64,000 nt of DNA from Myxococcales bacterium (GTDB lineage Bacteria; Myxococcota_A; Polyangia; Polyangiales; DASUME01). Of this stretch, positions 1 through 64,000 are shown in pieces. Under the pieces are notes generated by a model, which did not search any database, was not told the DNA's origin, and saw nothing but the letters and a program-made list of their open reading frames with translations. The DNA is taken from positions 3,712,001 to 3,776,000 of the forward strand of contig JASGJH010000001.1 in assembly GCA_047601445.1 (NCBI GenBank), in the 5' to 3' direction. Each line of letters opens with the position of its first letter. Positions within the stretch are counted from its first letter, which is position 1. The position numbers and the translations under genes were made by a program.

Positions 1-46
1 GACGAGAACTTGTCAGGGGTGCCATCCCCGCTCACTCTCGTGATTG

Positions 47-2059
47 GTGCCCGATCGGATCCTTCGCTTTTGTGCCGTGCTCGTCGCTCTTTCGGCTGCC
101 TGTGGTGGCCCCCAGGCCGCTCCGAGCGGCCCGCAGCCCACGACCCGCAACCCGTCCCAGCCCGCCCCCACGCAAGCCGTGAGCCCCGGGGCGCAAGCCC
201 CCTTGGCGGCGCGCCCGGACCTGCCGCCCGGCGAGCGCGCGCTGCTGATCGAGAATGGCGAGGAGCGCTGGGTCGACGCCAAGGCCGCCGAAGCCGCCGG
301 CTACACGCTGGTGGACCTGAGTGACAACTGGACCCCGCTGATCTTCCGCGAAGAGCGCTCGGACACCGGGGAGCCACTGCCGAACCGCTACCGTCGCGTG
401 TTCCTGGGCCTGGCCAACGATGAGCTCGACGGCGACGGCGTCCCGCTCGAGCCGGGCCGCAAGAACTACCTGGAACTCTACGGCATCTTCCCGTCGCTCT
501 CGGTGCTGCGGGCGCGCTTCCTCGGCAGCGTCGACAGCACCTGCCACGATCAGGAGAGCGTCGACGTGCTGTCGGCGGTGGAGACCGTTTCCTACGTTGC
601 TCCCAAGAACATCGAGAAGGAGGCGCGCAAGCTGGCCCGCGTGCAGGCCGAGCTCGACGCGGCGCTCAAGCGGGAGAAGCTCGCCAGCCTGGCGGAGCTC
701 GCGCAGGCGGCCCCCCAACTCGTCCCCAAGATCGAGCTCGTCGAGAAGCGCGCTGCCGAGAAGCTCGCCATGGCCGCGGTGGAGCGCCGCCTCACCTGCG
801 AAGGGCTCTTGAGTCCCACGAGCAAGCACAAGACCGGCATCTACGACGAGCCGATGCGGATCGCGGTGCGGCAGTTCCAGCAGAAGAACATGATCTACGA
901 GGCCAACTTCCTGCGGCGTCAGACCGTGGACGCGCTGGCCCGACCTCCGCTCGACAATGACTACGACAGCCTGGTGCGCAGCATCCGCGAACGCGTGATC
1001 TCGGCCGCTGGCATCATCGAGGACGGCACGGGTGGCACGCCGAAGAACCCGGCGCTCGACCTCGCTGGCGAGTACACCAAGTTGACACTCGAGCAACTGG
1101 GCCTGAGCGACGCCCAAACCACGGTGGCCTTCTACAAGCGCCACGAGCCGCCCGAGTTCGAGACCTTGCGCGCGGCCATCAAGCTGCCAGCGCGGCCCGA
1201 GTACTACTCGGATCACATGGAGCTCTCCATCGTGGTCGACCGCGGGGACGTCTGGTACGACCTCCCGTTCGACGCCGCCGGCAATTTCAAGCTGCCCGTC
1301 CGCAAGCGCTACCCGTCGCTCTCGCTGATGATGACCTACGGAGGCAAGACCTTCCCGCTCGCGCGCTGGCGCAGCACCATCGGTGGTTGGCGCGCGGAGC
1401 AGGCCAGCGATGGCTACGAATACTTCCGCTACAAGATGTCCGACGTGGGCCCGCGTGTGATCCGCCAGGTCGTCTCGGGTCCGGTCTGGATCGCCCCGGC
1501 GTCCACCCCCATCCGCACCCTGGTGAAGAACAAGACGGTGAACCACGCCATGACCAAGGTGGTGAACTACGACGAGCTCGGGCCAGGCTTCCTGTCGGCG
1601 TACGGCGTGGTGGCCGGTTACTTCGTGACGCCCGGGCTCAACGGCCGCCCCGACTTCGACAACGGCGTGCGCGCCCACGGCTCGTCGGATTACCTCTCCA
1701 TCTACAGCCCGAACGGCTTCTCGCACGGCTGCCACCGGTTGCCCAACCACATCGCGGTCCGCCTCTACTCGTTCATCCTGGGGCATCGCAAGCGCGTGGT
1801 CGCGGGCGACCAACCGCTCGGTTTCTCGCGCCAATTCCTGTCGGGCGAGACCGTCTACGAGATGCGCATTCCCTCGCGCGGCTACGCCTACTACCTCGAC
1901 CCGCCGCTCCCCGTGGAGGTGCTCGAAGGGACCATCAAGGGCGACCAGAAAAAGCCGATCATCGGCTACATCCCCAAGCCCAACGAACGCTACCCGGGCC
2001 CGCCGCCCCCTGCCCCGGATAGTCCCGAAGCCAAGGCCGGCGGAGGCGGTGAAGAATGA
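47..2059 (+). CDS. L,D-transpeptidase family lipoprotein with peptidoglycan-binding domain
   Basis: Lipobox LSAAC; PG-binding-like segment (GIYDEPMRIAVRQFQQKN); YkuD-type catalytic motif RAHGS...SHGCHRL. Confidence 0.8.
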   Translation: MPDRILRFCAVLVALSAACGGPQAAPSGPQPTTRNPSQPAPTQAVSPGAQAPLAARPDLPPGERALLIENGEERWVDAKAAEAAGYTLVDLSDNWTPLIFREERSDTGEPLPNRYRRVFLGLANDELDGDGVPLEPGRKNYLELYGIFPSLSVLRARFLGSVDSTCHDQESVDVLSAVETVSYVAPKNIEKEARKLARVQAELDAALKREKLASLAELAQAAPQLVPKIELVEKRAAEKLAMAAVERRLTCEGLLSPTSKHKTGIYDEPMRIAVRQFQQKNMIYEANFLRRQTVDALARPPLDNDYDSLVRSIRERVISAAGIIEDGTGGTPKNPALDLAGEYTKLTLEQLGLSDAQTTVAFYKRHEPPEFETLRAAIKLPARPEYYSDHMELSIVVDRGDVWYDLPFDAAGNFKLPVRKRYPSLSLMMTYGGKTFPLARWRSTIGGWRAEQASDGYEYFRYKMSDVGPRVIRQVVSGPVWIAPASTPIRTLVKNKTVNHAMTKVVNYDELGPGFLSAYGVVAGYFVTPGLNGRPDFDNGVRAHGSSDYLSIYSPNGFSHGCHRLPNHIAVRLYSFILGHRKRVVAGDQPLGFSRQFLSGETVYEMRIPSRGYAYYLDPPLPVEVLEGTIKGDQKKPIIGYIPKPNERYPGPPPPAPDSPEAKAGGGGEE

Positions 2060-2652
2060 ACCTGCTCTCCTTCAAGACACGAGCCCTCTGCTTCGGCGTG
2101 GCCGGGGTGTGCGCGCTCTCGGGCCTGCTCTTGATGCGCCCGAGCAACGTAGCTGCCACGCCCCCGAGCTCGCCCGCTCCAGCGCAGCTGCAGGCGCTGC
2201 AGACGCCGCCTATGGGCACCGGCGTGGACGCCGGCACCGAGTCCCAGTCGGCGACCACGGCCACCATCAGCTTCGCGACCTCGCCGCCCGTGACCGCCAT
2301 GGTGTTCTGGGGCAAGAAGAACATCGGCAAGATCACCGCGAGCAAGCCGCTCGTGATCGTGAGGCCCCGAGACAGCGGCCCGCTCGACGTGATCGTGCGC
2401 ACCAAGAACTATCTCCCGGTGCAGACCCGTGCCCACACGTTCTCGGACCAGCGCGTGGTCGTGAAGCTCACGCCACCGGACAAGATGAACGAGCTGCTCG
2501 GCTACAAGGCGCCGCTCGACGCGGGCGTGGCGATGGAGCAGGAGGTTGCCCTCGAGGCCATGGCCGATGGAGGCGTCGCGGCCCCCGCGGCTACGCCGAC
2601 CTTCCAGGTCGTTCCAAGCGCCCCGGTGCAGACGCCGCTCCTGAGCCCATAA
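2056..2652 (+). CDS. hypothetical exported protein (PEGA-like beta domain)
   Basis: ATGA overlap with upstream gene; N-terminal hydrophobic segment; ISFATSPPVTAMVFWGKKNIG resembles PEGA-type domains. Confidence 0.6.
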   Translation: MNLLSFKTRALCFGVAGVCALSGLLLMRPSNVAATPPSSPAPAQLQALQTPPMGTGVDAGTESQSATTATISFATSPPVTAMVFWGKKNIGKITASKPLVIVRPRDSGPLDVIVRTKNYLPVQTRAHTFSDQRVVVKLTPPDKMNELLGYKAPLDAGVAMEQEVALEAMADGGVAAPAATPTFQVVPSAPVQTPLLSP

Positions 2653-2666
2653 CCTCCCTCCCTGGA

Positions 2667-2708
2667 TGGTCGTGGTCGCTCAGCCAGCTACGACCACGAC
2701 CACGACCA
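2667..2708. repeat. hexamer-periodic inverted repeat (TGGTCG)n/(CGACCA)n, probable bidirectional terminator
   Basis: tggtcgtggtcg (2667-2678) pairs with cgaccacgaccacgacca (2691-2708); lies between convergent genes. Confidence 0.7.
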
Positions 2709-2721
2709 ACGGAATCGGGGC

Positions 2722-3462
2722 CTAGCGGCGGCGCGGCGCGCTGACGAGGATGCGGATGGCGGCGGCGGCCTTGTCGACGCCCGACTCGCGCTCGGCGGGC
2801 ACGTCCCCGTACAAGAAGGCCTCGCCAATGCGCACGATGACGTAGGACAGCGTGTCCACGTCGAGCTCGGGCTCGATTTCGCCGGCCGCCTCGAGCTCCC
2901 CCAACCAAACGCGATGGATGTCGATGCAGCGCCGTTGCACCGGGCTCGAGTTGGAGGTGAGCACACGGATGGCAAACTCGGGGTCCTGCGCGATGAAGCG
3001 CCTGAGCGGCTCGAACTGCACCAGCCGCAACATCACGTGGCGCGCCACTGCGGCCACTCCCTCGGCCCCCTTGCCCTCGATCTTGCGGCGGGCGCGCTCC
3101 ATCTCCTGGACGTAGCTGGCGGACAGGATTTCCCCGTAGAGTTGCTCCCGACTGCCGACCCAGCGGAACAAGGTGGCCCGTCCCACGCCCAGCTCCTTGG
3201 CGAGCCGACCGATGTCGAGCCGCTCGCCTGCCAGCCACTTGCTGCGCGAGAGGGCGAAGAGGTCGAGGGGCGTGACACGCGCGGAGCGACGCTGGTTGCG
3301 CAGCGTGCGCGCGAGCGGAGTGGCCTCGGATGCCTCGGGGGATGGAACGGAAGCGAGTCGAGGGCGCTCGGGCTGAGCGGGCTCCGGGTCCTGCCGACGC
3401 GGGCGGCCGGGCGCCGGCTCCCTACGGGCTGCGTGAGTCGTTTTCTTACTGCGATTCGCCAC
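2722..3462 (-). CDS. TetR-family (QsdR-like) transcriptional regulator
   Basis: HTH LDIGRLAKELGVGRATLFRWVGSREQL; GTG start at 3462 with GAGG upstream. Confidence 0.8.
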   Translation of the reverse strand: MANRSKKTTHAARREPAPGRPRRQDPEPAQPERPRLASVPSPEASEATPLARTLRNQRRSARVTPLDLFALSRSKWLAGERLDIGRLAKELGVGRATLFRWVGSREQLYGEILSASYVQEMERARRKIEGKGAEGVAAVARHVMLRLVQFEPLRRFIAQDPEFAIRVLTSNSSPVQRRCIDIHRVWLGELEAAGEIEPELDVDTLSYVIVRIGEAFLYGDVPAERESGVDKAAAAIRILVSAPRRR

Positions 3463-3590
3463 TACAAAACCTCGTCGGCTCGCTCGGTCCGCGCCCGGCA
3501 CGCATTCAGCCCGCAAAAAGCCAGCAGCACTGTTGATCTGGGTGCCCCGGTCTACGCACGCCGTCAAGTCATTATTGCAATTCGAACCAA

Positions 3591-3618
3591 TATGATTCAT
3601 TTCTCCCTTATGACTCAT
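3591..3618. promoter_or_regulatory. tandem palindromes ATGATTCAT / ATGACTCAT, candidate operator
   Basis: Two ATGA-N-TCAT palindromes 18 bp apart (3592-3600, 3610-3618) in an AT-rich divergent TetR/AraC spacer. Confidence 0.45.
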
Positions 3619-4647
3619 CCGGTCCTTTCACGCGTGGATCGGGCCCTCGGGCCGCGCATGCTGCTGGTGACGCCGGAGGACGAGGCGCCCGAGCTGTTGG
3701 TCTCGCGAACCCTGCTCCAACCCTTCGGCGAGCTCGCGCGGCTCGGACCGGAGTCTGGCATCGGCTCGCGCGTCCCGTTGAGCGCGATCAATCGTTGGCT
3801 CGAGGACCTCGACTGCGAAGCTGGCCTGCGAGCGCTCGAACGCTTCGAGGTAGGCACTGGGGATGTCACGGAATATCTCGCAGCCTCTTCTGCTTCATGG
3901 GGAGAGGCCCTCGAAGTCATCATCCGCTACGCCCGACTGCTCTCCGACGCGGCAGATTTCTGCCTGCACGAGCACGCCGAGCGCGCTGTGTTCGAGCTGC
4001 GCACCCGGGCCCGCATCGGCCGCCCGCTGGGCGACTTCCAGGTGGGTCTGTTGGCGCTCGCCGCGCGCAGCTGGCTCGGCCATCTGCAGAGCTTCGAGTT
4101 CTGGTTCGCGCATCCGCGCCCACACGACCTGGGCGACTACACGCGCATCTTCGGCCTCTCGCCCTTGCGCTTCGACGCGCCCTGCGATGCGGTCGTGTTC
4201 GACCGGGCGCTGCTCAAGACGCCGCTCAAGGAGTCGAATCAGCGCCTTCACGCGGTGCTCCGCCGCCACGCCGACAGCCTGCTCTCCGAGCTGCCACCGC
4301 TCGACCTTTTGACGGGTCGCGTGCGCGAGCTGGTGCTGCAGCTGTTGCCCGTGGGCAAGAGCGACGTGAGGTACGCCGCCGAGCGGCTCAACATGAGCCG
4401 ACGCACCCTGGCGCGACGCTTGAAGACCGAGGGGGCGAGCTATCGCGAGGTGGTGGAAGAGGCGCGCCACACACTGGCCCGACGCTACCTCGCGCTGCCG
4501 AACCTCGACGTGAAGGAGATCGCCTTCCTGCTGGGATACTCCGAGACCGCGGCGTTCTCGCGCGCGTTCCGCCGCTGGGCCGGTCAGAGTCCGCTGCAAT
4601 ACCGCGAGAGCCACATGAAGACCCCGCGCGTGGCAGCGGGACGCTGA
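3610..4647 (+). CDS. AraC-family transcriptional regulator (Arabinose_bd_2-type N-domain)
   Basis: C-terminal AAERLNMSRRTLARRL...EIAFLLGYSETAAFSRAFRRWAGQSPLQYR. Confidence 0.9.
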   Translation: MTHPVLSRVDRALGPRMLLVTPEDEAPELLVSRTLLQPFGELARLGPESGIGSRVPLSAINRWLEDLDCEAGLRALERFEVGTGDVTEYLAASSASWGEALEVIIRYARLLSDAADFCLHEHAERAVFELRTRARIGRPLGDFQVGLLALAARSWLGHLQSFEFWFAHPRPHDLGDYTRIFGLSPLRFDAPCDAVVFDRALLKTPLKESNQRLHAVLRRHADSLLSELPPLDLLTGRVRELVLQLLPVGKSDVRYAAERLNMSRRTLARRLKTEGASYREVVEEARHTLARRYLALPNLDVKEIAFLLGYSETAAFSRAFRRWAGQSPLQYRESHMKTPRVAAGR

Positions 4648-4652
4648 CGAAC

Positions 4653-5210
4653 TCAGCGCCCGGCGAGCAGGGCTTCGATCAGGATGCGCAGGCTCGGCGC
4701 GGCGAAGCCGGCGGTCTTGCGCGGCGCGAAGGCCCCCAGCACCAGCGCTCCGATGACGAAGGCCAGCACCGCCCCCGCCTGCGACTCGTCGAGTCGGCCC
4801 TCCGAACGCTCCTGGATACTGCCGATCTCGGCGTCGAGGATGCGCCGCACCCGAGCGAACAGGCTCGGGTTGCGCACCGCCTCGGACAGCACGCCCACCC
4901 AACAGCGGGCCGAGGTGACGTCGGCGCGCTCGTCGAGCTTGAGCGCTCCGTCGGCGTAGGCGTACAGCCTGCCTGCCTCGGCTTCGTAGCCGCGCACACG
5001 CCCTCGGAAGCCAGCCACCAGATTCTCCAGCAGCGCCGAGAGCAGCTCCTCCTTGTTGGCGAAGTGATGGTGAATGAGCCCGGGCGCATAGCCGGCGCGC
5101 TCGGCCACGGCGGCCATGGTGGCCCCTGCATAGCCACTCTCCGCCAGGGTCCGTGCGAAGGCCGAAAGGATCTCCGCGCGCCGCTCGAGACGATTGCTCG
5201 GTCTGCCCAT
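4653..5210 (-). CDS. TetR-family transcriptional regulator (BetI-like)
   Basis: GYAGATMAAVAERAGYAPGLIHHHFANKEELL HTH. Confidence 0.9.
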   Translation of the reverse strand: MGRPSNRLERRAEILSAFARTLAESGYAGATMAAVAERAGYAPGLIHHHFANKEELLSALLENLVAGFRGRVRGYEAEAGRLYAYADGALKLDERADVTSARCWVGVLSEAVRNPSLFARVRRILDAEIGSIQERSEGRLDESQAGAVLAFVIGALVLGAFAPRKTAGFAAPSLRILIEALLAGR

Positions 5211-5212
5211 AG

Positions 5213-5230
5213 ATTGGTTGAGTAACCAAT
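5213..5230. promoter_or_regulatory. TetR-type operator, 7-4-7 inverted repeat
   Basis: ATTGGTT-GAGT-AACCAAT directly upstream of the TetR start in a 42 bp divergent spacer. Confidence 0.7.
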
Positions 5231-5252
5231 TTAATGGCTACAGGCTAGTCCC

Positions 5253-5894
5253 ATGCAGACGCGCTCTCACGGCCTCGACCTCCCGCGCTTCGCCCGTGCC
5301 TGGCGGGCCCTCGGCGCAGAATCTACGCGCGAAATCCCCCAGGCCGCGGAGATCCTGACCGCCCACTACGCGCACCCCGCGCGCGCCTATCACAACGCGG
5401 AGCACATCGGCGAGTGCCTGGCCTGGTTCGACCGGGTGAGCACGCAGCTCGAGCGTCCCACCGAACTCGAGGTCGCGCTGGTATTCCACGACGCCATCTA
5501 TGACCCCTGCGCCCGCGACAACGAGGCGCAGAGCCGCGCTCTGTTCGAGCAGCTCGCCCGCGAGGCCGGCCTGCCCGACACCAGCAGCGCGCGCATCGGG
5601 GCGCTGATCTCCGCGACGGAGCGGCACGCGGCCAGCTCGCACGACGCCGCCTTCATGGTGGACATCGATCTTGCGATCTTGGGCGCGGAGCCGGAGCGCT
5701 ATGCCCGCTTCGAGCGCGACGTGCGAATGGAGTTTGCGTTCCTCGACGACGCCGGCTGGAGCGCTGGCCGCGCGCGTGTACTGCAAGGGTTCCTGGCGCG
5801 CGAGCGACTCTTCGAGACCCCGTTCTTCCGCGAACGCCTGGAACTACGCGCGCGCGCCAACTTGGCTCGCGCCCTGTCGGCTCTTGGAGCCTAG
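5253..5894 (+). CDS. HD-superfamily metal-dependent phosphohydrolase (COG4339-like)
   Basis: RAYHNAEH, FHDAIYDP, NEAQS, DIDLAILG motifs. Confidence 0.85.
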   Translation: MQTRSHGLDLPRFARAWRALGAESTREIPQAAEILTAHYAHPARAYHNAEHIGECLAWFDRVSTQLERPTELEVALVFHDAIYDPCARDNEAQSRALFEQLAREAGLPDTSSARIGALISATERHAASSHDAAFMVDIDLAILGAEPERYARFERDVRMEFAFLDDAGWSAGRARVLQGFLARERLFETPFFRERLELRARANLARALSALGA

Positions 5895-5920
5895 GAGGCA
5901 ACTGGGCTTGCTGGGGCAAA

Positions 5921-6082
5921 CGGCGATGCCTTGCGCCCTCACGGGCCCAAGGCACCAAAGAACTACTCGCGCGTCTGCAGGAGCTTCCAGGCTTCGACAA
6001 CCTCGCGGTGATCGCGGCGCTGGGATCCACGTCGCACGCGCGCTTCGTGGTTTGGCAGCGTGACGCTGCCGCCAACTGCTAG
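5921..6082 (+). pseudogene. 5'-truncated gene remnant of a small hypothetical protein
   Basis: Start-less frame reads RRCLAPSRAQGTKELLARLQELPGFDNLAVIAALGSTSHARFVVWQR and stops at 6080-6082; resembles the C-terminus of a recurring bacterial hypothetical family (recalled, not searched). Confidence 0.45.
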
Positions 6083-6300
6083 CGGAGCCAGCAGACGGCG
6101 CGATCGACCATCGATGCGGCGTAGCAGAGCGCCTGCGCGATGTCGTCGTCTTCGAGCTGTGGGTACTCGCGCTTGAGCACCGCGCGGTCCGGTTGTTCAG
6201 CCACCATCTCCACGACGCGCCTTACGGGAACGCCGAGGTTGCGGATGCAGGGCTGACCTCTCATGCAGGAAGGATCGGTCGTAATGCGGTCGAACTGCAT
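6079..6300 (-). CDS. DUF433 domain protein (antitoxin-like)
   Basis: MQFDRITTDPSCMRGQPCIRNLGVPV...EYPQLEDDDIAQALCYAA. Confidence 0.85.
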   Translation of the reverse strand: MQFDRITTDPSCMRGQPCIRNLGVPVRRVVEMVAEQPDRAVLKREYPQLEDDDIAQALCYAASMVDRAVCWLR

Positions 6301-6485
6301 GGCGGGCACCATAACACGAGCGTTTGGTGGTCGTGCAATTTGCCCACATCCTGCGCAATCGAATCGGCCCAAACATGGCCAGTTCACATGACCCTGATGG
6401 ATCTCGAGCGATGCGAGAAATACAGAAGAAATGCCAGCGGATGTAGGTCTCACGCCTCCACGAATAGGGACATTGCTCACGCTGC

Positions 6486-7016
6486 TCAGTCAGCACGAAA
6501 AATTGTCGGACGATCAGGGCGCTTCGCGAACTCTGTGAGGTGTTGCGCGATGGCACTGCGCAGCTCGGTGAGCTTGGGCGTTGCTCCGCCGCCCGAGGCG
6601 ACGGTGGCCTCGAGGTAGGGATGCAGCCACGTCACGGCGGGCTCGATCTGACCGAACACTTTGGTCGGATGCGGCGGCGGCACCAGCATCGTGAGTCCTG
6701 TGAGGATGCTGCGCTGCACCGAGGCCATCAGCCCCTCGGCCAAGATCACAGTGGCCGAGGCGTTGCGGCGCGACTCGCCGAGCTTGATCAAGCGCGCCAT
6801 GCGCGAGCGTTCTTCGTGGCTCATGCGCGCGTCGCTCGGATGGATCACGACCAGCTCGACGAGCTTGTCCTGGCGCTGCATGAGCCAGCGCTCGGCGAGT
6901 GCCTGCATGCGGTCCATCTCCTCGAGCGAGACGTAGCCTTCGAAGAGATGCACGCCGAAGTTGCCCAGCACCGAGGTCCAGGCGGTAGGAAAGCGAATGA
7001 CCGGCTCCCAACCCAT
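6486..7016 (-). CDS. hypothetical protein (STAS/SEC14-like myxobacterial family)
   Basis: Good codon bias; SATVILAEGLMASVQRSILTGL...PTKVF...AVTWL pattern. Confidence 0.6.
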   Translation of the reverse strand: MGWEPVIRFPTAWTSVLGNFGVHLFEGYVSLEEMDRMQALAERWLMQRQDKLVELVVIHPSDARMSHEERSRMARLIKLGESRRNASATVILAEGLMASVQRSILTGLTMLVPPPHPTKVFGQIEPAVTWLHPYLEATVASGGGATPKLTELRSAIAQHLTEFAKRPDRPTIFRAD

Positions 7017-7051
7017 GCTCCGCAAGGATTACATGAATCGAGCGCGGTGCC

Positions 7052-8128
7052 CTACTTCACGATCTCGCAGTAGTCCGGGAAGCTGGCTGGCAATCCCTTG
7101 GTGGCGTAAGGCGACTTGGTGATCCCGAAGGGATGGTCCTTCATGAACTGCCAGGCTGCAGCTTGCAGGTCGGCTGGCGCCTCGCAGTGACCCTGGTCGT
7201 GCTTGCACTTGACCACGAACCCGCCCTTGCTGCGCACCAGGTCGCTGAGGTTGTTGCTGGTGGTCTCGAATGCGATCCCGACCATGTCCTTGGACGGATC
7301 GCCGTACATCAAGAGCACCGGGGCGACGTAGTTCGGGGCAGTGAAGCCGAACTTGGTGGTGAGACCGCCTGAGTTGGAGGTCATGGCCGCCAGGTAGTCG
7401 CCGTGCTGGATCTCCATCACGCCCGCCATCAAACCGCCCGCGCTGCAGCCGGTGGTGTAGATGCGCTTGGGATCGATGCCGTAGTTCTTGACGGCACACG
7501 CGACGATCAAATCGGCGTACGAGAAGTCGTGGGTGGTGAACCAGACCTTGCCGCCGGTCACGTCCTTGCCATCGCGCCCCGGGGCGGGATCAGCGGGATC
7601 ATGGGGAGCCACGATCATGCCTCCCTGCGCGACGATGTCGTCCTGCACGCTTTTTGGCAGGAGCCCGCCAAAACCTGTACCGAGCTCCCAGTCCGGGCTG
7701 CTGCCCGTGCCGTGCCAGTAGATCAGCAGCGGCCCCTTGCCGTCCTTCGAGGGCGTACCCGCCACGATCTTGGTCTCGAGTCCCATGATGGTCTGCGTAC
7801 CCGACTTCAGGGACGGGCAGGTCATGGAGGCAGCCGGGATCTTCGGTCCGGCGCCGGAGGGAACCGGTGTGTCGCCGTCGCCGTCGCCAGTGCCGCCGTC
7901 GCCGGTCACATCCCCGTCACCGTCGCCCGTGGTGTCGCCGTCGCCGTCGCCGTCGCCATCGCCGTCACCATCGCCGTCCCCGTCGCCATCGCCGTCGCCG
8001 TCGCCATCCCCGTCCCCGTCGCCTTCGTCACCATCGCCGCGGCCCTCCCCGGGTTGCGGCATCGCCGTGTCACCGCAAGCGGCCACCAGTAGTGCGAGAG
8101 CCAACAGAGATCGAAGCGTGCGCTGCAT
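7052..8128 (-). CDS. alpha/beta-hydrolase (esterase/PHB-depolymerase-like) lipoprotein with (GD)n linker
   Basis: Lipobox LVAAC; YWHGTG oxyanion; GCSAGG nucleophile elbow; C-terminal GHC. Confidence 0.8.
7872..8039 (-). repeat. 6-bp coding tandem repeat encoding (Gly-Asp)n
   Basis: Runs of gtcgcc/atcgcc/gtcccc; similar tracts at 13238-13285, 15875-15928 and 55583-55630. Confidence 0.9.
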
Positions 8129-8328
8129 AGAGAACCTACCCCTGGTTACTGAGGGCAAGCTACTCGCGGAGAACCCGTGAAAGGAAGGCCCAAGCGGGTC
8201 ATGAACCCTACTTTTTCCGAGAGTTTCTGCAAAAAGCCAGCCGCAGCATACCTCGCGCGGCAAGCTCCCCAGGAAGCCGTGAGGCGGCGCGTGAGCCCAG
8301 CTACGCTTCGTGGGTCAAGCTCCCCTCG

Positions 8329-9414
8329 ATGACCCTGGAGCAACTGCTGGGCTTCGCCTTATCTCGCTCGCTTTTTCCCCCGACCACCCTGCGAGCCGCC
8401 ATCGAGCGCCTGGGGTTCGTACAGGCCGACCCGATCCGCGCCCCCGCCCGCGCCCAGGACCTGATGCTGCGCCAACGGGTGCGCGACTACCGCGCCGGAG
8501 ATCTCGAGCGTCACTACGGGAAGCTGGGCATCGAAGAGGACTTCTTCGTGAACTACGGCTTCGTACCGCGCTCGGTGCACGCGCTGATGCACCCCCGCAA
8601 GGCGCGCACGCCCTGGAGCGCAGTCACGAGTCGGCGCGCGAAGGCCTTGCTGGCGTTCGTCGGAAAGCACGGCGAGGTTCACCCGCGCGAGGTGGACGCG
8701 CACTTCGCGCACGGCACGGTGACGAACTACTGGGGCGGCAGCTCCAGCGCGACCACCCACTTGCTCGATGCCATGCACTACCGCGGACTCTTGCGGGTGG
8801 TGCGCAGGGAGCGGGGCGTACGCATCTACGGCCTGCGCACGCAGAGCACGGCGCTGTCGGTGGCGACCCAGCGCGCCAATTTGGATGCCTTGATCGACGT
8901 GATCGTGTCGACCTATGCGCCGCTGCCCGCTCGCAGCTTGAACGCGCTCCTCGCGCGTATGCGCTACGCCACGCCTCAGTGGGTGGGTCAACTCAAGGCC
9001 GCCATCGATCGGGCCAAGCAGCGCTTGGCGCACGCCCACCTCGAGGGAGTCACATGGTATTGGCCCGCAGACGAGGACCCCGCCCGCGCGCCGGAGCAGA
9101 ACTCGGACGAGAGCTTGCGCTTGCTGGCACCGTTCGATCCCGTGGTCTGGGATCGACGCCGGTTCGAGATCTTTTGGGGCTGGGACTATCGGTTCGAAGC
9201 TTATACGCCAGTCTCCAAACGGCGCTTCGGCTACTACGCTTTGCCGCTGCTCTGGCGCACACGTGTGATCGGTTGGGGCAATCTGGTCGCCCAGGGCGAC
9301 GAGCTCGACGCCAGTTTTGGGTACGTTCGCGGCAGCGCGCCGCGGGATCGTGACTTCAAGCGAGAGCTCGAGCGCGAACTCGAACGGGTTCGCGGGTTCC
9401 TCACGCCACGCTGA
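8329..9414 (+). CDS. YcaQ/AlkZ-like interstrand-crosslink DNA glycosylase (HTH_42)
   Basis: GFVQADPI (QxD motif); LLAPFDPVVWDR; YRFEAYTP...RRFGYYALPLL. Confidence 0.88.
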   Translation: MTLEQLLGFALSRSLFPPTTLRAAIERLGFVQADPIRAPARAQDLMLRQRVRDYRAGDLERHYGKLGIEEDFFVNYGFVPRSVHALMHPRKARTPWSAVTSRRAKALLAFVGKHGEVHPREVDAHFAHGTVTNYWGGSSSATTHLLDAMHYRGLLRVVRRERGVRIYGLRTQSTALSVATQRANLDALIDVIVSTYAPLPARSLNALLARMRYATPQWVGQLKAAIDRAKQRLAHAHLEGVTWYWPADEDPARAPEQNSDESLRLLAPFDPVVWDRRRFEIFWGWDYRFEAYTPVSKRRFGYYALPLLWRTRVIGWGNLVAQGDELDASFGYVRGSAPRDRDFKRELERELERVRGFLTPR

Positions 9415-9520
9415 TCGCACCGATGCCTCCCCCGTGAGAGGCGCTCGCGTTCGGCTGTGCTCGTCGCGTCCACCGCGCTGCTCGTCGGCACGGCCCGTGT
9501 ATGCGGGCAGACCGGGTTCA

Positions 9521-9539
9521 TTCGAACACATCGTTCGAA
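9521..9539. promoter_or_regulatory. 7-5-7 palindrome, candidate operator
   Basis: TTCGAAC-ACATC-GTTCGAA, 17 nt upstream of the cytochrome c lipoprotein start. Confidence 0.35.
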
Positions 9540-9556
9540 CTCGGAATGGAGTACCG

Positions 9557-10186
9557 ATGTCGAGCACACGACTCAGCACCCTCGCCATGTGTCTTCTCCT
9601 CGGAGCATGCGGCGACGACTCGAGCGGCGACAACAGCCAGGAGCAAGAGCCCAGCACGACGGGCGACGGGGATGGCGATGGCGGTGGCACGGGCATCGAC
9701 GCGGGCACGGAACCCACCGTGGACGCCGGCACCACCCCACGAGACGCGGGAACGACTCGACCCGACGCTGGCGCGACGCGCGACGCGGGCACCCCTCCGC
9801 GTGCGGATGCCGGCACGCGCGACGCAGGGACGCCCACACGCGACGCAGGAGCCACGCCCGACGCGCCGACCTTCGCGCAGGTCTATGCGATCCTGAGCAC
9901 GCAGTGCAGCCCGTGCCACACCGAGGCCGACAATGGCAACCTCGACATGTCGACGCGTGCCAAGGCCTTCACGAACTTGGTGGGAAAGGCGGCCGCGGGC
10001 CCCTCGTGCGCGGGCATGGGACGCGTGCGCGTGATCGCCGGCAACGCCGACGACAGCCTGCTCGTACACAAGCTCGAGGGCACGCAAGACTGCGGTAGTC
10101 GCATGCCGCGCAACCGTACGCCGTTGCCCGCGGCGTCCATCGATCGCATCCGGGCCTGGATCGACGCCGGGGCCAAGAACAACTGA
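9557..10186 (+). CDS. monoheme c-type cytochrome lipoprotein
   Basis: Lipobox LLGAC; DAG-repeat linker; CSPCH; MP ligand motif; IRAWIDAGA end. Confidence 0.8.
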   Translation: MSSTRLSTLAMCLLLGACGDDSSGDNSQEQEPSTTGDGDGDGGGTGIDAGTEPTVDAGTTPRDAGTTRPDAGATRDAGTPPRADAGTRDAGTPTRDAGATPDAPTFAQVYAILSTQCSPCHTEADNGNLDMSTRAKAFTNLVGKAAAGPSCAGMGRVRVIAGNADDSLLVHKLEGTQDCGSRMPRNRTPLPAASIDRIRAWIDAGAKNN

Positions 10187-10302
10187 GCGGACGCAACGGG
10201 CTCGCGCAAGCTTGTAAGAAGGCTTGGTTTGTGACCCGATCCTCCACGCTCGGCATACGAACGAATGCCCTGCCAGGCACTTACCTGGCTGCGTTGTGGG
10301 GG

Positions 10303-11505
<1,203 letters not shown>

Positions 11506-11507
11506 GG

Positions 11508-11810
11508 CTATCGCTCGATACACCCACCCCAAGTGGACACCATCTTGTCGGCTACCTGACCAGCGAGCTCCTGGGAGCCCTGACCGTGGCCGATGTACAA
11601 GACGACCCACGAGGGCAACGAACAGCGCAGGTTGGGCACGACGTGCATCTCCGGATCCACGGGCTCCACGCAGGCGTAGACCGATGCCGAGCCACGCTCG
11701 AACACACCTTGATAGAGGTGGTCTTGCCAAAGCCCGCCTTGCGACACGACGAACTCGCGCAACGTGGGGCGATCGATCTCGGAAGGAGTGAGGACGAGTT
11801 GGCTATCCAT
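11508..11810 (-). CDS. hypothetical protein
   Basis: 100-aa ORF with GGAG upstream, convergent on the previous gene. Confidence 0.55.
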   Translation of the reverse strand: MDSQLVLTPSEIDRPTLREFVVSQGGLWQDHLYQGVFERGSASVYACVEPVDPEMHVVPNLRCSLPSWVVLYIGHGQGSQELAGQVADKMVSTWGGCIER

Positions 11811-11941
11811 GGCTGACGCTCCGCGGTGGTGCTCCCTGTGTTACCGAAGCAAAGGAACCGGTATTGTAGATTTCAGCACTGTGCGCGCCTGAAGCGCAGT
11901 CGAGGGCCCTCGAGCAGCTCGAACCTTGATGAGCATTCGCA

Positions 11942-12829
11942 CTAGGTCCCAACCCAGCGCGAGACCATGCCGAGCATCTGATACAGCTTCTGCTCTCGAC
12001 CCGGCAGTGCGCTCTGCCCCGACGCGTCCGCGCCGATCGGGCTGAATGCTTGACGACGTTCGATGAACTTGACCGGCGGATGCCCCACCAGATCGCGGAA
12101 TTCGTGGATCATGTGGGCCTGATCGGCGTACCCGCTGCGCACCGCAAGCTCGGCCCAATCGAGGACGCTAGGGTCGGCCATGCGCGCGATGGTGGCGCGG
12201 ATGCGGGCGACGCGCGCCTGTTGCTTGGGAGTCAGCCCGACACCTTGGTCGAACTTCTGCAGCAGAGCTCGCTGTGAGTACCCGGAGCGCTCAATGATTT
12301 CACTCACACGGAGGCGCCCTCCGCTCTGCTCGATGAGATTCGAAGCGGCCACGGCGACGGGGTCGTAGCCCAGTCCCCGCTGCACGCGGCGTGCGAGCTC
12401 CTGCTGGAAGATCGTCACGCGCTCGCGGGTGCTCGGCGCCTCGGCCATGCGCTCGGCGATCAGGTCGGCGTCGCGCCCCCAGATTTCCGTGAGCGAGAGG
12501 GTGCTGTCGCGAACTTCTTTGGCGGGTACACCGAGCAACGCCCCCAGCCCGCCCGCGCGCACCTTCACGGCCACCATCTCGCCGCACTCGCCCAGGGTAC
12601 CGAAGGACTTCGAGTGCGGTCCCTCGCAGAACAATCCCGTCGCGGTGCGCGCGCTGCTGTTGCGCCGCACGTCGGCTGCGTAATAGAGCGTGGTGCGCGC
12701 GTTGGGGACCCGCTGGACCTGCTGCCCGTTGCGGTAGCGATAGTCCGGCAGCACGAGCCCGAAGTCGAGGATGGAGCTCAGGGCACGCAGCGGGCGGAAG
12801 AAGCCGCGCGCCGACTGGCCCTCGCTCAT
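11942..12829 (-). CDS. AraC-family transcriptional regulator
   Basis: SGYSQRALLQKFDQGVGLTPK...WAELAVRSGYADQAHMIHEFRDLVG. Confidence 0.88.
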   Translation of the reverse strand: MSEGQSARGFFRPLRALSSILDFGLVLPDYRYRNGQQVQRVPNARTTLYYAADVRRNSSARTATGLFCEGPHSKSFGTLGECGEMVAVKVRAGGLGALLGVPAKEVRDSTLSLTEIWGRDADLIAERMAEAPSTRERVTIFQQELARRVQRGLGYDPVAVAASNLIEQSGGRLRVSEIIERSGYSQRALLQKFDQGVGLTPKQQARVARIRATIARMADPSVLDWAELAVRSGYADQAHMIHEFRDLVGHPPVKFIERRQAFSPIGADASGQSALPGREQKLYQMLGMVSRWVGT

Positions 12830-13075
12830 GAGTCCCCCCTCAATCACTTCTTACTTTGTACACCAAAGCAGGGCTTCACTTCAGGTCTTCGCAGAGCTGA
12901 AGCGAGTTCCTCAGGTGCTCCGAAGCTCTTGCCGCATGACCGTCCGGCCAAGCTACGGGGCGGCAGCCTGCCCGCAAGGGCACCGAGCCCCGCCGAACGT
13001 GGGCCCTCGGAGCGAAAATTCCACACTTCTGCCGCGCGCCCGCCAAGGATGGCCGTCCGGCGGGCATAGAGTCGC

Positions 13076-14092
13076 ATGAACCGCATTTCCGATTTCGGTC
13101 CTCTTTCGAGCTTCACTTACTGCCTGCACCGTGGTTCAGGGGCGACCTCCCTGGCCCTGATGTTGGCCGCCCTACTCTCCGCGTGCTCCGCGACTCCAGC
13201 CAACCAGGGTTCGACCCCCGGACTCGACGGCGGCAACGGGGACGGCGACGGGGATGGGGATGGCGACGGCGACGGGGATGGCGACGAGGATTCCTGCAAG
13301 GCGGGCGAGACCGACTCCTGCCTGTGCACCAATGGCACCGATATCGGCACGCGCGGCTGCGTGGACGGCAAGTTCGGGGGAGCGTGCACCAACTGCATGA
13401 CTCCCGTGAATGGCTTGCCCTGTCAGCCCGGGCGCTACACCGGCGAGTTCGTCATCCTCAAGTACCTCCCGCGCGCGGCTAGCCTGTGCGGCTTCTACGC
13501 GGCCTTCGGCGGCAGCGGCATGGGCACCTTCCAGTTCACCCTGGGCAGCGGCGCCCCGGGCTCGGAGTTCATCGATGTGGTGGCCACCGAGAGCTGCCTC
13601 GAGCTGATCACCTCGGGCGCGGCCGACGGTGGACTCCAGGCGCCCGATGCAGGGGCTGAGATCAATGGGGAGATCGCAGACGCGGGCGGGAACAAGACCA
13701 TGGGGGCGCAGACGCTCGGCCTCGAGGGCACGGTGGACTGCGCCACGGGCGAGCTCAAGGGCATCCTCAAGGGCACCTACTATGCTCCGCTGAGCGTGTG
13801 TGGCGGCTTCACGGGGAGTCCCGAGGAGGAGTACTACTCGATCAAGGGCACGCTCACGGCCAAGTACAACCCAACCACGCAGACCTTCGACGACGGCTAC
13901 ATCGATCTGCAGGAGCCGATGAACGACCTCTTCTGGGCGCTCCCAGTCGGCGACCGCTTCGGCGGTGACGGCACGTGGCACGGCAAGCTGGACCCGCAAG
14001 CGCCCGCACCCGAGAAAAAGGACGCTTGCTACGACACGGCCCACTGGAAGGACTTCATGCTGGTGCCGCGGACCAAGCCTGCCACGCCCTGA
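13076..14092 (+). CDS. hypothetical Cys-rich lipoprotein with (GD)8 linker
   Basis: LLSAC lipobox; GD repeats; Cys-rich module; start position uncertain. Confidence 0.65.
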
Positions 14093-14163
14093 AGGCCCCG
14101 GGACCTGGACTTGAGGGCTGTTCGGGGCCACCTTCTCCTCTCGTTTCGGAGGGGGACCTGCCC

Positions 14164-14790
14164 ATGCACGATGAAGAAGAGACGCCAGCGCAAATCCCGA
14201 TGCCGGTCGTGGTGGAAACCACTCACAAGGGCGAGCGCACCTGGGACGTCTACAGTCGGTTACTCAAGGATCGCATCGTGTTCCTGGGCACCCAGGTGAA
14301 CGACACCGTGGCCAACTTGATCATCGCGCAGCTCCTGTTCTTGGAGAGCGATGATCCCGACAAAGAGGTCACGATCTACATCAACAGTCCGGGCGGCTCC
14401 ATCACGGCGGGGCTCGCGATCTACGACACCATGCAATACGTGCGCTGCCCGGTAGCCACGGTGGTGGTGGGTCAGGCTGCCTCGATGGGCGCTCTGCTCC
14501 TGTGTGCCGGCGCGGCCGGGCGGAGGCGCGCGGTGCCCAATGCCCGCGTGATGATCCACCAGCCCCTGGGCGGCTATCAGGGACAGCAGACGGACATCGA
14601 GATCCATGCTCGCGAGATCCTCGACGTGCGCAGGCGCGTCAACGAGATCATGGCGCACCACACCGGTCAGAGCGTGGACAAGGTCAAGGTCGACACCGAG
14701 CGCGATCGCTTCCTCAGCGCCGAGGAAGCCAAGGCCTACGGGCTCATCGACCAGGTGATCTTCCCGCAGGACCTGAAGGCAAAGCGCTAA
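14164..14790 (+). CDS. clpP: ATP-dependent Clp protease proteolytic subunit
   Basis: [29 protein letters not shown] (Ser), MIHQPLGG (His), RDRF (Asp). Confidence 0.97.
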
Positions 14791-14819
14791 GGCCTCCGCA
14801 CACAGTTGGTCGACCGACG

Positions 14820-14970
14820 CTTGCTCGTCGTGAGCATCGTGGTGGACGTGAACCTTGACGGCGACGGTGTGCGGCTACGCCCTCGCGGTTGCCGTTCAGA
14901 CGCCTTGCGCTCACGCACGCCGTCGCCGCTCATGTCCACGTCGCCGACCAAGTCCAGGACAAGGAGCAAG
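14820..14970. repeat. degenerate ~150 bp foldback with GTG/GAC periodicity
   Basis: Left arm cttgctc...gacgtg...ggcgacggtgtgcg aligns with the reverse complement of the right arm cttgctc...gacgtg...ggcgacggcgtgcg; between convergent genes. Confidence 0.6.
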
Positions 14971-14981
14971 TCAGCTGCCTG

Positions 14982-15566
14982 TTAGGGCAACCACTCCTGC
15001 CCCGTCTCGCAGTCCACGTGGCGCAGTGAGAGCTTGCCTGCTTTGACCTCGAGCATGCCGAACAGGATCGGCAGGTGCATGCGGCGCGGGCCGATGGAGC
15101 CGGGATTGAACACGGTGAGGCCGCGGTCGCGCCCGATGAAGGGCACGTGGGAGTGGCCGCACACGATGAGCTTGGCTCCCTGATCGTGCGCGAGCTTGGC
15201 CGCGTCGGCGCGGATCTTGGGTCCGTAGACCGCGATGTGCATCAGCAGCAGCTTGAGTGCGCTCTGGCCTGCCGATTGGATGTCGATGGTGATGACTTCC
15301 GGCAAGTCCCTGGCGCGCTCGTCGATGTTGCCGCGCACGGCGATCACGGGCGCGAACTTGCCGAGTCCGTCGAGCACGCCGAGGTCGCCGATGTCACCTG
15401 CATGAAGGATGGCGTCGGGGGCCATGGCCGTGAGGTGTTCGGCCGTCTTGGGGTGCGGGTGACTGTGGGTATCCGCGACGATGGCGATCTTGATTTCACC
15501 CTGGGCATCCAGGGTGAGCGTGGCCTCTCCCTGCGAGAGCACGGCCGTCCTGCTTTTCTTCTGCAC
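14982..15566 (-). CDS. metallophosphoesterase (YfcE family)
   Basis: ADTH, HAGD, RGNID, CGHSH, FNPGS motifs. Confidence 0.9.
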
Positions 15567-15745
15567 ACGCACCCACCTCTTATGCCGCAGATCCTGCGTG
15601 AAGTCCGCTCCGCGAGAACGTAGGCAGCGGATTTTTCTCAGATCGCGCCGCACGCAATGGGCCTCGATTCGCGCGCACTGGCGCATTGTGGTCGAATTTC
15701 CGTTTGGGGCTGGCTTATGGTGCTCCCTCAGTCGGGAGGATCAGC

Positions 15746-16297
15746 ATGAAGCGGAGACAGTTCGTTACGAGCACGACCACGACTCTTCTCTTGAGCCCAC
15801 TGCTCGCCAGCCTGGTCGCGTGCGGCGATGACGAACCCGAGAGTCCGGGAACCAACCTGGACGCCGGCAAGCATGGGGACGGTGATGGCGACGGCGACGG
15901 CGACGGCGATGGGGACGGCGACGGTGACGTGACCGCGGGAGATGGAGACGCGGACAAGGACGCCGGAGCCACCGGCGGCGGAAACCACGATGCGGGCACG
16001 CATCCTTCCGACGCGGGCACGTCGGGCACACCGAAGTGCGCGAACGGCGCCAAGGACACGATGGTCAGCGATCAACACACGGGCAGTTATGCTCACCACG
16101 TGACGATCCCCAAGGCCGACTTGAGCGCCAGCGGCAGCAAGACCTACACGTCCACGGGCTCGGCCCACACCCACAAGATCACGCTGACCGCAGCGCAGCT
16201 CGCCATGCTCGCCGCGGGCAAGAGCGTGACGGTCACCTCCACGAAGGACATGGGCGTCGACCTCCACGACCACATGTTCACCGTGTCCTGCGCCTGA
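15746..16297 (+). CDS. Tat-exported His-rich lipoprotein with (GD)n linker
   Basis: KRRQF Tat motif plus LVAC lipobox; C-domain with HH, HTH and HDH motifs between two Cys. Confidence 0.7.
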   Translation: MKRRQFVTSTTTTLLLSPLLASLVACGDDEPESPGTNLDAGKHGDGDGDGDGDGDGDGDGDVTAGDGDADKDAGATGGGNHDAGTHPSDAGTSGTPKCANGAKDTMVSDQHTGSYAHHVTIPKADLSASGSKTYTSTGSAHTHKITLTAAQLAMLAAGKSVTVTSTKDMGVDLHDHMFTVSCA

Positions 16298-16312
16298 GCG
16301 CGCGCTCGGAGC

Positions 16313-16981
16313 TCACATCACGGGGTGGAGCAAGATCACCGTGGGCGTCCAGATCAAATGGGAGATCAGCGGCGCCAACACCGAGTCGGTGAGCTTTCGC
16401 TCCACGGTCCAGATCAATCCGCACACGGCCGCGATGGCGCCCAGCACCCAGGCCCCCGTGCCGAGCTGCGCCAGGGCGTAACTGCCGATGCACACGCTCC
16501 ACGCAACGGCCAGCGAGGTCTTGCGCTCGAGGGCCTCGAGCAAGGCGCCGCGCCAGAGCAGCTCCTCGGCCACGATGATCACGCAAACCCACGCGAGCTC
16601 CACGTGCAATGGAGCCGTGGACGCGGAGCGGTAGAGCGCGCTCACTTGTTGCTCGAGCCCCGGGATCAAGCCCGCTGCCAGTCGGTACGCGGGATAGGTC
16701 GCGAGCGTCATCGCCAGGCCCACCAACAGCCCCACCACGACCACGCGCGTGCTCGGCGCGAGCCAACGGGCGATCGCGTGGGGACGCAGCAGCCACAGCA
16801 CCGTGCTCACAGCGAGCGCGTACGGGCCGAGTACCGAGTACATGTCGGCGCCGCCGAACTGACGCATCAACAGGAACCACACGCTCACCAGGCCTGCCAA
16901 GACCCAGCGCATGCGCCTGCCGGCGCGCCGGGAGCGCGTGCTCGAGTGCGCCGAGTGCGCTGCGGAGGGTGTTCCTTGCAT
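16313..16981 (-). CDS. CPBP (CAAX/Abi) family intramembrane metalloprotease
   Basis: AEELLWRG; PLISHLIW; multiple TM helices. Confidence 0.85.
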   Translation of the reverse strand: MQGTPSAAHSAHSSTRSRRAGRRMRWVLAGLVSVWFLLMRQFGGADMYSVLGPYALAVSTVLWLLRPHAIARWLAPSTRVVVVGLLVGLAMTLATYPAYRLAAGLIPGLEQQVSALYRSASTAPLHVELAWVCVIIVAEELLWRGALLEALERKTSLAVAWSVCIGSYALAQLGTGAWVLGAIAAVCGLIWTVERKLTDSVLAPLISHLIWTPTVILLHPVM

Positions 16982-16990
16982 GGTCGAGCG

Positions 16991-17983
16991 TCACGGGTGT
17001 GCGCGGTGGCGTGCGCGGGCTTGCAAGCCGCCTATGCGGTGAGCGATGGACTCCCCGAGCTGAGCCTTGAGCGAGATGGGCCCTTGTTCCTCGCTCAGTG
17101 CGCGCCGTACGGCCTCGTCGAAGGAAAGTCGACGGTACTCCGGGAACAGTTCCCATAGCCCCTGGTCGGGTGCGACGAGATCGTGGGTGAGCCCCTGCAC
17201 GAGCTGTGAAGCCACGCGGCTGTCGGCGCGCGTGACCCATTGGATCCAGAAGCTCGACAGCTTGGGGGTCAAGAAGGGCACGCCGAGCATGGACGGTGAG
17301 AGGCCCATGCATTGCGCCGTGCGCTCGAGGATCTGACGGCCAGACATCACCTCGGGGCCGGGCAGCGCGAGCACCTGGCTGGCTGGCAAAGGCAAGGAGA
17401 GCGCATAAGCCAACGCGTTGGCGACGTCGCGGATGGCGATCGGCTCCGTGCGAGTCTCGAGCCAGCGCGGCAGCACCATCAAGGGCAAGCGCGCTGCCAA
17501 GTCGCGCACCATGCGGAAGCTCTCGCTGCCCGCGCCGATGATCATCGAGGCCTGCAGCTCCAGCGTCGGCACGGGACCCCGGCGCAGGATCTCGCCCGTG
17601 TTCAAGCGACTGCGCAAGTGGAGCGACGGCTCGCCACGCGGACGCGGCCCTCCGAGGTAAACGATGCGCTCGACGCCCGCGTCCCTGGCCGCCATGCGGA
17701 ACGTCTCGGCCTGACGTGCCTCCACCTGGGCGTAGTCTTGGTAGTCGGCCATACCATGCACCAGGTAGAAGGCAGCGCTGCAGCCCTCCAGGGCGCGCCG
17801 CACGGACGCCGCGTCCAGCAGATCGACGCGCACCAACTCGGTGTCCGTGAGCTGGCGTCGCGCACGCTCCGGGTCACGCGTGGCGCCCACCACCTCGTAG
17901 CCCGCGCTCGCAAGGTGCGATCGCAAATGGCCGCCCACGAAGCCCGTGATGCCAGTGACCAGGATTCTCGCGTCCTGCTGCAT
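16991..17983 (-). CDS. NAD(P)-binding oxidoreductase (atypical SDR, YbjT-like)
   Basis: ILVTGITGFVGG; AFYLVH; SLHLRSR; GSESFRMVRDL. Confidence 0.85.
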   Translation of the reverse strand: MQQDARILVTGITGFVGGHLRSHLASAGYEVVGATRDPERARRQLTDTELVRVDLLDAASVRRALEGCSAAFYLVHGMADYQDYAQVEARQAETFRMAARDAGVERIVYLGGPRPRGEPSLHLRSRLNTGEILRRGPVPTLELQASMIIGAGSESFRMVRDLAARLPLMVLPRWLETRTEPIAIRDVANALAYALSLPLPASQVLALPGPEVMSGRQILERTAQCMGLSPSMLGVPFLTPKLSSFWIQWVTRADSRVASQLVQGLTHDLVAPDQGLWELFPEYRRLSFDEAVRRALSEEQGPISLKAQLGESIAHRIGGLQARARHRAHP

Positions 17984-18274
17984 GGAAACCTCGCGTCCTG
18001 CGCAGACCGTGTCGGTCTGACGAGCCTTACGCTCGAAACAAGCCTGCAAGTCGGGGGCCAGCTCGCGCGGCCTCTCGGACACGTGCGGGCACCGCGTGCC
18101 GCGGGACCTAAGTCCGCTCGAAGAGGCGGTTTTGCTCGAGCCAGACGAGTTTCTGCCGCCTCCTACCGGGTCGAAGCCGCGGGCGTTCAGGTCGCAGCCG
18201 GCTCGCACGAATGCCTCGCCTCGCGCGCTTGCCGCACTGGAGACGACGCCGCGCCGGCTGGACGCGCACTGGGC

Positions 18275-19330
18275 TCACTTGGTGGACAGCGGGTGCTGTC
18301 GAAAGAAACTCCAGATCACTTCGCTGGCGGAGAAGGTGGTGCTCTGGGGGCCATTGGCCGGGCACTCCACGAGCCCTGCCGGCGGATCGCCGCCGGGCCA
18401 GCTGTGGCCGCCACCTGTGATGGAGCACAACGTCACGTCGGCTCCGAAGACACATCCCCCGTAGGTCTCGCAGCTGCCGTCGCCCTGCTGGAAGGTGACG
18501 GTCTTGGCGCTGCTGCAGCCGTTGCGCAGACGCCAGGCCTCCATGGTGGCGGGGACAGACGGAAACGCCACGCCCGCCGGCCCGCAGCCCTCGCCGCCGT
18601 CGTAGGGCACGTGGCCGTCGGCGGTGCCGTGAATCTGCAGGACCGCGAGCGGGCGCTTGGGCACGCAGGACGCCGTCATGTTGGTGCCGGACACGGGGGC
18701 TATCGCGGCGATACGGTCCGAGAGCTCACACGCCAAGCGGTGGGACATGATGCCGCCGTTCGACATGCCGGCCGCGAAGATGCGCTGGCGATCGATGCAC
18801 AGAGTCTGCTCCAGATGATCGAGCAACGCGGCTACGAAGCCCACGTCGTCGACGTCTTCGCTCACCGCCGAGCCACAGCAGCCTCCGCCGTTCCAGGTCT
18901 TGATGGCCCCGGTACCGTCGGGGTAGACGCTGAGGAAACTCTCACGGTCCGCCACCGCGTCCATGCGCGCCGAGTTCAGCTCGAACTGCCGGCCGCTGCC
19001 GCCGCCGCCGTGCAGCATCACCACCAGCGCCGCCGGTCGGTCGGCCCGATAGCCAGGTGGCACGTGCACGCGAAAGCTGCGAGCGAGCCCGTCGTGCTCG
19101 AGCTCTCCCATCTGGGTTCCCGCGGCGTAGGTCGGGGCCCCCTGCGCGTTGCAGCCTGCGCTGCTCTGTGGGGCGGCGCTGCCTTCGTCGTCGCCGTCGT
19201 CGACCCCGGCGTCCAGCCCGCCACCCGCCACGGGCAGCAGCGGCTCGCGCGCGTCATCGCTCGAACACGCCGATGCCCATGCCCCTGCCACGAGTGCCGC
19301 GAAAAGGGGCGCGCCCCAGCTCCTGGCCAC
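18275..19330 (-). CDS. PHB-depolymerase family esterase (LpqC-like) lipoprotein
   Basis: MLHGGGG; WNGGGCC; DDVGFV; GMSNGG; HGTAD; GGGHSWPG. Confidence 0.9.
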   Translation of the reverse strand: MARSWGAPLFAALVAGAWASACSSDDAREPLLPVAGGGLDAGVDDGDDEGSAAPQSSAGCNAQGAPTYAAGTQMGELEHDGLARSFRVHVPPGYRADRPAALVVMLHGGGGSGRQFELNSARMDAVADRESFLSVYPDGTGAIKTWNGGGCCGSAVSEDVDDVGFVAALLDHLEQTLCIDRQRIFAAGMSNGGIMSHRLACELSDRIAAIAPVSGTNMTASCVPKRPLAVLQIHGTADGHVPYDGGEGCGPAGVAFPSVPATMEAWRLRNGCSSAKTVTFQQGDGSCETYGGCVFGADVTLCSITGGGHSWPGGDPPAGLVECPANGPQSTTFSASEVIWSFFRQHPLSTK

Positions 19331-19488
19331 GATGTTACTCCTGCTTCAGATGAGCCGACCTCGTACGCCGAGACAGGCATCTGAGGCCATTGTAGCGTCG
19401 CGCGCGCGGCGGGCCCCTCCATTGGAGGACGAGCCGGCACCGACGCGCCAGGCGGACCCCAAGGACGAGCGCAGACGAAGGGGCGGAG

Positions 19489-20340
19489 CTAGGCCGCCTT
19501 GGCCTCGACGAAGCGCTTCTTGTAGGCCTCGATGAGCGAGCTGTCGTCCTGCTGCCAGGGATGGAAGTTCGGGTGGAAGTAGGCGAGCCAGGCGGGCGCC
19601 AAATCGTAGAGCTTCACCTTGCTACCCCAGACCTGCACCAGGCCCTTCAGCCAGATGCTCGGCTTGTCGGCGAGCCCGTCGCGCTTCAGCAAGTAGTACT
19701 GGAACCAGTGGGCCGTCGCGAAGAGCCCGATGGTGGTGAACAACAAGGCCATCACGCGCGGCAGGTAGTCTCCGTAGACCTCCTGATAGGCGTCGAACGC
19801 CACCGCCTTGTGCTCCATCTCCTCGATGGCGTGCCACAGCCACAGTGGCAGCACCTTCTCGTCGGCCAGCGCCTGCAGCTCGGGCTGCGTGAGCAACTTG
19901 TGTCCGAGGATGGCCGTCACGTGCTCCAGAGCCGCCGTCACGGCCAGCGACGTGCGCTTGTCACGCCGCGACTCGCGCTCCTTGATGCCCTCCTTGAGCC
20001 CCTGCTCGAGTTCCAGCACCGGATACCCGAACTTGGCGAGGGCGGTATTCAGGGCCGAGTGCTCCCGCGAGTGCAACGCCTCCTGCGCGAGGAAGCCCGT
20101 GATGTCCCGCCGCGTCTCCGGATTCTGCACCTGGTCACGCACGGCGCGCACGGCGTCCATGAACATGCGCTCGCCCGGAGGGAAGATCACGGAGAGCGCG
20201 TTCATGAAATGCGTGAGAAACGGATCGCCGTCGACCCAGTAGCGCGGGAGCCCGTCCTCCAAGCCGAAGGAGACGTTGCGCGGCTTCACGCTCACGGACT
20301 CGGGTTTCTTGGCGCGGGGGGTGAAGACGGCTCGAGGCAT
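19489..20340 (-). CDS. predicted metal-dependent hydrolase
   Basis: FPPGERMF; QEALHSREH; ALEHVTA; WHAIEEMEHKAVAFD. Confidence 0.88.
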   Translation of the reverse strand: MPRAVFTPRAKKPESVSVKPRNVSFGLEDGLPRYWVDGDPFLTHFMNALSVIFPPGERMFMDAVRAVRDQVQNPETRRDITGFLAQEALHSREHSALNTALAKFGYPVLELEQGLKEGIKERESRRDKRTSLAVTAALEHVTAILGHKLLTQPELQALADEKVLPLWLWHAIEEMEHKAVAFDAYQEVYGDYLPRVMALLFTTIGLFATAHWFQYYLLKRDGLADKPSIWLKGLVQVWGSKVKLYDLAPAWLAYFHPNFHPWQQDDSSLIEAYKKRFVEAKAA

Positions 20341-20471
20341 GCCGTGGTTCTACTACGGGCCCGCGTGAGCAGGGTTAGCGCAATGTGCCATCCGTTTAGC
20401 GGATACAGCCAAAGTGGCGCGCTGTGCGCAGCTTACGGGGCTCCCTGTGGCGAGCCAGCTAGGATGCTGGG

Positions 20472-21419
20472 GTGCTCCACACCTCCCGAAACGAAGTCAG
20501 TTTTTTGTGCCACGGCGAACGCATTCAGGCCTGGCACTACCCTGCCCAGTCCACGCGTCTAACCCAAGCCGGGGGTACGCCCGCCTTGGTGATGGCGCAC
20601 GGGCTGTCGATGACCCGCGACAGCGGCCTTCCGCAGTACGCGGAGCGCTTTGCGGCCGCCGGCCTGCACGTGGTGGTGTTCGACTATCGCTGCTTCGGCG
20701 GCAGTGAGGGCACGCCGCGCGAGCTGGTCTCGGCGCACAAGCAGGTGCAGGACTACCACGCGGCCCTGGCCTTCACACGCGGCCTACCTGGCGTGGATAC
20801 GGAACGCGTCGCGCTCTGGGGCACGTCCTACTCGGGCGGAGTCGCCACGCAATGCGCCTACGAGGATGCGCGCGTGCGCGCGCTGGTGTTGCAGGTGCCC
20901 AACCTCGACAACGCCGCCACTGCCGTGTTCATGGCCCTTCATCTGACGCGCACGGCGCCGCTGCGCGGACTCTGGCTGTGCGCGCAGGCCGTGCGCGACA
21001 CGGCCGCGGCGCTGTTCGGTACCTCGCCGGTGTACGTGAGGGCCATGGGCGCGAAAGGAGCTGGCGCTGCCTACGAGAACGACGAGGCGGCGGGTCACGT
21101 GGAAGCCATCCGTGGACCGAGCTGGCAGAACCGCATCGCCCTGCGCGACTTCACGCGCCTGCCCCTGTTCCGCCCCATCAAACACGCAAAGCAACTGCCC
21201 TGTCGGGTGTTCGTGGTGGCCGCGGAGCGCGATGATCTCACGCCGGTGGCACCCGCGCTGCGGCTCGCCAAGTTGCTCGGTGAGCGGGCCGAGCTCCATC
21301 GCTACCCGGTGGGGCACTTCGCCGTCTACACGGGAGAGCTGTTCACCGAAGTGGTCGCGAAGCAGACAGCGTTCCTGGTGAAAGAGCTCGGCGGCCCCCA
21401 GGTGCTCCAGGTGGCCTGA
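20472..21419 (+). CDS. alpha/beta hydrolase
   Basis: MAHG; FDYRCFGGSEG; WGTSYSGG; GHF. Confidence 0.88.
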   Translation: MLHTSRNEVSFLCHGERIQAWHYPAQSTRLTQAGGTPALVMAHGLSMTRDSGLPQYAERFAAAGLHVVVFDYRCFGGSEGTPRELVSAHKQVQDYHAALAFTRGLPGVDTERVALWGTSYSGGVATQCAYEDARVRALVLQVPNLDNAATAVFMALHLTRTAPLRGLWLCAQAVRDTAAALFGTSPVYVRAMGAKGAGAAYENDEAAGHVEAIRGPSWQNRIALRDFTRLPLFRPIKHAKQLPCRVFVVAAERDDLTPVAPALRLAKLLGERAELHRYPVGHFAVYTGELFTEVVAKQTAFLVKELGGPQVLQVA

Positions 21420-21441
21420 GCCCCACGCTCACCGGGCGCGC

Positions 21442-22467
21442 TCACCAGGCGCCATCAATGTTCTTGATGAACTCGTACGGATAGCCGAGTTCGATGGCGC
21501 TCACGTTGTCGAGCTTGGCCAGCGCCTGCGCGGGGAGCTCGAGCTCACCCGCCGCCAGGTTCTCCTCGAGCTGCGCCACCGTGCGTGCGCCGAAGATCAC
21601 CGAGCACACCGCGGGACGCGACAACAGCCACGCTAGCGCCACCTGACTCGGTGCCTTGTCGACCTCCTTCGAGACCTCGAGCAGCGCCTCCACGATGGCC
21701 CAATTGCGCGGCGTGTCGAAGCCCTTGTAGCGGTCCTGCCACTTGGCGAGCCGCGAGCCTTCGGGTGCCGCTTGCCCCCGCCGATACTTGCCGGTGAGCA
21801 GGCCGGAAGCCAGCGGAGACCAGGGCAAGATGCCGAGCCCGAACTTGTGGCACAGCGGCACGTGCTCACGCTCGAGGGCGCGCGTGGCGAGGCTGTATTG
21901 AGCTTGCAGCGTGACGAAGCGATTGAGCCCACGCTTGTCGGCCACCCAGAGCGACTCCATGAGGCGATAGGCGGCGTAGTTGGAGGCGCCGAAGTAGACG
22001 ATCTTGCCGGCTCGGGTAGCGTCGTCGAGCGCGCGCAGCAGCTCCTCCTCGGGCGTGCGCAGGTCCTGCATGTGGATTTGATAGAGGTCGATGCGATCGG
22101 TCCCCAGGCGTGCGAGGCTCGCATCGATGGCGCGCGTGATGCGCATGCGCGATGCGCCCGTCCCGTTCGGACCAGGCGCCATGCGGAAGCGGCCCTTGGT
22201 GGCCACCACCACGCGCTCGCGCGCTTTACGCGCCGCGAGCCAGCGCCCGAAGACGCGCTCGGACAGACCGTCCTGGCCGTAGACGTCGGCTGTGTCGACG
22301 AAATTGATGCCTGCGTCGAGCGCTCGATCGAGGACCGCGAAGCTCTCCGCTTCGTCGGAGCCCACCTTGTGCATGAAGGACTTCTCGTCCGCCTCGCCGA
22401 ACGTCATGGCGCCCAGGCAGAGCACGGAGACTTGCGTACCGGTTTGACCAAGTTGGCGATATTTCAT
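21442..22467 (-). CDS. aldo/keto reductase
   Basis: CLGAMTFG; FVDTADVY; VATK; IDLYQIH; PWSPLASG. Confidence 0.95.
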   Translation of the reverse strand: MKYRQLGQTGTQVSVLCLGAMTFGEADEKSFMHKVGSDEAESFAVLDRALDAGINFVDTADVYGQDGLSERVFGRWLAARKARERVVVATKGRFRMAPGPNGTGASRMRITRAIDASLARLGTDRIDLYQIHMQDLRTPEEELLRALDDATRAGKIVYFGASNYAAYRLMESLWVADKRGLNRFVTLQAQYSLATRALEREHVPLCHKFGLGILPWSPLASGLLTGKYRRGQAAPEGSRLAKWQDRYKGFDTPRNWAIVEALLEVSKEVDKAPSQVALAWLLSRPAVCSVIFGARTVAQLEENLAAGELELPAQALAKLDNVSAIELGYPYEFIKNIDGAW

Positions 22468-22565
22468 CGCAGGAGCTTACCTCCGGCCGGGACGCTCGGC
22501 CCGCGACTCCGCACCGAGCTCGGCGCCTGCTAGAGTCGCTCGAACCACTGGCTCGAGGTGCAACG

Positions 22566-23090
22566 ATGGCGGTGTTCGTGGCGCTCCTGCGCGCCCTCAA
22601 TGTGGGCGGCAACATGCTCTCCATGGAAGATCTCGCGGCGTGTTGCGTGGAAGCGGGCTTTGGCGCGCCCAAGACCTACATCCGCAGCGGCAACGTGGTG
22701 TTCACGAGCAAGCTCGGCGAGGCCAAGGTAAAGGCCGCCCTGGAGCGCCAGCTCGCCGAGCACATGGGCAAGCCCATCGGCGTGCACGTGCGCACCGCGG
22801 ACGAGCTCGAACAGGCCCTCGAGCGCAATCCGTTCCGGGACGCGGCCCCTGCCCGCGTGGTGATCATGTTCATGGATCATCCCGTGCTCAAGAAGGCCAT
22901 CGGCGAGCTCAAGATCCCGGGCCGCGAGCAGGTCGAGACCCACGGGCGCGAGGTCTTCATTCACTACGTCGACGGGATCGGAGACTCGAAGCTCAAGCTA
23001 CCCTTCGCCAGCCAGGGCACGGGCCGCAACGTGAACACCACGGGCAAGCTGCTCAGCATGGCCCGCGCTCGCGAGCTCACCAAGGCCTGA
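22566..23090 (+). CDS. DUF1697 domain protein
   Basis: VALLRALNVGG; TYIRSGNVVF; TGRNVNT. Confidence 0.9.
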   Translation: MAVFVALLRALNVGGNMLSMEDLAACCVEAGFGAPKTYIRSGNVVFTSKLGEAKVKAALERQLAEHMGKPIGVHVRTADELEQALERNPFRDAAPARVVIMFMDHPVLKKAIGELKIPGREQVETHGREVFIHYVDGIGDSKLKLPFASQGTGRNVNTTGKLLSMARARELTKA

Positions 23091-23120
23091 CGCTCGCGCA
23101 AGCACGCGGAGAACGAGCGC

Positions 23121-24545
23121 TCACCAGGGCACGAGATCGGGCGCGTAGGCGTTGTTGCCGTAGGCCGCGCAGAACGCGGTCTCGTCTCCCTTGTACTTCG
23201 GATCGCCCTTGATCACCGCGGGTCGCACCGCGTCCCAGAGCTTGCCCGAGGGATTGGCGTTGTTGCGCAGCTCGAGCGAGATGCCCTGATCGATGGTGAG
23301 ATCCATGCCTACCACCACCATGTCGAGCCCGCGGTGCACCTGAATGACCTGCCCACCGAGTCCGATCGCCTGCCACACGCCGACGTCGAAGTCCTGCTCG
23401 CAGGAGCGCGCCACGCCGTAGAGGCAATCGGGTGCCTCGCCGTGCGGATAGGCGTTCCACAGCGACACGGGCGCACAGGGACCGGGGTTGATCGCTCCGA
23501 GACCGGCCAGGTCGGGCACCGGCGTGCCGTCGGGAAGCTCCGTGAGACCGATGTGCCAGCCAGCGGTGGCGTTGAGCCAGGTGAGATAGCCGTAGCCGGT
23601 GTTGGCGTCTTCGAAGGAGGGATGACTCATGCGGTAGATCCAATCGGATGCGAGCAGGCGCTCGTCTCCCCACTTGCCACCGCGCAACATCAGCTGCCCG
23701 ATCTTGCCCATGTCGAAGACATCGGACATCCAGCCGAAGCCGAGCACCTTCTTGGGATTGCCCGGGATCCAGAACGAGTTCGCCATGCCGAGCTTGTCGA
23801 ACAGAAACTTCTGCGCGAAGGCGTCCAGGTCGCCCAGCCGCTCGGCGTCCTGGGCGAGCGCCGCGTTCATCACGTCGGAGAGGGTGTTGATCTGCACGCT
23901 GCCCACGGTGTCGTAGGACATCTGGCGCTGGCCGTAGGCCAGGTTCGGGTTGTGGGCGATCATGGCGAGGACGTGCGCGATCAGCGCGTCCTTGTTGTAG
24001 GTGAAGCCCGTGATCCAGCGGTCCACGCGGTCTTGATCGCTGAGCGCCTTGGGTAGCTCCCGCGTCTCATAGGCGACCATGCCGAGCGTCAGGGCGCCGA
24101 GCGTCTTGGTGGCCGACCAGGCATTGCGCACCTCCATGCCCTCCGCCATGTAGTCGTGACAAAGCTTGCCATAGCGAAATACCGCCCAGGGCTTCGCGAG
24201 CATGGTGTCCGCTGCCGCTAGCGCCTCCGGATCGAGGCGGCACTTCTCCAGCACCTGCTCCTCGGGCACCTTCTCCCAGGGCATGGGTCCTGGACTCCAG
24301 GGCTTCTCGGGCATGCTGGCGTCAGCGCCCGCGTCATCCCCCGCGTCGCTGTCATCGCCGTGGTGGAGCGGTGGCTTCGGGCCCGCATCGCGCGGCGCCG
24401 CGTCCGCAGCGCTCGCGTCGTCGCCTGCGTCCTCGACGGTCGCATCCGCCTGTACATCACGGGCCCCCTTGCTCGAGCCGCCATCGCAAGCAGCCACACA
24501 TGTCACGACACCGGCAAGCACACACAGCGAGAGCGGTCGCGCCAT
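23121..24545 (-). CDS. serine hydrolase (beta-lactamase-like fold) lipoprotein
   Basis: Lipobox VAAC; SxxK motif WSATK; YGYLTW; GLGGQ. Confidence 0.75.
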   Translation of the reverse strand: MARPLSLCVLAGVVTCVAACDGGSSKGARDVQADATVEDAGDDASAADAAPRDAGPKPPLHHGDDSDAGDDAGADASMPEKPWSPGPMPWEKVPEEQVLEKCRLDPEALAAADTMLAKPWAVFRYGKLCHDYMAEGMEVRNAWSATKTLGALTLGMVAYETRELPKALSDQDRVDRWITGFTYNKDALIAHVLAMIAHNPNLAYGQRQMSYDTVGSVQINTLSDVMNAALAQDAERLGDLDAFAQKFLFDKLGMANSFWIPGNPKKVLGFGWMSDVFDMGKIGQLMLRGGKWGDERLLASDWIYRMSHPSFEDANTGYGYLTWLNATAGWHIGLTELPDGTPVPDLAGLGAINPGPCAPVSLWNAYPHGEAPDCLYGVARSCEQDFDVGVWQAIGLGGQVIQVHRGLDMVVVGMDLTIDQGISLELRNNANPSGKLWDAVRPAVIKGDPKYKGDETAFCAAYGNNAYAPDLVPW

Positions 24546-24631
24546 CAGGACTCCAGGGCGCCGACCGTAACACGGCGGGCTCCCGGCATCGTGTGACCTA
24601 AGGGGACGAATAATTTGGCATTGCAGTCTCC

Positions 24632-25087
24632 TCAATGCGGTCGGGCGCAGTAGGAGCCACCGTGCTCGAAGAGCTGCGTACACAGGTAGCCATCCGGACA
24701 CTCACAGCGACCGCTCTGGTCCTTGGGGCCGTCGCAGCGGCAGCTGCAATAGGAGCCCTGGTCGAGCTGGGCCTGCGTAAGGCAACCCGCCGGCTGCCCG
24801 TGCTCGTCGCACAGCACGTCCGGGTTTGCAGGGATCGCGCCGTTGGTGCCGTTGTCCAGGTTCTTCACGAGGCACGACTTCTCGCACTGACTCGACTTGC
24901 TATCGAGGTACGACTCGTGCAGGTCGAAGCCGCACACGCCGTTCGCACACGGCGCTTTGATGGTGCAGGGTGTACCAACGTCAGTCACTTTGTCGCACGC
25001 GCCCATCGACGCCATCAGCAGGGCCCAGCTCAGGCCGAGCAGCCGACGTCGGAGACTGCTCTCGAAGTTCGTCGTATCCTTGCTCAT
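24632..25087 (-). CDS. Cys-rich lipoprotein (CglC-like family, tentative)
   Basis: MGAC lipobox; VGTPC...SQCEKSCLV...YCSCRC...CECPDGYLC...GSYC. Confidence 0.55.
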   Translation of the reverse strand: MSKDTTNFESSLRRRLLGLSWALLMASMGACDKVTDVGTPCTIKAPCANGVCGFDLHESYLDSKSSQCEKSCLVKNLDNGTNGAIPANPDVLCDEHGQPAGCLTQAQLDQGSYCSCRCDGPKDQSGRCECPDGYLCTQLFEHGGSYCARPH

Positions 25088-25172
25088 GGTCGTGCGTCCT
25101 TTCGTGATCGCACAAGCACAGGGCCGCGCGAAAAACCAAACGGCTCATCGCATCACCCCCCTTGAGTTCTCG

Positions 25173-25595
25173 ATGCCCCAACGCAAGCAACCGCGCCGCG
25201 CCACAGTTTCACGCGTTGATCGTTCTCGATCGCGCGAGCTTGGAGCGCCGCGCAAGGCGCCTGAACTCGCCGCCGCGCAAGACACCATGAGCGCCATCTA
25301 CGAGGTCGTCCGCGCGATCCCACGCGGCAAGGTCGCCACCTACGGACAGATCGCGGAGCTCGCAGGCATCCCACGCGGTCATCGCATTGCGGCGCGCGCG
25401 CTGCGCGTGTGCCCGAGCAAGCTGCCGTGGCATCGCGTGGTCGGAAAGAAAGACGCGCGACGCGCGCAGATCAGCGTTCAGGATCCGGAACACGCTGCGC
25501 TGCAACGCAAGCGATTGCTCGGCGAGGGTGTTCGGTTCGATGAGAATGGTCTCATCTTGCTGCGTCACTCGGGTTGGTTGCCGCACGGCGCGTGA
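25173..25595 (+). CDS. alkyltransferase-like protein (ATL, MGMT family)
   Basis: IPRGKVATYGQIAELAG; PWHRVV with Trp in place of the MGMT active-site Cys. Confidence 0.88.
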   Translation: MPQRKQPRRATVSRVDRSRSRELGAPRKAPELAAAQDTMSAIYEVVRAIPRGKVATYGQIAELAGIPRGHRIAARALRVCPSKLPWHRVVGKKDARRAQISVQDPEHAALQRKRLLGEGVRFDENGLILLRHSGWLPHGA

Positions 25596-25757
25596 ACTCG
25601 CGCATGATCGCGCTTCGCGCGCGCACTACCCGATCGGGTAGTCTCGCTAAGAAATTCGAGAAAAACGCGGAGAATTCGGCGAATAAAACATGACAAGAGA
25701 GCACTGGAAAGCGAACACTTAGGACGTAAAGTTCAAGCAATCCGAAGAGAACTTGCA

Positions 25758-25781
25758 TGAACATTGTTCAAGGAATTCCTT
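25758..25781. promoter_or_regulatory. adjacent palindromes TGAACATTGTTCA and AAGGAATTCCTT, candidate TetR operator
   Basis: 6-1-6 and 12-bp palindromes overlapping a TTGCAT -35-like hexamer in the AT-rich region upstream of the TetR gene. Confidence 0.55.
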
Positions 25782-25821
25782 CGCTGCGGTCCTTTGGTTC
25801 ACAATCCCATCTCGGTAGCTT

Positions 25822-26553
25822 ATGAGCGAGATCAAGGAGCGCGAGCCAAGCCCGAGCGTGCTGGCAAAGCGTGCTGAAAAGAAAGAGAAGTATGTGTCCG
25901 CCGCGCGCGAACTCATCGGCCAACACGGGCTAGCCGAAGCGAGTGTCCACGGCCTCGCGCGCAAGCTTGGACTCTCACCAGCCGCTCTCTACTGGTACTT
26001 CCCGTCACGCGAAGCGCTGATCGGCGAAGTGCAGCGACGCGTGTTCGCAGAGCTCGCCCAGGAGTTCCACGCGCACGGCGCCAAGCTCGTGGCCGCCTGC
26101 AAGCAGCACGACTCGGATCCCGCCACGGCGAGTCTCACCGTGTTGTTGGGCTTAGCTCACTACTACCTCGGCATGCCCGAGCGAAATCCGGAGCAGGCCC
26201 GCGTCATCGGGTTCTCGCTCGATCCGCGCGTGTGGCTCGACGCCGAAGAGGGCGCGCTGTTTGCGCCAGTGTTGGTGAACCTGTTTCGCGAAGTAGCCAT
26301 CCCGTTCCAGCAAGCCGCCGATGCCGGCGCGCTGCAGCCTGGCCCCGCCAACACGCGCGCAGTGCAGTTCTGGGCGGCGCTCCAAGGCCTGATTCAGGCG
26401 GGTAAGCTCGGTCGATTGGCCCCCACCTTGTTCGAGTCCTACACGCTCGGCATGAACAGCGCCGAGACCTTGCTCGTGGGCTGGGGAGCGCAGCGCGAAG
26501 CCGTGATGCGCGCGCGCTCACTTTGGTCCGAGCTCACTCTAGCCTTGCGCTGA
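25822..26553 (+). CDS. TetR/AcrR-family transcriptional regulator
   Basis: SVHGLARKLGLSPAALYWYFPSREAL HTH. Confidence 0.88.
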   Translation: MSEIKEREPSPSVLAKRAEKKEKYVSAARELIGQHGLAEASVHGLARKLGLSPAALYWYFPSREALIGEVQRRVFAELAQEFHAHGAKLVAACKQHDSDPATASLTVLLGLAHYYLGMPERNPEQARVIGFSLDPRVWLDAEEGALFAPVLVNLFREVAIPFQQAADAGALQPGPANTRAVQFWAALQGLIQAGKLGRLAPTLFESYTLGMNSAETLLVGWGAQREAVMRARSLWSELTLALR

Positions 26554-27337
26554 CTCGGTCAGCCGCTGCTAGCTCGATCCACGCGGGCGCGTGATCGCTC
26601 GCGCCTTCGAGGGCGCGTTCGGCGTGTTCCACGCCACCCGACACCAGGCGCGGTGCGAGCGCGGGGCTCAGCAGGAAGTGATCGATGCGCAGGCCGTGCC
26701 CGCGCTCCCAGCCGAAGCGCTTGTAGTCCCAGAACGTGTAGAGGGGCTCGTCCGGGTGCAGCGAGTGCAACGCATCGGTGTAGCCCAGGTCGAGCAAGCG
26801 TCGAAAGCGCGCGCGGGGCTCGGGCTGTACGAGCGCATCGTTCCTCCACGACGACTTCGACGCGTACATATCACGCTCGGTGGGCACCACGTTGTAGTCG
26901 CCCGCCAACACCACGGGCACCTTGGCCGCGAGGAGCGCCTGCGCGTGCGCATGCAAGCGTTGCAACCAGGCGAGCTTGTAGTCGAAGCGCGGTCCAGGTT
27001 GAGGGTTGCCGTTGGGTGCGTAGAGACAGCCGATGAGCACACCGGCCACGGCGGCCTCGATGTAGCGTGGCTGCTTGTCTGAGGAGTCCCCGGGCAGCTC
27101 GCGACGCGTGATCAACGGTTCGCCGTCCCGCGTCAGCACGGCCACACCGTTGTAGGATCCCTCGGCCACCCAGGCTGCGCCGTAGCCAGCCTCACGGAGG
27201 GCGGCGCTGGGAAAGCGCTTCGCGTCCGTCTTGAGCTCCTGCAAGCAAACGACGTCGGGCGCCGTACGCTCGAGCCACGACAGGAGGAGCGGCAGGCGAT
27301 TCACGACGCCATTGATGTTGTAGGTGACGATCTTCAC
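26534..27337 (-). CDS. xth: exodeoxyribonuclease III
   Basis: TYNING; CLQELK; YAPNGNP; AGDYN; YTFWDY; RIDH; SDHAP. Confidence 0.95.
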   Translation of the reverse strand: MKIVTYNINGVVNRLPLLLSWLERTAPDVVCLQELKTDAKRFPSAALREAGYGAAWVAEGSYNGVAVLTRDGEPLITRRELPGDSSDKQPRYIEAAVAGVLIGCLYAPNGNPQPGPRFDYKLAWLQRLHAHAQALLAAKVPVVLAGDYNVVPTERDMYASKSSWRNDALVQPEPRARFRRLLDLGYTDALHSLHPDEPLYTFWDYKRFGWERGHGLRIDHFLLSPALAPRLVSGGVEHAERALEGASDHAPAWIELAAADRVSARLE

Positions 27338-27348
27338 GGCGCTCGGCT

Positions 27349-27696
27349 TCAGTCGGGCACCGCGGGAAGCGAGCCGTGGGCCGCCACCAGCTCCTCCGCC
27401 GTCAGGTTCCGCACGTCCGTCCAATAGCGGTGGGCCGCCACCAACTCTTCGTCCCAGTGCTCGAGGTCCCGGAACCCGGCCGGCAAGCCCGAGCTGCTGA
27501 TCACCACCGCCGAATAGTCGGGCTGCTGCGCGCGCCGCACGGGAGCGCGAGCCGCCTCGAGCAACGTCACGAACTCGGCCTCCGGACAACCACACAAGCG
27601 GCGCAGCTCTTCGAAGTCGACGATTTGGCCCGCGGAAGCGAAGGCCACCAGCATTCCCTGAAGGAAGGACACGCGGCGCGAATCGACGATGGTCAT
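27349..27696 (-). CDS. hypothetical protein
   Basis: 115-aa ORF with good codon bias directly upstream of xth. Confidence 0.6.
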   Translation of the reverse strand: MTIVDSRRVSFLQGMLVAFASAGQIVDFEELRRLCGCPEAEFVTLLEAARAPVRRAQQPDYSAVVISSSGLPAGFRDLEHWDEELVAAHRYWTDVRNLTAEELVAAHGSLPAVPD

Positions 27697-27742
27697 GGGC
27701 CCATGCTGGCAGAAGCCGCACGCGCAAGCCAGCGGAGCTGCC

Positions 27743-27910
27743 CTAGGGGTGTCCCCAATTCCGGTGCGCGTCAGGGCGCGGATTTCCGTCGCATCGCGAG
27801 CGCGCCCGCAGGCTCGACCTGAAGGTCGGGCCGAGGACGAACGCCGCGATGCGGCGGAAAGGCGCGACGCTGGCGTGCGCCGGAATTAGGGACGCCCCGA
27901 CGCCCCCTAG
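27743..27910. mobile_element. CTAG-bounded foldback element (MITE/REP-like)
   Basis: ~55-bp imperfect inverted arms (27746-27798 vs 27845-27898); central hairpin gctcgacc-tgaa-ggtcgggc; CTAG at both ends. Confidence 0.65.
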
Positions 27911-27912
27911 CC

Positions 27913-29037
27913 CTAGCCCGCGAAGTACCAGGAGCTGAAGAATACCGTGTGCAGCGCGAGGGAGACGCTGGTCGCGTAGATCACGAAGCGCTCCACCTGC
28001 GGATTTCGGGTGGCGTAGGTGAGCATCAAGTAGAGGGCGATCACGCTGGCCGAATAGCGCTCGATGGACGTGACTCGTCCGGAGCACAGCGGAACCAACA
28101 CGGAGAGCAGAGCGAACACGCTGTGCGCCAGGTCGAGCCGGTGCAGCGAGGCGGCCACCACCGCGAACATCACGATGACCGCGGTGTAGTCGAAGGTCAC
28201 TTGCACGCCGTGATCGAAGTTCCAACGACGCAGGTCCACCACCAGCGTCCAGAGCGGAAACATCGACTTGCGCCCCCAGAACTCCTGCACCTTGATGAAC
28301 GCCAGGGCATCGCCCACGGCCTGCTGCTGCATGAGCGCGACGGCGACCAACCCGAGTGGGATGATCAACAGGAAGAGCACGCGCGGTGAGAGTTCCCGCA
28401 AGCGATAGTGATGACGATGCAGGATGCCCACACCGAACGCCGGCACCAGCAGCACGCCGCTCAAGCGCGTGAACGCGGCCAGACAGCCGAACAGTGCCGC
28501 CGGCAGTAGCTGGTCACGCTCGTAGAAGTAGAAGGCCGCGCAGACCGCGAGGAAGAACGGAGCCTCGCTGTAGAAGGCGGAGAAGAAGAACGAGGCGGGG
28601 CACATGAGTACCCACAAGGGAACCCGGCGCGCCTCCTGCTCGTCGAAGTAATGGCGTGCGATCCCGTAGAGGAAGAACAGCGAGCCCACCAGGCACAGGT
28701 TCACGACGATGAGCCCTGCGACCCACACGTCACCCGTGAGGGGAGCAAACAGACGCGCCAGATACGGGAAGCCAGGAAAGAAGGCCACGTCGCTCTGGCC
28801 ACGCTCCAGGAAGTACCCCTGGGTGGCGATCTTCCAGTACCAGCCGGAGTCCCAGCGCGCGAAAGCGTCCCAGAACCGATGATCGGGGAAGGCCACGATG
28901 GCCTTGCGGCCACCCGTCTCCGGGATTCGCAAGCGCGTGGCGAACACCAGGGCAAACAACACGGCACGCCAGAGGACCACGGCCCCCACGAGATAGGCCG
29001 GCAAGCGCAGACGCGAAGGCAATCGCTCGAGCAACAC
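27913..29037 (-). CDS. GT-C membrane mannosyltransferase (PIG-V-like)
   Basis: RWDSGWYWKIATQGY; AFFPGFP; FFFSAFYSEAPF; TRLSG; about 10 TM helices. Confidence 0.85.
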   Translation of the reverse strand: MLLERLPSRLRLPAYLVGAVVLWRAVLFALVFATRLRIPETGGRKAIVAFPDHRFWDAFARWDSGWYWKIATQGYFLERGQSDVAFFPGFPYLARLFAPLTGDVWVAGLIVVNLCLVGSLFFLYGIARHYFDEQEARRVPLWVLMCPASFFFSAFYSEAPFFLAVCAAFYFYERDQLLPAALFGCLAAFTRLSGVLLVPAFGVGILHRHHYRLRELSPRVLFLLIIPLGLVAVALMQQQAVGDALAFIKVQEFWGRKSMFPLWTLVVDLRRWNFDHGVQVTFDYTAVIVMFAVVAASLHRLDLAHSVFALLSVLVPLCSGRVTSIERYSASVIALYLMLTYATRNPQVERFVIYATSVSLALHTVFFSSWYFAG

Positions 29038-29040
29038 GGG

Positions 29041-29229
29041 TTACTGCAACTTCCTGAGCAGGCCGAGCACCAGGGTCAGCCAGGGGACGAGCGCCAGGCA
29101 CAGGCAAATCATCGTGGATCGACGCGTGCGCTGCGAGAACAGGGGACGCACCGGTAGATCGAGCGACACGGGCGATGCGCTGGCAGGTGCTGTCAGCGTG
29201 GGGTTGGCCGGGGGCTCGGTTCCAGTCAT
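29041..29229 (-). CDS. small membrane-anchored hypothetical protein
   Basis: Pro-rich N-terminus plus one C-terminal TM; stops 3 nt before the mannosyltransferase start. Confidence 0.45.
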   Translation of the reverse strand: MTGTEPPANPTLTAPASASPVSLDLPVRPLFSQRTRRSTMICLCLALVPWLTLVLGLLRKLQ

Positions 29230-29424
29230 GGGGCGCAACTGTATCGGAAGGGCGATCACGCTGCCAGACACGCGCACGACTTCGCACGGGCAACCGAAGC
29301 AGCCGGCAACGGCCAGTCGCGACGCCACGTTGCGCGATTCACCCCGGTGTGTTGCGTGTGAGCCAGATCAGCATCTCGTCCGCGATCACGGCCAGCTTCG
29401 ACGCCGAAACCGGAAGCCGACGCG

Positions 29425-29440
29425 CGGCACGGCTTCTGCT
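29425..29440 (+). promoter_or_regulatory. sigma54-type -24/-12 promoter
   Basis: CGGCAC-GGCTT-CTGCT with correct GG-N10-GC spacing, ~90 nt upstream of the peptide gene. Confidence 0.55.
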
Positions 29441-29529
29441 CAAGGGGGGTGTGTCAACTCGTGCGGCGGCGCGATCCGACTTGCCGCCGCAGATGACGTG
29501 ATCGGTCTACGACGAACAGGGGGAACACC

Positions 29530-29748
29530 ATGCAGAAGCAAGATCAATTCGAGTCCGTTTCAGAGCACGCGCTGGATGCAGTCGCGGGCGGTCTACTGGG
29601 CAGCCTACTGGGCACCCTGACGGGCAGCCTCGGCGGCCTGGGCGGTCTGGGCGGCCTCGATAACGTGGGCGGGCTCGGCGGCCTGGACAGTGGCTTGGGC
29701 GGCGACCTCGTCGGCCAGCTGCTCGGCGCGTTCCCGCTGCCGCTCTGA
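29530..29748 (+). CDS. double-glycine-leader peptide (bacteriocin/RiPP precursor-like)
   Basis: AGGGGG RBS; leader ...VSEHALDAVAGG matches LSxxELxxIxGG; 51-aa Gly/Leu core. Confidence 0.7.
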   Translation: MQKQDQFESVSEHALDAVAGGLLGSLLGTLTGSLGGLGGLGGLDNVGGLGGLDSGLGGDLVGQLLGAFPLPL

Positions 29749-29764
29749 GCGAACCCAGCGACGT

Positions 29765-29805
29765 GCGCAGGCTCGAGGGGCGACCTCTGCTCCCCGAGCC
29801 TGCGC
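29765..29805 (+). terminator. GC-rich hairpin downstream of the peptide gene
   Basis: gcgcaggctcg / cgagcctgcgc 11-bp stem followed by a pyrimidine-rich tract. Confidence 0.45.
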
Positions 29806-29917
29806 GTGCTCTCTCTCGATTGGGCCCGCTGCGCCGAACGGCTGGCATGGCGCGCTTACGGAGCGCGAGCCCACGACGTGCCTCAGGCGATGACGCGGAG
29901 CGGCCGCCTCGCGCGCT

Positions 29918-30973
29918 TCACTCGCACAAGTGCGAGTTCTGGTTGCACTTGGGGCCGGCCTGTCCACCGTTCTGCTGAGGTGCATCGCCCAGGCAAAAGC
30001 CGACGGTACCGAGAACACAGCAGGGAGATCCGGCCTTGTCACCGCAGGCCGTACACATGCTGTTCGAGCAGACCTGGGGCGGGTTGAACTTGCACGGCAT
30101 GTTGCACTTGCCGCAGTTCTGGAATGACGTGCTGGTGTCGACGCACGAGTCGCCGCACATGGTGCCCGGCGCCGGACAGGAGCACTTTCCAGCGGTGCAC
30201 ACGCCGGCCGGACCGCAGCTGTGGCCGCATTGGCCGCAATGACGGGGATCGGTCTGCAGGTCGGCGCAGGCGTTCTGCCCGCACGCCATGGTGTTCGCCG
30301 GGCACGCGCACTTGCCGGCATTGCACACCTGGTCGCCCGCACACACCGCGTTGTCGTCGATCTTGCCATCGCAGTCGTCGTCCAAGTTGTTGCAGCGCTC
30401 GGTCTTGCCCGGGCCCACGCGCGGGTCCATGTCGTTACAGTCGCCGCCACCGCAGGCCGTGGGCGGCAGACCGTCGCGATCGACATCGAGCGGCGAGAAC
30501 GTGCACACCATATCCATGCTGCAGCGCTCGTTCGTGGTGCATTCGTCCTTATCGGTGCAGTCGGACGGCATGGTGCACGCCTTGCCCATGACGCAGCCCT
30601 GGGTGGGATGGCACGACGCGCCGTCGTCGCAGGCACCCGGGTTGAGCACGTGCGTACAGTCGCCGGCCAGATTGCAGCGATCGTTGGTGCACTCGTTCGT
30701 ATCCATGCAGGTCTGCTGACAGGCCTTCTGCGCGGCCGCGTCTTGACCAGGCAGGACACCTCCGTCGTCGAGCGGATTGTCCACCGAGCCGTCCTGCCCC
30801 TGGCCCGGCATGCTCAGCGAGCCGTCCATTTGGGACATCATCGAGTTGCCGCCATCGTCATCGGGCGTCGTCGAGGCGTCTCCCTTGGAACCGCCTTCTC
30901 CGCCTCCATCACAGGCTGCAAAACTCAACACGAGGATGCTCAGACCGTACGTTCGTAGCTTCTTTCCCACCAT
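29918..30973 (-). CDS. Cys-rich repeat lipoprotein with putative metal-binding (MopE-like) motif
   Basis: FAAC lipobox; DCNDMDPRVGPGKTERCNNLDDDCDGKID; DLQTDPRHCGQCGHSC-type repeats. Confidence 0.8.
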   Translation of the reverse strand: MVGKKLRTYGLSILVLSFAACDGGGEGGSKGDASTTPDDDGGNSMMSQMDGSLSMPGQGQDGSVDNPLDDGGVLPGQDAAAQKACQQTCMDTNECTNDRCNLAGDCTHVLNPGACDDGASCHPTQGCVMGKACTMPSDCTDKDECTTNERCSMDMVCTFSPLDVDRDGLPPTACGGGDCNDMDPRVGPGKTERCNNLDDDCDGKIDDNAVCAGDQVCNAGKCACPANTMACGQNACADLQTDPRHCGQCGHSCGPAGVCTAGKCSCPAPGTMCGDSCVDTSTSFQNCGKCNMPCKFNPPQVCSNSMCTACGDKAGSPCCVLGTVGFCLGDAPQQNGGQAGPKCNQNSHLCE

Positions 30974-31122
30974 AAAAGCCCCCTACGCCTGCCCTTATGA
31001 CCGCACTGACACCCGTTCGTCACCAAAAAAGGCAACTGGAAAGACCTTCGATTCTCGAGAATTCACGCAGCTATGGCGCGAGCGTCTTGGAAGGAGCCGC
31101 ACGTCGAAGGCATGCTGATGAG

Positions 31123-31527
31123 ATGAGCGCTTCCACAATCATCGAATTAAGTAAGACGCCAGTTCACTTGGGCCTGGGTGCGATTGTGAGAATTCAGGAA
31201 CCTTTTACCGGCGACCTGGAATGGTACGAGCGCTACGGAAAACGGAACCAAAAAGATGGTGTGGAAGGCCGTCTGGTGAGTCTGCATTCTTTCAGTGAAC
31301 CCTGGGATACCTGGGAGATGCATCCCAAGGGCGAAGAGCTGGTGTTGTGTGTTGCCGGCCAAATCACGCTGCTCCAGGAGATCGCCGGAGAGGTGCGCCA
31401 ATGCACCCTCGGGCCCGGGCAAGCGGCGATCAACGAGGCCGGCGTGTGGCACACCGCCGACGTGAGCATGCCCGCGACCGCGCTCTTCATCACGGCCGGC
31501 GTCGGCACCGAGATTCGCCCCAGATGA
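31123..31527 (+). CDS. cupin domain protein
   Basis: WEMHPKGEELV; GVWHTAD. Confidence 0.88.
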   Translation: MSASTIIELSKTPVHLGLGAIVRIQEPFTGDLEWYERYGKRNQKDGVEGRLVSLHSFSEPWDTWEMHPKGEELVLCVAGQITLLQEIAGEVRQCTLGPGQAAINEAGVWHTADVSMPATALFITAGVGTEIRPR

Positions 31528-31593
31528 AGCGAGTAGTCGCGCTCGGCTGAGCAGGCCAGCACTCACGTGGAGCAGGCTGGTTCGGCGCAGCGA

Positions 31594-31663
31594 TTCCCGC
31601 TCGGGAACGCGATGCTCTCGCCGCGCCGCCTCACGCGGCGAGAGCATCGGCCCCCACCGATGC
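31594..31663. repeat. cluster of overlapping inverted repeats
   Basis: Perfect 16-bp stem 31610-31625/31634-31649; alternative 7-bp stem 31644-31650/31657-31663; small stem 31594-31607. Confidence 0.7.
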
Positions 31664-31876
31664 GAGTCGAGCTGGCTCGTGACGCCAACCGGACGCAGCT
31701 CAAGCTATCAAACGATCGCCAGGCGCCATTGTTCGGCCGACACTCAATCGTGTACACATGCGTCCAGCGCGCGAGCGCGACGAGCGTCGTGGGCACGCGC
31801 GGTCAATGCAACGAGCACGAATGAAACAGCGCGCTTGGCCGTAGTCAACGCGGTGCCGACGTGGCAGCCTCTCCTT

Positions 31877-32290
31877 ATGCCAGATTTCAGCCTCTTTGGT
31901 GCCGAACACGTCCGACAATACGAAGCCACCGGCGGCAAGGTCGGCCACGACTGGAACGGCGCAACATGCCTCGTGCTGCGCACCCTCGGCCGCAAATCAG
32001 GCGAGGTACGTAAGTTCCCGCTCATCTACGGCCGCGATGGCGCCAACTACGTAGTCGTCGCCTCGAAGGGCGGCGCCCCCGAGAACCCGGGCTGGTACGA
32101 GAACCTGATGGCGCACCCCAACATCGAGATCCAGGTGCACGACAAGGTCATCCCGGTGACGGCGCACACCGGGTCCGCGCAGGAGAAGGCGCGCGTCTGG
32201 CCCACCATGACCGCGCAGTGGCCCGACTACGACAACTACCAACTGAAGACCAGCCGCGAGATCCCCGTGGTGATCTTGAGCCCGCGCTAG
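31877..32290 (+). CDS. deazaflavin (F420)-dependent oxidoreductase, Ddn/nitroreductase family
   Basis: LRTLGRKSGEVRKFPL; VASKGGAPENPGWYENL; YQLKTSREIPVV. Confidence 0.9.
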   Translation: MPDFSLFGAEHVRQYEATGGKVGHDWNGATCLVLRTLGRKSGEVRKFPLIYGRDGANYVVVASKGGAPENPGWYENLMAHPNIEIQVHDKVIPVTAHTGSAQEKARVWPTMTAQWPDYDNYQLKTSREIPVVILSPR

Positions 32291-32440
32291 GTTCCAACGC
32301 AGTGCGGGAACCGCTGCGGCGAGCCGAACAGGGCCACATCTCGCCGATTTTACTGGAGATTAATCGCTGACGCCCGGGCTCGAGCGCGCTCCCGGGCATG
32401 CGATCGCGCCCCCCACGCCTGGCCACCGCGAGCGCCGCGC

Positions 32441-32824
32441 TCAAGCCATGTGGCAGCCAATGCACTCGAGGTACGCCGCCACGTCCTGATGCTCCGAGCT
32501 GTCTTCGAAGTTGGTCGGCAGCACCTGCAGCTCATCGACTTCGCTCTTGGCGTGGGTGACGCGGAACATCTCCATGGCCAGCCAGGGACCGAGGCCAGGC
32601 ACGCGCGCCACCAGCGCCTCGACCTTTCCTTCCCCATCGGCGATGCCACGCTTCACCAGCTCCATGGCGTCATTGACGCGCAGCTGCGCGTCCTCGCGCA
32701 ATGCGAGCCCGAGCGCCTCGAGGGCCGCTTCCACACCAGCAGCCGCCTGCGCCACCTTGAGCGATGCGAGCTGCTTCGACGCTGCCGCTTCCGTTGCCAC
32801 GCCTTGCTTGATCGTCAGTACCAT
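32441..32824 (-). CDS. hypothetical protein with C-terminal CxxCH
   Basis: GGGGG RBS before ATG 32824; ends YLECIGCHMA. Confidence 0.55.
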   Translation of the reverse strand: MVLTIKQGVATEAAASKQLASLKVAQAAAGVEAALEALGLALREDAQLRVNDAMELVKRGIADGEGKVEALVARVPGLGPWLAMEMFRVTHAKSEVDELQVLPTNFEDSSEHQDVAAYLECIGCHMA

Positions 32825-33072
32825 CTTGTTTCCCCCATCGCGCGTGACGCGCGCGTTCGACTCGATGCGATACGCACGCAGTTCGGGTGCGCTCCCACCA
32901 CGCGCTCCCGTGAACAACGCGTCGCTCACGCGACCCGTGTTCGTCCCGAGGCCCACCATCCCACCGGCACCGCGCGCTGACAACACACAAACTTGCTCTT
33001 TTTACTGCGGCGATTTCTCGTAGATCATGGGCGTGCCCCAGGCTTGGGACAGACCGAAAGCACCATCATCCG

Positions 33073-33792
33073 ATGTCCGAGGTTCGACTCATGCTCGCTG
33101 GAAACCAGCTCGTGCCCCACTCGACACTTCGCCTTCGCCCACCTTTCGCGCTGCTCCTCGCGCTTCTGTGCACCGACTGCGCGAATGCGGAGCGAGCATC
33201 CACCGAAAAGACGCAAGACCTACTTGAAACGCGTGCTCCCGCGCCGGCTCCGATCACGCCGCCGCAGGAAGCGAACGCCGCGCCGACCAACCCACCACAG
33301 GTCGCCACGCCCACACCCACTCCCGCGCCAAGTCCTGCCGTCGCAGGCGATGCCGCGGTGCGGGGGTCCGTGTCCGCAACGCCCAAGGACGGCGAGCTCT
33401 ACGCGGGCTCCCACAAGCTCGGCGTCAATCGCGTGACGGACATGGCGCGCACCGGCAACGTGACTTTCACGAACCGGGCCGGGAGCGTCGTGCTCGAGGG
33501 ACGTGTGGCGCGCGGCGAGCACTGGCTCGAACTCTCGGGTATCGTGGAGCCGAAGGGCCCCAAGCAGTTCGTGCTCACCGGGGTGATGCGGGGAGTGCCC
33601 GACATGGCCTGGGCAGGTGAGCCCCTGAGAGAGCGACGCACTGAAGGCCGCTTCTCCTTCGAGGTGAAGCACGGCCGCCCCTATTGGCGCCTCTACGAGG
33701 TCAACGATCGCCCCTGCGTGTGCGACGACGGGTGCGGCAACGACTTCTGCTACGTGGACATCGAGCTCGCGCCATCCGCCCCCGCAGACTAG
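33073..33792 (+). CDS. hypothetical exported protein
   Basis: Hydrophobic signal; Pro/Thr linker; C-terminal GRPYWRL...CVC...C...CYVDI. Confidence 0.6.
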   Translation: MSEVRLMLAGNQLVPHSTLRLRPPFALLLALLCTDCANAERASTEKTQDLLETRAPAPAPITPPQEANAAPTNPPQVATPTPTPAPSPAVAGDAAVRGSVSATPKDGELYAGSHKLGVNRVTDMARTGNVTFTNRAGSVVLEGRVARGEHWLELSGIVEPKGPKQFVLTGVMRGVPDMAWAGEPLRERRTEGRFSFEVKHGRPYWRLYEVNDRPCVCDDGCGNDFCYVDIELAPSAPAD

Positions 33793-33838
33793 GGATCCCC
33801 CTCACGCCCCGGGTGCACGCTCGGCGTGGCAGCTTGCC

Positions 33839-34402
33839 TCAGTAGGAGAACTGCATGTTGGGGCCGAAGTAGGTGGCGCGAAAGGGCGTGGTTGCAAACC
33901 CCTGGTACGAGACCTCGAGCCCCACCGCGAGGCGCCTGCGCAGGGTCAGCAGGACGCCACCGCCCCCGAGGTAGCTGGCCCCGGTGTCGTTCTCGTGGCC
34001 GATGAAGCCGATGCCCACGCCACCCAGCAGATAGGGCAGCACCGGGCCCAGGCTCAATCCTGCACGGAGCGTCCCCAACCCCGCGATCGCCAGGAAGTCC
34101 TGAGTGACGTAGCCCGTGGCGCGCAGCCCGGGGGCCAGCACGACGGGGCCCAACCGGAAGTCGTAGTAGAAATCCCCGCTGAGGGCGAAGCCCACGTGAT
34201 GTTCGGGGCTGCGAAAGAAGGGGCCCGCGGTGAGGCCGAATTTCGGCCCGCGTGTGGCTTCTGCGACCTCTCGCGGGTTGGCGAGGGCCCGGGTCTCGAC
34301 GTTGGTGGCCTGGGCGGAGGCCAGCCGGGCGCTGCCGCTCAGCAGCAGCGACAGGAGCAAGAGCCGGGTGTAACGCACCAGCAGGTGGTCCTTCCACGTC
34401 AT
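33839..34402 (-). CDS. small outer-membrane beta-barrel protein
   Basis: Signal peptide; alternating amphipathic strands ([10 protein letters not shown]); C-terminal aromatic MQFSY. Confidence 0.7.
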
Positions 34403-34638
34403 TTTTTCGGTCTACTGCCAGCTACCGATCCTCGCCATGTGCTGTACAAAAGCAGCGCGGCGCGCTCAGCTGCCCCGTGTCCCGCTGGGAATCCCGGCGA
34501 TCTGCGAATGCCTAGGCCAAGACAGGAGACGTGCGGTTGTGTCGAACCGATGGGATCTGCTAGTCGAATGGCCGAGCGTGCATACGTGCTGAGCAGCGCT
34601 GCGCCCGTAGCGAAACCAGTGCAAAGGAAAAAGCTGCC

Positions 34639-35169
34639 ATGAATGCAGTGAAGAAGACCACGAGCAGCAAGAAGAAGGGCACCGCCGAGGTGGCCAAGAA
34701 GCCCGCAGCGAGCGTCGCTCCGAGCGCCAAGGGAGCGGCCAAGGTGGCCACGAAGGCCGCCAAGAAGTCGAGTGGCAAGGATGCCAAGGCCGAGGCCGGC
34801 AAGAAGGCTCCTGCCAAGAAGGCGGCCCCCGCCAAGAAGGCGGCCCCTGCCAAGAAGGCAGCCCCCGCCAAGAAGGCAGCCCCCGCTAAGAAGGCGGCCC
34901 CCGCTAAGAAGGCGGCCCCCGCCAAGGCGCCTGCCAAGAAGGCAGCCCCCGCTAAGAAGGCGGCCCCCGCCAAGAAGGCAGCTCCTGCCAAGAAGGCGGC
35001 CCCCGCCAAGAAGGCGGCCCCCGCCAAGAAGGCAGCTCCTGCCAAGAAGGCGGCTCCCGCCAAGAAGGCGCCCACCAAGAAGACCTCGCCTGTTGCGAAG
35101 GCGCCCGCCAAGGCAGCGCCTGCCAAGAAGGCGCTCGCCAAGAAGACCACGGCCAAGATCTCCACCTGA
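34639..35169 (+). CDS. histone H1-like Lys/Ala/Pro-repeat DNA-binding protein
   Basis: AAGGA RBS; 13 PAKKAA units; about 54 Lys versus 3 acidic residues by hand count; no globular domain. Confidence 0.8.
34810..35070 (+). repeat. 18-bp coding tandem repeat (PAKKAA)
   Basis: ccY gcY aag aag gcR gcY units: 6 copies, PAKA, 7 copies, PAKKA; variation is synonymous in the + frame. Confidence 0.95.
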
Positions 35170-35194
35170 AGGCGCCACGGCTGTGGTGATCGCC

Positions 35195-35761
35195 ATGGAA
35201 GATCTGAGCATCGCCTCCGACGACCAAGAGTCGGATCGCGACGAGGACCTGGAAGAGGCCGAGGTCGACGCGGACGAAGTCGTCGAGGCCGAGGGCGAGA
35301 CCGTGGAGGAGACGAGCACGCCGCGCACGGGCCGAGCCTCCTTCGAAGAAGAAGAAGACGAAGAAGAAGACGACGAAGAAGAAGACGAAGAGAACGAGGA
35401 AGAGGAAGAGAGCGCGGAAGAGGAAGAAGAGAACGAAGAAGAGAAGTCGTCGAGCTACGAAGACGAAGAAGACGAAGAAGAAGACGAAGACGAAGAAGAC
35501 GAAGAAGAAGACGAAGACAAAGACGAGCGCGCTGACAAAGAGGACGACGAGCGCGAGGAGTCGCGTGAGTTCGGACAGAGTGAATCCCGCGACGACGAAG
35601 AGCGCGACGAAGACGAAGAAGACGAAGAAGACGAAGAAGACGAAGAAGACGAAGAAGAGTACGAGCCCGGCGACGACTCCTCCGTTCGCGACGTCAACGA
35701 AGAGGACGACGACGAAGACGACGAAGACGACGAAGAAGACGAAGACGACGACGAAGACTGA
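35195..35761 (+). CDS. extremely acidic low-complexity (Asp/Glu) protein
   Basis: 188 aa, about two thirds D/E; gaa/gac triplet tracts; GGTGATC anti-SD match before ATG; may instead be fused to the upstream ORF via an indel. Confidence 0.7.
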
Positions 35762-36077
35762 CCAGGCAGAAAAGCCGGCTTGCTCCCCCATCGCAGTCTG
35801 GCTGCCTGACCCGCCTTGGTTTGTGCGCTCGCGCAGGCCGAACCACATGTGGTGCGGGCACTGCGCAAGGCCGCGAATCTCTCTTCAACGAAGCTCGAAA
35901 GCCGCCTCGCCATCGAGGCGTAATCAAGCCCACCATCGTGCAACATGGGCTTGCCTATCGGTGCATGATAGGTGGCAAACTTAAGCGCACAGAGTTTCGG
36001 GGGAACGACACCGCAGCGCCTCGCCCTTGGGGAGCGCATTCGTAGCGGTGCGCCCAAGCAGCGGAGGAACAGGTTTC

Positions 36078-36791
36078 ATGCGGAGAACGTGGACGGCGAT
36101 GTCGGTCTTTTTGTGGGCTTGTGCCGGCGGTCAAACGCCCCAGCTCAACACGGCCGCGGAGGCCAGCAGTGCCCAGCCCAAGTCGGCGGAGGAAGCTCCC
36201 GCTGCGGACGCCTTGAGCAAGAGCGCTCCTCAAACCGCCCAGAGCTCCGCCAACAACGCCAAGACCGTGCCTGCGCCCCAGGGCTGCACACCGAGCGCCG
36301 GTCAGCCCAAGACGGTCTCCGGTGAGAGCAGCGCGAGCGACAGCGCCGAGACGGGCCAGGCCCTGATCTTCGACGTCGCCGGCATCGGGCTCGAGTTCCC
36401 CGCCTGTACCCCGGAGACAGACGTCCGCGTGATCACGGTCTCGTGGGACACCAAAGATCGCCCCAACGCCTCGCATATCCATCCGAACTTCTCGCGACAC
36501 GCCGCCACCTTGCGCGTGGATCAGACGATCACCGCGCGCGACGGTTCTCCGCTGATGGTGCGCCTGCACAGCAAGCGCGAGCTCGCCAAGCCGGGCGAGA
36601 AGTTGGTGCTCGCGGTCGAGAGCAGCGGCGAATGCACCGACCAGAACAAGCGCGACAAGCTCGACGACGACGGTTGCTCGCAGTGGGCAATCTACGACGC
36701 GTCCTTCGACTCCCAGACCAACGAGATGGTCGCGCGCATCCCCGCCACGGGCGGCTATCGCATGCAGTTCGGCTGGCTTCCGAACAAGTAG
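36078..36791 (+). CDS. hypothetical lipoprotein
   Basis: GGAGG RBS; FLWAC lipobox. Confidence 0.7.
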   Translation: MRRTWTAMSVFLWACAGGQTPQLNTAAEASSAQPKSAEEAPAADALSKSAPQTAQSSANNAKTVPAPQGCTPSAGQPKTVSGESSASDSAETGQALIFDVAGIGLEFPACTPETDVRVITVSWDTKDRPNASHIHPNFSRHAATLRVDQTITARDGSPLMVRLHSKRELAKPGEKLVLAVESSGECTDQNKRDKLDDDGCSQWAIYDASFDSQTNEMVARIPATGGYRMQFGWLPNK

Positions 36792-36892
36792 TCACGCTTT
36801 GATCACGCGTGAGCGCGCGTCCTCGCACGCGCCTCGTGCCGAGCTCGGCGTTCTCGATTGACCGGCACCCGCTGCCGGTCATCGTGCTTTAA

Positions 36893-39073
36893 ATGCGTGA
36901 CCTTCTCCGGGCGAAAGCGCCGGTCGCAGCGGCCGCCGTGCTCCTGCTTCCGATCGGCTGCAGCAGGGACTCCAAAGAGGAAGCGACGCGCAGCGGCCAG
37001 TTCGAGCTCGGCACCTTCCGGGTCGAGGTCGGGACCGACGCCAGCCTGCGGGTCAGCCACGCGAGCCTGCCGGAGCGCGTGATCTTCTCGACGCCAGGCC
37101 ACTTCGTGCAGGCCTGGAGCGCGAGCGAGAGCCTGGAAGAGCAGAACGGCTCGGTGACCTTGAACGAGCAGGTCGACGAACGCTGCGACGAGCAGGGCGA
37201 GCTCTCCATCTCCCGAGAAGGAGACGGGCTCCGGATCGCGACCAGCCTCGATTGCAAGGGGGGAACGATCCCCGTCATGCTCAGGTTCGCACCGCTCGGC
37301 GATCGCGCACTCGGCTTTACGTTGAGCATCGCCCCACCCTCCGGCTCTCCGTTCAACCAAGTGGTGCTCACGCCCGAAAGCGTCGCCGGCGAGCGCTTCG
37401 TGGGCTTCGGCGAGCAGTTCAGCTACGTGAACCTGCGCGGGCAGGCCATGCCGATCGTGGTCCAGGAGGGCGGCATCGGGCGCGCGCCGGGCACCGTGCG
37501 CGACCAGGTGGAGGCCTTCGCACCCGGCACTGGCGGCAGCTTCTTCAGCACCTACGCTCCCATGCCCTACTACTTCACGGACCGCGGTCGCTCGCTCCTG
37601 CTCGAGAACAGCGAAGTAAGCTTCTTCGATCTCAGCGGCACGGACACGGTGAGCGTGCGGCTCGCTGGCCTGGACATGCGCGGGAGACTTCTGTTCGGCA
37701 AGACTCCAGGGGACATCGTGGCCGCCTTGAGCGATTACACGGGACGCATGCAGTCCTTGCCCGACTGGATTCAACGCGGCGCCATCGTGGGCATGCAGGG
37801 CGGCACGCAACGCGTGCGCGAGGTGCAGGCTCAACTCGCGGCGCTCGACACGCCCGTGGCAGCTTTCTGGCTCCAGGACTGGGTGGGCAAGCGCGACACC
37901 CCGCTCGGTTCACGCCTGTGGTGGAACTGGCAGCTCAACCAGACGCAGTATCCCGACTTTGCTCCGTTGGTCTCGGACCTGGCCGCCGCCAACGTCCACG
38001 TGCTCACCTACGTGAATCCGTACCTGGTCGACGTAGCAGGCGATCCGGCCTTCACGCGCAACCTCTACGCCGAAGCACGCGAACGCGGTTACTTGGTGAA
38101 GGACCGCGCAGGAAACCCCTATGTGCACGTGAGCGGAACCTTTCAGGCGGGCGTCGTGGATCTCACCAACCCCGCCGCGGTGCGCTGGCTGCAAGACGTC
38201 ATCCGCGACGAGCTGCTCGCCGTGGGTGCCACCGGCTACATGGCAGACTTCGGGGAGGGACTCGCGTTCGACGCCGTGCTCGCGAGCGGCGAGGCCCCCA
38301 CGCTCATGCACAATCGCTGGCCCGAGCTATGGGCCCAGCTCAACCACGACCTGCTGCAGGAGCAAGGCAAGCTCGGCGACGTCGTGTTCTTCACGCGCTC
38401 GGGCTTCACACGCAGCCCCAGCTGGTCGAGCCTGTTCTGGACCGGCGATCAGATGGTGGACTGGGATGCGAACGACGGCATGGCGAGCTCCCTGACGGGA
38501 CTATTGAGCTCCGGCCTCTCCGGCGTCAGCCTCAACCACACCGACATCGGCGGTTACACGGCCTTCGGCGGCGTGAAGCGGAGCGAAGAGCTGCTGCTGC
38601 GCTGGATCGAGTGGAGCGCGTTCACCACCCTTTTTCGAACGCACGAGGGCAATGCGCCGGCAGACAACGCGCAGATCTACAGCAATGCGAGGACGCTCGA
38701 GCATTTCTCGAAGTTCGCCAAGCTGTACGCGGCGCTCGCGCCCTATCGCAAGCAACTGATGCAGGACGCTCAAGCCACGGGCGCTCCCCTGGTGCGACAC
38801 CTGTTGCTCGAATATCCGGACGATCCGCGCGCGTGGGACGCCGGCACGGAGTTCATGCTCGGACCCGACGTGCTGGTGGCGCCGGTCTTTGCCCCGGGCG
38901 CGACGCGCGTGAGTCTCTATCTGCCAGCCGGCTCCTGGGTCCAGCTCTACACGGGCAAGACCTTCGCTACGCCGGGTGATATCGAGGTGGAGGCGCCCCT
39001 CGGACAGCCCGCCGTGTTCTATCGAGCAGGTTCGAATGTCGGACAGACGCTCGAAGCGGCCGCGGCGCCCTAG
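36893..39073 (+). CDS. GH31 alpha-glucosidase, sulfoquinovosidase (YihQ)-like lipoprotein
   Basis: GFGEQFS; GMQGG; WLQDW; RLWWNW; YMADFGE; WTGDQ; HTDIGGY; RTHEGN; lipobox PIGC. Confidence 0.85.
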   Translation: MRDLLRAKAPVAAAAVLLLPIGCSRDSKEEATRSGQFELGTFRVEVGTDASLRVSHASLPERVIFSTPGHFVQAWSASESLEEQNGSVTLNEQVDERCDEQGELSISREGDGLRIATSLDCKGGTIPVMLRFAPLGDRALGFTLSIAPPSGSPFNQVVLTPESVAGERFVGFGEQFSYVNLRGQAMPIVVQEGGIGRAPGTVRDQVEAFAPGTGGSFFSTYAPMPYYFTDRGRSLLLENSEVSFFDLSGTDTVSVRLAGLDMRGRLLFGKTPGDIVAALSDYTGRMQSLPDWIQRGAIVGMQGGTQRVREVQAQLAALDTPVAAFWLQDWVGKRDTPLGSRLWWNWQLNQTQYPDFAPLVSDLAAANVHVLTYVNPYLVDVAGDPAFTRNLYAEARERGYLVKDRAGNPYVHVSGTFQAGVVDLTNPAAVRWLQDVIRDELLAVGATGYMADFGEGLAFDAVLASGEAPTLMHNRWPELWAQLNHDLLQEQGKLGDVVFFTRSGFTRSPSWSSLFWTGDQMVDWDANDGMASSLTGLLSSGLSGVSLNHTDIGGYTAFGGVKRSEELLLRWIEWSAFTTLFRTHEGNAPADNAQIYSNARTLEHFSKFAKLYAALAPYRKQLMQDAQATGAPLVRHLLLEYPDDPRAWDAGTEFMLGPDVLVAPVFAPGATRVSLYLPAGSWVQLYTGKTFATPGDIEVEAPLGQPAVFYRAGSNVGQTLEAAAAP

Positions 39074-39387
39074 CCAAAGATTTGGTTCACTGGCTCACGT
39101 TCGAACGAGGCGAGTTTCCCCAGGTCTCCTCAGGTGCGTCGCGCGCCTACACGCGATTGGGGCCGCGCCTGCTGACCTGCGTGGCCACATGAGTAGCCTC
39201 GGTGCCCAAAGTGATCGAACACACTTCCTCGATCAACAATTGTGCGCTCTTCATTCCATCAACACTTGAGAAGTTGGTGCGCACTGTGCGACCCAACCAC
39301 TGCTCTCTTTCGGTGTTGGGGAAGAACACTGAGGGGTTCGCGATGTAGGTCCGCGAACGACGAGCGGTCACATTGGAGGATGGGAAC

Positions 39388-41511
39388 ATGTCCGAGCTAC
39401 TGGGCCGTGGCGCCGTGCGCGCCAGCTTGTTTGCCTTGAGTACGTTGCTGGTCGCCTGCGCGTCCGACCCGAAGCCTTCGTACGCCGGCGGCCCCTCCCC
39501 CTCCGAAAACGACGGCGACGACGCGGGCACTTCCGGTGACGATCCGGAGGACGCCTGCCCCGAAGACAACCCGTACTGCCAGGACGACGGCGACGACAAG
39601 GGCAACGACTGCGGGAGTGAGGCCATCGATCTCACCCCCGTGGGCGTGAACATCATGGTCGCGGTGGACGGGGCGTCCTCCATGTCCACGCATTGGACCA
39701 CCATCCAGAACGCGATCAAGGCCCTGCGCGACAGCCACCCGGACAGCAACGTGGGTCTGCAGATCTTCTGGGGTGAGATCGTGGGCGACCTCCAGGAGGG
39801 CCTGTCCAAGAGCAACTGGTGCGGCCAGACCAAGAACCACTTCCTCGATGTCGGGGCCAACACGGCCAAGGCGTTGGTGGACTTCCTCGGCGCCATGCCG
39901 CCCGGTCCGAGCTTCGTGGATCAGACCTGGGAAACCTCCCCGGTGATCGAGCCGCTCAACTACTACCTCAACAACACCACCAAGCTCGCCGACCCGGCGC
40001 GCACCAACTACCTGGTGTTCGTCACCAACGGCAACGACAACTGCTTCGGCTCGGTGTTCTCCAAGCAAGACGACAAGCTGCTTGCCTACGAGAAGCTCGC
40101 GGTGGAGCTCGGCAAGCTCAACATTCGGGTGATCCCGGTGGGCTTCGACGCTTCCGCCAAGCCCGGCTCCACGGGCAACTTCGGCACCATCAACGGCAAC
40201 ACCGACCTCGAAGTCCTGCAGACGTTGCTCAAGTTCGGCAACTCCGGCCTCAACGATGTGCCGAAGGCGGACGACCCCGCCAAGCTCGGCGACGTATTGA
40301 CCCAGGTCGGAGAGGTGGTGCGCAACTGCCGCTTCGAGATTCCCGCTGCGCTCAATCCCACCGATGCGATCAATCCCTTCCAGCTCGACTTCAGCATCAA
40401 CAACAAGATCATCCAGCGCGACCGACTGCGCGCCGAGGGCTGGAACTTCGTGGACGGCAACACCAGTCAGGTGGAGCTGTTCGGTAAGGCATGCCAGGCG
40501 GTGCAGGGCAAGGCCAAGCTAGAGGCGCACAAGACCTGCGCCGATGACATCTGCGGTACGGCGGCGGTGAAGGTCGAGACCAAGCCCCGTGCGGTGCAGT
40601 ACTTGCTGGACTCCTCGTGGTCGCGCACCGAGTGCGTCGACGGCAGCGTCTGGTGCAAGATCCCGCCCGGCGTGGGCGTCATGCGGCCCAACTCGTACTG
40701 GGAAGTGGTGGAGCACGCGCTCGGCGTCTCGCTGGTGGCGCCCATCAACGACGACATCGACTTCGGCATGCAGTTCTTCCCCGGCAAGAACGCCGAGGCC
40801 TTTACGTGCGACGTCGCGACCAACCCCGAGATCCCGCCCGCGCAGGGCACTGAAATCAGCATCATGAGCGCCATGCTCGAGAAGCTGCCGCTCGGCACGA
40901 GTCCCGTGGTGCAAGTTCTCGAGAACGTCGCTGCAGCTCCGGGACGTCTGGCGGATCCGAACGTCGAAGGCGCGGTGGTCATGCTGTCGGACGGCGGCGA
41001 CAACTGCGCTGGAGTCGATCAGGCCACGGTCGTGACTCGCCTCGGCGCGGCGGCAGCCAAGCTGCTCGCGGCCGGCGTGGAGACCTACGTGGTGCGCTAT
41101 GGCTCCGATGCCGCCAAGACTCCCGAGCAGGACGCCCAGCTGCGCGCCATCGTGGCCAACGGCGGCACCGCCAGCTCGGATCCGAGCGACATGAGCAAGG
41201 TGCCCTACGTGGACGCCAAGAGTGACCAGGAGCTCTCCGACGCCCTGGCCAGCATTTCGAGCAAGCTCGCGACATGCTCCTTCGCTCTCGGAGGTCTGCC
41301 GGCCGATGCCGACAAGACCCGCGCCAACCTCTACCTCAACGGCGAGGTCATTCCCTTCGATAGCGCACACAAGGCGGAGAAGGGTTGGGCCTGGCAAGAC
41401 GAGGCCACCAACTCGGTGCAGCTATTCGGAGAGTCCTGCGACGCCTTCAAGACCAATCGCAAGACGAGCGTGGTCGTGGAGTTCGGTTGCGAGCCGATCG
41501 ATCTGTTGTAA
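39388..41511 (+). CDS. lipoprotein with two tandem vWA-like modules
   Basis: LVAC lipobox; VDGASSM / LDSSWS; VTNG / LSDG; duplicated C-terminal GW...V(E/Q)LFGxxC module. Confidence 0.75.
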   Translation: MSELLGRGAVRASLFALSTLLVACASDPKPSYAGGPSPSENDGDDAGTSGDDPEDACPEDNPYCQDDGDDKGNDCGSEAIDLTPVGVNIMVAVDGASSMSTHWTTIQNAIKALRDSHPDSNVGLQIFWGEIVGDLQEGLSKSNWCGQTKNHFLDVGANTAKALVDFLGAMPPGPSFVDQTWETSPVIEPLNYYLNNTTKLADPARTNYLVFVTNGNDNCFGSVFSKQDDKLLAYEKLAVELGKLNIRVIPVGFDASAKPGSTGNFGTINGNTDLEVLQTLLKFGNSGLNDVPKADDPAKLGDVLTQVGEVVRNCRFEIPAALNPTDAINPFQLDFSINNKIIQRDRLRAEGWNFVDGNTSQVELFGKACQAVQGKAKLEAHKTCADDICGTAAVKVETKPRAVQYLLDSSWSRTECVDGSVWCKIPPGVGVMRPNSYWEVVEHALGVSLVAPINDDIDFGMQFFPGKNAEAFTCDVATNPEIPPAQGTEISIMSAMLEKLPLGTSPVVQVLENVAAAPGRLADPNVEGAVVMLSDGGDNCAGVDQATVVTRLGAAAAKLLAAGVETYVVRYGSDAAKTPEQDAQLRAIVANGGTASSDPSDMSKVPYVDAKSDQELSDALASISSKLATCSFALGGLPADADKTRANLYLNGEVIPFDSAHKAEKGWAWQDEATNSVQLFGESCDAFKTNRKTSVVVEFGCEPIDLL

Positions 41512-41519
41512 GGGCGGGC

Positions 41520-42524
41520 TCAAGCCCGATCAGGCTGTGGCCTCACCGCTAGCTTGACCCGCGCGCGCGCTCGGATGACCAGCAGCTCCTGATCCTTGCC
41601 GATGCGCTCCTCCAGCAACAGCCGATGCAAATCGTCGACGCCGCGGATGGGTTGACCCGCGAAGCCGATGATCACGTCGCCTTTGCGCACGCCAGCGAGC
41701 TCGGCCGCCCCGCCGGGCTCGAGGCCCGTCACGAGCACGCCGGTGTCGCCGTGGAGCTCGAGGGCGCGACCGAGGGGTCGCGGGATGGGCACGTTGCCCG
41801 CTGCGACTCCGAGTTGACTGCGGCGCACGCGCCCGTCCCGAAGCAGCAGCGACGCCACGAGGCGCGCCGTGTTGGATGCGATGGCAAAGCACAGGCCCTG
41901 CGCCGGTAGGATGGTGGCGGTGTTGACGCCGATTACGAGGCCGTCCGAGCTCACCAGGGGCCCGCCCGAATTGCCTGGATTGAGCGCCGCGTCGGTCTGC
42001 ACCAGGTCGTCCATCAAGCGTCCGCTTACCGAACGCAGCGAACGTCCGAGCGCGCTCACCACGCCGGCGGTCACCGTCCAGCCGAAGCCGAGCGGGTTGC
42101 CGATGGCGATGGCTAGCTGCCCGACCCTGAGTCGCTTGCTGTCCGCGAACTCCACGAAGTCGAGCGCATGACCGCTGATGCTGAGCACCGCGAGATCCGT
42201 GTGCAGATCTTGCCCCACCAGGCGCGCTTCGCGCGTGTCGCCCGTGGGCAAGGTAACCATGATGCGTGATCCACCATGGACCACGTGACAGTTCGTGAGA
42301 ACGAGCCCGTCGGGCGCAAACACGAAGCCCGAGCCGGTGCCTTGCCCGCCGCGTCGGCGCGGTGACAGCACGCGCGGCCCGCGCGCCGTGTGGTCGACCT
42401 CGACCTTCACGGCGGCAGGGCCCACGCGCTCGGCCACCCTCGCTACGCTCTGCGAGTAAGCATCGAGCAAAGGCTCGTCGGAATGCGGCACCGAGGGGAC
42501 GTGCAGCTTGCGCGCCTCCTCCAT
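41520..42524 (-). CDS. HtrA/DegP-like trypsin serine protease with PDZ domain
   Basis: GSGFV; LTNCHVV; DLAVL; QTDAALNPGNSGGPL; C-terminal PDZ. Confidence 0.93.
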   Translation of the reverse strand: MEEARKLHVPSVPHSDEPLLDAYSQSVARVAERVGPAAVKVEVDHTARGPRVLSPRRRGGQGTGSGFVFAPDGLVLTNCHVVHGGSRIMVTLPTGDTREARLVGQDLHTDLAVLSISGHALDFVEFADSKRLRVGQLAIAIGNPLGFGWTVTAGVVSALGRSLRSVSGRLMDDLVQTDAALNPGNSGGPLVSSDGLVIGVNTATILPAQGLCFAIASNTARLVASLLLRDGRVRRSQLGVAAGNVPIPRPLGRALELHGDTGVLVTGLEPGGAAELAGVRKGDVIIGFAGQPIRGVDDLHRLLLEERIGKDQELLVIRARARVKLAVRPQPDRA

Positions 42525-42541
42525 ACCCTACTCCTCGTGGT

Positions 42542-43075
42542 TCAGATGCTCAGGACGCCCGTTCTCAAGAGATAGGCGAGCGTCTTGCGCTGTTCGTCGT
42601 CGAGCACCGAATGGATGCGTTTGAGCGCGCGCTCCACGGCGGAACGTACGCGCTCGGCGCTCTTGACCTGTTCCTCCCCGGCGTGCTGCGCCTTGGCCTC
42701 GTCGAAGGCGCTGCTCTCGAGGGCTTCGGCCAGGGCCGAAATGCGCCGGCGCTGATCGACGGCAGCCTGGGCGCGCTCGGTCTTGAGCTCGTCCAGGATG
42801 GTGGCGAAGGTGGCCACCTGGGCTTCGTCCAGGTTCAGTTTGTGCGCGAGAAAGCGCAGCGGACGGCGCACACCGAAGGCACTCGACGCGTCGTGCTCGA
42901 AGCCTGGCGCGGCGTGCGCGAAGCCTCCGCCCCAACGGCCGTGGTGGCCGAAGCCCGGGCCACAGTGCGGGCCTGCCCCGTGGGGGCCATGTCCGTGAGG
43001 TCCGTGGGCCGGGTGCCCTTCGCCACAGCTGCCGTGTTCACGGGACTTCCACCAAGAATAAAAACCAGGATGCAT
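42542..43075 (-). CDS. Spy/CpxP-like helical protein with His/Gly-rich N-terminus
   Basis: KLNLDEAQ...IHSVLDDEQRKTL (LTxxQ-like motifs). Confidence 0.65.
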   Translation of the reverse strand: MHPGFYSWWKSREHGSCGEGHPAHGPHGHGPHGAGPHCGPGFGHHGRWGGGFAHAAPGFEHDASSAFGVRRPLRFLAHKLNLDEAQVATFATILDELKTERAQAAVDQRRRISALAEALESSAFDEAKAQHAGEEQVKSAERVRSAVERALKRIHSVLDDEQRKTLAYLLRTGVLSI

Positions 43076-43250
43076 GACTCTCTCCAACTGCCGGGGGCTT
43101 GAGCTCACCCAGCGGGATCGATGCGGGCAACATGCCTCGCATCGCCACCCGTGCTCCTGAGCGCGGATGTTCTTCCACACTGCGCACGCGGCCGGGGGCT
43201 GTCAAGCGCGGGCCCGGGCTCCTTTGCAGTACTTCACACGGAGCGACCGC

Positions 43251-44810
43251 TTACGGAGACCGCATCCCCAGGTCGCGCAATACTGCCTGCGCACAGTTGT
43301 GTCCCGCCGCGCCGATCACCGAGCCAGCCGGATGGCAGCCCGCACTGGCGCTGTAGAGCCCAGCGATGGGCGTGCGGTAGGCGAGACGATCGGCGAACGC
43401 AAAGGTGTTGTCGACGTGATGGATGTGGCCGTGGCGCATGCCGAAGCGTCGCTCGATGGCCTCCGGGTGCAGGACGAGTCGGTCGGCCACCAACTCGCTC
43501 GTGCCAGGTGCGAAGCGGTCGCACAGGCTCAGGAGGTGGTCGGCGTAGCGGTCGGCTTCGGCGTCCCAGCTGGACTCGGCGAGACGGTTCGGCACCCACT
43601 GCACGAACAGCGCGGAGCTGTGGTGGCCGGCACCGTCCTGCAGCGAAGGGTCGAGACTGGTCTGCACGTACCACTCGATGCTCGGGAACTCAGGCAGCTT
43701 TCCAGCGAGCGCGTCCGCGTGGGCGCGCGCGAGCGCATCGAGCACGCGGCCCTCCTGAGGCAGCAGGTGGATGGTGGCCTGGTGTTGACCGCGCAGTTCG
43801 GGCAAGCAGGTGAAGCGAGGCAAGTCGCGCAGGGCCAGGTTGAGCTTGAGCGTCGTACCCGGCCGCGCGTAGGCGTCGAGCCGCGCGTTGTACGCAGCGT
43901 CGAAGCGCTCACGACCGACCAAGTCGCGCATGCTGAAAGGGTCCGCGTTCACGATCACCGCACGACAGTGCAGGGAACGCCCGTCCGCCAAGCGCACCTC
44001 GCAGGGCGAGCCGTCGGGAAAGGCGAGCTCCGCCACCTCGGCCTGGGTCTCGATGCGCACGCCAGCCGCCCCGGCGAGGCGCGCGAGTTCCTGCGTGATG
44101 CTGCCCATGCCACCGCGCACCATCATCCACGTGCCGTCGGCGTTGGGCAGTCGACACATGTTGTGGACGAAGAAATTGTGGCCACTGCCTGGCGTGTCCC
44201 ACGCTCCACTCGAGCCGCTGAAGCCATCGGTCACGGCGTACATCGCCTTGAGGAGCTCGCTCTCGAAGCCGAAGCGCTCCAGGTAGGCGCCCACGCTGCC
44301 ACGACACAGCTCCACGAAGATGCTGCGCAAGGCAGGGCGCACGTAGCGCTCGGCCGTCTGCTCTACGCTCTCGGGTTCACGCAGCCAGCTCGCCGCGAGA
44401 TCGTCGCGCAGGGCAGCGAGCTCGCGTTGCAATGCGTCGTGGGCGTCGAGGTCGTGCTCGGAGAAGGAGCGCCGCATCTGCCGCTCGAAGGCGGCGCGGT
44501 CGCTGCCGAACAGCAAGTAGCCAGCGCGCGCGAGGGGCAAGAAGTAGTGCGGGTCCCGGCGCAGCAAGCTGAGCTCGAGGCCCAGCGACGCGAGCAACTC
44601 CGGAGGCATTAGCCCGAGCAGGTAGGCACCCGTGGATTGACCGAGTCCAGGGACTTGGGCGAAGGGTTGCTCCGTGACGCAGGCGCCGCCAACCCGAGGT
44701 CGGGCCTCGAGCAGTGCTACGCGCAGGCCAGCGCGTGCCAACAACAAGGCCGCCACCAAGCCGTTGTGGCCGCCACCCACCGTCACGACATCGACATGTT
44801 GAGCGGTCAC
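43251..44810 (-). CDS. phytoene-dehydrogenase-like NAD(P)/FAD oxidoreductase
   Basis: VGGGHNGLVAA; VGGAC; GCHPAGSVIGAAGHN. Confidence 0.88.
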   Translation of the reverse strand: MTAQHVDVVTVGGGHNGLVAALLLARAGLRVALLEARPRVGGACVTEQPFAQVPGLGQSTGAYLLGLMPPELLASLGLELSLLRRDPHYFLPLARAGYLLFGSDRAAFERQMRRSFSEHDLDAHDALQRELAALRDDLAASWLREPESVEQTAERYVRPALRSIFVELCRGSVGAYLERFGFESELLKAMYAVTDGFSGSSGAWDTPGSGHNFFVHNMCRLPNADGTWMMVRGGMGSITQELARLAGAAGVRIETQAEVAELAFPDGSPCEVRLADGRSLHCRAVIVNADPFSMRDLVGRERFDAAYNARLDAYARPGTTLKLNLALRDLPRFTCLPELRGQHQATIHLLPQEGRVLDALARAHADALAGKLPEFPSIEWYVQTSLDPSLQDGAGHHSSALFVQWVPNRLAESSWDAEADRYADHLLSLCDRFAPGTSELVADRLVLHPEAIERRFGMRHGHIHHVDNTFAFADRLAYRTPIAGLYSASAGCHPAGSVIGAAGHNCAQAVLRDLGMRSP

Positions 44811-44898
44811 CAAGAAACTCTGCCACAGCGCGCGCGACCACCACAACGCGGGCGAGCGCTGTGGGCCAGTGATATAGGTAGATCTCGGAGCGCAGCCG

Positions 44899-45981
44899 AT
44901 GAGAGTGTGCACGCTGTTACTCGCAGCCAGCCTGGCGGTATGCACGAGCGCATGTGGGCGCACGCAGAGCTCGGCCGACGCCGATGCCGAGCTGGATGAA
45001 GCCCTGGCCGCCAAGGCCATGCTGCTGGGACGCACGCGTTCTCCCGTGTTCTTCCTTACCTCCGAGAGCGACTCACCGGCGCTCGGCTTCGGAAGCGACG
45101 ATGCCAAACTCGTAGTGCGCGACGATCCCTCCGAAAATGGGCGTACTCCGGTGCGGGTGCTCGGTCGCTTGCATCTCGAGGCCTACGTGCCGAACGGTCT
45201 GGTGGAGCTGCGCGTGCAGGAGAACACGCCGGTCGCGGGCACTGCGTTGGTGCTGCGCGCAGGAGATCGCGTCGGTCTGGTCGAGCCGCGCAACGACTCC
45301 GGGGTCCATCGTGTGAACATCCGCGTGGCCGTGGCGGATCAGGTCTTGGGCCCCTTCGAGGGTGGCCTGGATGCTCGCTATCTGTCGGCCAAGCCGCCCC
45401 CCAAGTCGGAACCGCTCGAGTCGGGCATCGCATACACGCTGCCTGCGAACACCGCGCTCCCGGTCTATCGCGGTCCCCGTGAGGAGCTCTTGACCTTGGT
45501 GCCTCCCTTGGTCGCCGAGCTGCCGGTGACGGTGCTCGCCATCGAGCGCAATTGGTTCATGGTGCGGGTGGGCAAGGGGCCCTTCTTGCAGGGCTTCACG
45601 AACGCTCCGCTCGCACTGGTGGGAAAGCCAGCAGGCGCACGCATGGTCCAACTCAAACCAAAGCAGAAGCGCCCCATCAACAGCGTGCCCTGGCGCATCG
45701 CCCAGAGTCCAGGACCACTCTTGCTGGTGGCCGCGGGCACGCAGCTGCGCTTCCGCGGACGCATCGTGGCCACGTTGCGCTCGGCCGGTTGGGCACGCGC
45801 GCTCGGCTCGATCGATCATGACGGCGACGTCGAAGTGTTGGCCGCGGTGGACGACATCGTCACCGTGCGCGGCACGGCACCCAAGCCCGCGCTCACGGTG
45901 GTGAGCGAAGAAGCGCTGGGGCTCGAGCCCGTCAGCGGACCGGGCTACGCAGCGGAGCTGGGTTCTGCGATCAAGCCATAG
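44899..45981 (+). CDS. hypothetical lipoprotein
   Basis: TSAC lipobox; coherent codon usage. Confidence 0.6.
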   Translation: MRVCTLLLAASLAVCTSACGRTQSSADADAELDEALAAKAMLLGRTRSPVFFLTSESDSPALGFGSDDAKLVVRDDPSENGRTPVRVLGRLHLEAYVPNGLVELRVQENTPVAGTALVLRAGDRVGLVEPRNDSGVHRVNIRVAVADQVLGPFEGGLDARYLSAKPPPKSEPLESGIAYTLPANTALPVYRGPREELLTLVPPLVAELPVTVLAIERNWFMVRVGKGPFLQGFTNAPLALVGKPAGARMVQLKPKQKRPINSVPWRIAQSPGPLLLVAAGTQLRFRGRIVATLRSAGWARALGSIDHDGDVEVLAAVDDIVTVRGTAPKPALTVVSEEALGLEPVSGPGYAAELGSAIKP

Positions 45982-45995
45982 CGGATGTCACTACC

Positions 45996-46766
45996 TCACA
46001 AGTACATGCCGCCCGAGAACTCGATGCGCTGCCCCGTCAGCCAGCGTCCCTCCGGCGCGAGCAGCGCGGCCACCGCCTCACCGATGTCATCGGGCAGGCC
46101 CACGCGCCCCAGCGCGGTCTGTTCGGCGACCGCCTTGTTCACCGCGGCGTTGTCGCGCACCAGGCCGCCTCCGAAGTCGGTCTCGATGGCCCCCGGAGCG
46201 ATCACGTTGACGGCGATCTTCCTGGCCCCGAGTTCCTTGGCCATGTAGCGCGTGAGCACCTCGACACCGCCCTTCATCGCGGCGTAGGCGGCGTAGCCGG
46301 GCGTCGAGAAGCGGGCGAGCCCCGAGGAGACATTGAGCACCCGACCGCCGTCGGCGATCAGCGGGAGCAGGCGCTGGGTGAGGAAGAAGGGCGCCTTCAG
46401 GTGAATCTTCATCAGCTCGTCGAATTGGGCCTCGCTGGTCTCCGCGAAGCTTGCGTGGGTGCCGATGCCCGCGTTGTTCACCAGGAAGTCGAAGCGCTCG
46501 CGCTTGAAGGTGCGGGCGAGCTCCATCCTCAACGCCTGCGCGAACGCCGCGAAGCTCGCGCTGTCGCTGACATCGAGCGGGAGCTTGGCGGCTCGTCGCC
46601 CCAGGGCCTCGATCTGCTCGACTACCGCCTGGGCCTCGTCGGCGCGCGAACGGTAGGTGATGATCACATCGATGCCGTGCTCGGCCAGGTGAAGAGCCAT
46701 GCTCTTGCCGAGGCCACGGCTGCCGCCGGTGATGAGAGCGATGCGTTGTTCGGGGTAGGTCTTCAT
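45996..46766 (-). CDS. short-chain dehydrogenase/reductase
   Basis: TGGSRGLG; NNAG; YAAMK; APGAIETD. Confidence 0.95.
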   Translation of the reverse strand: MKTYPEQRIALITGGSRGLGKSMALHLAEHGIDVIITYRSRADEAQAVVEQIEALGRRAAKLPLDVSDSASFAAFAQALRMELARTFKRERFDFLVNNAGIGTHASFAETSEAQFDELMKIHLKAPFFLTQRLLPLIADGGRVLNVSSGLARFSTPGYAAYAAMKGGVEVLTRYMAKELGARKIAVNVIAPGAIETDFGGGLVRDNAAVNKAVAEQTALGRVGLPDDIGEAVAALLAPEGRWLTGQRIEFSGGMYL

Positions 46767-46850
46767 GGCTGCGTCCTTCTCGTTGAGCGCTGATGTTGGT
46801 CAGCCTAGGACCGGGCGGGCGGGTGCGGAAGACGCGCTGCCCCGACACAC

Positions 46851-46869
46851 TGTTTCGTGATACAAAACA
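46851..46869. promoter_or_regulatory. LysR-type binding box
   Basis: TGTTT-N9-AAACA dyad in the divergent SDR/LysR spacer. Confidence 0.55.
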
Positions 46870-46874
46870 ATCCC

Positions 46875-47765
46875 ATGGAGCTCGACGCGCTCAGGGCATT
46901 CGTGAAAGTCGCCGAATTCGCCAGTTTCACGCGGGCCTCCGAGCAGCTCGGTCTGTCCAAGGCGCGGGTCTCGGTGTTAGTGGGCGAGCTCGAGAGCGAG
47001 GTCGGAAGTCGCCTCTTGCAGCGCACCACGCGCGCCGTGCGCCTCACGCCGAGCGGAGAGCAGTTTCTGGTCAAGGCCAGCAGCCTATTGGCCGAGGCCG
47101 ACGAGCTCGCGCACATGTTCCAAGCGCCGAGCACCCTGCGCGGGAGCGTGCGCGTGGATCTGCCGCAAACCATGGCGCGCACGGTGGTCATCCCGCGCTT
47201 GCCCGAGTTCCTGGCCAGCCATCCCGGCATCGAGCTGTTCTTGAGCACCACCGATCGCAGGGTGGACCTGGTGCGCGAGGGCTTCGACTGCGTGCTGCGC
47301 GTGGGCAAGCTGCTGGACTCGGGGCTGGTGGCGCGAAAGCTCGGCAGCCTGCCCGTGATCAATGTCGCGAGCCCCAGCTACCTGGGCAAGTACGGAATGC
47401 CGCGCACACTGGCCGATCTGCGCCGGCATCTCGTCGTGCACTACGCGGCCAACGTGCGCGAACGCCCGAGCTTCGAGTACGTCGAGGATGGCTCCACCCG
47501 CGAGGTGCCGATGCGAAGCCTCGTCACCGTCAACTCCACGGACGCCTACTCGGCCGCATGTTTGGCCGGCCTCGGGATCATCCAGGCCCCGCGCTCCGGT
47601 GTGGCGGCGGGCATCCGCGACGGGCTGCTGCTCGAGGTGCTGTCGCAGCACACCCCCGAGGCGATGCCGGTGTCACTGGTGCACGGTTACACACGGAACG
47701 TACCGAAGCCGGTGCACGCCGTGATGGAGTGGCTCTCACAGGTGCTGCGGCGTCACTTGGAGTGA
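46875..47765 (+). CDS. LysR-family transcriptional regulator (CrgA/DmlR-like)
   Basis: LRAFVKVAEFASFTRASEQL...LLQRTTRAVRLTPSG; DLVREGFDCVLRVG. Confidence 0.95.
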   Translation: MELDALRAFVKVAEFASFTRASEQLGLSKARVSVLVGELESEVGSRLLQRTTRAVRLTPSGEQFLVKASSLLAEADELAHMFQAPSTLRGSVRVDLPQTMARTVVIPRLPEFLASHPGIELFLSTTDRRVDLVREGFDCVLRVGKLLDSGLVARKLGSLPVINVASPSYLGKYGMPRTLADLRRHLVVHYAANVRERPSFEYVEDGSTREVPMRSLVTVNSTDAYSAACLAGLGIIQAPRSGVAAGIRDGLLLEVLSQHTPEAMPVSLVHGYTRNVPKPVHAVMEWLSQVLRRHLE

Positions 47766-47809
47766 GCGCTCTGTACGGCGGGGCCCCGGGGTGTTATGTC
47801 GGAGACCGA

Positions 47810-48364
47810 ATGGCGGGGAAGAAGAAGGCGCATGCAGCGGCGCGCAGACGGGACAAGTCCCGCTCCGCTGGCGCCACGCCCAAGCACTTCCTGCGTCAGG
47901 GCTCCTCCGAAGTCGCGGCCCCCCTCAGCGCCTGGGCGCTCGCGCGCCGACGCGCGGACGAAGCGGCCCAGCTCCTGTCGGAACAGGGAGCGCTGCTCGA
48001 AGAGCTGCTCACGGAATGGGAAGTGGAACCCTGGAGCAGCATGGACTGCGGCGAGTTCGTGAGCCCGCTCGCCCGAAACTGGCCCCACGCGCGTTGGCCC
48101 GAGGATCCCCGTTCGCTGTTCCCCGAGCCCGACAATCACGCCGTGCTGCGGATGGCCAGGCGCCTGCAGGCGCGAGCAGGCCGGCTGTTCGACCTGGGCG
48201 CTGTGGAATTAGCGTTGCGGACATTGCAGGAGGATCGCCTGGCCCGTGCCCGCGGCATCCCCCTCGAAACCCTGCGGGCCGCCAAGGCCGCCGCGGTGGC
48301 GCGCTGGACTGCGCACAAGCGAAAGGCACCGTTCACGCGCCTGCGGGAAAACCGAAACGCCTGA
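47810..48364 (+). CDS. hypothetical protein
   Basis: GGAG RBS; basic N-terminus; helical body. Confidence 0.55.
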   Translation: MAGKKKAHAAARRRDKSRSAGATPKHFLRQGSSEVAAPLSAWALARRRADEAAQLLSEQGALLEELLTEWEVEPWSSMDCGEFVSPLARNWPHARWPEDPRSLFPEPDNHAVLRMARRLQARAGRLFDLGAVELALRTLQEDRLARARGIPLETLRAAKAAAVARWTAHKRKAPFTRLRENRNA

Positions 48365-48504
48365 GCGGGCGCGCTTTGTCAGCCGGAAAACATCGGGCTG
48401 GAGCGCCGGACCGACTGGCGCGGCGAAGCCGAGCCGAATCGCGCCGTGCTCACACAAGCCGTTCGCCCCGAGCCCAAAGCGGCAGTAGTACTCTCGTGCC
48501 TCCC

Positions 48505-49404
48505 ATGCTGCCGGCTGTCTTCTCCCGCTTACTGCGTCTCGGCTCGCTCACGCTCGCCTTGTGGCTGGTTCAGCCCTCGTTGCTCGTGCGCGCCGACGAG
48601 ATCGACGGGGTCGAAGTCGACGCGCGCGATCTGCAGGCCCGTGAGGCCTTCGCCGCGGGACGCTACCAAGACGCGGTCGATCTGTTCGCCAAGCTGTATG
48701 CGACGCATCCGCACCCGAACTATCTGCACAACATCGGGCGCTGCTATCAGAACCTCGGGGACGCCGATCGGGCCATCGCGAGCTTTCGCGAGTTCTTGCG
48801 CCAGGCCAGCAAGATCTCCCCCGAGACGCGCACGCAGGTCGAGGGCTACATCGCGGAGATGGAACGTTTGAAGGAGGAGCAGGCCCCAGAAGCCGACGCT
48901 CCCAGCCCACCACTCGCGGAGCCCGACGTTCCCGTGCTGCCCGCGCCCGACATCACCCCAAGTTCGAAAGCTATCACCCCAAGCATTGCTCCGGTCATGG
49001 CAGAGCCGCCCGCGACGGCCAGGCCGACGAGCACGCCCCCACCACCGCCGGCAGAGTCCCCGCGCTGGCGACGCCCGTTCGCGTTCGGACTGCTCGGGGC
49101 GGGCGTCACTTCCCTCGCGCTCGGCGGCTACTACGGCATGCGCTCCCTGCATCGCTACAAAGAGGCCGACGAGGGCTGCCCGGAGCACCAGGGCTGTGCG
49201 GCCGGGGCGCTCTCCGATCGCGACGATGCGCAGCGCTACGCCTGGGTCTCCAATGTCACCTTCGTCGCGGGCGCCGCCTTGGTAGCAACCGGCACGGTGT
49301 TGCTCTTCAAGTGGTCGCGCCCGAAGGGTCGCGGGGAAGCCCCCCGGACCGCCCTGTCCCTGCGCGCGCACGCCGCGGGCATGTCGCTGCGAGGAGCCTT
49401 CTAA
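48505..49404 (+). CDS. tetratricopeptide-repeat membrane protein
   Basis: AREAFAAGRYQDAVDLF...LHNIGRCYQNLG...AIASFREFL; two C-terminal TM segments. Confidence 0.85.
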   Translation: MLPAVFSRLLRLGSLTLALWLVQPSLLVRADEIDGVEVDARDLQAREAFAAGRYQDAVDLFAKLYATHPHPNYLHNIGRCYQNLGDADRAIASFREFLRQASKISPETRTQVEGYIAEMERLKEEQAPEADAPSPPLAEPDVPVLPAPDITPSSKAITPSIAPVMAEPPATARPTSTPPPPPAESPRWRRPFAFGLLGAGVTSLALGGYYGMRSLHRYKEADEGCPEHQGCAAGALSDRDDAQRYAWVSNVTFVAGAALVATGTVLLFKWSRPKGRGEAPRTALSLRAHAAGMSLRGAF

Positions 49405-49407
49405 GGC

Positions 49408-50298
49408 ATGTCGAAGCGCGCTTGGTCATCGCTAGCGATGCTCTCGCTCCTGGCTGGATGCCAGTGGATCGCGGACTACGACGACTTCTCGGCGGAGCCG
49501 GCGGTCGCGCCCCATCGCTGCGCCCATCTGCCACTGCGAAAGTCGGACCCCGCAGGGGTCATGATCCGCGTCGACGTGCCGGGCGGCCTGTGCGTCTGGA
49601 TCGACCAGGACGAGGTGACAGTCGACAAGTACGGCGCTTGGCGCGCCGATCCGAAGGCCGCCCAGCCGCGCTGGGACCCGGACTTCTGCCCCTGGAAGGT
49701 CAGCGCGAGCAACCCTGCGGTGGACCCAGACGATGCCTGCGCCGAAGAAGCCGAGGCCACTGGGACCCCCGCATTCGTCGCGGATCGACCCATCCGCTGT
49801 GTCGATTGGTGTGACGCGGAAGCCTACTGTCGTTGGGCCGGCAAGCGCTTGTGCTTCGACAACTCTCAATACGGCACGCAAATCCCCCGCAACATGGCGC
49901 GCGAGTGGACCTTTGCCTGCAACAACGGAGAGACCACGCAGTACCCGTGGGGCACGGACTACGCAGGCAACATTTGCAACGCCGATCAAAGCAGCGAGAG
50001 CACGGTGGCCGTCGAGCGCGGCGTCACGAACTCGGGCTGGAACGTGGACTGCGTGAACGAGCGCGGCGCGCGCGACCTGCTGGGCAACGTCGCGGAGTGG
50101 ACCTACGGCTGCAACATCACGGTGCCGGAGGGCAACGGCGTGAGGCCGTGCCTCACCAAGGGCGGTTCCTACGACGATCCGCTAATGGCCTGCGTCGACG
50201 AGCTCACGTTGCCAAACGATACGCGCTCACCCCAGGTGGGCTTCCGCTGCTGCGCGAGCCTCACGCCCGAGGAAGCTCTGCTCGTCACTCCACAGTGA
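49408..50298 (+). CDS. SUMF1/FGE-sulfatase domain lipoprotein
   Basis: LAGC lipobox; VDWCDAEAYCRWAGKRL; YPWG; DLLGNVAEW; GFRCC. Confidence 0.88.
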   Translation: MSKRAWSSLAMLSLLAGCQWIADYDDFSAEPAVAPHRCAHLPLRKSDPAGVMIRVDVPGGLCVWIDQDEVTVDKYGAWRADPKAAQPRWDPDFCPWKVSASNPAVDPDDACAEEAEATGTPAFVADRPIRCVDWCDAEAYCRWAGKRLCFDNSQYGTQIPRNMAREWTFACNNGETTQYPWGTDYAGNICNADQSSESTVAVERGVTNSGWNVDCVNERGARDLLGNVAEWTYGCNITVPEGNGVRPCLTKGGSYDDPLMACVDELTLPNDTRSPQVGFRCCASLTPEEALLVTPQ

Positions 50299-51016
50299 AT
50301 TCGTAGCGCGTGTCAGTGGCGAAGTCGGGGGCGCTCGGCGTGTCGTTCTTCGAGCGTCCGCCGAACTCGATCACGTGCTTGCCCGGCGCGAGCGGCGCCA
50401 GCATGACCCACGTCCCTTGCACGTTTCCGTAGAAGTCACCGTTCACCCCCTCCACGCCGATGCAGTTGTAGGCATTGGGCTCGGTGTAATTCAATTCGTA
50501 GGGCGTGGCCTCGGTCATCGTTCCGGCCTGCACGTCCATGATCTCCTGGCCGTCCACGCGCGCGTACATGCTCGGCAAGATGAAGGCCGCTGCGCCGCCC
50601 TCCACGTAGGCCTTGTTGTCTGCGGGGCTCAGCTGCTGCTCGGGAGGCAAGCCCGCGGTATCGGCCCAGGTGTTGAGCAGCGGGAAGAACAGCGCAGCGC
50701 CCTTGGGAACCTTGCACTCACGGCGCGTGACGGGCCCGCCCAGCGATCCCACCAGGAAGAACACCGGACTGCTCGGATCTTGGCCCTCGGTGCAGTGCGC
50801 GCCTGTGGGGTCCCTGAGCGGATCGTGGCAACCAGGCGGGGCGAACGAATAGATGTAGCGGACCCAGTCGCTTGCCCACTCGGCGTAGGTCTTGCCGTAG
50901 GGCATGCCTTGGGGGTCGAGGAGCTCGTAGCCTGGTTGTTCGGGAGCTTCGTCGCCGCAGGCGCCTGCCAGGCAGGCGAGCGAGACAGCCCACACGCGGA
51001 AGTGGCGCTGCATCAT
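50285..51016 (-). CDS. hypothetical lipoprotein
   Basis: AGAC lipobox; PYGKTYAEW...PVFFLVG...LFFPLLN...LAPGKHVIEFGG. Confidence 0.7.
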   Translation of the reverse strand: MMQRHFRVWAVSLACLAGACGDEAPEQPGYELLDPQGMPYGKTYAEWASDWVRYIYSFAPPGCHDPLRDPTGAHCTEGQDPSSPVFFLVGSLGGPVTRRECKVPKGAALFFPLLNTWADTAGLPPEQQLSPADNKAYVEGGAAAFILPSMYARVDGQEIMDVQAGTMTEATPYELNYTEPNAYNCIGVEGVNGDFYGNVQGTWVMLAPLAPGKHVIEFGGRSKNDTPSAPDFATDTRYEFTVE

Positions 51017-51034
51017 GTAAGGATCTCGGATTCG

Positions 51035-52319
51035 TTAGAGAAGCGGAGGCTCGTATACTGCGCGAACCTTCCTGGCAGGCAACGGCCGACGTAACCTTTT
51101 TGGTTCGGCCTCTCGGGAAGCGGACTCGGGCGGGCTCCCAGCAGGCGGCTCCACGGCCTGGACGGGCTCCACGGTCTGCGCGGGCTCGGAGCCCAGGGTG
51201 ATGATGTTTGGCACCGGGGGCACCGGGACGGATGTGTCGAGCGGCGCTTGCGAGGGCTGACGATCCCCCTCGTGGGCTTCGGCGCGCTGGACCGGGCCTG
51301 CGCTCGGACGCCCTAGCAGCCAGCCCGTAGCGGCCACCAGGAGCGTGAGGAGCGCGAGTCCCCAGGCGAGCTTGGACCTGCTGGCCCGGCGCGCCCCAGA
51401 CATCACCCGGATCCCCGACTCTTCGTCGATTCGCGCCAGTTGGCGGAAGGGCAACAGCGTCGATCGCAGCTGCTCGAGCGTGGCGAAGCGCGCCCGCGCA
51501 TCGCGCGCCATGGCGCGTGCGATGGCGGCCTCGAGCTCGGGTGCGATGGAAGGCACATGCTCCCGCAGTGGCTTGGGGGTGCCCGCGCAGATCTGCGCGA
51601 TGAGCTGGCTCAAGCTCTGGTGATCGTAGGGCAGGACCCCGGCCAGGCAGCGGTACAGGATGACCCCGAAGGCATAGACGTCGGCGCGCACGTCGACCTC
51701 GAGCGCGTCGATCTGCTCGATGGACATGTACGCTGGCGAGCCGAGGAGCGCGCCCGGGCGCGTCAGCGAGTGGCCTTCGCGCGAGGCGGGCGTGAGGGTC
51801 TTGGCGACGCCGAAATCCAGCACCTTGGGGTGCCATTCGCCGTCCGGGCGCTGACACAGGAAGATGTTGTCGGGCTTGAGAATCGCGATGGACGATGCCG
51901 AGCGCATGAGCGGCGGCCACGCCCTCCATGGCCGGGACGAGCCAGTCGAGGGCCTGACGCAAGGAAACCTTGCCGCGCTTGTCGAGCACCTGCTGCAGGC
52001 TGTGGCCTCGCAGATACTCCATCACCAGGAACGGACACCCCGCGTGTTCGGACACGTCGTAGATGTCGACCACGTGGGGATGGTGGACCTGACCGACTGC
52101 ACGCGCCTCGCGCTGAAAGCGGGCACGAGCCACCTCGTCGTGGCTACCGGCGTCGAGCCACTTGATGGCCACGAGCTTGCCGGTCCCCTGATTCTCCGCG
52201 AGGAAAACCGTCCCCATACCGCCACGCCCAAGCACCCGCTCGACGCGGTACTTGCCGCCGAGCAGTTCGCCCTGCCGCGGGAGGAGCTGCCAGGGATCGG
52301 GAGCCAGCTGCACGGGCAT
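51035..52319 (-). pseudogene. Ser/Thr protein kinase with a 1-nt frameshift (pseudogene or assembly error)
   Basis: LGRGGMG, VAIK and HRD in one frame; LKPDNIF, DFG, GSPAYMSIEQ and DVYAFG in another; extra base at 51881-51882. Confidence 0.85.
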
Positions 52320-52489
52320 CACCCTAACCGAAAAGAAGGGTCCGAGCACTCCCCCAACCAGCCCAAAAGCTGGGGTAGTTCTTCCCAAAACGCCGATCCG
52401 TCGACCCAAATGAGGTGAAGATCACGTTTTTTTCCGAATCGACCTTGAATCGTCAGCGGGTGCTCACAAAGCCGTTCCATCTGGCTGGA

Positions 52490-53257
52490 ATGACAGCTCG
52501 CTCACGGCTCGGGTTCGGCGCGCTCGGTCTGGACCTGCCCGCCGGGCTGCTACTGCTGGCCTCGGGCTGCACCGGGGCTGGGGACGATCCGCCGTTGGGT
52601 TCGAGCCTCGACGTCGCGGCCGACGTGCCCGCCTACGCCGAACATCCGGTCCAGTCCGCGGTCGACGCGGGGGCGCCCGCGATGGACCCCACCCCGGGCG
52701 AAGCCCGCCCCGACCCAGACGGGCTCCGGGATGCCGACGCAGAGGTCGCCCTACCCGACGACGAGCGCTGTGACCCGGTGCGCGACTGGGGCCCGAAGTC
52801 GATGGCCTACGAAGAGCGCCTGCTGGAACTCACCAATCAGGTGCGCGCGGTGGGCGCCGACTGCGGCGATGCAGGGGTGTTCGAGTCCAGCCCACCGCTG
52901 CGGGTGGAGGGCCGCCTCCTGTGCGCGGCACGCTTGCACTCCCGGTACATGGCCCTGACGCGAGACTACGGGCACGTCGAAGCGCAGACCGGGCTCGACC
53001 CCTTCCAGCGCATCGAAGCGGTCGGCTATGAGTTCTCCGCGGCAGGGGAGAACGTGGCGAGCGGCGACGTGGGACCCGACGAGATGTTCGCAGGTTGGTT
53101 GGCCAGCGACTTCCACTGCGCAAACCTGCTGAGACCGGTGTTGCACGAGATCGGCATCGCCTGCGCGCGTGGCTGGGGCCCCGGTGAGCGCTCCGACCAC
53201 TTGGTCAACTACTGCACACAGGACTTCGGCACGCGGTCTCATGGGCCGGAGTTCTGA
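52490..53257 (+). CDS. CAP/SCP domain lipoprotein
   Basis: LTNQVR; AARLHSRYMA; GENVA; WLASDFHCANLL; YCTQDFG. Confidence 0.88.
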   Translation: MTARSRLGFGALGLDLPAGLLLLASGCTGAGDDPPLGSSLDVAADVPAYAEHPVQSAVDAGAPAMDPTPGEARPDPDGLRDADAEVALPDDERCDPVRDWGPKSMAYEERLLELTNQVRAVGADCGDAGVFESSPPLRVEGRLLCAARLHSRYMALTRDYGHVEAQTGLDPFQRIEAVGYEFSAAGENVASGDVGPDEMFAGWLASDFHCANLLRPVLHEIGIACARGWGPGERSDHLVNYCTQDFGTRSHGPEF

Positions 53258-53715
53258 TCGGCGCGTGCCCGTGGTGGGATGGGGAAGTTGTCGTAGATCA
53301 CCTGATTGCGCCGAAAGCCGGCCGCTTCACGGTGGATCACCAGGTCACGACGGCGACGCTCGGCTTCCTCGCGTTGACGGTTGAAGCGCTCGATCGCGGC
53401 ATCCAACGCGCTCGCACCTGGCGCCCCCCGTCGCGCCAGCGCCAACTCGTGAGCACGCAGGTCGAGCTCGGCCAGCGCGAGGTTGAGCTTGTCTTCGGTG
53501 GCCCCGAGGGCCCGCGCGACTTCGCCCGCGATCTCGTGCTCGAGTGAGCGCAGCTCCTGCTCGGGATCGACGCGGCGCCGGATGCGCTCGAGATACGCGC
53601 TCTCCACACCCTGCTGCGCGAGTTCGTTGGCCAATCGCTGCCACGCGGGTTCCCGTCTCACCTCGCACACAATACCAGGCCTGGGGGCCCACGCCGCGCA
53701 GACGTAGACATCCAC
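53239..53715 (-). CDS. hypothetical coiled-coil protein
   Basis: LEHEIAGEVARALG...LVIHREAAGFR; start uncertain. Confidence 0.6.
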   Translation of the reverse strand: MDVYVCAAWAPRPGIVCEVRREPAWQRLANELAQQGVESAYLERIRRRVDPEQELRSLEHEIAGEVARALGATEDKLNLALAELDLRAHELALARRGAPGASALDAAIERFNRQREEAERRRRDLVIHREAAGFRRNQVIYDNFPIPPRARADQNSGP

Positions 53716-53745
53716 GATTCTGGCTACTTTCTAGGGCCCATTCGG

Positions 53746-55161
53746 GTGCGTTATGCTGACCAGGTGAAGCCAATCGGTGCGGAGCGCCTGCGGAAGATCA
53801 TCGATGCGCAACGGGACATCATGGCCTGCGGGCCCGACGTGATCTCGGTGATGCGGGTAACGACTGAGTGGGCGCGCGTACTCACGGGCTCGACCGCGAG
53901 CGTCATCGAGATGGTCGATGGCGATGAGATGGTGTACCGAGCAGCCGCCGGCACGGCCATCGGCAGCGAGGGGCTGCGGCTGAAGGCGGCGAGCAGTTTG
54001 TCGGGCCGATGCGTGCTCGAGCGCCGCATGCTCTACGCGGAGGACACCGAGAGCGACCCGCGCGTGGACATCGAGGCGTGTCGACGTGTGAATGCGCGCT
54101 CGATGCTGGTGTTGCCACTGTTCTACGAGGCGCGCTGCGTGGGGGTGCTCAAGGTGTTGGCTCCGACCCCGGGAGCCTTCGACGACGACGACGTCGCGCT
54201 CTTGCAGCTGATGGTGGGCTTCATTTCCTCCGCCATGGGACACGCTGCGGCCCACGACGCCGTGCTGGCTTCCGAAAACCGCTTCCGCGGGCTCGCCGAG
54301 TTGGCCCACGACGCCATCGTGACGCTCGATCAGGAGGGGCGCATCACGTTCTGGAATCGGGGCGCGGAGCGCATGTTCGGCTACAAGGCCGATCAGGTCC
54401 TGGGCGGTCCGCTGCAGGCGATCTGCCCGGAGATCGACGTAGCGACCCGCAGCGTGCACCAGCGGCGAACGCTGCCGCCGGTCGTGAAGGGAGCCACCAT
54501 CCCACCCCCTGCGGACCTGCCTCTGCTCGATCACGTGGTGGAGCTGATCGCACGCTGCTTCGACGGCAGCGAGATGCCCATCGAGCTCGCGGTATCCGCC
54601 TGGAGCGTGAACGGCCAGGAGCAGTTCACCGCGGTGTTCCGCGACATCCGCGAGCGCAAGCGCGCGACAGCCGAGGCCATCGACCGCTTTCGCATCGACC
54701 AGCTGACGGGCCTGTTGGTGCGCCGCGCAGGCAATGAGGCGCTGCGCCTGGAGGCCGAGCGCTCGCGACGCCATCACCACAGCTACTGCGTGGTGTTGCT
54801 CGACCTGGACCACTTCAAGCGCGTGAATGACAACTTCGGGCATCACGTGGGAGATCTGCTGCTGCAGCGCGTGGGGCTCGTGGTGCGTCAGATCTTGCGC
54901 GAGACCGACATCGCCGTGCGCTGGGGTGGCGAGGAGCTCTTGTTGATGCTGGTGGAGACGGGGCGCGAGGGCGGAATCGAATGCGCCGAGCGCATCCGGC
55001 AAGCAGTGGAGGCCCTCCGCATGGAGGAAGTAGGGCCTGTGAGCCTGTCGGCCGGGGTCGCCTGCTGTGCGGATCAGGAGGCGCTCGAGGTGGTGATCGA
55101 ACGCGCGGACGAGATGCTCTACGCCGCCAAAGACGCGGGGCGCAACCGTGTGATGAGTTGA
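53746..55161 (+). CDS. GAF-PAS-GGDEF diguanylate cyclase
   Basis: GAF; PAS (WNRGAERMFGY); DLDHFKRVNDNFGHHVGD; RETD I-site; RWGGEEL. Confidence 0.92.
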   Translation: MRYADQVKPIGAERLRKIIDAQRDIMACGPDVISVMRVTTEWARVLTGSTASVIEMVDGDEMVYRAAAGTAIGSEGLRLKAASSLSGRCVLERRMLYAEDTESDPRVDIEACRRVNARSMLVLPLFYEARCVGVLKVLAPTPGAFDDDDVALLQLMVGFISSAMGHAAAHDAVLASENRFRGLAELAHDAIVTLDQEGRITFWNRGAERMFGYKADQVLGGPLQAICPEIDVATRSVHQRRTLPPVVKGATIPPPADLPLLDHVVELIARCFDGSEMPIELAVSAWSVNGQEQFTAVFRDIRERKRATAEAIDRFRIDQLTGLLVRRAGNEALRLEAERSRRHHHSYCVVLLDLDHFKRVNDNFGHHVGDLLLQRVGLVVRQILRETDIAVRWGGEELLLMLVETGREGGIECAERIRQAVEALRMEEVGPVSLSAGVACCADQEALEVVIERADEMLYAAKDAGRNRVMS

Positions 55162-55399
55162 GCGGCCAGGAGCGCGGAGGAGGCGGGCGCGCGGCTTTAT
55201 TGGACGCACGGACCTGGCGTAAAAAGACCAGGAATCCACGGGAGTTCGGGGCGACGCACGGGCACGAGACGGCGCCATCCGCGGCCTTCCGGGGGAAGCT
55301 TTAGATTTGCGCAACATGTGACGGGCAAGCTGATGTGAGTGGCAAAGCCGAGCGCACGCTGGAGTGGGAATCCGGCCTTTGCTTCGATTGGAACGGACG

Positions 55400-56299
55400 A
55401 TGGCAGCTCTGGATCTCAAGCATCCCCATGACTCGGACGAGGACGGCCGCGGACTCGAGGGCGACCTGAAGCTCCTGCGCGCGCTCACCGGCCGCCGACG
55501 CGTGCTCGGCTTGCTGGCCGCCGCGGGTTTCGTTCCGCTGCTCGCCTGCGGCAGCGACGCCAAGAACACCAGCACGTCTGGCGGCGATGGCGATGGGGAC
55601 GGCGATGGCGATGGCGATGGCGATGGCGATGTGACCAGCGGCGGGGATGGGGACGCGGGCAGCGGCAGCGGCAGCTGCGAGACCATCCCGGAGGAGACCG
55701 CGGGGCCCTACCCAGGCGACGGCTCGAATGGCCCCAATGCACTCCTTTTGAGCGGCATCGTGCGCAGCGATATCACGAGCAGCATCGCGGGCGCTACGGG
55801 CGTGGCCGATGGCGTGCCCTTGAAGGTGACGCTCACCATCGTGAACACCGCCGACGGATGTCGTCCGCTCGCAGGCTATGCAGTCTACCTCTGGCACTGC
55901 GACCGCGCCGGCAACTACTCCATGTATGGCCTGCCGAACGAGAACTATTTGCGCGGAGTCCAGGAGGCCGACGACCAGGGACGCCTGACCTTCGAGACCA
56001 TCTTCCCGGGCTGTTACTCGGGGCGCATGCCGCACATGCACTTCGAGATCTACGCGGGCCTCGACCAGGCTCAGCAAGTGAAGAACAAACTGGCCACCTC
56101 GCAGCTCACCTTCCCGACCGAGACCTGCGACACGGTGTACGCGAGCGACGGCTACGAGCAAAGCGTCAAGAACCTGGCCCAGATCAGCTTCGCGAAGGAC
56201 ATGGTCTTCAGCGACGGCTACCAGCTGCAGCTCTCGAACGTGAGCGGCAGCGTGGAGGCCGGCTACACGGCCGAGCTTACCGTCGCCATCGATGCTTGA
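55400..56299 (+). CDS. intradiol ring-cleavage dioxygenase family Tat-lipoprotein
   Basis: RRRVL...LLAC; (GD)n; ETAGPYP; WHCD...YS; YLRG; PGCYSGRMPHMHF. Confidence 0.88.
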   Translation: MAALDLKHPHDSDEDGRGLEGDLKLLRALTGRRRVLGLLAAAGFVPLLACGSDAKNTSTSGGDGDGDGDGDGDGDGDVTSGGDGDAGSGSGSCETIPEETAGPYPGDGSNGPNALLLSGIVRSDITSSIAGATGVADGVPLKVTLTIVNTADGCRPLAGYAVYLWHCDRAGNYSMYGLPNENYLRGVQEADDQGRLTFETIFPGCYSGRMPHMHFEIYAGLDQAQQVKNKLATSQLTFPTETCDTVYASDGYEQSVKNLAQISFAKDMVFSDGYQLQLSNVSGSVEAGYTAELTVAIDA

Positions 56300-56339
56300 G
56301 CATGCGACGTCTCGGGCGGCTTCGCGTAAGATGATCGGC

Positions 56340-57008
56340 ATGACGCCGCGCGTGCTGCTCGTCGAAGACGACCTCGCCCTGGGTGCGCAAATCGAAGCTC
56401 AGTTGAGACGAGCGGGCTACGCACCCATCTGGTGGAAGGAAGGGCGTCGTATCGACGGTCCCGCGCCGGACGTCGCGCTGGTCATCCTGGATCTCATGCT
56501 GCCGGGCGTCTACGGCCTCGACATGCTCAAGAGCCTGCGCTCCAAGACGGATGTGCCCGTGCTGGTGCTGAGCGCGCGCAGCGACGCATCCGACAAGGTG
56601 CGCGCGCTCGCGCTCGGGGCGGACGACTACCTGACCAAGCCGTTCTGGCCCGAGGAGCTGATCGAGCGCGTGAAAGCGCGACTGCGTCGCCCTACCCTGC
56701 AGCGCCAGGATCGGCTGGAGGCGGGGGAGCTCGTCATCGATTTGTCGGCGCGCGCGGCCAGCACGGCGGGCAGCCCGCTCGAGTTGACCGCGCTGGAGTT
56801 CAATCTGCTGCTGGCGCTGGTCAAGCGTGAAGGTCAGGCCGTGGCACGCTCGTCATTGGCGGAGCAAGTGCTCGATCCCGAGCGCAGCAACAGCGAGCGA
56901 ACGCTCGACGTGCACGTATCGCGCTTGCGCAAGAAGCTCGGCGAGCACGCGCAGATCGAGACGGTGTGGGGCATCGGCTACCGCTTCCGGCGCAGCGGCA
57001 CTCCATGA
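56340..57008 (+). CDS. OmpR-family response regulator
   Basis: LLVEDD; LDLMLP; GADDYLTKPF; LDVHVSRLRKKL; ETVWGIGY. Confidence 0.95.
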   Translation: MTPRVLLVEDDLALGAQIEAQLRRAGYAPIWWKEGRRIDGPAPDVALVILDLMLPGVYGLDMLKSLRSKTDVPVLVLSARSDASDKVRALALGADDYLTKPFWPEELIERVKARLRRPTLQRQDRLEAGELVIDLSARAASTAGSPLELTALEFNLLLALVKREGQAVARSSLAEQVLDPERSNSERTLDVHVSRLRKKLGEHAQIETVWGIGYRFRRSGTP

Positions 57009-58591
57009 AGCTGCGTCCCCGGCTTGCGCTCACACTGCTGGCAGTGACGGTCCCGCTGTTGGCCGCGGTCATCTATGCGGACACCCTATCGCGCCAAGAC
57101 GCAGCAGAACGGGCGCTGACTCGCTTCGTGCGTCAGATCCTCAGCGAGCCCGATGTGCGTGCCCGCTGCGAGCAGTCCTCCGACGGCGTGCTGCGTCCCC
57201 CTGCGGGCTTTCCACCGATGCGCCGCCCGCCACCCGCGGGTCCTCCCGGCGGCCCAAGCGGCGGGCCTCCACTCGGCGCACCGCCGGATATGCCTGGTGG
57301 CTTCCCGCCGGATGCTCCTCGGGGTGGCCCCCCGTTCGGCCCACCAAGCGGGCCTGGTGGTCCCTTGCCACCAGGGCCTGGCGGGCCGTTGCCCCCGGGA
57401 CCTGGCGGGCCGTTGCCCGCACCCGGCGAGTTCGCCCATCGCAAGCCAGCGGTGATCGCCCGCCTCGACGCAGCATTCACGGATGCCGAGCACCGCGTGC
57501 TCACCCTCTCATCGAGCCAAGCGAGCACGCTCGAGAGCGAGGGTGCGCTCGGTCTGTCTCGACCGAGCGAACGCGACGTGGCCCGCATCGTACTCGCGAC
57601 GCCCTGGGGCGAAGGGTCCTGCGCCTACGTCCTGGTGACCGGCAGCACGGAGGTTTGGCTGGGCGGCTTCCTGCCCCCCACGTTGGTCTGGCTGCTGCCC
57701 ATTGCGCTGGTCTTGCTTTCTGTGTGGGTCGCAGTTGGGCCGCCGGTGCGACGTCTGACCCGGCTGGCTCAGGCGGTGCGAGCCGCCAACGCATCGGATA
57801 GCGCGCTCGGCATCGAACTCGCGGGCGACGACGAGATCGCCGCGCTGGCCCGAGCCTTCGACGCCAAGAGCCGGGAGCTCTCGTCGGAGCTACGCGAGCG
57901 CACGCGCCGCGAAGGTGCGCTACGAGACTTCCTCGCCAACACGAGCCACGACGTGATGGTGCCGTTGACCGTGTTGCTCGGACACCTCTCCGGGCTGCGG
58001 GGCGCCCAGGAACTGAGCGAGGAGAGCCGAGAGGCCCTGCGGGGCGCGCTCAACGAAGCGCACTACGTGACCTCCTTGATCCAAAACCTCTCGCTCACCG
58101 CGAGCCTCGACTCGGCCGAGCCCCGCGTCGAGCGCGCGGCGTTGGATCTGCGTGCGGTGGTCGAGCGGGTCGTGGCGCGTCATGCACCCATCGCGCGCCA
58201 ACTTCAAGTGGCCCTCGACTACGCGGTCCCCGAAGAGCCGCTCGAGGTGCGCGGTGACGTCACCATGATCGAGCAAGCCGTGAGCAACCTGACCTACAAC
58301 GCGCTCCGCTACAACCGCGCCAACGGTCACGTGGCGGTCCTGCTCGAGCGGATGGCCGCGGGCTTTCGGTTGCAGGTGCTCGATGATGGTCCAGGCGTGC
58401 CGGAGCAAGAGCTTGGGCGCTTGCTCGAGCGTGGCCTGCGCACCGACAGCGCCCGCGCGCGCGTGCCCGAGGGCAAGGGTCTCGGGCTGGCCATCGCACG
58501 CCGCGTGGCGGAGCTGCATGGCTATCGGATCGCGCTGAGAAACCGCGACGAAGGGGGCCTCGAGGCCACGCTCGCGGGCCCTCGAGAGTGA
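57005..58591 (+). CDS. HAMP-domain sensor histidine kinase with Pro/Gly-rich extracytoplasmic insert
   Basis: Two TM segments; HAMP (DDEIAALA); SHDVMVPL H-box; NLTYNALRY; DDGPG; GLGLAI. Confidence 0.92.
   Translation: MKLRPRLALTLLAVTVPLLAAVIYADTLSRQDAAERALTRFVRQILSEPDVRARCEQSSDGVLRPPAGFPPMRRPPPAGPPGGPSGGPPLGAPPDMPGGFPPDAPRGGPPFGPPSGPGGPLPPGPGGPLPPGPGGPLPAPGEFAHRKPAVIARLDAAFTDAEHRVLTLSSSQASTLESEGALGLSRPSERDVARIVLATPWGEGSCAYVLVTGSTEVWLGGFLPPTLVWLLPIALVLLSVWVAVGPPVRRLTRLAQAVRAANASDSALGIELAGDDEIAALARAFDAKSRELSSELRERTRREGALRDFLANTSHDVMVPLTVLLGHLSGLRGAQELSEESREALRGALNEAHYVTSLIQNLSLTASLDSAEPRVERAALDLRAVVERVVARHAPIARQLQVALDYAVPEEPLEVRGDVTMIEQAVSNLTYNALRYNRANGHVAVLLERMAAGFRLQVLDDGPGVPEQELGRLLERGLRTDSARARVPEGKGLGLAIARRVAELHGYRIALRNRDEGGLEATLAGPRE
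57350..57421 (+). repeat. 3 x 24-bp coding repeat (GPGGPLPP)
   Basis: gggcctggtggtcccttgccacca / gggcctggcgggccgttgcccccg / ggacctggcgggccgttgcccgca. Confidence 0.85.
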
Positions 58592-58706
58592 GCCGTGAAT
58601 GTGCCCCCGCAGCTTCAGAGTCTCGCAAGGTTCGCGCGCCATGCTCTCAGTGGATGACGCTTCATCCCATTCAGTGCGCGCCCTCGAGCGCGCGCCCGGA
58701 GGTCCC

Positions 58707-59015
58707 ATGAGCACGAAACGTCGAACGCTTGCATCCTTGGTTATGGCGCTGCCCTGCCTGCTGCAGGGCCTGGCTCTGGCCGAAGCTCCCGAGGGCAGCT
58801 CCCACGCCGACTTCTTACAGAAGGGCCCGCCGCGCCCACCCGCTGAAGCCTTTGCCGCCTGCGAAGGCAAGGCCGACGGCGACACCTGCGAGGTCTCTTT
58901 CCGCGGGGAAACCCACGCGGGCACCTGCATCGCACCCAAGACCGACGAGCTCTTTTGCATGCCCAATGACATGCCCCCGCCTCCCCACGGCGGCGAGCCA
59001 CCACCCCGCCGCTGA
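58707..59015 (+). CDS. small secreted 4-Cys protein
   Basis: GGAGG RBS; signal peptide; PPAEAFAACEGKADGDTC...GTC...LFCMP. Confidence 0.7.
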   Translation: MSTKRRTLASLVMALPCLLQGLALAEAPEGSSHADFLQKGPPRPPAEAFAACEGKADGDTCEVSFRGETHAGTCIAPKTDELFCMPNDMPPPPHGGEPPPRR

Positions 59016-59031
59016 GAAAGGCTCTCGCGGC

Positions 59032-60834
59032 TCACATGACGCGCGTGCGTTGCTCCCACAGAAAGCCGCTGCAGCGCTCCTGCAGCGTCTGCTGCTTGAC
59101 CTTGCGCTTCAGCGACGCCGCGAGCTCACTGAGCATCCCCGAATGCAGGCTTCCCATGATGCGTGCGCGGTGGATCACCGACATGCTCAGGGTCACCAGC
59201 GGCACGCGTTCGATCTCCCCGCGTCGATTGCGGGCCACCATGAAGCCCGACTCCACATCCTCGGTGTCGAACAGCGCGAGCCGCTCCTGGTCGAACTCGG
59301 CGCAGGCCCGCGCGAGCACCTCTTCGGGCAGGCCAGCCGGCAACACCGCCACGAAATCGTCTCCTCCCAGATGACCGAGGCGCCCTACCCCGGGCGCGCC
59401 CGTCACCAGGCGCCCCAGCACGCGAGCTGCCAGGCGGATCAGCTCGTCTCCCATCAAGAACCCGTAGCGGTCGTTGTACTCCTTGAAGCGGTCGAGGTCG
59501 CCGTACACCAGCACCAACTCCTGGTTCTCGTCGCCGCCCAAGATCCACTTGTGAATCTCGCGGTTGCCCGGCAGCCCCGTGAGCGGACTCGCCCCCTGCG
59601 CGGACCGCACCTGCAGCTCCACCGAGCGCCGTATCAGCGACTTCATGGTGATGGTACCGAGCAAGGCGCCCTGCGCGTCCACCACGAGCACCGGGTCGTA
59701 CAGATCCTGCGGCGCCCGATCCATGGCCCGCGTCGCCAAGGTGGTGACGAGTGCCTTCTCTGAGACGGACAGCGGGTTGAGCTTGGCAGCCTGCTCCACG
59801 GGCTTGCGCTGGCTGAGCGCATACGCGTAGCGCCCGCCGAGCCGCGCGAAGAAGTCCTCTCGCGTGATCAGCCCCAGCGGCCGGCCGCCCGCGACCACGA
59901 CCATGTGGTCGAGGCTCGGCGAGGCGCGAAACATCTGCTCCACCCGCTCCACCCGCAGCGAGGCCTCCACCATCACGGGCTCCAGGATCAAGGAATCCAC
60001 GATCTCGTCGACCTCGCCCAGGCCCGCATGGGTCGAGCGCACCAGGTTCCTGAGTTGACCGCGCGTGTCGGGCGTCAGGTCGCGGGGCTCCTTGGCCGGG
60101 CGCTCGAGCAAGAAGCCCTGAGCGTAGCGGACGCCGAGTCGCAGCAAGGTATCGAGCTCCTCCCAGAGCTCCACCCCCTCGGCCACCAGCCGCGTGTCCA
60201 CGCTGGCGGCAAACGCCGTCAGCGAGCGCACCAAGTTGCGCTTGTAGGGATGCTTGTGGACGTCGCGCACCACCTCGCGATCGAGCTTGATGAAACGCGG
60301 CGTGCAGGCGATCAGCGAGAGCAAGCTCGAGTGACCCGCGCCGAAGTCGTCGGCAGCAAACTGAAAGCCGAGCCGTCGAAAGTGCTCCACCACCCGCTGG
60401 AAGCGCGCGTGATCGCGGATGGAGTGGTGCTCGGTCACCTCGAAGACCACGCGCGCGGGGTCCACACCTCTGCGCGTGAAGTCCGCGAAGAGCTGGCTCG
60501 GGCTGAAGCGCACGTCCTCGACGACGTTCGGGCTCACGTTCAAGAAGAAGAGCCCACCCCGCAATTCATGCTGCACCTCGGCGATGCGCGCGATGGACGC
60601 CGCCCGGCATGCCTGCTCGAGCTCCCAGGTACTGCCCTGCTGGCGGGCGGACTCGAACAGGGCCCCGGCGCTCTCCAACGCGCCCTCGCCACGCGAGAGC
60701 AACTCGTAACCCATGCATTGGCCCGCGATCAGATCCACGATGGGCTGAAAGACGCAGGAGATCCTTACAGCCTGGGGCGCTGTCGCAGATCCTCTCCACA
60801 CGGACAATTCCGGATCCGCGGACAACTCGTGCAT
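59032..60834 (-). CDS. EAL-CBS-GGDEF c-di-GMP signalling protein
   Basis: FQPIV...YELLSR; DDFGAGHS; IKLD; AEGVE; CBS-like pair; PLTGLPGN; GGDDF. Confidence 0.9.
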   Translation of the reverse strand: MHELSADPELSVWRGSATAPQAVRISCVFQPIVDLIAGQCMGYELLSRGEGALESAGALFESARQQGSTWELEQACRAASIARIAEVQHELRGGLFFLNVSPNVVEDVRFSPSQLFADFTRRGVDPARVVFEVTEHHSIRDHARFQRVVEHFRRLGFQFAADDFGAGHSSLLSLIACTPRFIKLDREVVRDVHKHPYKRNLVRSLTAFAASVDTRLVAEGVELWEELDTLLRLGVRYAQGFLLERPAKEPRDLTPDTRGQLRNLVRSTHAGLGEVDEIVDSLILEPVMVEASLRVERVEQMFRASPSLDHMVVVAGGRPLGLITREDFFARLGGRYAYALSQRKPVEQAAKLNPLSVSEKALVTTLATRAMDRAPQDLYDPVLVVDAQGALLGTITMKSLIRRSVELQVRSAQGASPLTGLPGNREIHKWILGGDENQELVLVYGDLDRFKEYNDRYGFLMGDELIRLAARVLGRLVTGAPGVGRLGHLGGDDFVAVLPAGLPEEVLARACAEFDQERLALFDTEDVESGFMVARNRRGEIERVPLVTLSMSVIHRARIMGSLHSGMLSELAASLKRKVKQQTLQERCSGFLWEQRTRVM

Positions 60835-61004
60835 GTGTCGAACTACGCCCCCCGACCCGAATATCGTAACTAGAGGCACGCGCGTCCCGACGTGACGTTG
60901 TTGTGACGGGGCTTTCTCGAACGGCATATGGCGCGGGCTCGTCGAGCCGTCGGAGCCCGAACGACCCGGCGTAACGCTGCGCCTCCGGATCCCGACGCGA
61001 GGGC

Positions 61005-61703
61005 ATGGCAACACAGAAGAAGACAATCCTCATCGTTGGTTACGGGCCGGGCATCTCGAAGTCGGCCGCCAAGAAATTCGCGGCGGAGGGGTTCTCGCTG
61101 GCCCTGGTGGCGCGCAATGCCGAAAAGCTGGAGGCGAGCGTCCAAGCGCTGCGCAAGGCCGGGGTCGAAGCGACGGGTTTCCCGGCCGACGCTGGCGATC
61201 CGGCGGCGATTGGCCAGGCCGTCCGCGAAGCGCGCACGAGTCTGGGGCCCATCCACGTAATCCTGTGGAATGCCTATGGCGCAGGTGCGGGCGACCTGCT
61301 CAGCGCGCCGACCGAGGAGCTGCGCGCGGCCCTGAACGTGCCGGTGCTCGGCTTGCTGTCGGCGGTCCAGGCGGCCCTGCCCGACCTCAAGCGGGTCACG
61401 GATGGCGCCGTCCTGGTGACCAATGGCGGCCTGGGATTGCTCGACGCCAACATCGAGACCGTTGCCATCCAGTGGAATGCCATGGGCCTGGCGGTCGCCA
61501 ACGCCGCCAAGCACAAGCTGGTGCGCTTGCTCGCCCAAAAGCTCAAGGCCGAGGGCGTGTACGTCGGCGAAGTGATGGTGATGAGCACCGTGAAGGGCAC
61601 CGCCTTCGACAACGGCAGCGCCACGCTGGATCCCGACGCCATCGCCGAAACCTTCTGGAATCTCTACCAGCAGCGCAACGAGACCTCGGTGCAGTTCAAG
61701 TAG
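61005..61703 (+). CDS. short-chain dehydrogenase/reductase
   Basis: IVGYGPGIS; WNA; VTNGG. Confidence 0.88.
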   Translation: MATQKKTILIVGYGPGISKSAAKKFAAEGFSLALVARNAEKLEASVQALRKAGVEATGFPADAGDPAAIGQAVREARTSLGPIHVILWNAYGAGAGDLLSAPTEELRAALNVPVLGLLSAVQAALPDLKRVTDGAVLVTNGGLGLLDANIETVAIQWNAMGLAVANAAKHKLVRLLAQKLKAEGVYVGEVMVMSTVKGTAFDNGSATLDPDAIAETFWNLYQQRNETSVQFK

Positions 61704-62535
61704 CGCGGGGGGCCCCCAGGTCGCGTCCGTCCCGCGCGCGCCTGCGCCACGGGCGCCCCGAGCGCGCCAGGTCGGCCCGCGTGTCGCGCTCGAGCGAGCG
61801 CTTGGCCAAACGGAGCAACTCCTGGGATTCAGGGTGATCGCGCCCCAGCTCGACGGCCTTCGTCAGCAGCAGCGCGGCCCCCTCGAGTCGCGCGGCCTGG
61901 TGGCGCGCGCTGCGGCCCTGCCCAACCACGATGATCGCACCACATAGCAACGCCAACGTCACCAGACCTGCCAAGGTGATCAGCATGGCGAGCCAGCCTC
62001 CGCTGCCGTGGGTGAGGTTGCGCAGACCCGCGACGGGACCCGCGTCGGCGTCGTACCAGGCCGTGGTCAGTCCTTCGTTCGCGCCGTTCACCGCCCCGAG
62101 CGCGGCCGCCTGGGCAGTGCGGGTCAAGCTGCTCTGCAGTTTGGGATCGGCCAGCCCGTTGGCCAGGCCTTGCGCGATGCTGGCGAAGGCCTCGCGCGAC
62201 GCCTCCGAGTCCAGGGTCTGCACCATCTGGCGCGTCGCGGCGTTGGCCGCTGCTCCGGCCACCTGAGTGAGCTTTTGTTGCGTGCCGGGCGACGCCAACC
62301 CGCGCACGACTCCGTCTGCGATCTGCTCTCCAATCTTGGCCGTCGCCTCGGCGAGGCGAGGATCCTCCACCGCGTTCATCAGGTCGCGCTTGGTCTCCTC
62401 TCGGTTGAGCTCGGTCACCGATTGGTCAACGGCGGCTTGAGAGGCCTCACGCGCGGCCGATTTCACCGTGGGTGCGCAGGAGGCTGCGACGAGCGAGACG
62501 AACGCGAGGACGACCGACACGCGACGGGAATGCAT
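61696..62535 (-). CDS. hypothetical lipoprotein/membrane protein
   Basis: AASC lipobox; helical body; C-terminal TM. Confidence 0.6.
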   Translation of the reverse strand: MHSRRVSVVLAFVSLVAASCAPTVKSAAREASQAAVDQSVTELNREETKRDLMNAVEDPRLAEATAKIGEQIADGVVRGLASPGTQQKLTQVAGAAANAATRQMVQTLDSEASREAFASIAQGLANGLADPKLQSSLTRTAQAAALGAVNGANEGLTTAWYDADAGPVAGLRNLTHGSGGWLAMLITLAGLVTLALLCGAIIVVGQGRSARHQAARLEGAALLLTKAVELGRDHPESQELLRLAKRSLERDTRADLARSGRPWRRRARDGRDLGAPRAT

Positions 62536-62704
62536 GATCTCTGGAACTGCAAGACCAAGACCAGGGACACGGTCGAGTACGCGCAGGTCCAGTGAGCGCC
62601 CGTCGTCACGCCGGTAACGTGAGGCTCTGAGAGTCGCAGGCGGCAAGCCGCCACCCTCAGGCCTCTTCTTCGTGGGGCGTGCGGCGCACCCTCCGAAAAG
62701 CCCG

Positions 62705-62920
62705 CTAGGCTTTGCGAGCTGCCTTCTTCTTGCGGGCTCCCTTCTTCTTGCGGGCCCCAGCCTTCTTGGCCGCTCCGGCCTTCTTGGCCGCTCCGGCCTT
62801 CTTGGCCGCTCCAGCCTTCTTGCGCGTTCCCTTCTTCTTGCGCGCGCTGGACTTGGTGGCCTTGACCGCGCCTACGGCGCTGGCCTTCTTCTTGGTGCTC
62901 TTCTTTCGCTTCGCTGCCAT
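62705..62920 (-). CDS. small basic histone-like protein (KKAGAA repeats)
   Basis: MAAKRKKSTKKK...(KKAGAA)3...RKKKAARKA; GGGGG RBS. Confidence 0.7.
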   Translation of the reverse strand: MAAKRKKSTKKKASAVGAVKATKSSARKKKGTRKKAGAAKKAGAAKKAGAAKKAGARKKKGARKKKAARKA

Positions 62921-63096
62921 GGTCGCCCCCGGATGCTCTGTTCGAGCAACGTCGTTCGCAGGTTGCTCTATCCTGGCGCGCTTCTCGCGGGTGAAACAAG
63001 CGAAAGAAACATCGGGAGCGGCAAGAAAACGAGCCCGCGCGCAAGCGCCACAGGATCCGCTTTCCCAAGCTTGGAACAGCCCGTGACGCAGATGAT

Positions 63097-63113
63097 TTGG
63101 CACATGCGCTGCA
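63097..63113 (+). promoter_or_regulatory. sigma54-type -24/-12 promoter
   Basis: TTGGCAC-ATGCG-CTGCA upstream of the AAGGAG RBS and ATG 63152. Confidence 0.6.
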
Positions 63114-63151
63114 ACCTCATCGCTCGATCCCGTGCGCACAAGGAGAACGCG

Positions 63152-63391
63152 ATGACCCCAGCACAATGCGAAACCTGCGGAAACACGTACGACAAGACTT
63201 TCCAGGTCGTGAAGGGCGGCGAGACGCACACCTTCGATTCCTTCGAATGTGCCATCCATGCGCTCGCCCCGCGCTGCGCTCACTGCGGTCTGCGCGTGAT
63301 GGGCCACGGCGTGGAGAAGGACGACCGGGTTTTTTGCTGCGCACACTGTGCTCAGCACGAGGGCGTGGATGGCATGCGCGACAGAGTCTAA
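63152..63391 (+). CDS. Cys/His-rich metallothionein-like protein
   Basis: CETCGNTYDK...HTFDSFECAIH...CAHC...GHG...FCCAHC. Confidence 0.85.
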   Translation: MTPAQCETCGNTYDKTFQVVKGGETHTFDSFECAIHALAPRCAHCGLRVMGHGVEKDDRVFCCAHCAQHEGVDGMRDRV

Positions 63392-63402
63392 TCAGTGAGC
63401 CC

Positions 63403-63489
63403 CCCGTACCCGCACCCGTGCCGGTGCCCGCTCTCTTCGGAGATCGCTTACGAGCACGGGCAGTAGCAAGAGCACGAGCACGGGCAGGG
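63403..63489. repeat. hexamer-periodic foldback (CCCGTG)n/(CACGGG/CACGAG)n
   Basis: cccgta cccgca cccgtg ccggtg cccg ... cgagca cgggca gtagca agagca cgagca cgggca; between convergent genes. Confidence 0.7.
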
Positions 63490-63538
63490 TCACGCGTGCG
63501 ACCCAGCAGGGAACAGCACGCGTGACCTCCCCGTGATC

Positions 63539-64000
63539 TCAGCGCGTCGCTTCCGCGCAGCGCCCGGGGCCCTTGTCCGCGGAGGTCTTGCTCAGGCTCT
63601 TGGGGAGCAGCTCGGCATACCCCTGCTCGATGGCTTCGGCGAAGCGCACCTTCATCCGCTTGCCCAGGTCTGCGAGGCCTCGGAACCAAGCTTCTTCTCC
63701 ACTTTGGGGAACACTGCCTTCTCCTCCTCCCGAACATGGTGCCCGATGAGCTCCTTGAGGCAGGTGACACGGGCGGCGAACACGCTGTCGTCGTCTGCCT
63801 GCAGCAGCGCTCGAGCTCCAGCGCGGCAATGGCGTGCTCTTCGACGCTCTCCGCAAACTCGGCCTCGAACTCATGCACGGTCGGATAGAAGAGTTCCTGC
63901 TCGATGGTCATGTGAGCAGCCAAGTTGTTGGCCAGCTCGTTCAAGAGGGTCTCGTCGTGTTTCTTCTCCAGCTTTGCGAACAGCTTTGCGAACAGCTGTT
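63539..64000 (-). pseudogene. hemerythrin/HHE cation-binding protein, 5' end outside the window, with frameshifts
   Basis: AHMTIEQELFYP...EEH in one frame; LKELIGHHVREEEKAVFP in a second; LADLGKRM in a third; indels near 63808 and 63677. Confidence 0.75.

Follow-up and report, generated by a model that had tools for sequence, protein, structure and literature searches.

A lineage-restricted basic-acidic charge-block gene in a Myxococcales bacterium, present as two ORFs or cut in two by an assembly error

Does this bacterium encode a histone-H1-like polycation and a polyanionic partner as two neighboring genes, or are the two reading frames the halves of a single gene? The question is raised by the window, the whole 64,000-nt stretch analyzed here (contig JASGJH010000001.1, positions 3,712,001 to 3,776,000), taken from a genome (G000) assembled as one 9.5-Mb contig with 66% G+C. 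An earlier note on this DNA described a 176-aa Lys/Ala/Pro ORF with 13 PAKKAA units and a net charge of about +50, ending at 35169, and a 188-aa Asp/Glu ORF of net charge below -100 that begins 25 nt later on the same strand, and it proposed that the pair forms a two-gene module. Our recount bears out the description. The basic ORF contains K54, A68 and P21 in its 176 residues, for a net charge of +51 with 13 exact PAKKAA units. The acidic ORF, read from the ATG at 35195, is 67% D/E over 188 residues with a net charge of -114, and its acidic stretch is within the genome's top three 50-aa windows for D/E content.

The charged locus and its flanks

The features of the locus, in window coordinates, are as follows.

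33839..34402, minus strand: divergent beta-barrel-like gene, synteny anchor, 64% identical in the relative G007
34403..34638, plus strand: upstream non-coding region, with blocks at about 34403-34500 and 34560-34598 conserved in G007
34639..35169, plus strand: Lys/Ala/Pro-rich basic block, a 176-aa ORF that is likely the N-terminal half of a single gene
34813..35070, plus strand: 18-nt tandem array coding the PAKKAA repeats, 14.7 copies
35157..35169, plus strand: junction, with GATC at 35157-35160 in the context GATCTCCA and the stop at 35167-35169
35168..35194, plus strand: the 25-nt "gap", which scores as coding and gives EGATAVVIA in the acidic frame
35195..35761, plus strand: acidic Asp/Glu block, 188-aa ORF from ATG 35195, likely the C-terminal half of one gene
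35807..35990, plus strand: downstream non-coding blocks, 35807-35854 and 35937-35990, conserved in G007
36078..36791, plus strand: lipoprotein-like gene, synteny anchor, 75% identical in G007

Codon use is typical of real genes in both halves and neither contains an internal stop; in the basic ORF all 54 Lys codons are AAG and GC3 is 0.84. The likeness of the basic block to a histone H1 tail, which had been suggested earlier, agrees with its composition. Neither ORF has a convincing match in a Pfam profile search, where the best for the basic ORF (E 0.031) is far below the cut-off, and neither reaches a cut-off in NCBIfam. An exact look-up in a protein collection found neither ORF, nor the flanking lipoprotein as called.

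The sequence AAGGA lies at 34624-34628, upstream of the basic ORF start, and the region 34403..34638 is probably a promoter and ribosome-binding region held in common with the divergent gene. No sigma-70 consensus was found at the locus, including the region upstream of the basic ORF, and no terminator was found on its plus strand. The conserved non-coding blocks flanking the charged gene are possible promoter or regulator sites. Among the neighbors, the beta-barrel-like gene has a weak TIGR04565 match that is under the cut-off, and a gene for a glycoside hydrolase family 31 lipoprotein (36893-39073) lies between the lipoprotein-like gene and the next gene, a place from which it is missing in G007. 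The flanking genes give no hint of function for the charged protein.

The syntenic relative and the search for other pairs

The earlier note recommended searching relatives for adjacent ORFs of this kind with the flanking genes as synteny anchors. The search did find the two blocks linked, in one of the nine other genomes of the genus (G007, so that the gene was found in two of ten overall), but there they are fused and no adjacent ORF pair exists. Between the same two flanking genes G007 carries a single 418-aa ORF, a Lys/Ala/Thr block followed by an Asp/Glu block, with no stop at the junction and with its only Met at position 1. The start codon, the AAGGA, the first residues, the block order and the charge balance are conserved between the two genomes, the charge layout being +51 then -115 in G000 (on the one-gene reading) and +69 then -101 in G007. 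The repeat units are wholly different: PAKK occurs 15 times in G000 and never in G007, TKK once in G000 and 14 times in G007. Similarity within the blocks is weak when measured against shuffles (N-terminus p<0.001, acidic start p 0.04, C-terminus p 0.04), and the gap by itself does not resemble the G007 linker significantly (p 0.19, against shuffles). BLASTP of the full chains returned no alignment, probably because of their low complexity. The presumed orthology of the two charged genes is based on the flanks and the non-coding blocks.

The remaining genomes of the genus constrain the locus less. Genomes other than G000 are 72-99% complete, and the eight without the locus are each broken into 570-1580 contigs, for which reason we call the gene "not found" in them rather than absent. 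Two of them, G004 and G002, have different genes upstream of the lipoprotein. This distribution bears on one rival explanation, that we are looking at a young, lineage-restricted low-complexity gene without a nucleoid role, either one that is poorly expressed or is decaying following a genuine frameshift, or one that serves as a scaffold or a cation-binding polyanion. Presence in two of ten genomes, repeat units that differ wholly and the lack of a family match would all fit such a gene. However, the low genome count may come from incomplete, fragmented assemblies; conservation extends to the start codon, the ribosome-binding site, the upstream blocks, the order of the charge blocks and the charge balance; and both halves keep normal codon use without internal stops. 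We consider this explanation improbable.

We also scanned 48 other loci, picked for Lys-rich DNA, acidic DNA or the anchor gene. A Lys/Ala-rich ORF is present at 37 of the 48, and both charge blocks occur in one chain at 2/48; no locus has an acidic ORF of its own on the same strand and within 400 nt. The order-wide DNA search covered 151 genomes with the best three candidates per genome scored, and pairs elsewhere are possible. A search anchored on the lipoprotein revealed no second syntenic locus in metagenomes (13 loci) or genomes (7 loci). The first 75 residues of the acidic frame, compared with longer or similar-length proteins, have no close fused or stand-alone relative, which is weak evidence either way, and the best ESM Atlas score (0.77) is below a useful level. 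Conservation as a two-gene module is not supported: the sole syntenic relative has one ORF, and none of the 48 loci has a separate pair. The coupling of the basic and acidic blocks fares better, because they form a single chain in the orthologue.

Whole-chain searches with the G007 protein matched 85 and 47 proteins, which we rejected as homologues: the matches are composition-driven and mostly Lys-rich tails on DksA, sigma-70, Rho and RNase E. Five proteins of other organisms (P0092, P0091, P0122, P0100, P0105) have a basic N-terminal and an acidic C-terminal block and no Pfam domain. The single-chain basic-acidic design recurs in them, and they are not callable as homologues.

The genus also has other charged genes. 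A second domain-less charge-block protein (G000:C1:3238523-3239755, minus strand; L148; L019, L022, L023, L024) has the reverse order, an acidic block followed by a Lys/Ala/Pro-rich one. G005 and G006 share its N-terminal motifs, and similar C-terminal parts occur in G002 and G009; the protein has no Pfam or NCBIfam match and is better conserved than the gene studied here. Small stand-alone Lys/Ala-rich ORFs with MAAKKKK-type starts occur at G000:C1:5649982-5650347, 3774705-3775391 and 2739272-2739454. These three have look-alikes across the genus, none of them with an acidic ORF within 400 nt in the scanned loci.

One gene or two

Relative to the basic frame the acidic one is shifted by +1, and it stays open from 34652 on, so a single surplus base close to where the basic block ends is enough to account for the two ORFs. 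Read as one gene with an X at the junction, the locus encodes a 373-aa product. A +1 switch at 35166 also emerges, without prompting, from a genome-wide codon model. In coding score the nine gap codons rank at the 55th percentile of internal coding sequence and among the highest 2.9% of 3127 stretches that follow a stop (density ratio 7).

Extra bases of this kind are a systematic property of the G000 assembly. Six of the 104 G007 genes with orthologues in G000 are frame-broken there. In a comparison drawn from 570,571 bases of G007, 234,351 clean aligned coding columns contain 14 one-base insertions and 1 deletion in G000. Twelve of the 14 insertions overlap a GATC or lie no more than 4 nt from one (7.8% of control columns do so, p 4e-12), and 11 are at GAATC or GATTC. 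Away from GATC the same columns hold only two insertions plus the one deletion, and natural breaks between the two genomes thus look rare. The codon model recovers the same signature genome-wide, with GAATC or GATTC at 94 of 418 +1 switches as opposed to 10 of 529 +2 switches.

A second class of switch has GATCTC or GAGATC beside it (18/314 of the other +1 switches against 2/507 of the +2 switches, p 2e-6; the studied locus is omitted from both sets). Eleven of the 18 lie inside a gene, nine as judged by Pfam continuity (for example, the YidC profile runs 1-35 and then 36-162) and two by G007 alignment; one is ambiguous, one is a natural-looking junction and five are uninformative. An extra base beside GAGATC/GATCTC breaks rpoB (G000:C1 near 2771022), yidC (near 7989571) and polA (near 251885 and 250722), and since these genes are single-copy in G000, their breaks are almost surely errors. 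The context GATCTCTG has a +1 switch at 8 of 59 coding sites. For the junction's own context, GATCTCCA, the count is 5 of 387 other coding sites compared with 12 of 3870 for ten control 8-mers (p 0.015). These five include an ABC ATPase and an adenylation domain that shares the junction's 10-mer on the opposite strand, and another is, judging by a motif, presumably polA.

Some +1 insertions occur at GAATTC-like words (GAATTTC, GAAATTC; G000:C1 near 3472539, 5923312 and 1296550), which are perhaps a second methylated motif. Two genes for methyltransferases of the Dam family are present in G000. Consensus errors arising at methylation motifs are known from long-read bacterial assemblies (PMC6591954, PMC11610603). 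The G000 insertions resemble such errors in being systematic, concentrated at one motif and found in a single-contig assembly; they differ in that the errors described in the cited excerpts are at Dcm sites and mainly substitutions, whereas in G000 they are one-base insertions at GATC (PMC6591954, PMC11610603).

We therefore assign a probability of about 0.5 to the reading in which the two ORFs are one gene of about 373 codons, cut by an extra base beside GATC through an assembly error. It is favored by the fused 418-aa orthologue with the same flanks and conserved non-coding blocks, and by a +1 offset that sits on GATCTCCA, within a GATC-linked insertion class, next to a coding-like gap. Several observations argue against an error. 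The break falls exactly at the block boundary and the basic frame stops at once; among the 19 switches of the second class, this one included, a single other, a natural-looking junction, does likewise, and the remaining ones run on for 27-1194 nt before a stop. The commonest insertion signature, GAATC/GATTC, is absent at the junction, the two-gene reading gives better codons just ahead of the stop than the fused reading does, and a cruder 7-mer test found no excess (GATCTCC 0.9% shifted, 0.5-1.1% in three control 7-mers). The per-site error rate is only about 1%, and a single relative informs the ancestral state.

The ATG nine codons on also counts against an error. The earlier note had pointed to GGTGATC, here at 35185-35191, as a Shine-Dalgarno sequence for the acidic ORF. 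It is indeed complementary to the 16S 3' end of G000 itself, and the anti-SD match of ATG 35195 (-10.6 kcal/mol) has an energy that 6.9% of starts reach and only 1.3% of internal ATGs. As an argument for a start it is nevertheless weak: GGTGATC precedes 0/419 clear starts, as opposed to 0.14% of 9942 internal ATGs. In the acidic frame it is part of GTG GTG ATC (Val-Val-Ile).

These features are what a real split would explain, by fission in the G000 lineage or fusion in that of G007, leaving a co-transcribed polycation and polyanion that bind in trans. The stop exactly at the end of the basic block, the ATG with a strong anti-SD match nine codons on, the good codons up to the stop and the low per-site error rate all favor it, and the fused orthologue would show that the halves act together. 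By function, the acidic protein might then tune the basic one or strip it from DNA, in the manner of H1 and prothymosin-alpha. Against it stand fusion in the only syntenic relative and the lack of a separate pair at any of the 48 loci, the +1 offset on GATCTCCA with a coding-like gap, the absence of GGTGATC before clear starts and the apparent rarity of natural breaks between G000 and G007. We hold a real split to be a substantial possibility, somewhat short of even odds.

The +1 geometry also invites comparison with programmed frameshifting, since a UGA stop with a downstream +1 frame is the arrangement of prfB. A programmed +1 ribosomal frameshift at ACC-UGA would yield a short basic protein and a long basic-acidic protein, and the shifted frame is open and coding-like. 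However, G007 has no stop there, so nothing of a site is conserved, and no Shine-Dalgarno-like element lies just upstream. Re-pairing from ACC to CCU would also be poor. We regard programmed frameshifting as highly improbable.

In a rough likelihood sum the probability of an error varies between 0.05 and 0.91, according to the fission rate assumed and the weight given to the Shine-Dalgarno match. The proposal of a two-gene module is weakened a second time by the split itself, which matches the assembly's systematic errors in both sign and sequence context. The module is not conserved, and the chance that it is an artefact of assembly is even. On either reading the basic and acidic halves belong together. 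The broken rpoB, yidC and polA mean more generally that any "split gene" finding in this assembly needs a check for GATC at the break.

Predicted function and its place among known systems

What survives is likely a lineage-restricted protein of one basic and one acidic block, whose function is only predicted. Its hydrophobic residues are few (25/373 in G000 on the one-gene reading, 39/418 in G007; 8 in the first 175) and its charges are strongly segregated (kappa about 0.5), and the composition suggests that both blocks are disordered. We hypothesize that the Lys-rich block would bind DNA, RNA or polyphosphate without sequence specificity. The longer acidic block, tethered to it and with a charge excess, may fold back as a nucleic-acid mimic and compete for the basic block. 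In place of tight compaction, the outcome would be binding that is weak and exchanges fast, or a chaperone-like role in which the protein buffers other basic proteins; with a real split, this basic-acidic contact would be made in trans. Provided that the protein is made, we think it reasonably probable, by analogy, that the acidic half masks an H1-like DNA-binding half.

Linker histone H1 and prothymosin-alpha are oppositely charged, disordered partners of similar size, whose high-affinity complex frees the polycation from DNA. Given a real split, G000, with two ORFs as assembled, would resemble them in having two oppositely charged chains, where G007 has one. Unlike H1 and prothymosin-alpha, the locus has no globular H1 domain and its orthologue is one chain. 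Long Lys/Ala/Pro repeat blocks predicted to bind DNA or polyphosphate also occur in Chlamydia Hc2 and in the mycobacterial HupB tail. HupB has an N-terminal HU domain, and the charged chain differs in having no HU-domain Pfam match. In its Lys/Ala/Pro-rich repeat composition the basic ORF is like the HC2/H1-like nucleoproteins; the HC2 profile (PF07382) matches neither the basic ORF at E<=0.1 nor either full chain at E<=0.001, and the G007 protein scores 20.1 bits against NF038053, for which the cut-off is 80.

A long Lys/Ala/Pro repeat block with predicted binding to DNA or polyphosphate is likewise shared with the Pseudomonas AlgP and PhaF tails, and the Lys-rich tail of AlgP is thought to bind nucleic acid or polyphosphate (PMC11894788). 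In contrast to AlgP as portrayed in the cited excerpt, no structured N-terminal domain was found here and the repeat is PAKKAA rather than KPAA, which has 1 and 0 copies in the two chains (PMC11894788); AlgP, for its part, is without a 190-residue acidic block. Within the myxobacteria, Myxococcus CarD joins acidic and basic regions in one chain, and Anaeromyxobacter CarD has an H1-like basic region (PMC2919716). Adjacent acidic and basic regions, here predicted to be disordered, are likewise found in one chain in G007, and in G000 only if the break is an error. Unlike CarD, neither chain has a CarD_TRCF domain (no Pfam match) or an AT-hook core (GRP 0 in either), the charged blocks are much longer and account for the entire protein, and the basic block comes first.

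The closest analogies for masking are HMGB1, which is autoinhibited by its D/E repeats (PMC10250230), and E. coli Hfq, whose acidic tip mimics nucleic acid and limits DNA aggregation (PMC5606850). As in these proteins, a tethered D/E stretch might act as a nucleic-acid mimic that masks a basic surface; in the accounts cited, HMGB1 and Hfq have a folded masked domain and a short tail, whereas here both parts are predicted to be disordered (PMC10250230, PMC5606850). The whole chain is net negative, -64 in G000 on the one-gene reading and -32 in G007. By the sequence features tested, the charged protein is not an HC2, AlgP, HupB or CarD, and by analogy it may work like H1-tail proteins with an acidic regulator. 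In the open literature we found no domain-less bacterial polycation-polyanion chain of such a kind.

If the locus is one gene, a protein made up only of a polycation of 170-200 residues and a polyanion of 200 residues would allow autoinhibition by charge blocks in the control of nucleoids or condensates to be tested in an unusually pure form, in a genus that has a second such chain in reverse order. If it is two genes, G007 and G000 would be a natural fused and split pair in which acidic chaperoning in cis and in trans could be compared directly. A natural fission, which we consider unlikely, would mean that one species has a self-masking single protein and its relative a free H1-like protein with a prothymosin-like chaperone, produced from one transcript. 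Were it true, it would provide a bacterial counterpart of H1 and prothymosin-alpha that comes with the fused form as its own control, and would illustrate the origin of trans-acting acidic chaperones from autoinhibitory tails.
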